Positions 1 through 12,437 of a stretch of DNA of 12,437 nucleotides are shown one piece after another (positions within the stretch are counted from its first letter, which is position 1; every line of letters starts with the position of its first letter). The stretch lies in the IMG/VR virus record IMGVR_UViG_2778261632_000004. One strand, 5' to 3'. Source of the stretch: a virus (lineage: Duplodnaviria > Heunggongvirae > Uroviricota > Caudoviricetes). The notes under the pieces are model-generated. The model saw only the letters and a program-made list of their open reading frames with translations, ran no database searches and was not told the DNA's origin. Made by a program: the position numbers and the translations under genes.

Positions 1-117
1 ATGGAAACAGAAAAAGGCAAACGCGGCCTTTTCTACATTTTCAGAGTAACTCCCGCCAGTTGCGAGCAAAAAAGCCGCTACGCTTTAGCTATACGTGCTA
101 ATTCAAGAGAAGAGACC

Positions 118-1050
118 ATGGACAACGACAAAATTGATCAACACAGCGACGAAATTGAAGTTGAGAGTGAAGAAAAAGAGCGTGGCAAAAAAATAGAAAT
201 AGATGAAGATCGACTCCCCTCCCGGGCGATGGCAATTCATGAGCATATCCGCCAGGATGGTGAAAAAGAGCTGGAACGCGACGCAATGGCACTACTGTGG
301 TCAGCCATTGCGGCGGGTCTGTCGATGGGCGCTTCATTACTGGCAAAAGGGATATTTCATGTCGAACTGGAAGGTGTGCCGGGCAGCTTCTTGCTGGAGA
401 ATCTCGGTTATACCTTTGGTTTTATTATCGTCATTATGGCCCGCCAGCAATTATTTACCGAAAACACCGTGACTGCGGTACTACCCGTCATGCAAAAACC
501 GACAATGAGCAACGTTGGCTTACTTATGCGGTTATGGGGCGTCGTGCTGCTGGGTAATATTCTCGGGACAGGTATTGCGGCGTGGGCATTTGAATATATG
601 CCTATCTTCAATGAAGAAACTCGCGATGCATTTGTCAAAATCGGCATGGATGTGATGAAGAACACCCCCAGCGAGATGTTTGCCAACGCGATCATTTCCG
701 GCTGGCTGATCGCCACTATGGTATGGATGTTTCCTGCAGCGGGTGCGGCAAAGATTGTGGTGATTATATTGATGACCTGGCTTATTGCCCTGGGTGACAC
801 CACTCACATCGTTGTCGGTTCTGTTGAAATCCTCTATCTGGTGTTTAACGGTACGCTGCACTGGAACGATTTCATCTGGCCCTTCGCACTACCTACTTTA
901 GCGGGGAACATCTGCGGCGGCACCTTTATCTTCGCGTTAATGAGTCATGCACAGATCCGTAACGACATGAGCAACAAGCGCAAAGCAGAAGCACGCCAAA
1001 AAGCAGAACGTGCGGAAAACATTAAGAAAAATGATAAAAACCCGGCATAA
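118..1050 (+). CDS. yfdC: Inner-membrane protein YfdC, formate/nitrite transporter (FNT) family; chromosomal flank
   Basis: Translation from the ATG at 118 (MDNDKIDQHSDEIEVESEEKERGKK...) matches my recollection of enterobacterial YfdC, about 310 aa with multiple hydrophobic helices. The supplied ORF reaches position 1 only because no in-frame stop precedes it. A purine-rich stretch lies just upstream of 118. Ordinary GC content. Confidence 0.85.
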   Translation: MDNDKIDQHSDEIEVESEEKERGKKIEIDEDRLPSRAMAIHEHIRQDGEKELERDAMALLWSAIAAGLSMGASLLAKGIFHVELEGVPGSFLLENLGYTFGFIIVIMARQQLFTENTVTAVLPVMQKPTMSNVGLLMRLWGVVLLGNILGTGIAAWAFEYMPIFNEETRDAFVKIGMDVMKNTPSEMFANAIISGWLIATMVWMFPAAGAAKIVVIILMTWLIALGDTTHIVVGSVEILYLVFNGTLHWNDFIWPFALPTLAGNICGGTFIFALMSHAQIRNDMSNKRKAEARQKAERAENIKKNDKNPA

Positions 1051-1085
1051 ATGGCGAGGGTTTAAGCAATCGCACGGCAGCGTAC

Positions 1086-1114
1086 TTACCCCGCAGTCCA
1101 TTAGCGGGTATACT
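1086..1114 (+). promoter_or_regulatory. Putative sigma70 promoter for argW (-10 TATACT at 1109..1114, weak -35 TTACCC at 1086..1091)
   Basis: TATACT hexamer ends 11 bp before the first tRNA nucleotide; the -35 is a poor match at 17-bp spacing. Sequence reading only. Confidence 0.35.
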
Positions 1115-1125
1115 CATGCCGCATT

Positions 1126-1200
1126 GTCCTCTTAGTTAAATGGATATAACGAGCCCCTCCTAAGGGCTAATTGCAGGTTCGATTCCTGCAGGGGACACTT
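1126..1200 (+). tRNA. argW: tRNA-Arg, anticodon CCU
   Basis: Cloverleaf folded by hand: acceptor stem GTCCTCT/AGGGGAC, D arm GTTA..TAAC, anticodon stem AGCCC/GGGCT with loop CTCCTAA (anticodon CCT), T arm GCAGG-TTCGATT-CCTGC, discriminator A at 1197. The 3' CCA is not fully encoded (genome reads A-C-T-T). Lies directly after yfdC, as at the known yfdC-argW locus. Confidence 0.85.
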
Positions 1201-1384
1201 TAAAGACCTTTCTCTACATTTCACTTCATTACATAACCACTTAAAAAAACAGCAAGTTATCACCGAATCGGCCTGATTTTCATTTCAGTTAATTTCATGA
1301 CATTACAACCTCGTGATGGTATAAGTGATGGTATTCCCCAGTTCGATATGCAGATACCATCAATTTACCAAAATGAGTACAGAT

Positions 1385-2659
1385 ATGGCCATTAATGTGC
1401 TTTCCCCCAAACAGATAGAAAACGCCAAGCCGAAGACCAATGATTACAAACTTACCGATGGAGGGAGTTTGTATCTACTGGTACGAAAGACTGGTGGAAA
1501 ATACTGGCGTATGAATTATCGTTTTGATGGAAAACAAGTGACATTGGCATTAGGGGTCTACCCAGATGTCTCACTTGCAACAGCGCGGAAACGGCGTGAT
1601 GAAGCCAGGCAACTACTAGCCGATGGTCGTGATCCTCGCGAAGCAAAGAAACCCAAAAAGGAAGACCCAATTTCCCCCACGTTCGAGAGTGTTGCCAGAG
1701 AGTGGCATAGTGGAACGATGGGGCATCCTGAGTGGAAAGAGATCACCCGTAAAAAAATTCTCCGAGAAATGGAAAACCACCTCTTTCCTGCCATCGGTTC
1801 AAAGCCTATCGATACGCTCAAAACCCGTGACTTGATGCCGATGCTGGTTGAGATGACTGAGAAAGGAATTGGTGCCACAACGAGCCGGGTAAAAACCACT
1901 ATGACGAGCATCTTCCGTTATGCCGTGCAACGTGGAATTGTCGATTACAACCCTGCCCACGATCTAAAAGGTGCAATTACGACCCCCAAAGTACGACATC
2001 GCCCCGCACTACCTCTCGAACGTTTACCTGAACTGTTAGCGAAAACGAGAAGTTACACGGGAAGACCATTGACTCGCCTAGCAGTTCTATTTTCCCTGCA
2101 CACTTTTGTGCGATCCAGCGAACTACGACATGCCAGATGGGAGGAGATCGACATTGAAAATGGGCTATGGACGATACCAGGACAACGTGAAGAGATCGCA
2201 GGGGTTAAATTCTCAGAGCGGGGTGCAAAGATGGGGGCTGCTCATTATGTCCCGCTATCTAGTCAGGCTATCGGGGTACTGGAGGATATAAGGAAAATCA
2301 GTGGTGAATATCTGCTGGTTTTCCCCGGTGACAGCAACCCATATAAACCGATGAGCGAAAACACAGTTAATAAAGCACTGCGAACGATGGGTTACGACAC
2401 TCAAAGTGATGTTTGCTTGCATGGGTTCAGGGCGATGGCCTGCTCTGCACTGACCGAATCAGGACTCTGGTCACGCGATGCAGTTGAACGGCAGATGAGT
2501 CACCAAGAAAGAAACGAAGTGCGGGCAGCATATGTGCATCTTGCGCAGCACATGCAGGAACGCCGCAGAATGATGCAATGGTGGTCTAATTATCTGGAAC
2601 TAAATAAGGACGAATTTCATGCTCCTTATGACTTATCAGGTATTAACATTATCAATTAA
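1385..2659 (+). CDS. int: Tyrosine-type site-specific integrase, P4 family
   Basis: N-terminus LSPKQIENAKPKTNDYKLTDGGSLYLLVRKTGGKYWRMNYRFDGKQVTLALGVYPDVSLATARKRRDEARQLLADGRDP follows the P4-integrase pattern (AKPK, DGGGLYL, KYWR, LALGVYP). The C-terminal catalytic region has the HGFRA box and a likely tyrosine nucleophile in VRAAYVH. Start is uncertain: in-frame alternatives at 1325 (GTG), 1328 and 1373; none has a strong SD. Confidence 0.9.
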   Translation: MAINVLSPKQIENAKPKTNDYKLTDGGSLYLLVRKTGGKYWRMNYRFDGKQVTLALGVYPDVSLATARKRRDEARQLLADGRDPREAKKPKKEDPISPTFESVAREWHSGTMGHPEWKEITRKKILREMENHLFPAIGSKPIDTLKTRDLMPMLVEMTEKGIGATTSRVKTTMTSIFRYAVQRGIVDYNPAHDLKGAITTPKVRHRPALPLERLPELLAKTRSYTGRPLTRLAVLFSLHTFVRSSELRHARWEEIDIENGLWTIPGQREEIAGVKFSERGAKMGAAHYVPLSSQAIGVLEDIRKISGEYLLVFPGDSNPYKPMSENTVNKALRTMGYDTQSDVCLHGFRAMACSALTESGLWSRDAVERQMSHQERNEVRAAYVHLAQHMQERRRMMQWWSNYLELNKDEFHAPYDLSGINIIN

Positions 2660-2689
2660 ATTTTCTTATAATTTAAAACAGAGGTCATA

Positions 2690-3571
2690 ATGCAGCATTC
2701 AAAAGAGAATGAAACTATATTCTTAGGAAATCTATGGATTGACAAAAAAATACCACCATTAGAATATTGTTCATTTGAACGCGCTTCAAGACTATTAGAA
2801 TGCGAGATTGATGATTTATTACACCTATACGAAATAGGCGCTTTTAATATCGCATTCAAGGCGGATGGACTTGCAGTTAGATTTAATGTTAATTTCCTCT
2901 ATAAAAATCAGAAAATGGAAATTGACTTAATTCATCCCGTATTAACTAATCAATCACTAGAGATGGAATTTTCAACAATATGGTATGACCTTAAAGATGA
3001 CTACTTTGAACATTTTGAAAATGGGCTTCAAATTATAGGATTTGCCTGTGGTATTTGGTACGCCGATGATATGATAAGTGACATAAAAAATGGATTAGCT
3101 ATAGATCCAGATTATGAATTCAGGCTTAAACCGGTAAAAATACGAGATAATGTTTTGATGGCAACGGCCTCATATGAAGGAAATAAGGTCATTGGTATTC
3201 CATTTGAAGATCTTCTTATCATGCGAAGAGATTTAGAGTTAATATGGAAATCAGTAAAAACTGGAATTCCTATGCCAAGTTTACTTACGAAAAGAATTTC
3301 ATCTGAACCTAAAATCCCCAAGCGATTAAATAACACTGCTGAGCATCATGCAAAAAATAGGGAGGGGTTATTAAATGCAGCCATATATATATTAGCAAAA
3401 TACCCAAGCGAATGTCGTGGTGAAAGAAAAGAGATAAGTCCTGAAAAGTGGACTAACGCCATAATTAAACATTTAGGAGAGCTACCTCCAATATTTATCA
3501 CTAATGAACAAGAAATCTTAAGAAAATTACGATTAGCGGTTAATCATGCGGGATTGAAACAAAAGGGGTAG
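2690..3571 (+). CDS. Hypothetical protein, 293 aa; AT-rich orphan cargo gene between int and alpA
   Basis: Clean ORF with GAGG SD 6-9 nt upstream of the ATG and only 30 nt after the int stop. Visibly lower GC than its neighbours. No motif I can recognise by eye. Confidence 0.7.
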   Translation: MQHSKENETIFLGNLWIDKKIPPLEYCSFERASRLLECEIDDLLHLYEIGAFNIAFKADGLAVRFNVNFLYKNQKMEIDLIHPVLTNQSLEMEFSTIWYDLKDDYFEHFENGLQIIGFACGIWYADDMISDIKNGLAIDPDYEFRLKPVKIRDNVLMATASYEGNKVIGIPFEDLLIMRRDLELIWKSVKTGIPMPSLLTKRISSEPKIPKRLNNTAEHHAKNREGLLNAAIYILAKYPSECRGERKEISPEKWTNAIIKHLGELPPIFITNEQEILRKLRLAVNHAGLKQKG

Positions 3572-3608
3572 ACTGAAACAATCTACAGGTAGAGTTGATT
3601 ACACTACC

Positions 3609-3637
3609 TTCACAGCATTTTGATATCCCCATAGTAT
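3609..3637 (+). promoter_or_regulatory. Putative sigma70 promoter for alpA (-35 TTCACA 3609..3614, 17-bp spacer, -10 TAGTAT 3632..3637)
   Basis: Hexamers and spacing read from the sequence; the predicted transcription start falls inside the adjacent palindrome. Confidence 0.35.
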
Positions 3638-3665
3638 CTGCCGTGTTCATTACATAACACGGCAG
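3638..3665. promoter_or_regulatory. Perfect 10-bp inverted repeat CTGCCGTGTT-N8-AACACGGCAG (operator or stem-loop) overlapping the alpA SD
   Basis: Exact reverse-complement arms at 3638..3647 and 3656..3665; the loop contains CATTACAT. Ends 8 nt before the alpA ATG, and the SD (AGGT, 3664..3667) overlaps the right arm. Confidence 0.45.
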
Positions 3666-3673
3666 GTAATTTC

Positions 3674-3889
3674 ATGACATTAAAAACTTATCCTATCACT
3701 GGACATGCCCGCCCACGAGCTACTGCTGACTTTTTGCAAATAAGTACGGTTACTCTCTGGCGCTGGGAAAAGAACAATCCTGAATTTCCCAAATCTATAC
3801 GCATTTCAAAACGGGTATCTGTTTACGATGCACAAGAAATTAGGCAGTGGGTTAAAGCTCAATCAGCAGGATTGGAGGAAGTAGTGTAA
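3674..3889 (+). CDS. alpA: AlpA/Vis-family helix-turn-helix regulator (phage excisionase/transcription factor type)
   Basis: 71 aa; FLQISTVTLWRWEKNNPEFPKSIRISKRVSVYDAQEIRQWV matches the AlpA/Vis signature (HTH followed by a hydrophobic-P-K-P-I-K-x-G-x-R-x-V-x-W recognition wing). Lies downstream of int, as in P4-like islands. Confidence 0.85.
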   Translation: MTLKTYPITGHARPRATADFLQISTVTLWRWEKNNPEFPKSIRISKRVSVYDAQEIRQWVKAQSAGLEEVV

Positions 3890-3908
3890 TGACAATATTA
3901 ACAAAGCT

Positions 3909-3928
3909 GGGGAGAAAAAAGCCTCCCC
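3909..3928. terminator. Putative bidirectional stem-loop terminator between alpA and the convergent minus-strand ORF
   Basis: GGGGAG-N8-CTCCCC hairpin (3909..3914 / 3923..3928), 20 nt after the alpA stop and 11 nt from the minus-strand ORF end. T-rich run on the minus-strand side (AGCTTTGTTAATATT); weaker U-tract on the + side. Confidence 0.45.
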
Positions 3929-3938
3929 AACGTATTAA

Positions 3939-4133
3939 TCAATTCTTTGGTTCTAAACCTCGGCTTTGTAACTCTTTGCGTAGAATGCGCTTGATCCAAG
4001 CCGCTAGCGATTCATCGCCATCCTGCTGTTGTGCTTGTTCCATCAGTTCACGCAGTTCAGGGTCAAGTCGGAACTGGAATGGCGGATTCCCACGTCTTTC
4101 ATTTTTGTGTGTTGACACGTCAATTACACCCAT
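3939..4133 (-). CDS. Small ribbon-helix-helix-like putative DNA-binding protein (64 aa)
   Basis: PPFQFRLDPELRELMEQ...ESLAAWIKRILRKEL fits an RHH (Arc/MetJ/CopG-like) beta-strand plus two helices pattern. Divergent from the kil-like operon. No obvious SD, so the call is tentative. Confidence 0.5.
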   Translation of the reverse strand: MGVIDVSTHKNERRGNPPFQFRLDPELRELMEQAQQQDGDESLAAWIKRILRKELQSRGLEPKN

Positions 4134-4166
4134 TGTAATGTATTTATGTGTAATGACACATTACAC
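4112..4166. promoter_or_regulatory. Divergent promoter/operator region: TTGACA -35 (4112..4117), candidate -10 TAATGT (4136..4141), and two TGTAATG/CATTACA palindromes
   Basis: Inverted repeat ATTACA-N5-TGTAAT (4123..4139) and perfect 8-bp-arm palindrome GTGTAATG-ACA-CATTACAC (4148..4166), all immediately upstream of the kil-like operon and overlapping the 5' end of the minus-strand RHH ORF. Confidence 0.45.
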
Positions 4167-4249
4167 ACAGAAAAACAAAATAGCAACGCCCCGGAGTGTT
4201 TGCAGCACCACCGAGGCGTCTGACCAGCACGTTATATGAGGTAACGAAG

Positions 4250-4426
4250 ATGGCTAAACAGAAGTGTACCTGGTTATTTGCGGCGATCAACCGCAGTCAA
4301 CGTAATGCCCGTCCGGTGATGTTAAGGATCACCGCAGATAACGAGCGATCAGCGCGGCGCAGACTTGCCCCGGACTATGTACTGAGCTTTGCCGGGCGCA
4401 TTCCCTGCGGAGGTGAACATGCGTAA
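4250..4426 (+). CDS. Small protein resembling Icd-like/Kil-type host cell-division inhibitors of P4-like elements (58 aa)
   Basis: Start chosen at the ATG at 4250, preceded by GAGGT SD. Sequence MAKQKCTWLFAAINRSQRNARPVMLRITADNERSARRRLAPDYVLSFAGRIP resembles, from memory, proteins annotated as Icd-like in P4-like islands. First gene of the operon ending in the primase, in the position of P4 kil. Confidence 0.55.
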   Translation: MAKQKCTWLFAAINRSQRNARPVMLRITADNERSARRRLAPDYVLSFAGRIPCGGEHA

Positions 4427-4778
4427 TTATCCGCATCCCGGCGAACGCTGGCAGCATGAACGTGGCTGGACGGTCACGATTATCCGATTAATAGAAGCCT
4501 CGCCCTCTGTGGCGCTGGTTAATCCTGAATTCAGCTGTGAAGTGCTGATACGTCATGACAGCGACAACCAGCTTTCTTCCTGCCCTCTGGCATGGTTTGA
4601 ACAGCGATATACGCGCCTGTTTGATGTACCGCTCTTTAAGCCTGCACCAGCTCCTGCAGGCGGTAGTGGTTCCGGCCCGCTGACACTGCATCCGTCTGTG
4701 CTATTTATCCGCTGGCGGGAGCGTAGCATATGGCGTTCTGCTGAGCCTGATGACGGTCACTATTCAAAGTTTCTCTGA
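4419..4778 (+). CDS. Hypothetical protein (119 aa), P4-like early operon
   Basis: Start at ATG 4419 with GGAGGTG SD; overlaps the previous gene by 8 nt (translational coupling). No recognisable motif. Confidence 0.6.
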   Translation: MRNYPHPGERWQHERGWTVTIIRLIEASPSVALVNPEFSCEVLIRHDSDNQLSSCPLAWFEQRYTRLFDVPLFKPAPAPAGGSGSGPLTLHPSVLFIRWRERSIWRSAEPDDGHYSKFL

Positions 4779-4809
4779 CAAAACACCGCTGAAAACGGAG
4801 TAATCCACA

Positions 4810-5094
4810 ATGAATATTTCAAACGGGCACAACGGTGCTCAGGGCCAGACTTTGCCTGAAAAACACAATACCGGTGCTTTTGCCTATGGGTTGTCAGAGG
4901 ACGGTTTCGGAAAGCTGACCCGCGCAAGAAATGCCTGCGACATGCTCCAGCTTCTCTTTTCTGAATACCCGTCTCAGGTCGGAGCACTGGACGCAGGCTG
5001 TGCGCCTGGTGTCGCCGCGCTGATGGAGTACCTGCGGGCAGATTTGACGGATATTGCACACAGCTGCGCACTGATTGAAGGAGGTGCCAGATGA
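4810..5094 (+). CDS. Hypothetical protein (94 aa); position and size compatible with a P4 epsilon-like protein, not demonstrated
   Basis: GGAG SD 9 nt upstream of the ATG; GC-rich codon usage like its neighbours. Confidence 0.6.
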   Translation: MNISNGHNGAQGQTLPEKHNTGAFAYGLSEDGFGKLTRARNACDMLQLLFSEYPSQVGALDAGCAPGVAALMEYLRADLTDIAHSCALIEGGAR

Positions 5095-5474
5095 ACCAGC
5101 CGCAGGTTTCCATTTTCCCGGCAGAAATGACCACCGCGCTTTACCGGCGGGCTATTGCTTCAGCATGGCGGCAGAAAATGCTGAACGAAACTGGCAATGA
5201 TCAGTATGGTCCGCACAGCCTGACGGTGGAGCGTATTGAAATGGCCATTGCGCTGCATATCGAGTGCGCACTGATTAACGAGTACGGCGAAGCACAGGGC
5301 GCCGCTGCCGCGCTGGCACTGCTAACTGACATGCTGGAGCCGTCACTGCTGACCGCGCCGCCGGTACTGACCGCGCGCGGTTGTGAAGTAATGGCGGAGA
5401 TGTACCGCACGCTTCCGGCGGCCTTTGATGTCTGCTGCAGTACCGGTGTGACGTTGTATCAGGGGGAAGTATGA
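5091..5474 (+). CDS. Hypothetical protein (127 aa) immediately upstream of the primase
   Basis: Strong SD GAAGGAGGTG; ATGA overlaps at both its start and its end, coupling it to the flanking genes. Confidence 0.65.
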   Translation: MNQPQVSIFPAEMTTALYRRAIASAWRQKMLNETGNDQYGPHSLTVERIEMAIALHIECALINEYGEAQGAAAALALLTDMLEPSLLTAPPVLTARGCEVMAEMYRTLPAAFDVCCSTGVTLYQGEV

Positions 5475-8143
5475 CAATACAGACGGTTACGCAGATTTCA
5501 GCCGCCGCACGGGGGAAATGGCCCGTTATTCTGCAGATGCTGCGTATTGATGTACCTGAAAACGGCAGGCATGGTCCCTGCCCGAAATGTGGGGGCAAGG
5601 ATCGTTTTCGCCTTGATGACCTTGACGGGCGCGGGACGTGGATCTGCAGCCAGTGTGGCAATGGTGACGGTCTGGATCTGGTTAAGCTCGTAACCGGTTA
5701 CAGCGTCAGAAAGGCTGCGCAGGAGGTGGCGCAGGTGCTTAATGTGCCGGATGTGCAGGAACTGCCTGTTAAGCCTGCCAGACAAAAAGCCCCTAAACGC
5801 GACATGGGTCTTACCGTGGCGGCGCTGATGAAAGAGAGCCACACGGGAGAAAGCGCCTATCTGACAGGAAAAGGGTTCGCCGGATACCCGGCCTCTCTGA
5901 CCGGAAGCGTGCAGCATATCAGCGGTAAGGATTTTCCTGCCGGTTCCCTGCTGTTACCACTCACGACCAACACCGGAGCCGTGACCGGTGCACAGCTTAT
6001 CGCCCCGACGGGTGAAAAAAGCATACTGCCCGGCAGCACGATGAAAGGCGCGTTTGTGTCGCTCAGCCCGTTACCGTCTGAACCACCGATACAGGTGGTG
6101 ATTACCGAAGGTTACGCTACGGCGCTGACGGTAAGCCAGCTCACTGCCGGATGCGTAGTGGCTGCCATATCTGCGGGCAACCTGCCCAATGTGGCGCAGT
6201 CGCTGCGGGCACGCTGGCCTGAGGTAAAAATTATCATCGCCGGTGATAACGATTTTCAGGATGGGGAGGAGAATCCCGGCAGAGCCTTTGCTGAACGGGC
6301 GGCAAAAGTTGTTGGCGGCTGGATGACGCTGCCACCAGGAGAGATTAAGGCTGACTGGAATGACTTTCATCGGGAGCACGGTATTACCCGTGCCCGTGAA
6401 GCCTTTCGCAACGGTCTGGTACTGTGCGGGGAAGGCCGCACGCAACTGCCGCACGGGTTCCGTCTTACCCAGGAATATCTCTGGTATGAAAAGCAGGTAC
6501 AGCGCAACGGTGAGACGGAGATCCAGAACGTCAAAATATGCAGCCCGCTGCGCGTGACGGCAATCACCTGCGATGCCGATGGCGGTAACTTCGGACGACT
6601 GCTGGAATGGGAAGATACGTGGGGTGAGCGTCGCCGCTGGGCGATGCCGATGGAAATGCTGAGCGGCAGTGGTGAGGAACTGCGCCGGGTACTGCTGGTT
6701 AACGGGCTGTCTTATATCAGCACCACCGGTGAGGCACGCGCACGCCTGATGGAATATATCTCACTGTGTAAACCGGAACGCCGCGTGACCTGCGTCAGCC
6801 GTACTGGCTGGCATGGTCAGGTTTACGTCCTGCAGGATGAGGTCAGCGGTGAAGGTGCAGAGGGTGTCATTCTCCAGACCACTTCCGTGCAGGGGCGTGA
6901 TTTCCGCGTGTCGGGCACAACAGAGGAATGGCGGGAGAACGTATCCCGCTACTGTACCGGCAACTCCCGCGTGGCATTTGCTGTCAGCCTGGCCTTTGCT
7001 GCACCACTGTTACGGCTGGTTGGTATGGACGGCGGCGGCTACCACCTCAAAGGGGAATCGACAGACGGTAAGACCACCACCATGAAAGCGGCAACCTCCG
7101 TCTGCGGCGGGCCTGACTACTGGCAGACATGGCGGGCCACCGGCAACGCGCTGGAGGGATGCGCCAGCCGCCGCAACGATGCCGCCATGATGCTTGATGA
7201 GATCCGGGAAGTTGACGGACGCGAGGCAGGCAATATCGCCTACATGCTGGCAAACGGTCAGGGCAAGGGCCGTGCCGGTACGGACGGTGAGCTGCGTACC
7301 CGTAAGCAGTGGCGCCTGTTGTTCTTTTCAACTGGCGAGTTGTCTCTGACCGAACATGCGGCAAAGGCCGGTGAGCGTACTTTTGCCGGGATGGAAGTCA
7401 GGATGATCCAGATCCCCAGCGATTCCGGGAAATTTGGCGTTTTTGAGGAGCTGCACGGCTTCGACAGCGGCAAGGCTCTGGCAGAGCATCTTGAATGGGC
7501 CACGTCCTGCTACTACGGTTCGCCGTTCCGGGAGTGGCTGAAAGCACTGACCGCTGATCTTAACGGACTAACGGCACAGGCAAAATCGCTGATGAAGGAA
7601 TATGCTGCCGCCCTGACTCCGAAAGATGCAGGCAACCAGGTGGGCCGGGCTGTGAATCGCTTTGCACTGGTGGCGATGGCGGGTGAACTGGCAACCCGTC
7701 TGGGTATCACCGGCTGGCCTGAGGGTGAAGCACTGCGGGCAACCCGCGTCTGCCTGAACGCATGGCTGAAAGATCGCGGGCACACCGCCAATCAGGAAGA
7801 TATTGCCGCACTGGAGCAGGTTCGTAGTTTCTTTACCGCGAATCAGTACAGCCGCTTTGCAGACTGGTATGACGAGCGCAACCGCCCCGGCAATATGGTG
7901 GGCTGGCGCAGGGTGGAGAAAGGCAGTACCGCGCAGGGCACGGAAGCTGTCACTACGTTCTATGTCATGCCGTCCGGCTGGAAAGAAATCTGCAGGGGAT
8001 TTGACCCGCGCAAGGTGGCTCGTCTGTGCGCAGATCGTGGATACCTGCTGCCCTCCACTGATGGCAAACTCCAGACAACCATTCGCCCGCCAGAGATGAA
8101 TCCCCGCAGGCTCTATGTCTTCAACAGCGAGGTGCCGGGTTAA
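5471..8143 (+). CDS. P4 alpha-like primase-helicase: N-terminal zinc ribbon, toprim primase domain, C-terminal P-loop NTPase (DUF927-type)
   Basis: 890 aa. Cys4 zinc-binding motif CPKCGG...CSQCG. Toprim signature residues in VVITEGYATAL (E) and IIIAGDNDF (DxD). Walker A GESTDGKTT and Walker B-like MMLDEI. Confidence 0.9.
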   Translation: MTIQTVTQISAAARGKWPVILQMLRIDVPENGRHGPCPKCGGKDRFRLDDLDGRGTWICSQCGNGDGLDLVKLVTGYSVRKAAQEVAQVLNVPDVQELPVKPARQKAPKRDMGLTVAALMKESHTGESAYLTGKGFAGYPASLTGSVQHISGKDFPAGSLLLPLTTNTGAVTGAQLIAPTGEKSILPGSTMKGAFVSLSPLPSEPPIQVVITEGYATALTVSQLTAGCVVAAISAGNLPNVAQSLRARWPEVKIIIAGDNDFQDGEENPGRAFAERAAKVVGGWMTLPPGEIKADWNDFHREHGITRAREAFRNGLVLCGEGRTQLPHGFRLTQEYLWYEKQVQRNGETEIQNVKICSPLRVTAITCDADGGNFGRLLEWEDTWGERRRWAMPMEMLSGSGEELRRVLLVNGLSYISTTGEARARLMEYISLCKPERRVTCVSRTGWHGQVYVLQDEVSGEGAEGVILQTTSVQGRDFRVSGTTEEWRENVSRYCTGNSRVAFAVSLAFAAPLLRLVGMDGGGYHLKGESTDGKTTTMKAATSVCGGPDYWQTWRATGNALEGCASRRNDAAMMLDEIREVDGREAGNIAYMLANGQGKGRAGTDGELRTRKQWRLLFFSTGELSLTEHAAKAGERTFAGMEVRMIQIPSDSGKFGVFEELHGFDSGKALAEHLEWATSCYYGSPFREWLKALTADLNGLTAQAKSLMKEYAAALTPKDAGNQVGRAVNRFALVAMAGELATRLGITGWPEGEALRATRVCLNAWLKDRGHTANQEDIAALEQVRSFFTANQYSRFADWYDERNRPGNMVGWRRVEKGSTAQGTEAVTTFYVMPSGWKEICRGFDPRKVARLCADRGYLLPSTDGKLQTTIRPPEMNPRRLYVFNSEVPG

Positions 8144-8170
8144 GGCTTTGCGTGAGTCTTATTTATTAAG

Positions 8171-8365
8171 GGTAACAGGTGAAACAGGTGGAACAACCGT
8201 ATTTTACAGGGCTGAACCTGTTCCACCTTCTGAAATAGTGAGGTGGAACAGATGTAACGCCAGCCAATCCGCTGTTCCACCTTGTTACCCGCGATGTTCC
8301 ACCGGTGCAGTGTATATAAGTGCTTTATAAAACAAAGCTGTAACACATGTTTCACCTGTTCCACC
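8171..8365. repeat. Iteron cluster: at least 8 copies of the 9-mer TGTTCCACC/GGTGGAACA (variant TGTTTCACC) in both orientations, plus an AT-rich tract; candidate ori/crr-like replication site
   Basis: Copies at 8178..8186 (variant), 8187..8195, 8219..8227, 8242..8250, 8273..8281, 8295..8303, 8348..8356 (variant), 8357..8365; degenerate GGTAACA/TGTTACC at 8171..8177 and 8283..8289. Arranged as inverted pairs and mirrored tandem pairs. AT-rich tract at 8311..8337. The motif is one base longer than the P4 type I iteron TGTTCACC bound by the alpha protein. Confidence 0.6.
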
Positions 8366-8453
8366 GCATCAGGGACATAAAGCAGACTGAAACTGAGGGC
8401 ATTTTTATCTGGCTGGCTTTCATAGCCACGTCTGAATAACCGCAAGCGCCCGT

Positions 8454-8509
8454 TGTGCCAGCCACCACACACTGAGCACCGATAGTGTGCTTGTGTCAGC
8501 CACGACACA
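8454..8509 (+). promoter_or_regulatory. Candidate Ogr/Delta-dependent late promoter upstream of sid (two TGT-N12-ACA dyads)
   Basis: TGT(8454..8456)-N12-ACA(8469..8471) and TGT(8492..8494)-N12-ACA(8507..8509), within 90 bp upstream of the Sid-like start codon. TGT-N12-ACA is the recognition pattern of P2 Ogr / P4 Delta activators. No good -35, as is typical of activator-dependent late promoters. Confidence 0.35.
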
Positions 8510-8543
8510 ATTGACGTAACGAACCAACCCGACAGGAGAAGCC

Positions 8544-9287
8544 ATGAACAACACCGCAGTGAATAACAACCTTTCCACTTTTCCGGCTGTAACGCAGCGG
8601 GCACTGGAAACCATGAACACAGCCAGAAACGCATGGCTTGAAGCACGTCGTCAGCAGAAAGCGGCAGCGGATAATATTGCGACAATCCGCCAGCGTCGCG
8701 CTGAGATGGAAGCCACGACGAACACACTGAATGAGGAGTGGCGCACGCTGTTTCGTGAAAGTCAGGGCGTGGTTTCAAAGGAAATGAAAAAACTGCGCAC
8801 GGAAATTGCGCTGGGACGAGAAACGCTTGAGGATTTTGATGAGCTGCTGGCGGCTCAGGAAAGCGAAAATGCACTTTTGCCGCAGAAAGCTGCGGAATTA
8901 GCCGGAAAGTATATCCACGCGCATAACATTCTTGTGGATATTCGCGCAAAACAAATCTGGGAAGATTTTATGCAATCGCATGGAAAAGCGCTTATTCAGA
9001 CGCTGAGCCTGCTTAAATCCACAATGGGCCGGGAAGCCAGTGCCGTTGTGGGTGTGGTGAATTCAGTTAATGACCCGGACACAGTGCTGAAAGACTTTAT
9101 TCATAAACATATCACCAGACCGGCTCTGGCTAACGATGCGATGCCTGAACAGGACCCGGTGTTTAAACTGGCGGGAATTGCCCCGGATTATGCGGCGCGT
9201 CTGGATTTCAGTAATCAACTCTCTCCGGCAGCTATGCATAAAATTAAGGTTCGTCAGGAACTTGCTGAGAAGGAGAAAGCAGTATGA
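8544..9287 (+). CDS. Sid-like capsid size-determination (external scaffold) protein, putative
   Basis: 247 aa (P4 Sid is about 244 aa), strongly helical and charged, with a strong AGGAG SD. First gene of a sid-psu-delta-type late operon directly before Psu-like and Ogr/Delta-like genes. Assigned by size, composition and synteny only. Confidence 0.55.
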   Translation: MNNTAVNNNLSTFPAVTQRALETMNTARNAWLEARRQQKAAADNIATIRQRRAEMEATTNTLNEEWRTLFRESQGVVSKEMKKLRTEIALGRETLEDFDELLAAQESENALLPQKAAELAGKYIHAHNILVDIRAKQIWEDFMQSHGKALIQTLSLLKSTMGREASAVVGVVNSVNDPDTVLKDFIHKHITRPALANDAMPEQDPVFKLAGIAPDYAARLDFSNQLSPAAMHKIKVRQELAEKEKAV

Positions 9288-9835
9288 CGGCCCGAGGCAC
9301 GCCTGACCAGGCACTTACCAGTTTTCGGAATGCCCGTATTCTGTGGGCCGGACATAGTGAGAGCCGAAAAGCCGTTGAACAACAGATAGCATCTCTCCTC
9401 GCTGCCACAGAAAAACCAGCAGATTATGCCCGACAGCTCGAATTACTGCGGGAACGTCTGGATGTGCTGAAATGGCAAATTAACTGTGCTGCGCGCGAAT
9501 GCATTTACTCGCAGCATTTACTGATGGAAGCCTGCACAGAAGCCGCTCTCAGCAATTTTATGCAGGCGAATGGAGCAGCCCTGACATCTGCACTGGCTCC
9601 GTTCCTGAAGGGGCGCGGAGGGGTTGACGTTGCGTCCCGTATATTACGCAGTGCTCTGGTTCGCCAGCTGACAATAACACCGCCTGAAATTGCCGGGGAT
9701 TATCGTGAGATCCTGGATGAATCCGGTTTGATGCCTGACCCCGGGATGATTCGTGATTGCCAGGGCTCTTACACCCCGGCACAACATCTGCGTTTTCAGC
9801 AACGCCTGAATGACATTAACGATATACAGGAGTGA
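9284..9835 (+). CDS. Psu-like (polarity suppression / capsid decoration) protein, putative
   Basis: 183 aa (P4 Psu is about 190 aa); AAGGAG SD; ATGA overlap with the Sid-like gene. Assigned by size and synteny between Sid-like and Delta-like genes, not by a recognised motif. Confidence 0.5.
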   Translation: MTARGTPDQALTSFRNARILWAGHSESRKAVEQQIASLLAATEKPADYARQLELLRERLDVLKWQINCAARECIYSQHLLMEACTEAALSNFMQANGAALTSALAPFLKGRGGVDVASRILRSALVRQLTITPPEIAGDYREILDESGLMPDPGMIRDCQGSYTPAQHLRFQQRLNDINDIQE

Positions 9836-9840
9836 TATTA

Positions 9841-10113
9841 ATGGCACTTAAATGTCCGGAATGCGGTACAGTTGCACACGCCAGAACAGCAGCCTATGAA
9901 GCTCCGTCAGTTAAACGCTCGTGGTATCAGTGCCAGAATCTGGAATGTTCCTGCACATTTACGGCACTGGAGAGTGTGGATAAGATAATCATGAAACCCC
10001 GACGCAATGAACAGCTATCAGACAAAGCACAATCCCCGGAAAAACAACAGCAAACACTTAATCGCTATGGCTCCGCGTCAAAACTGTCAAGCCGTCAGCA
10101 GATTCCTGTCTGA
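9841..10113 (+). CDS. Ogr/Delta-family zinc-finger late-gene transcriptional activator
   Basis: CPECGTVAHARTAAYEAPSVKRSWYQCQNLECSCTFTALESV closely parallels P2 Ogr (CPLCQHAAHARTSRY...YHQCQNVNCSATFITYESV): C-x2-C...C-x4-C zinc finger. Start at the ATG at 9841 with AGGAG SD; the supplied ORF begins at an upstream GTG that overlaps the Psu-like stop. Confidence 0.85.
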   Translation: MALKCPECGTVAHARTAAYEAPSVKRSWYQCQNLECSCTFTALESVDKIIMKPRRNEQLSDKAQSPEKQQQTLNRYGSASKLSSRQQIPV

Positions 10114-10134
10114 TTAGAAAGAACGCCCACGTAA

Positions 10135-10160
10135 TCCCGGTCCAGTACCGGGATTTTTTA
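10135..10160 (+). terminator. Rho-independent terminator ending the late operon
   Basis: TCCCGG-TCCAGTA-CCGGGA hairpin followed by TTTTTTAT, 22 nt after the delta stop codon. Confidence 0.6.
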
Positions 10161-10576
10161 TCCCCTTTTCCTGGCTGGCATGAGAGCGAATGAGTGCATG
10201 TCTATGGCGCATGAAAACGCATGAGTCTTATGCACCATTTTTGACGAGAAAACCCTTGTTTGGTGGCTTCTGAGACGATTTATGAGGTGCATGAAAACCA
10301 GTCTGTTAAGCGAAGCGGGCAGGCGGGCGGGGCTGTGCGTGCCGTAGGGTAATTTCGAATAAACTGTAGCAGTGCTATTTGACGTCCAACAACTTAAACA
10401 AAACCATTTTATATCCATTAACAATGGAATCTTAATTAGATTCACGATAATAACATAGGTACATTATTTCAAAAGCAATCTAAAACACTGTATTCAACAG
10501 GGTTGTTGAACAAGTTTCACTCAAAAAAATATTTCACACAATGGAAAAAGCCTTTAATTTTAACAAGTTAATTTAT

Positions 10577-10604
10577 TTGCGTAAGTAAAAAATAAAGATA
10601 TAAT
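10577..10604 (+). promoter_or_regulatory. Putative sigma70 promoter for the cargo operon (-35 TTGCGT 10577..10582, 16-bp spacer, -10 TATAAT 10599..10604)
   Basis: Consensus -10 and near-consensus -35 in an AT-rich leader about 95 bp upstream of the first cargo gene. A perfect inverted repeat TTCAACA-GGG-TGTTGAA at about 10493..10509 lies further upstream. Confidence 0.45.
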
Positions 10605-10698
10605 CATATGTAACTTAGCGCAAAACTTAGGCATTAAAGTGTCTTAAGCAATTTTGAGTTACATTGTCAATATAACAAATTAGACATGGAGTCCTTCA

Positions 10699-11805
10699 AT
10701 GGCCGAATGTATTATCTTAAATATGGATTTAAATGCAAATTGCTGGGTAGTAAGGCCTGGAAGAGATTATGAATTCTTTGGTCATTTTCTCCATGGAAAG
10801 GTTGCAGCAATAGGGCATTTTGACGACTTTATTACTAATGATGGTCCAATAAGTGAAGACGATTTTGAAAGTCTAATGCATGAATATTATGTTGATGCCG
10901 CAAAAAAAGGCTATTCTCAGCAGATCATTAGCGCTAACGTTAACCAAGTTAAAAAATTCCTCTTCAATATGAATGTTGGTGATTTGATTTTCACTATAGG
11001 TTCAGGAGTCGTTGTTGCTGGAATAATAACATCAGACGCTTATTGTTCTGATGAAGTTATCAACTATAATATCGATGACAAAATATCCAAGGATCTTGAT
11101 TTTAAAATTAGACGTGATGTTACATGGGGCCGCTCTTATAACCGTGAAAACATACCTGATGCAGTAAAGCGCTCTTTTAAAGCCAACCAGACTGTTTTTT
11201 CTTCAGCTGAGCATCTGAGATCGATTTATCATTGGTTAAATACCGTATTTATCAGTGACGGAACCGTTTATTCAAGTTCTCGCATAAACCAAGAAGATGA
11301 TATCCATCATTACTCAGTAACTAAATATGCAGAGGTTTTGAATAAATTAGAGGCTTTAGCAACATTAGTTGAAGATAAGTTCAATGAAAATACATTTGAC
11401 TCTTCTATTAGTCTCGATGATATCAAAAAGCAGTTATCTCTTCTCGCCAGCAATGATTTATTAAATCTTACTACTCAGCAATCATTTATGTCCCCTGGTG
11501 ATTACTGGACGGGGTTTACAGGTAAGACCAGGGTTTCCGTAATTGCTTTTACTATCGCTATATGTGAACTTCTCAGTGTAACCCCAACATTTGCAGATCA
11601 GCAAGATATTGAAATAGCAAATCAGATTGCAGTTCCAATTAAGCTAGCTGTACATGAAATAAAGAATGATAATGATATGGAAGTTGTTATCAAAAAACTT
11701 GAACTGGCAATGCCTATGCAGAATAAAAAAGTTATTGAGACTATTAAAAAAATTAGTGATAGTGAATTTCCAGAAGTTGAAGATTCGAATAAAGGTACAA
11801 GATAA
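10699..11805 (+). CDS. Hypothetical protein, 368 aa, no predicted TM segment; cargo gene A in the satellite variable slot
   Basis: AT-rich ORF with GGAG SD 7 nt upstream. The N-terminal about 150 aa is beta-rich (CWVVRPGRDYEFFG..., NMNVGDLIFTIGSGVVVAGIITSDAY..., DFKIRRDVTWG); the C-terminal half is helical. No catalytic motif recognisable by eye. Confidence 0.7.
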   Translation: MAECIILNMDLNANCWVVRPGRDYEFFGHFLHGKVAAIGHFDDFITNDGPISEDDFESLMHEYYVDAAKKGYSQQIISANVNQVKKFLFNMNVGDLIFTIGSGVVVAGIITSDAYCSDEVINYNIDDKISKDLDFKIRRDVTWGRSYNRENIPDAVKRSFKANQTVFSSAEHLRSIYHWLNTVFISDGTVYSSSRINQEDDIHHYSVTKYAEVLNKLEALATLVEDKFNENTFDSSISLDDIKKQLSLLASNDLLNLTTQQSFMSPGDYWTGFTGKTRVSVIAFTIAICELLSVTPTFADQQDIEIANQIAVPIKLAVHEIKNDNDMEVVIKKLELAMPMQNKKVIETIKKISDSEFPEVEDSNKGTR

Positions 11806-12437
11806 TGACGTTAAGAAGCAAAGCTAAATCCTGCGGAATTTTCCTGGGAAAATGCATTTGTTTCCCATTCAAAGAACACCAAGCGACTTATAATATAATT
11901 ATTGCAGTTGTTACTGCCCTAACGTTAGTTTGGGCAGCAATGACATACCACTTGTTGGATCAAAGAGAAAGAGCTAGGACAGAGCTTTATGAAATTAAGG
12001 AAAGAATAAAAAACTCCGAATCAACAACTGTAACCTTAAACACTGTATTCACTTCAGACACTGATAATGGATACTACATCTACCCAACAGTAACTATAAA
12101 AAATGTTGGTAAGGAAAAAGTTTCTTTATTCTTAGATGACGATGCATTAACAATAAAGAGAGTATATTTAAAAAATGATAAAATAATTGCTAAGGAATCC
12201 TATACGCCAAATTTCTATGAAACCATATCATCTGACCCATCAATTAAAAATACAAGATTTCGAATAATGGAAATTCCGGTTGATGGGGAAAGAAAAATTC
12301 CATATGCCGTAAAGGTAGATAGTAAGGGTGTGTATTATATAACATTTTCAGCTAAACCGTATGATAAAAAGTCTGAGCGAAAAATAAAAAACCATGAGTT
12401 AGTATGGTTTGCAGCAGAATACAAGGACATCAGATAG
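11805..12437 (+). CDS. Hypothetical membrane-anchored protein, 210 aa, single N-terminal TM helix; cargo gene B
   Basis: Start overlaps the gene A stop (TAATG). Hydrophobic segment IIIAVVTALTLVWAAMTY after a short basic N-terminus, then a beta-rich domain. The stop codon coincides with the last 3 nt of the window. Confidence 0.7.
   Translation: MTLRSKAKSCGIFLGKCICFPFKEHQATYNIIIAVVTALTLVWAAMTYHLLDQRERARTELYEIKERIKNSESTTVTLNTVFTSDTDNGYYIYPTVTIKNVGKEKVSLFLDDDALTIKRVYLKNDKIIAKESYTPNFYETISSDPSIKNTRFRIMEIPVDGERKIPYAVKVDSKGVYYITFSAKPYDKKSERKIKNHELVWFAAEYKDIR

Follow-up and report, generated by a model that had tools for sequence, protein, structure and literature searches.

The stretch of DNA that we analyzed (the window, 12,437 nucleotides) contains a P4-like phage satellite that is integrated at the tRNA gene argW. 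The genes in the window are, in order, yfdC, argW (tRNA-Arg), int, orf293, alpA, a divergent gene for an Arc-like ribbon-helix-helix (RHH) protein, an icd-like gene, a primase gene, and sid/psu/delta. The tRNA-Arg gene (1126..1198, + strand; anticodon CCU) was identified by ARAGORN, by Rfam's tRNA family, and by inspection of the sequence. Its 3' end is the core junction of attL, with CTT in place of an encoded CCA, and the yfdC/argW flanking context is also annotated in related elements. A scan of positions 1050-4450 against Rfam (E ≤ 1) found this tRNA only; a match to RybB had 21.5 bits, which is far under the cutoff of 40.

The int gene (1385..2659, + strand; start codon at 1385-1387) encodes a P4-type tyrosine integrase of 424 amino acids with the Pfam domains Arm-DNA-bind_3, Phage_int_M, and Phage_integrase. 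alpA (3674..3889, + strand) encodes a winged-helix protein of 71 amino acids. It belongs to the AlpA/Vis family: it matches PF05930 (Phage_AlpA) with 31.6 bits, above the cutoff of 21, and it also matches phrog_66 ("excisionase and transcriptional regulator") and PDB entry 8c3t ("AlpA family phage regulatory protein"; E = 0.0011). The RHH gene (3939..4133, - strand) is YlcI/YnfO-like. It matches phrog_228 (Arc-like repressor) and, weakly and under the cutoff, NCBIfam's YlcI_YnfO_N. By our own comparison with the shorter homolog from lineage L001, its true start is probably the GTG at 4118.

Motifs shared by the int and alpA leaders

A previous sequence-only reading of this DNA reported that the 16-mer TAATTTCATGACATTA occurs both at 1290-1305 and at 3667-3682, where its ATG is the start codon of alpA. 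Both copies are exact, and the ATG at 3674 opens the 71-amino-acid match to Phage_AlpA. The alpA copy (+ strand) comprises the last two bases of a hairpin stem that is described below, the spacer between the Shine-Dalgarno sequence and the ATG, the ATG itself, and codons 2-3. If up to 3 mismatches are allowed, ~0.14 matches to the 16-mer are expected in the window, and none of 200 shuffles reached the observed count. In register, the similarity covers 26 nt (1286-1311 and 3663-3688) with 23/26 identity, which is far above chance. The 16-mer is also self-palindromic at 14 of its 16 positions.

The second reported repeat, the 13-mer TTCATTACATAAC, is exact at 3646-3658, but its first copy lies at 1225-1237 and not, as claimed, one base downstream at 1226-1238. 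Since the window contains three further, unrelated pairs of exact 13-mers, an exact 13-mer pair alone is at chance level. This pair has weight because its copies share the two leaders, the order, and the strand of the 16-mer. The heptamer CATTACA, also singled out by the earlier reading, is above background in the window: it occurs 7 times (1.85 expected), and 0 of 200 shuffles had as many. The shorter ATTACA occurs 12 times, always within 1228-4165 and never in the other 8.3 kb. ATTACA is also the top 6-mer common to the int and alpA leaders across lineages, as it is found in 9 of 13 lineages for each leader (background, 0.46 per kb).

Heptamers are present in the palindromes at 4123..4166 as well, as previously noted, but these belong to a separate system. 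They form a quartet of ATTACA/TGTAAT half-sites (4123..4165) that overlies the divergent promoters. RHH proteins of type 1 are paired with this quartet and those of type 2 with ATGGTAATTACCAT, and the two types reassort independently of the alpA types. The sites thus co-vary with the adjacent RHH gene and not with alpA. An Arc-like operator would be expected to be a palindrome at the divergent promoter of the gene that encodes the repressor, and to co-vary with that repressor, as the sites do here. We consider the quartet at 4123-4165 to be the operator of the RHH protein, and we place it outside the int/alpA set of motifs.

A conserved block within the attL arm

The core of the int copy of the 16-mer is a block, TTCATGACATTACA (1294..1307, + strand), that is conserved across related islands. 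Of 10 aligned int leaders, 8 have the block unchanged and the other two have one base change in it, while its flanks diverge. For comparison, the mean column identity of these leaders is 77%, and the integrases of the same relatives are 77-87% identical. The block is present in all 18 distinct combinations of int and alpA. If it is read as codons, the synonymous positions are fixed too, so the constraint acts on the nucleic acid.

The block is the last of a series of same-strand TTCA repeats that are phased at 10 bp, and it adjoins the Int arm-type repeats. In the window, the proximal TTCA repeats are at 1279, 1284, and 1294 (1279..1297, + strand). The distal TTCA block of the attL arm holds a copy of the motif, TTCATTACATAACC (1225..1238, + strand), which includes the 13-mer; there is also a TTCA at 1220. 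The sequence TCATTACACAA at this distal site is kept only in the closest int relative (L013 type). The int leaders of the relatives contain 5-8 TTCA on the + strand and 0-1 on the opposite strand. Relative to the block, TTCA is found at 0 and -10 in 10/10 leaders, at -72 to -74 in 10/10, at -82 to -84 in 9/10, and at -62 to -64 in 7/10. The array has the form expected of sites for a directionality factor: short direct repeats, spaced by roughly one turn of the helix, that are found between core and arm sites and extend as far as the -35.

The block overlaps the -35 of a predicted int promoter, Pint (1297..1325, + strand), which would comprise ATGACA (1297-1302), a 17-bp spacer, and TATAAG (1320-1325), with a predicted start at ~1332. 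The promoter scan did not list this site because position 6 of its -10 is G in the window, so the final T is missing. The spacing of 17 bp is kept in all relatives, with TATAAG, TATAAA, TATATT, TATCGT, or TATCTT as the -10. Int arm-type sites (1314..1362, + strand) are directly downstream of the block. Two direct copies of TGATGGTAT, at 1314-1322 and 1326-1334, are 12 bp apart, and an inverted copy, ATACCATCA, is at 1354-1362; between the direct and inverted sites lies an invariant GTTCGATA (1341-1348). In lineage L010, all three arm repeats have changed in concert to TTGCGGGTAT / ATACCCGCAA. The arm-type repeats overlie the predicted -10 and start, as expected for an int promoter that is embedded in attL.

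The ATG at 1297 begins a 32-codon ORF (1297..1395, + strand) whose stop ends 8 nt past the int ATG, as the earlier reading stated. As one of two options, that reading proposed a duplicated translation-initiation region that couples the expression of int to a leader peptide. The ORF is open in all relatives. It often ends 10-14 nt past the int ATG, and it shares the reading frame of int in four lineages (L005, L008, L009, and L112). Also, by hand reading of the aligned leaders, the Shine-Dalgarno sequence of int is weak or poorly spaced in most relatives, and L116 and L118 have CAGG before the ATG of the ORF. But CAGG is found in those two only: in the window and in most relatives, the 13 nt 5' of this ATG are pyrimidine-rich, with no Shine-Dalgarno sequence. 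The conserved -35-like hexamer begins with this ATG. Across relatives, the stop ranges from -13 to +59 relative to the int start, or else the ORF is fused in frame. Relatives differ in the frame in which the conserved DNA is read (as do the window and L001), so although the alignment of homologous islands shows a nearly invariant int block, it does not show a conserved peptide. The open frame is largely imposed by the conserved DNA repeats, and the ORF is probably not a gene. We consider a translated leader peptide to be very improbable.

Motif copies and a hairpin in the alpA leader

Upstream of alpA, the 13-mer at 3646-3658 forms the top of the stem and the loop of a hairpin (3635..3668, + strand). 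Its 13-bp stem pairs 3635-3647 with 3656-3668 around an 8-nt loop, CAUUACAU (3648-3655). The 3' arm holds the Shine-Dalgarno sequence of alpA, AGGT (3664-3667), which would be sequestered by this stable stem (-19.7 kcal/mol; z = -5.32 relative to shuffled sequence). The hairpin folds in all 20 distinct leaders.

We studied the covariation of the stem in an alignment of the arms only, in place of a whole-leader MAFFT alignment. (RNAalifold found no structure in a naive MAFFT alignment of the leaders because the 8-nt and 17-nt loops are misaligned.) Across 14 related sequences, which is a modest sample, 93.4% of cells are paired, as compared to 24-49% in slid controls. Three of the 13 pairs have changed on both sides, and the covariation score was reached by 0 of 500 shuffles. 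If the substitutions are read on the sense strand, they give 20 G-U and 12 unpaired cells, versus 5 and 27 on the other strand. Pairing is maintained by compensatory and G-U changes.

A third copy of the motif on the alpA side, TTGATTACACTACC (3595..3608, + strand), lies immediately 5' of the -35 of a promoter-like site that was found by the promoter scan (TTCACA, 17 bp, TAGTAT; 3609..3637, + strand). Lineage L007 keeps this copy as TTGATTACGCTACC. The -10 of the promoter-like site has its end at the hairpin base, which places the predicted start (~3644) inside the 5' arm. Seven of 14 lineages share this position for the -10 of the best promoter-like match in the leader, despite unrelated upstream sequences. 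Another promoter-like site is upstream, at 3554-3582, and a transcript from there, or a read-through transcript, would contain both arms of the hairpin. We rejected the idea that the hairpin is a terminator: the B-type and L013-type leaders lack a U-tract, which is absent in most lineages. We found no intrinsic terminator on the + strand within 1050-4450, including downstream of the promoters. We also rejected ATTACA or TTCATT in the alpA leader as a -35, as hand inspection found no -10 at 16-18 bp.

The spacing of the motif copies on the alpA side is 25-38 nt without helical phasing (counted by hand from the leader sequences). The full 16-mer is confined to one alpA lineage (the window and L001 types). 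Its decay is seen in the spacer in L007 and at a synonymous site in two other types, L091 and L106. These two have ACT in place of ACA as codon 2 of alpA, and this change of the third base breaks the motif, which is what a dominant coding constraint would predict. In B-type elements, the TTCA array is retained at attL, and the alpA leader has no TTCA, only GATTACAC. In lineage L097, the hairpin loop contains TTTCATGACGTTACAT, a 15/16 match to the int block, and the start codon has no copy. We consider the loop copy to be a second independent occurrence of the int-block motif at alpA. Within a lineage, the motifs of the loop and of the start codon are similar, with 10/12 matches for the window type and 11/12 for the B type (shuffled mean 7.7, standard deviation 0.8).

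If a single protein reads both leaders, then the two sites might be expected to change together. Among the 18 distinct combinations, the bases that flank the block at int show no clean co-variation with the alpA start region. (A distant group of AlpA proteins, L119-L149, with 36-40% identity, was left out of this comparison as it has no int within 4 kb.) For instance, L113 has the same int copy as the window and a different alpA start region.

What might bind the shared motif

In Gram-negative PICIs and P4-like satellites, AlpA serves as the master switch, and the papers examined here do not say which DNA site it binds or how helper phages activate it (PMC6092414, PMC11773190). This family of elements supplies a 14-nt candidate AlpA site at int/attL and at alpA, as well as a conserved hairpin over the ribosome binding site of alpA. 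If the site were confirmed, AlpA regulons and attL architecture would become predictable in related islands; otherwise, our findings would be a routine account of an attL arm and a 5' leader.

Our preferred explanation, which we hold tentatively and at somewhat less than even confidence, is that one regulator, probably AlpA, binds candidate sites in both leaders. The earlier reading had offered binding by one regulator as an option. The conserved int block, the shared ATTACA, and the copy in L097 speak for it, and the lack of clean co-variation between the flanks of the two copies speaks against it. The arrangement of regulator sites at int and alpA is normal for such elements. The repeats would be copies of one cis-regulatory motif, approximately TTSATKACAYWAMM, with five same-strand copies (at 1225, 1294, 3595, 3646, and 3671), and the trans-acting factor that reads them would most probably be the satellite's own Vis-like AlpA. 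Vis-like proteins of related elements act both as recombination directionality factors and as regulators. The copy at 1294 is in the attL arm, overlaps the predicted -35 of Pint, and is directly 5' of the Int arm sites that cover the -10 and the predicted start. A protein bound there would help to assemble the excisive complex and would switch off int. TorI in KplE1 and Vis in P4 are precedents for this: in P4 and in KplE1, which uses the same argW site, an int promoter overlapping attL is repressed by Int together with the directionality factor (PMC2951348, PMC7286903). The direct repeats to which such directionality factors bind are spaced by roughly one turn of the helix (PMC7498355).

At alpA, one copy is beside the predicted -35 (3595), another follows closely on the predicted start (3646), and a third covers the start codon (3671). 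From these positions, AlpA could regulate itself, and the hairpin that pairs the Shine-Dalgarno sequence would add a second layer of control around them. In EcCICFT073, AlpA is self-activating, and the island needs it in order to be induced, excised, and transferred (PMC6092414). On the other hand, expression of Pint-lacZ was unchanged by AlpA in EcCICFT073 (PMC6092414). Also, given the B-type alpA leader without TTCA, either one protein must read two sub-motifs, or else different factors act on the attL array and on the alpA leader.

Alternatively, there may be no common factor. Under this explanation, the two copies are under separate constraints and their resemblance is historical, because a short segment was copied once in the ancestor of the alpA lineage. 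The int copy would be kept as a -35 and as a directionality-factor repeat, and the alpA copy as a loop, a spacer, a start codon, and Met-Thr-Leu codons. This would account for an int block that is invariant under every type of alpA while the alpA start region follows the alpA lineage. It also fits with a full 16-mer that is found in just one alpA lineage and is decaying in L091, L106, and L007, and with a 13-mer pair at chance level. It leaves unexplained the 15/16 copy in the loop of L097, the retention of ATTACA in most loops as well as in the int block, and the joint change of loop and start region between the window type and the B type. We think it somewhat unlikely. Recognition of RNA is another candidate: a Vis-like AlpA or a helper-phage factor might bind the single-stranded motif in the loop and start region of the alpA message, as well as in RNA from the int leader, and set translation or stability. 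Vis of P4 was proposed to bind int mRNA and to inhibit its translation (Piazzolla et al., in the account given by Panis et al., PMC2951348). All five copies of the motif are on the sense strand, one is displayed in an 8-nt loop, and the substitutions in the hairpin favor G-U pairs on that strand. But the int copy is in the predicted -35, which is upstream of the predicted start, so it would be present in RNA only by read-through from argW, and its RNA structure is not above background (z = 0.33). Also, an alpA transcript from the promoter that ends at 3637 would miss the 5' arm. This makes a purely RNA-level explanation unlikely.

The common factor could also be something other than AlpA, such as the helper's inducer of alpA or another helper-phage or host protein. 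The papers examined here do not identify the helper-encoded inducer (PMC6092414), and the nucleoid protein H-NS, which might act on AT-rich leaders, does bind the alpA promoter of CP4So in Shewanella (PMC5148205). The same motif is found across lineages whose AlpA proteins are just 64-68% identical, which might seem to favor another factor; but the recognition region of AlpA, STVTLWRWE, is nearly invariant, so a shared motif would be expected for AlpA as well. The motif is specific and oriented, in contrast to H-NS sites, and the IHF consensus has no match in any of the three regulatory regions. Overall, a factor other than AlpA seems quite improbable. As for the RHH protein (3939-4133), proteins of this kind, such as the omega protein, can bind short heptads in mixed orientations, and CATTACA/TGTAATG is found at int, at alpA, and at the RHH gene's own promoter. 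However, L001 has a different RHH protein and palindrome (ATGGTAATTACCAT) along with an alpA leader like that of the window, and B-type elements, which have no RHH gene, keep ATTACA in both leaders. It is very doubtful that the RHH protein binds all three regions.

A more elaborate scheme, which we consider to be rather unlikely, is that the alpA leader is a two-state switch. Read-through transcripts from int or argW, with both arms, would be silent, while transcripts from alpA's own promoter, which would begin within the 5' arm, would be translatable. The loop would present the sequence of the Pint/attL site, AlpA would read the motif both as DNA at attL and as RNA in its own message (compare the proposal for P4 Vis and int mRNA), and excision, shut-off of int, and translation of alpA would be linked. 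Such a leader switch is not described for phage satellites in the literature that we examined. The hairpin also contains a tiny ORF, GTG TTC ATT ACA TAA (3643-3657; MLITQAT* in the B type), which could be a third layer of control.

Comparison with known systems

The attL/PintS region of KplE1 (CPS-53), with TorI and IntS, resembles that of the window with its predicted Pint. KplE1 is also at the argW site, and a promoter of its own inside the arm drives int in the direction that leads away from attL; the -10 is covered by arm-type sites for Int, and short direct repeats for the directionality factor are in two blocks, one of them at the -35 (Panis et al. 2010, PMC2951348). In contrast to KplE1, the window's integrase is of the P4 type, and the candidate motif in the window is TTCA/ATTACA instead of GTTCG. 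Also, unlike at the window's alpA, no copy of the site is reported at the torI start of KplE1.

The attP/Pint region of P4 itself has the same geometry as the window: there are two direct arm repeats 12 bp apart, a single inverted repeat where int starts, and a center that resembles TTCGAT. In P4, four short repeats with a phase of 10 bp lead into a -35-like hexamer, much as the TTCA repeats of the window do. The P4 sequence TTGAAA, 18 bp, CATAAT lies over the annotated "attP arm sequence repeat" features, which is the equivalent place to the predicted Pint of the window. In P4, Vis regulates int and is required for excision (PMC7286903, PMC2951348). The P4 repeats are TCCK instead of TTCA, and vis is in the late operon and not beside int. 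By tblastn, P4 Vis has no detectable similarity to the window's AlpA, and by hand reading, the region upstream of vis has no hairpin like that of the alpA leader.

The alpA hairpin can be likened to the fold-back inhibition of transposase translation in IS10 and IS50. In those elements, an inverted repeat whose 5' arm is at or before the gene's start site pairs with the ribosome binding site, so that only read-through transcripts would be silenced. In the window, the start site of alpA is predicted, and the loop additionally carries a conserved motif. The AlpA antiterminator of Pseudomonas aeruginosa (PMC7969949, PMC9371919) shares the Pfam family name, and there is a DNA element within the promoter in both systems. 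We rejected antitermination of that type: its element, GGGACGN5GGTA, is at chance level only, with none near the promoters, and 1050-4450 has no terminator on the + strand.

EcCICFT073 and other Gram-negative PICIs (PMC6092414) have the same layout as the window, with int, alpA, a divergent gene for a YlcI/YnfO-like RHH protein, an icd-like gene, and a primase; the window's element differs in having P4-type sid/psu/delta genes. In the int leader of EcCICFT073, GTTYCA recurs with 10-bp phasing, and repeats of a related motif are found 5' of its alpA. The two AlpA proteins have no similarity by BLASTP, the integrases are 25% identical, and by hand reading no hairpin is visible at the alpA start of EcCICFT073. 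An ATTACA-type motif was not found in the intA and alpA leaders of CP4-57. P4, CP4-57, and EcCICFT073 all have, like the window, short direct repeats phased at 10 bp that are 5' of two arm repeats 12 bp apart.

Repeated motifs in a P4-like satellite

The window begins with a partial yfdC gene (the left flank), followed by a tRNA-Arg (CCU) gene, argW (1126-1198), and a P4-type integrase gene, int (1385-2659; Arm-DNA-bind_3, Phage_int_M, and Phage_integrase in Pfam). An unassigned 293-aa ORF separates int from alpA (3674-3889), which encodes a 71-aa AlpA-family protein. Next come a divergent gene for a 64-aa Arc-like ribbon-helix-helix (RHH) protein (3939-4133), an icd-like ORF, a DUF5375 ORF, and a Toprim/DUF927 primase, and the right part contains homologs of P4 sid, psu, and delta. 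Given this gene content and the position next to argW, we identify the element as a P4-like satellite integrated at argW. Among 5,426 complete E. coli genomes, 63 have its 3.2-kb left end and 72 have the int leader (identity of at least 95%, with 80% or more of the 302-bp query covered).

At attL, argW lacks an encoded 3' CCA: positions 1190-1201 read GGGGACA-CTT, and the corresponding junction in several relatives (among L001, L007, L011, and L013) reads GGGGACA-ATA or GGGGACA-ATC. Type B elements, a group of relatives with a different alpA leader, retain GGGGACACCA there. A tRNA-Arg(CCU) without an encoded CCA would need the CCA-adding enzyme in lysogens.

We collected relatives from E. coli genomes (L001-L003), from a set with a single genome for each species (L004-L014; Int identity 52-87%), and from viral and metagenome contigs (L084-L118). 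Counting distinct sequences, the set comprises about 10 int leaders, between 20 and 23 alpA leaders according to the stretch taken, and 18 int/alpA combinations.

A sequence-only reading had reported a 16-mer and a 13-mer shared by the two leaders. The 16-mer is indeed identical at 1290-1305 and 3667-3682, and the match widens in register to 23 of 26 bases (1286-1311 versus 3663-3688). The 13-mer is also an exact pair, although its first copy lies at 1225-1237, one base from where it had been placed; the second is at 3646-3658. Exact 13-mer pairs are unremarkable in 12.4 kb (we found three unrelated pairs in the window); the notable point is that the int and alpA leaders each contain both repeats, with order and strand unchanged. 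The heptamer CATTACA occurs 7 times in the window (1.85 expected), and ATTACA, with 12 copies, is confined to 1228-4165. The degenerate 12-mer TTSATKACAYWA matches exactly five sites (1225, 1294, 3595, 3646, and 3671), all on the + strand and all within the int and alpA leaders.

Putative arm sites and a predicted promoter in the int leader

Across an alignment of 10 int leaders (mean column identity 77%), the core of the int-side 16-mer, TTCATGACATTACA (1294-1307), is invariant in eight and has a one-base change in the other two, so this block is conserved in related elements. On its 3' side, TGATGGTAT occurs twice in direct orientation, at a distance of 12 bp, and once inverted. Between the second and third repeats, GTTCGATA (1341-1348) is invariant in 10/10 leaders. 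In L010, all three repeats are altered together, to TTGCGGGTAT / ATACCCGCAA, as would be expected if one protein reads these sites. P4 (L154) has two direct copies and one inverted copy of an annotated "attP arm sequence repeat" at the start of int, also 12 bp apart, with CTTCGATT (3932-3939, minus strand) at the place of GTTCGATA. Because the layout is identical, we read 1314-1362 as putative Int arm-type sites. L014 (Int 52% identical) has GGTTCGATGA at this place, and GTTCG is also the core of the TorI sites in KplE1.

We predict a sigma-70-like int promoter, Pint, on the + strand, with -35 ATGACA (1297-1302), a 17-bp spacer, and -10 TATAAG (1320-1325). The spacing is retained in every relative, and the -10 is the end of the first arm repeat. 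P4 has TTGAAA, 18 bp, and CATAAT at the equivalent place. Pint is missing from the promoter scan output because the last base of its -10 is G in the window.

On the 5' side of the block, TTCA repeats occur on the + strand only (the complement appears 0-1 times per leader). TTCA is found at 0, -10, and about -73 relative to the block in 10/10 leaders, at about -83 in 9/10, and at about -63 in 7/10. Short direct repeats with 10-bp phasing also precede the arm repeats in P4 (TCCK at -80, -70, -60, and -50), in CP4-57, and in E. coli CFT073 (EcCICFT073, L157; GTTYCA at -150, -140, -130, -87, and -77). Such phasing is the known signature of recombination directionality factor sites. For instance, the sites for Apl are direct repeats lying one helix turn from each other (PMC7498355). 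In the attL of KplE1, which is also at argW, five TorI sites are grouped into two blocks overlapping the intS promoter, which is repressed by both IntS and TorI (PMC2951348); P4 int is down-regulated by both Int and Vis (PMC7286903, PMC2951348). Judging by its position, the int copy of the 16-mer is the promoter-proximal TTCA-type repeat, fused to the predicted -35.

An alternative was that ATG 1297 opens a leader peptide that is coupled to int. The frame is indeed open in every relative. But the conserved GTTCGATA / ATACCATCA DNA is read in different frames by the window and by L001, so the peptide is not conserved, and the stop position varies between -13 and +59 as counted from the int ATG, except where the frame continues into int. 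Also, the would-be synonymous positions of the block are as fixed as the others, which implies that the constraint acts on the nucleic acid. ATG 1297 coincides with bases 1-3 of the -35-like hexamer, there is no Shine-Dalgarno sequence 5' of this ORF, and its translation would require read-through transcripts from argW. We consider a leader peptide very improbable.

A conserved hairpin in the alpA leader

At alpA, the 13-mer forms the top of a hairpin (-19.7 kcal/mol, z = -5.32) with a 13-bp stem (3635-3647 with 3656-3668) and the loop CAUUACAU (3648-3655). The 3' arm holds the Shine-Dalgarno AGGT (3664-3667), and the 16-mer comprises the last two bases of the stem, the spacer, the ATG, and codons 2-3. 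The same fold is predicted for each of the 20 distinct alpA leaders, with loops of 8 or 17 nt (the register is moved in L005). Folding of the int copy gave no structure (z = 0.33).

For a covariation test, we aligned only the arms of 14 distinct sequences. Stem positions pair in 93.4% of cells, versus only 24-49% in controls with slid partners. Both sides changed in three pairs (UA/CG, CG/UA, and GC/AU), and none of 500 shuffles reached the covariation score. Of the non-Watson-Crick cells, read on the sense strand, 20 are G-U and 12 unpaired, versus 5 and 27 when read on the other strand; a hand count in the stem alignment gave about 9 G-U-type and 2-3 A-C-type substitution events. This bias is suggestive of an RNA helix, with the caveat that the set is small and its members are related. 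Homology of the window to the AH21 lineage begins at 3636, where the stem has its base, so the hairpin moves together with alpA.

The best promoter-like site of this leader (TTCACA, 17 bp, TAGTAT; 3609-3637) ends exactly at the stem base. In 7 of 14 lineages, the best such site has its -10 at the same position, with unrelated sequence upstream; these are weak matches (8-9 of 12). If the promoter at 3609-3637 is real, transcripts would begin at about 3644, within the 5' arm, and could not form the full stem. Transcripts entering from upstream could form it. In IS10, fold-back inhibits the translation of read-through transcripts, and by analogy, the hairpin might do the same for alpA.

Weaker outer pairing of UUUUGAUAU (3618-3626) with AUGACAUUAAAA (3674-3685) would enclose the alpA start codon as well. 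The hairpin also contains a tiny ORF (3643-3657, GTG TTC ATT ACA TAA), which reads ATG TTG ATT ACA CAA GCG ACA TAA in type B and GTG TTA ATC ACA TAG in the L013 type. Several of the changes (ATT/ATC, ACA/ACT, TTC/TTG/TTA) affect the third base of a codon, and between loops there is a length difference of 9 nt. This ORF lacks a Shine-Dalgarno sequence, and statistically the pattern is insecure (about 0.1 by a rough count).

Candidate factors for the two leaders

The sequence-only reading had proposed, as one of two explanations, a single regulator for both leaders. The 23/26 identity is beyond chance, and of the 6-mers that both leaders share, ATTACA ranks first (9 of 13 lineages each, versus 0.46 per kb elsewhere in these loci). 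The motifs in the hairpin loop and the start region shift together (TTCATTACATAA and TTCATGACATTA in the window's type, TGATTACACAA at both places in type B), with best 12-mer matches of 10-11 versus 7.7 +/- 0.8 in shuffles. L097, from a different alpA lineage, has TTTCATGACGTTACAT in its loop, which matches the int block at 15/16 positions. On the other hand, the flanks of the block do not co-vary cleanly between the int and alpA sites, type B alpA leaders lack TTCA, in L091 and L106 the 16-mer is broken at a synonymous site, and the alpA-side copies are 25-38 nt apart and unphased (hand count from the leader sequences). A purely historical resemblance would leave no shared factor to find, and we consider this rather unlikely.

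AlpA is the natural candidate for a shared regulator. In EcCICFT073, AlpA activates its own expression and is required for island induction, excision, and transfer, but Pint-lacZ was unchanged by AlpA (PMC6092414). AlpA has the same role in EcCIMP1 (PMC11773190). The recognition region of AlpA is nearly invariant among the lineages we compared. We tentatively favor AlpA acting at both leaders, as a possibility that falls short of an even chance. Recognition at the RNA level would suit the alpA hairpin but not the unstructured int copy, and seems unlikely; a protein other than AlpA reading the same sites is more doubtful still. EcCICFT073 appears to be a comparable example, with a motif common to both regions: it has 10-bp-phased GA(A/C)ACAA repeats 5' of alpA, whose complement TTGTKTC resembles the 10-bp-phased GTTYCA repeats of its int leader (7195-7245, 7455-7475, and 5780-5860 in L157 for the two regions together).

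The RHH protein is a very remote candidate. The heptamer does recur in palindromes at 4123-4165, as had been noted, but these are a separate feature that is tied to the RHH type. The ATTACA/TGTAAT quartet is conserved in the window, L007, L091, L106, L110, and L092, which all encode one RHH type (with NPPFQFRLDPEL). In L001, L093, and L097, which encode a second type (with SPPFQMRLTDEF), the quartet is replaced by ATGGTAATTACCAT, present two times in L097. RHH and alpA types reassort: L001 combines the window's alpA leader with the second RHH type, and a single alpA type is common to L092 and L093, whose RHH types differ. Since the quartet tracks the RHH type, we identify the palindromes as the putative RHH operator, over divergent promoters and separate from the int and alpA motifs. 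Type B elements have no RHH gene, yet they retain ATTACA in both leaders. The RHH ORF probably starts at GTG 4118, not ATG 4133; the L001 homolog begins at the equivalent codon, and a leftward promoter-like site (GTGTCA, 16 bp, TACAAT; 4159-4132) overlaps ATG 4133.

Each layer of this arrangement has a precedent: int promoters embedded in attL with sites for Int and a directionality factor (KplE1 and P4), self-regulating AlpA (PICIs), and hairpins that sequester the Shine-Dalgarno sequence. What appears particular to this element is the 14-nt candidate site common to attL/Pint and the alpA leader, along with the predicted conserved hairpin over the alpA ribosome-binding site; we found neither described in the literature we consulted.

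Elsewhere in the window, inverted and direct repeats rich in GGTGAAACAGGTGGAACA (8174-8206, 8239-8258, and 8328-8368) lie in the gap between the primase and sid-like genes, and could be a replication origin (crr-like) or a late-promoter region. A 28-nt direct repeat (71% identity; 10191-10218 and 10271-10298, 80 nt apart) lies 3' of the delta-like gene and ends in GCATGAAAAC. In L012 (Pantoea stewartii; 3800-3900), no tRNA-Arg gene adjoins the element. Its end adjoins a hairpin, CCCCTGCATA...TATGCAGGGGG, whose 3' side mimics a tRNA 3' end (CAGGGGGCAATACC), and this may represent a secondary attachment site or a tandem one.

Follow-up and report, generated by a model that had tools for sequence, protein, structure and literature searches.

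A candidate SaPI/PICI-type replication origin downstream of a chimeric DUF927 replicase gene in a P4-like satellite prophage of Escherichia coli

The origins of the SaPI satellites consist of 6-12 iterons that lie immediately downstream of rep, flank an AT-rich region, and are read by the C-terminal winged-helix domain of the Rep protein; Rep binds and melts this DNA independently of ATP, loads itself, probably as two hexamers, and can be fused to the primase, as exemplified by the Pri-Rep of SaPI5 (PMC9371898). Gram-negative PICIs have a SaPI-like layout, and a pri-rep-ori fragment of EcCICFT073 replicates experimentally (Fillol-Salom et al. 2018, PMC6092414). Proteins with a DUF927 domain have been grouped into a "primase" family of these Gram-negative elements (PMC10111431), and another DUF927 protein, the staphylococcal cassette protein Cch of SCCmec, has a separately encoded partner primase (PMC7581432). 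Our literature search retrieved no published origin for the DUF927-type P4-like satellites of enterobacteria, no 12-slot template and no iteron class series, nor any binding or replication experiment on the element described here or on its DUF927-type enterobacterial relatives; the 9-mer that concerns us appeared there only in unrelated primer sequences. P4-like satellites are present in a large share of Enterobacterales genomes and, to our knowledge, their replication has been studied only for P4 itself. An iteron origin located 3' of a satellite pri-rep gene is an already known kind of element. Based on sequence comparison and on analogy to the systems above, we estimate at about 80% the probability that the array analyzed here is the single SaPI/PICI-type replication origin of a P4-like satellite of approximately 11.5 kb, and that it is read by the C-terminal domain of the replicase encoded just upstream.

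The DNA analyzed (hereafter the window, 12,437 bp in full) holds this satellite, a prophage of E. coli located at tRNA-Arg beside yfdC, for which an attR repeat was identified. Its genes are arranged in the order int, a hypothetical gene, alpA-like, icd-like, DUF5375, the 890-aa replicase gene, the array, sid-like, psu, and delta. The late operon begins with the sid-like gene (8544..9287, plus strand; 24% identity to P4 Sid, E=7e-13), and continues with psu (9284-9835) and delta (9832-10113), recognized by their Pfam Psu and Ogr_Delta matches, respectively. At the DNA level, similarity of the window to P4 is confined to int; a search for the P2/P4 cos 19-mer gave no exact copy in the window, where a cos-like GC-rich run is seen near 10320. 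Of 5,426 complete E. coli genomes, 331 have the 400-bp intergenic region that contains the array; RefSeq gives it no annotation, and the array DNA had no match among phage records.

The replicase gene (5471..8143, plus strand) encodes, according to Pfam, a Zn-ribbon (aa 32-68), a TOPRIM primase domain (aa 209-304), and a DUF927 helicase domain (aa 330-612), followed by a C-terminal domain. Residues 5-316, which comprise the Zn-ribbon and TOPRIM portion, are 38% identical to P4 alpha by BLASTP, and BLASTP detected no similarity to alpha beyond residue 316. Residues 410-640 match the SaPIbov1 Rep (PDB 8tch, E=3.5e-15) and Cch (PDB 5dgk, E=3e-13), while the D5_N, DUF5906, and Pox_D5 domains that Pfam recognizes in P4 alpha were not detected in the window protein even at E-values up to 10. 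Judged from these matches, the replicase is a chimera of two parts, a P4-alpha-like TOPRIM primase and an MCM-like DUF927 helicase akin to SaPIbov1 Rep and Cch. The sequence-only reading, made from the letters of this DNA without database searches, had reasoned from the type I iterons bound by P4 alpha, and this rationale has to be abandoned, as the protein shares with alpha only the Zn-ribbon/TOPRIM part, and the helicase and origin-binding module is replaced by DUF927 and a Rep/Cch-like C-terminus. Because that module of alpha is missing, the 9-mer should not be regarded as a P4 iteron with one additional base suited to a variant alpha domain.

In the AlphaFold model, the C-terminal domain (aa 811-890, encoded at 7901..8140, plus strand) is predicted to be winged-helix-like, and we propose it as the iteron reader. 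The model, which covers the last 251 residues, averages a pLDDT of 78, and its block means reach 86-94 between aa 830 and 879. It consists of a helical bundle and, C-terminal to this, a winged-helix-like unit of beta-beta-alpha-alpha-beta-beta order, whose second helix (aa 846-855) is taken as the predicted recognition helix, and where strands at aa 869-871 and 879-884 would form the wing. When the whole 251-aa model was searched with Foldseek, the only significant matches were 8tch and 5dgk, with modest query-normalized TM scores of 0.36-0.39. Homology of this domain to the origin-binding domain of P4 alpha was also considered and rejected, as it found no support in BLASTP, in Pfam (E up to 10) or among the top 50 Foldseek matches, and its hhalign probability was 0.2%; a generic winged-helix fold may nonetheless be common to the two.

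A search of the window for the 9-mer TGTTCCACC located exact plus-strand copies at 8219, 8273, 8295, and 8357, and exact copies of its complement, GGTGGAACA, at 8187 and 8242. Together with the C-to-T variant TGTTTCACC, found at 8348 on the plus strand and at 8178 on the minus strand, these make the eight copies, six exact and two variant, that the sequence-only reading had counted, and all of them lie inside 8178-8365. The rest of the 12,437-bp window contained no exact copy, nor did the remainder of a 24-kb E. coli locus that encompasses the whole element, and no second cluster of the 9-mer was present in either. When up to one mismatch was allowed, the window contained 10 matches against 2.7 +/- 1.7 expected, a number reached in 0 of 200 dinucleotide shuffles, and eight of the 10 fell within the 188 bp of 8178-8365, which confirms the enrichment of the 9-mer in this segment. 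Its arrangement is also as had been described, with tandem pairs of 9-bp period at both ends (8178/8187 and 8348/8357) and inverted pairs formed by the minus-strand copy at 8187 and the plus-strand copy at 8219 (23-bp spacer) and by those at 8242 (minus) and 8273 (plus; 22-bp spacer). Taken in order, the spacers of the array measure 23, 14, 22, 13, and 44 bp.

Comparison with homologous arrays revealed four degenerate copies, where only two had been noticed from this sequence, and brings the total to 12 slots of 9-bp iterons (eight good and four degenerate; five reverse and seven forward), ordered as three reverse, one forward, two reverse, three forward, the AT-rich tract, and three forward. 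Slot 1 begins 27 bp past the replicase stop codon (8143). Slots 1-3 (8170..8195, minus strand) form a tandem triple composed of the degenerate GGGTAACA (8170-8177), GGTGAAACA, and GGTGGAACA, which in relatives occupies offsets 0/9/18; slot 4 (8219..8227, plus) is TGTTCCACC; slots 5-6 (8242..8259, minus) are GGTGGAACA and the degenerate GATGTAACG (8251-8259), the latter slot reading GGTGGAACG in eight of the 11 aligned arrays with the window's iteron (class A, see below). On the plus strand, slots 7-9 (8273..8303) are TGTTCCACC, the degenerate TGTTACCC (8283-8290), and TGTTCCACC again, and slots 10-12 (8339..8365) are the degenerate TGTAACAC (8339-8346), TGTTTCACC, and TGTTCCACC.

The AT-rich tract, thought earlier to sit in the middle of the repeats, is actually found at 8304-8338, between slots 9 and 10, and is therefore off-centre, with nine slots to its left and three to its right. 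It contains the least stable 25-mers of the 8050-8600 interval, which rank in the top 1% least stable of the whole window, and is our candidate DNA-unwinding element; no other part of the array varies as much among class-A relatives. To its left, the copies at 8178, 8187, and 8242 are reverse and oppose the forward ones at 8348 and 8357 to its right, and its immediate neighbours all point forward; in many relatives the slot that borders the tract on the left is reverse. The array is preceded by a leader, CGTGAGTCTTATTTATTAA (8151..8169, plus strand), which adjoins slot 1 on its 5' side, is the second least stable intergenic segment, and does not depend on iteron class. A leader motif of the GAGTCTTAT type is found in 42 of 51 related loci, and seven of the remaining nine show a TCTTAT variant; its general form before slot 1 is CGYGAGTCTTAT and then a short stretch of A/T. 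The interval that separates the array from the late promoter also contains a conserved motif, TTTATCTGGCTGGC (8404..8417, plus strand). The same motif recurs at 10166-10179, and P4 has a counterpart, CCTGGCTTGCC, just upstream of Psid.

Relatives were collected by scanning one genome per species, which yielded 55 loci from many Enterobacterales genera with a primase 57-99% identical to that of the window; the record of one relative is labelled Vagococcus. In all 51 loci with enough readable downstream sequence to enter the comparison, an iteron array lies beside the gene, and in 48 of them it starts approximately 25-90 bp after the stop codon. The other three (L039, L047, and L056) were considered as loci devoid of an array, a possibility that was discarded when their arrays were located about 1.1 kb downstream of the replicase gene, past one inserted ORF, with array and leader both intact; the leader thus stays with the array when a gene separates the latter from the primase gene. 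A single locus, L054, has ample downstream sequence yet no array, and its gene is disrupted. The arrays follow a fixed template, with offsets of approximately 0/9/18 (reverse), 51 (forward), 73/82 (reverse), 101/111 (forward), often 133 (reverse), then the AT-rich tract, and 166/175/184 (forward), and the median array has 10 recognizable iterons over 189 bp. In the 11 arrays of class A, variation affects 12 of 105 columns inside slots compared to 34 of 92 non-slot columns (p=3.7e-5), which suggests purifying selection on the slots and is counted here in favor of the origin reading. The same template is kept at L050 and L051, where the DUF927 proteins are without the TOPRIM primase domain and the context contains AntA; the flanking ORFs that were scanned at these two loci showed neither a Sid/Psu nor a Delta domain. 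Because the template persists there without TOPRIM and in a context that is not P4-like, the array is linked to the DUF927 module rather than to sid, psu, and delta.

The iteron itself changes across lineages, and at least 10 classes could be told apart, each change of class affecting all slots of an array together. Class A, that of the window, has the iteron GGTGGAACA, while the iterons of the others are GGTGTAACA (class B), GGGGTAACA (C), CTGGTAACA (D), GTGGTAACA (E), GAGGTAACA (F), GTGGATACA (G), GTGGTTACA (H), TGTAGTACA (I), and GTGGGAACA (J). The central fifth base is the most variable position of the iteron and distinguishes class A from class B, and in the nine full 9-mer slots of class A, 6/9 of the variable columns fall on it; the earlier suggestion that the extra base hints at a distinct specificity was thus right in spirit.

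To see how the protein behaves when the class changes, we compared pairs of replicases less than 12% divergent over their last 570 residues. Residues 846-890 received 35 of 114 substitutions in pairs of different class and 26 of 259 in pairs of the same class (odds ratio 4, p=2.7e-6), and residue 870 was changed in five of seven different-class contrasts and in none of 13 same-class ones, the contrasts being in part non-independent, as locus L018 is used twice and one pair includes a frameshifted gene. The positions that switch recurrently (846, 850, 861-867, 870, and 878) map to the predicted recognition helix and wing, and position 866 is a lysine with classes A-C and an arginine with the other classes. 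Because the last 40 residues are in general the most variable part of the protein, some of this C-terminal clustering could reflect relaxed constraint. A single residue that would discriminate between classes A and B was also sought and dismissed, given that no alignment column separates the two cleanly; furthermore, the protein of L051, in spite of its class-A iteron, is only 40% identical to that of the window over the last 40 residues. It follows from these two findings that a recognition code, if there is one, is degenerate, or else that flanking bases play a part. In the species-representative set, all three genomes with two elements carry two different iteron classes, and in one of these pairs the proteins are about 96% identical over the C-terminal 570 residues compared. 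Two elements are known from Pantoea stewartii, where the array of locus L046 is of class B. A few E. coli genomes, however, have two places that match the same class-A array.

These data lead us to a proposal that we regard as possible rather than probable, namely that the DUF927 replicases and their 12-slot origins form an allelic series of at least 10 specificities, in which a few residues of the wing and recognition helix (approximately 846-850 and 861-878, in particular 866 and 870) would redirect the protein to another 9-mer as all twelve slots are converted together, and that such specificity groups would let several P4-like satellites share one cell without cross-talk. A double hexamer would have twelve winged-helix domains, and each of the twelve slots may correspond to one of them.

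When compared to the SaPI systems, the locus shares the position of the array directly 3' of the replicase gene, the short iterons in both orientations, and the AT-rich tract, as well as an initiator that is itself a helicase of the DUF927 type, with a predicted C-terminal winged-helix reader and, by analogy, the ability to self-load. It also shares the matching of iteron sequence and C-terminal domain, as class switches here coincide with substitutions in aa 846-890. It differs in its Gram-negative host, its P4-like background (sid, psu, delta), the P4-alpha-type TOPRIM primase part, and its 9-bp iterons, in contrast to the 5-6 bp of SaPIs, set in 12 fixed slots. In a SaPI origin, iteron sets stand on both sides of the AT-rich region, at least two per side and opposed in direction; in the window, reverse copies farther to the left oppose those on the right of the tract, but the tract is off-centre and its immediate neighbours point the same way, a departure from the textbook arrangement that counts against the SaPI assignment. 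EcCICFT073 is also a satellite of E. coli, its genes (int, alpA, pri-rep) all read in the same direction, and its two sets of iterons flank an AT-rich region directly 3' of pri-rep. We read its iterons as TGTCTACC/GGTAGACA, with the same TGT...ACC flavor as those of the window; its replicase, however, belongs with the P4 alpha helicase to the D5_N/DUF5906/Pox_D5 type, and carries neither TOPRIM nor DUF927, and its late genes are lambda-like capsid genes and not sid, psu, and delta. With Cch of SCCmec (DUF927, MCM-like, PDB 5dgk), the replicase has in common the helicase family, by sequence, and the modelled C-terminus, by structural match. Iteron plasmids (RepA, pi, TrfA) also have repeated initiator sites beside an AT-rich tract. 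These plasmids use direct repeats of 17-22 bp, need DnaA boxes, and have the host DnaB loaded by DnaC, while the window has 9-bp iterons in both orientations, an initiator that is a helicase, and no exact DnaA box in the array; one-mismatch matches to that box are at chance level across the window (15 against 12 expected). One such match falls at 8311-8319, inside the AT-rich tract.

P4 belongs to the same satellite family (int, alpA-like, DUF5375, sid, psu, delta), and its primase domain is homologous to that of the window. Its iteron GGTGAACA resembles GGTG[G/A]AACA; nevertheless, the window iterons are 9-mers with an extra central base compared to the P4 8-mer, the type I iteron of P4 (TGTTCACC/GGTGAACA) is absent from the array and has its sole window copy at 4412 on the minus strand, and the helicase and origin-binding modules of the two elements show no detectable homology. 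In P4, about 4.5 kb separate the two cis sites: crr, a pair of 120-bp direct repeats, immediately follows alpha, and ori immediately precedes sid. In the window, a single array takes both of these relative positions and no 120-bp duplication is found. An identification of the array with the ori or crr of P4 was hence rejected, because the 8-mer and the alpha binding module are both absent and there is one site and not two. The likeness among GGTGAACA of P4, GGTAGACA of EcCICFT073, and GGTGGAACA of the window is seen in spite of readers that are not homologous.

The precedent of P4 is also what makes it worth asking whether the array is an auxiliary cis site, bound by the replicase while initiation takes place elsewhere, be it an enhancer similar to crr, a site for copy control or handcuffing, or an operator for autoregulation. 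P4 depends on ori as well as on crr, the array is placed 3' of the primase gene just as crr is placed downstream of alpha, and iterons serve copy control in many plasmids. Such a role is nonetheless improbable, as the one array has no second 9-mer cluster to act with in the window or the 24-kb locus, contains its own AT-rich tract of low stability, lacks a duplication like that of crr, and has homologues in SaPIs and PICIs that, at the same position, are the origin itself. The sequence-only reading had held the array to be the cognate site of the primase and a likely origin or crr analogue: of these, cognate site and origin are sustained by the comparative evidence, while the analogy with crr fails on the same lack of a second cluster and of a 120-bp duplication.

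The proximity of the late operon raises a different question, that is whether the repeats are operators through which a transcription factor of the satellite or its helper (Delta/Ogr, AlpA, or another) controls sid, psu, and delta. Ogr/Delta sites contain TGT and ACA, as does every iteron in having one or the other, and the array is upstream of the sid-like gene. Approximately 90 bp beyond the array, however, and separate from it, there is a predicted activator site of late-promoter type for the sid-like operon, read from the sequence as a TGT-N12-ACA dyad at 8454..8471 on the plus strand; this arrangement, which we take to be the P2/P4 late-promoter-type activator consensus, is invariant in its TGT and ACA among 11 class-A relatives, and P4 has a similar TGTGTCAGGGCTGGCACA upstream of sid. 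Neither sigma-70 promoters nor intrinsic terminators were found in the array region, the template follows DUF927 genes also where the flanking ORFs scanned showed no Sid/Psu or Delta domain, and the iteron class co-varies with the C-terminus of the replicase, all of which makes a role as operators very unlikely. Slightly less likely still is a site for packaging, partition, or recombination, such as a cos accessory, a centromere, or arm-type integrase sites. Centromeres and the sites of terminases and integrase arms are often arrays of short repeats in both orientations, like the one described here, but attL is 7 kb away, the GC-rich sequence that resembles cos is at another place (near 10320), partition genes were not seen, and both linkage and co-variation are with the helicase gene. 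The idea that the region is a structured RNA, coding sequence (two mechanical ORFs, 8115-8330 on the plus and 8140-8949 on the minus strand, overlap the array), or a set of functionless repeats is the least likely of these, since its single-strand fold, better than that of shuffles (z = -4.45), is uninformative because inverted iterons produce such folding automatically, tandem direct copies that pairing would not require change along with the inverted ones, the array region has no match to Rfam families and the ORFs none to Pfam, and conservation tracks slots and spacers and not codons.

The interpretation of the array as the cognate binding array of the upstream primase-helicase, and as a likely origin, is on the other hand well supported by comparison of sequences, because the template is found in all 51 readable loci, class changes involve all slots, and substitutions in the C-terminus track them. 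By analogy to SaPIs, the winged-helix domains of the replicase subunits would bind the iterons without ATP, the AT-rich tract would melt, the DUF927 helicase would load itself, probably as two hexamers, and the fused TOPRIM domain would provide priming, so that after induction by a P2-like helper the host DNA polymerase III could replicate the excised circle. Binding, melting, helicase loading, and priming are put forward because of the SaPI/PICI literature and because the least stable intergenic DNA is found between slots 9 and 10.

If this interpretation is correct, a widespread subgroup of P4-like satellites, a single allele of which is present in about 6% of complete E. coli genomes, would combine a P4-type primase with a self-loading helicase of the SaPI Rep/Cch type and use one PICI-style origin. 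The analysis assigns exact coordinates to a cis element that has been left unannotated, and links the replication modules of P4, PICIs, and SaPIs as parts that can be exchanged. The series of classes would also represent a natural experiment in which a winged-helix initiator and its iterons change specificity together, with a bearing on the incompatibility of satellites, on the design of orthogonal replicons, and on the annotation of origins in satellite genomes.

Directly 5' of the first iteron of the array lies a leader consisting of CGTGAGTCTTAT and an A/T run (8151-8169); only one other segment of the region is less stable. Among the related loci, the leader is kept whatever the iteron class, and where an extra gene separates the array from the replicase gene, this leader travels with the array. 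It may be bound by a host factor, or act as a second unwinding element or as a priming site.

On the other side of the array, about 75 bp upstream of the start codon of the sid-like gene, a TGT-N12-ACA dyad (TGTGCCAGCCACCACACA, 8454-8471) is invariant in 11 relatives and has TGTGTCAGGGCTGGCACA as its counterpart in P4; it is probably a Delta/Ogr-activated late promoter. Two copies of the motif TTT(A/T)YCTGGCTGGC are present in the element, the first in the interval from the array to the sid-like promoter (8404-8417), the second beyond the delta terminator (10166-10179). A similar sequence, CCTGGCTTGCC, is found in P4 just upstream of Psid (L002, at approximately 9462-9474). The late genes of the two elements are ordered differently, as sid, psu, delta in the window and as sid, delta, psu in P4 (9284-10113 versus 10314-11460 of L002), and the Delta protein of the window, with one Ogr/Delta zinc finger, is 93 aa long, while that of P4 has 166 aa. 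In strain FAM21845, delta is annotated by RefSeq as frameshifted. The 586-bp gap that follows the delta gene (10114-10698) contains, past the terminator, a GC-rich cos-like run (GGCAGGCGGGCGGGGCTGTGCG, approximately 10300-10335). The exact 19-nt cos of P2/P4 was sought in the window and not found, and the cos type of the helper may differ from that of P2.

In two of the related loci, the DUF927 protein is devoid of the Zn-ribbon/TOPRIM primase domain (L050, 3581-5701; L051, 3614-5695), the elements carry an AntA antirepressor, and none of the scanned flanking ORFs showed a sid, psu, or delta domain. Their arrays, belonging to classes A and B, nonetheless follow the same iteron template as those of the P4-like relatives, which points to an exchange of modules between satellite types. 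A lineage found in Klebsiella, Scandinavium, and Apirhabdus (L039, L047, and L056), with GTGGGAACA iterons, has acquired an intervening ORF of 335 aa that sets the candidate origin apart from the replicase gene (6649-7656 in L039). In a record labelled Vagococcus sp. WN89Y (L017), on a contig attributed to a Firmicute, the element is typically enterobacterial and its replicase is 66% identical; assembly contamination or mislabelling is the probable explanation.

In the species-representative set, three genomes have two elements of this family, and in each of them the two differ in iteron class, with A and B in Pantoea stewartii (L005 and L046), A and E in Enterobacter intestinihominis (L043 and L012), and B and E in Pantoea leporis (L013 and L052). 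In the P. stewartii pair, the last 570 residues of the replicases are about 96% identical. Such differences fit with selection for origins that do not cross-react, although in a few E. coli genomes two class-A matches were seen.

An experimentally validated PICI origin, that of EcCICFT073, was reported 3' of pri-rep (PMC6092414), where we find TGTCTACC/GGTAGACA iterons (L063, E. coli CFT073, 11005-11240) downstream of a replicase of the D5_N/DUF5906/Pox_D5 type. With these, TGT-(3-4 nt)-ACC iterons are found in three satellite systems with different readers, that of the window being a proposed one.

Follow-up and report, generated by a model that had tools for sequence, protein, structure and literature searches.

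A rare gene pair in the variable slot of an Escherichia coli P4-like satellite, a candidate nuclease-free anti-phage system

Introduction

In bacterial immunity, PUA-superfamily readers of modified bases have mostly been described as modules that direct nucleases to their targets. Very recently, such readers were also found to sense methylated mononucleotides and thereby to activate enzymes. In type IV EVE/YTH enzymes, such as the EVE-HNH protein VcaM4I or those with McrB N-terminal domains, the reader is joined to a nuclease or to a McrBC-type NTPase. In Metis (the PUA-calcineurin protein MisA with the HAD protein MisB or, in type II, the 3-TM protein MisC with MisB) and in PUA-Cal-HAD, sensing of a modified nucleotide leads to aborted infection. 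The PUA-like domains of these systems sense m6dAMP, and the effector of type II Metis is transmembrane. RexAB and Kiwa, from a prophage or a defence island, combine a cytoplasmic nucleic-acid-binding sensor with a membrane component, which is the same logic as that proposed for the gene pair described here.

The P4 psu-int and P2 gpA-gpQ hotspots and the turnover of their cargo were documented by Rousset et al. 2022, who suggested that the canonical P4 hotspot genes form a toxin-antitoxin system working by abortive infection. In a 2026 follow-up preprint, eight P4 hotspot loci of unknown function were picked at random; six gave phage protection and two gave none.

We analyzed a window of 12,437 nucleotides, the whole stretch of DNA in IMG/VR record IMGVR_UViG_2778261632_000004. 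Its last two genes, here called A and B, are a conserved but rarely found pair and the last cargo of an E. coli P4-like satellite. This pair is a good candidate for a nuclease-free anti-phage system.

Results

Architecture and composition of the A-B cassette

The source element is an argW-integrated P4-like satellite with the gene order tRNA-Arg attL, int, alpha, sid/psu, delta, cos-proximal region, A, B and attR. The attR site is a 21-bp repeat of the tRNA-Arg 3' end and lies 282 bp past B. A and B make up the entire cargo of the cos-proximal variable slot, and nothing else is carried from the end of the cos-proximal backbone (~10340) to attR. The features are listed in Table 1.

Table 1. Features of the A-B cassette and its upstream flank (positions in the window).
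Feature	Position	Strand	Remarks
Intrinsic terminator after ogr/delta	10133..10155	+	9-pair stem, then T-run; conserved in related satellites; ends the satellite late operon; outside the cassette
Conserved cos-proximal end of P4-like backbone	10160..10342	.	megablast and four-way alignment
AT-rich cargo leader with putative promoter	10343..10698	+	GC 0.28-0.30
Putative -35, TTGCGT	10577-10582	+	weak; 16-nt spacer to -10
Putative -10, TATAAT	10599-10604	+	perfect consensus
Shine-Dalgarno, GGAG	10688-10691	+	upstream of gene A
Gene A	10699-11805	+	ORF, 368 aa; DUF8426-type protein; proposed sensor
A N-terminal domain (~aa 1-200)	10699..11298	+	predicted EVE/YTH-like PUA-superfamily fold with two-helix insertion
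A C-terminal alpha/beta domain (aa 201-368)	11299..11802	+	secondary structure of model; near-invariant LTTQQxFMSPGDYW loop (MSPG at 11488-11499)
Gene B	11805-12437	+	ORF, 210 aa; predicted membrane-anchored partner; translationally coupled to A
B hydrophobic helix (aa 27-51)	11883..11957	+	predicted single transmembrane segment; Kyte-Doolittle 19-residue mean 1.86
B charged helical stalk (aa 52-73)	11958-12023	+	directly after the hydrophobic helix
B C-terminal Ig-like/CARDB-like beta-sandwich (aa 74-210)	12024..12434	+	predicted

A sequence-only reading of this DNA had proposed two open reading frames of these lengths with overlapping stop and start codons, and we confirmed them. At the ATAATG junction, the TAA of A (11803-11805) and the ATG of B (11805) have one base in common. 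Compared with the Mixta and Serratia copies, A and B have pN of 0.14-0.18 and pS of 0.75-0.79, which indicates purifying selection on both. With these values and many homologues each, A and B are real genes. The cassette is compact, with 1.74 kb of coding sequence.

The GC content of the cargo (10343-12437) is 0.332 versus 0.552 in the backbone (4200-10340). The drop in GC described earlier is therefore real, but it does not start directly after the delta terminator as had been thought; it starts ~190 bp later, at the junction near 10340. In megablast, the matches in the 850 genomes that share the backbone end at query positions 1052-1059, which places the break in homology at ~10335-10342. 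In a four-way satellite alignment, divergence begins after ...GGCAGGCGNGCGGGGCTG.

Judging from the sequence, a native promoter upstream of A is plausible. The cassette had been credited with its own consensus-like promoter. Its -10 box is indeed perfect, whereas the -35 box is weak and a consensus promoter scan called no site on the + strand upstream of A. Promoter-like sites were not enriched in the region (10 found, 10.8 expected from shuffles). In the Mixta copy, the -10 box is conserved, as is the block next to the RBS.

Position in the P4 hotspot

The A-B pair occupies the variable hotspot of P4 between psu/delta and cos, where cargo is swapped between related satellites. The psu-delta-cos backbone is common to 850 E. 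coli genomes, whereas the cassette was found in just 7 of 5426 complete genomes and so is not conserved in all related satellites. Other satellites carry retron St85, an AAA+S8 peptidase pair or an ABC-3C system in the same slot. These counts, the known or predicted defence systems that fill the slot elsewhere and the published description of the hotspot all agree with the swapped cargo slot suggested by the sequence-only reading.

The exact pair, WP_000175420 and WP_000796678, is present in Table S1 of Rousset et al. 2022 with the label "hypothetical + hypothetical". Both accessions are absent from the other text-form supplementary files of that survey and from the 2026 preprint, and none of the new P4 systems in the preprint (Crouga, Bandua, Aernus, Toga, Reve and Hailong) resembles A-B. 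Literature searches with the accessions, with DUF8426 and with EVE plus transmembrane defence found no description or phage test of the pair.

Distribution and pairing

Pairing of A with B is strict. Their adjacency is kept in ~18 lineages with identity down to 30%, and wherever downstream DNA is present, B follows 3' of A at a distance of -14 to +19 nt. The partners are homologous across loci at 25-35% identity. A word-indexed search returned 31 homologues of A and 21 of B, and the B homologues co-occurred with A. The A family comprises 1358 cluster representatives (E<=1e-3). The profile search of genome contigs returned a single, distant locus, and tblastn with A found no match in deposited phage genomes or in PLSDB plasmids.

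Among the carriers are P4-like satellites of four genera. The pair is located after delta in those of Mixta, Serratia and Yersinia, and between int and psu in an IMG/VR satellite. In P2-like prophages it lies between cI and int, and at one locus it occupies the P2 defence hotspot (gpA-gpQ), with gpA on one side and the portal gene on the other. Primase/AlpA islands and a 5.7-kb Rop plasmid-like contig also carry the pair, and on a Vibrio island it adjoins HEPN_AbiV and RiboL-PSP genes. In a single case, in Pseudomonas, a distant A-like protein is paired with an unrelated protein of multiple hydrophobic helices instead of B, which suggests that the membrane partner may be exchangeable.

Protein A

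The AlphaFold2 model of A had a pLDDT of 87 and a pTM of 0.81. From this one model and a weak Foldseek match, the N-terminal domain is predicted to be EVE/YTH-like, with the two-helix insertion at residues 53-90. This prediction is in line with the earlier guess of a PUA-like N-terminus. The best structural match of A was to the EVE domain of a type IV enzyme of the EVE-HNH kind. A Foldseek search of the PDB returned one weak YTH hit (E 0.023), and the remainder was noise. Conserved residues of the domain are W16, R19, H40, D95, G108, R138 and W143. The Pfam EVE, YTH and ASCH profiles had no match at E<=0.5 in 86 members of the A family, and A had no match among PDB sequences.

The pair had been described as free of assignable motifs. 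This held for Pfam and NCBIfam, where neither A nor B had an informative match, but not for the N-terminal half of A. With PADLOC it matched four PDC-S02 profiles (best E 1.2e-11, range to 4e-5), and A also matched phrog_10226, a PHROGs family of unknown function. Residues 14-195 of A align to positions 3-167 of the PDC-S02 profile (profile lengths 299-346). The PDC-S02 N-domain match was present in 84 of 86 diverse members of the A family, and a domain of this type is also found inside a type II restriction-enzyme profile. For DUF8426 (PF28530), precomputed hits marked "(weak)" exist on homologues 30-56% identical to A, and none is recorded for the cluster of A itself (P0001). The term "novel" thus needs tempering, since by these profile matches the A family already appears to carry a Pfam number and to have its N-domain in common with PDC-S02. 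As the earlier reading had expected, Pfam, PADLOC, NCBIfam, PHROGs and PDB sequences gave no characterized or housekeeping homologue of A or B.

The C-terminal domain of A had no Pfam, PDB or nuclease match and no recognizable catalytic motif. S265 and G267 are its only invariant residues.

We considered the stretch at residues 279-299 of A as a transmembrane helix and rejected this idea. Of the 68 relatives that keep MSPG, just 24 have a stretch of transmembrane grade there, and in A it is modelled inside the fold with pLDDT >90 as a core helix (buried hydrophobic helix, residues 278-291). A is therefore best treated as soluble.

Protein B

In the model of B, an unbroken helix of residues 26-70 encloses the hydrophobic stretch, and all B partners keep the hydrophobic character of the predicted transmembrane segment. 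A soluble A and a B with one N-terminal transmembrane helix had been proposed from the sequence, and these predictions agree with it. The proposed logic of a soluble component with a membrane-anchored partner also fits, and the pairing is conserved across loci. The predicted Ig-like domain of B is a generic fold without a pore-forming signature. PHROGs, NCBIfam and Pfam searches with B gave sub-threshold hits to ArlF (ArlF-like, E 0.041) and DUF6558_C.

The topology of B is ambiguous by flank-charge counting. The N-tail of the source B (26 residues) has five K/R, whereas the flank charges are balanced in other B homologues. The Ig-like domain is possibly periplasmic, in which case only the 26-residue tail and the membrane helix would be left for contact with A.

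Comparison with described systems

PDC-S02, a single-gene candidate of PADLOC, is like A in the N-terminal ~160 residues. However, A has no full-length match to it. The profiles are 299-346 positions long and the matches reach no further than position 150-205, so the two differ in their C-terminal halves. In addition, PDC-S02 is by definition a one-gene system, whereas the partner of A is obligate. The only tested representative of PDC-S02, which has just the N-domain in common with A, was not among the systems protecting against T4, T5 or T7.

Type IV EVE/YTH enzymes contain a nuclease or a McrBC-type NTPase, and A-B contains neither: no HNH, PD-(D/E)xK or GIY-YIG nuclease and no McrBC-type NTPase was found coupled to the A reader. 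Compared with the readers of these enzymes, A lacks Pfam EVE/YTH profile similarity and has the two-helix insertion. Moreover, the partner in A-B is a predicted membrane protein, an association unmentioned in the EVE census. The word "transmembrane" is absent from the text of the census, and "membrane" appears there five times, always in a different context.

Metis and PUA-Cal-HAD are the best functional analogy for A-B. Like A-B, they are two-gene cassettes in E. coli mobile-element hotspots. In them, a PUA-like pocket or, in type II Metis, a transmembrane effector senses the modified nucleotide. However, they have calcineurin-like, MazG and HAD domains, none of which is present in A, in B or elsewhere in the slot. 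A-B has no homology to the HAD+TM system, and the transmembrane protein of type II Metis itself binds the ligand.

A-B matched no PADLOC model for RexAB or Kiwa. B has one helix and an Ig-like domain and is not a multi-pass, channel-like protein.

Discussion

We see about an even chance that A-B is a mobile two-gene module against phages or other mobile elements, one that couples a reader of modified nucleotides to a membrane partner and is carried as swappable satellite cargo. In such a module, A would be cytoplasmic and its EVE/YTH-like domain would read a modified nucleotide. The ligand could be a modified base that the incoming phage DNA carries, as for type IV restriction readers. It could also be a free modified mononucleotide from a host chromosome that the phage has degraded, as for Metis and PUA-Cal-HAD. 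A would have no nuclease, and its C-terminal alpha/beta domain would couple it to B. Translational coupling would supply B in a fixed ratio to A. B would be anchored in the inner membrane by its one helix and would bear the stalk and the Ig-like domain. Binding of the ligand would switch the A-B complex, and B would then perturb the membrane (abortive infection) or block a membrane-associated step of infection. We infer from this scheme that A would be the sensor and B the effector. In favour of the reading are the position of the pair in defence hotspots with swapped cargo, the protection by six of eight P4 loci in the 2026 preprint, the recurrence of the pair on several kinds of mobile element and its strict pairing. 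The predicted reader fold of A, the N-domain matches to PDC-S02 and a restriction-enzyme profile, the hydrophobic helices of B and of the Pseudomonas partner, and the precedent of Metis and PUA-Cal-HAD add to this. Against it count the PDC-S02 representative that was not among the protecting systems, the weak Foldseek hit and the absence of profile matches for the EVE/YTH assignment, the ambiguous topology and generic fold of B, the partner swap known from one case only, and the negative searches of phage genomes and PLSDB plasmids.

A bolder form of this reading seems doubtful to us. It would make A-B the founding module of "restriction without cleavage", in which an EVE/YTH-like reader of hypermodified phage DNA, or of methylated mononucleotides from host-genome breakdown, acts through a new adaptor domain on a bitopic Ig-domain membrane protein that kills or closes the cell. 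The reader would be conserved and the partner exchangeable.

We also considered four rival explanations. In superinfection exclusion at the envelope, a periplasmic Ig-like domain of B would block DNA injection or a receptor-proximal step, and A would be accessory or regulatory, with a PUA-like domain that is not a modified-base sensor. The five K/R in the N-tail of the source B favour an N-in/C-out orientation, and sandwiches of the CARDB, RbmA and TMEM106B types are typically extracytoplasmic. The weak ArlF-like match of B also points this way, and the cI-int position in P2-like prophages suits expression in the lysogen. Nevertheless, we consider exclusion unlikely. It leaves unexplained why A, with its 368 aa, its fold of the reader type and its invariant W, H, D and R residues, is always co-inherited, and the balanced flank charges of other B homologues do not favour it. 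It also counts against exclusion that the known systems usually consist of one small membrane protein. A could also be a cryptic type IV restriction enzyme, whose C-terminal domain is an unrecognized nuclease cutting modified DNA and which B merely localizes. The structural match to an EVE-HNH enzyme and the presence of the N-domain type in a restriction-enzyme profile speak for this, and the C-terminal domain gave no nuclease match; we regard it as extremely improbable.

The remaining two explanations, both very unlikely in our view, concern what the pair is selected for. B could be a membrane toxin restrained by A, and the pair could be kept for stabilizing its carrier element and not for antiviral activity. 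The tight operon of two translationally coupled genes, its presence on the Rop plasmid-like contig and the toxin-antitoxin suggested for the canonical P4 hotspot genes are consistent with such addiction. However, neither the protein sizes (368 and 210 aa) nor the presence of a reader-type domain is typical of antitoxins, and most occurrences are in integrated satellites or prophages at cargo-swapping sites. Addiction and abortive-infection defence are compatible and not mutually exclusive. Alternatively, the pair could be non-immune cargo, such as a helper-satellite interaction factor or an envelope-affecting function of lysogenic conversion. It is present in both P2-like helpers and P4-like satellites and so could act in their mutual conflict, and two of the eight P4 loci in the 2026 preprint were without protection. 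On the other hand, the pair also occurs outside P2 and P4 (the Vibrio island by HEPN Abi genes, primase islands and the plasmid), and the N-domain of A is common to defence-island families of PADLOC and a restriction-enzyme profile.

Small in size and present in hotspots of both P2 and P4, the cassette lends itself to direct tests in E. coli. Should it be inactive or have no role in defence, A-B would be just another catalogued hypothetical pair among hundreds in these hotspots. Because the A family is large, a result on A-B would also give a handle on PDC-S02. If the reader is truly coupled only to a membrane protein, A-B would represent a third output for the PUA-superfamily class of sensors.

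Element layout and side features

The window, a piece of E. coli chromosome, carries yfdC, argW and, inserted at the latter, a P4-like satellite (see table). In strain FAM21845 (L001), which holds an identical element, A and B are the final genes; attR, where 21 bp of the tRNA 3′ end are repeated, lies 282 bp past the B stop and is followed by dsdC. Thus the window terminates exactly at the B stop codon and the cassette is complete.

Features of the window (A and B, genes of the cassette)
Feature	Position	Strand	Remarks
yfdC	1-1050		chromosomal
tRNA-Arg(CCU) argW	1126-1198		integration site of satellite; Rfam
integrase	1325-2659		satellite
AT-rich ORF	2690-3571	+	satellite; 293 aa, GC 0.34
alpha primase	5471-8143		satellite
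Psu/Sid-type genes (two)	8544-9287 and 9284-9835		satellite
ogr/delta	9832-10113		satellite
delta terminator	10133-10155		
TATAAT	10599-10604		-10 box of candidate promoter
A	10699-11805		368 aa
B	11805-12437		210 aa

Searched with Rfam at gathering thresholds, the whole window gave the tRNA as its only RNA family; the regulatory part of the satellite (3570-4400) and the leader of A (356 nt) gave no hit. In NZ_CP017220, ogr/delta carries a RefSeq frameshift flag. This is apparently an artefact of annotation, since the ORF matches the undisrupted delta of a second satellite (L008) at 89/90 positions. The AT-rich ORF directly after the integrase had no match in Pfam, PADLOC or NCBIfam. At its position, related satellites carry different hypothetical genes (L008 251-889, L009 4976-5800), which suggests a second, int-proximal variable slot.

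The cassette occupies a variable cargo slot

A psu-delta-cos probe (9284-10420) was run against 5426 complete E. coli genomes. It matched 850, and in nearly all of these the match ended at window position 10335-10342. The A-B cassette was present in only 7 of the 5426 genomes, every copy being at least 99.9% identical. Three other satellites hold a retron St85 pair, an AAA ATPase and S8 peptidase pair, and an ABC-three-component system in the slot, and a four-way satellite alignment diverges immediately past a cos-like GC-rich motif. These breakpoints and differing contents bear out the swapped cargo slot proposed in the sequence-only reading.

The slot is the hotspot described in Rousset et al. 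2022. Table S1 of that study enters the two proteins (WP_000175420 and WP_000796678) as “hypothetical + hypothetical”; neither accession occurs in its further supplementary files searchable as text. A 2026 preprint reports phage protection by 6/8 P4 hotspot loci picked at random among those of unknown function, and none of the systems it names is similar to A-B. The pair is already catalogued, yet uncharacterised.

Genes, composition and expression signals

Both genes have the extents first described, and the claimed coupling is present as an ATAATG stop/start overlap. GGAG lies 7 nt 5′ of the A start codon. That A and B are genuine genes is shown by comparison with the copies in Mixta and Serratia: pN is low (0.14-0.18), while synonymous change has reached saturation (pS 0.75-0.79).

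GC content is 0.33 in 10343-12437 and 0.55 in the backbone. The sharp drop reported from the sequence is real but lies at ~10340-10350 rather than at the delta terminator; the stretch between the two still belongs to the backbone, as its conserved cos-proximal end. The supposed consensus-like promoter has a perfect TATAAT but a weak -35 box (TTGCGT). A consensus promoter scan did not call this site, and promoter-like sites were not in excess. The Mixta copy retains the -10 box. A promoter at this place is plausible but unproven.

Gene A

No motif had been assigned to A, and searches of Pfam and NCBIfam were indeed empty. PADLOC, however, matched residues 14-195 to the first half of the PDC-S02 profiles, and 84/86 diverse relatives gave the same partial pattern. 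For a few of the 86 there was also a match to a type II restriction-enzyme profile, within its interior. An exhaustive profile search returned 1358 cluster representatives, mostly of 340-400 aa and matching over their full length; some family members carry the precomputed Pfam label DUF8426.

The AlphaFold2 model of A is confident (pLDDT 87, pTM 0.81). Its structural neighbours are readers of modified bases in DNA (VcaM4I, McrB-N, THYN1) or RNA (YTH); at the sequence level, no link to EVE or YTH was found. Conserved N-domain residues among 86 sequences are W16, R19, F30, H40, Q83, F87, D95, G108, R138 and W143. At the C-terminus, 170 residues make up an alpha/beta domain whose FMSPGDYW loop is nearly invariant; for this domain we found neither a catalytic constellation nor a convincing structural neighbour. 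Residues 279-299 are hydrophobic, but the model places them in a core helix and relatives do not consistently reach transmembrane grade there, so A is best regarded as soluble, as originally proposed.

Gene B

The model of B (pLDDT 78) shows a long N-terminal helix, a charged stalk whose length varies among homologues, and a beta-sandwich (74-209). The sole hydrophobic stretch (27-51) lies inside the long helix, in agreement with the single membrane helix proposed earlier. The N-tail of the window protein is K/R-rich, which by itself would favour a periplasmic beta-sandwich, but the flanks are balanced in other homologues. No defence-family model matched B.

Spread and pairing

A word-indexed search found 31 homologues of A and 21 of B, on common contigs. 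At every locus with available downstream DNA, B lies directly behind A, even at 30-35% identity, with a spacing of -14 to +19 nt by gene calls and ORF coordinates. By blastp (1e-21 to 1e-48), the downstream partners are B homologues.

The pair follows delta directly, as in the window, in P4-like satellites of Mixta, Serratia and Yersinia, and occupies the int-psu interval of an IMG/VR P4-like element. Nine IMG/VR contigs have a P2-type gpA shortly upstream, and one locus (L022) has the order gpA, A-B, portal, terminase, gpO of the P2 gpA-gpQ hotspot. Further hosts are P2-like prophages (S24 repressor-int interval), D5-primase/AlpA islands, a 5.7-kb Rop-plasmid-like contig (5709 bp) and a Vibrio harveyi island, where HEPN_AbiV and RiboL-PSP genes adjoin. 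Judged by gene order and homology, A-B is a conserved unit travelling between defence hotspots.

Several loci have features of their own. On the small ColE1-type plasmid-like contig (L005/L006/L007), B has an additional N-terminal hydrophobic helix that would change its topology. The Vibrio segment (L002 6979-12988), in which an rve fragment, HEPN_AbiV, HEPN RiboL-PSP and OST-HTH genes and a family-less 739-aa protein flank the pair, looks like a small defence island. In a Serratia satellite (L032), a colicin-immunity-like gene and a 571-aa gene in the alpha-sid interval (2537-4521) and a microcin-like ORF 3′ of B (9076-9414) may mark further cargo slots of that lineage. An A-like protein of 438 aa next to an integrase (L016 72-1388) has no partner gene; its long E/K-rich C-terminal extension is probably coiled-coil.

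Pseudomonas sp. NCCP-436 (L011 5914-7774) encodes a distantly A-like protein of 416 aa (27% identity). The overlapping downstream gene is no B homologue; its 213-aa product is unrelated and has about three hydrophobic helices. The partner here is swapped, yet still a predicted membrane protein.

Proposed function

A predicted reader-type fold without a recognisable nuclease is conserved together with an obligate, translationally coupled membrane partner. With the Pseudomonas swap, this makes a sensor (A) with a membrane output (B) the simplest reading. We give about even odds to a defence module in which a PUA-like sensor is paired with a membrane protein. The specific chain, in which A would sense a modified nucleotide and pass the signal to B, which would then damage the membrane, is distinctly more doubtful.

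Among the rival readings, envelope-level superinfection exclusion by the pair is unlikely. An addiction module is less probable still, and so, to the same degree, is cargo without an immune role. That the cassette hides a cryptic nuclease we consider very improbable.

The sensor and membrane-output reading has analogues. Two recent preprints report that PUA-like domains of the E. coli defence systems Metis and PUA-Cal-HAD sense free m6dAMP from genome degradation induced by phage, and type II Metis has a transmembrane effector. A-B may act in a like mode. Lacking the calcineurin, MazG and HAD components of those systems, it is, by its predicted domains, not a member of either. PDC-S02 is related to A through the N-domain and is itself only an unvalidated PADLOC candidate; the one representative assayed in the literature fell outside the set of protecting systems. 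A PUA-like reader coupled solely to a membrane protein does not appear in the EVE census, the PUA-Cal-HAD effector-fusion survey or the P2/P4 hotspot papers. A-B is a well-founded and cheap-to-test candidate, though one among many unknown cargo cassettes.
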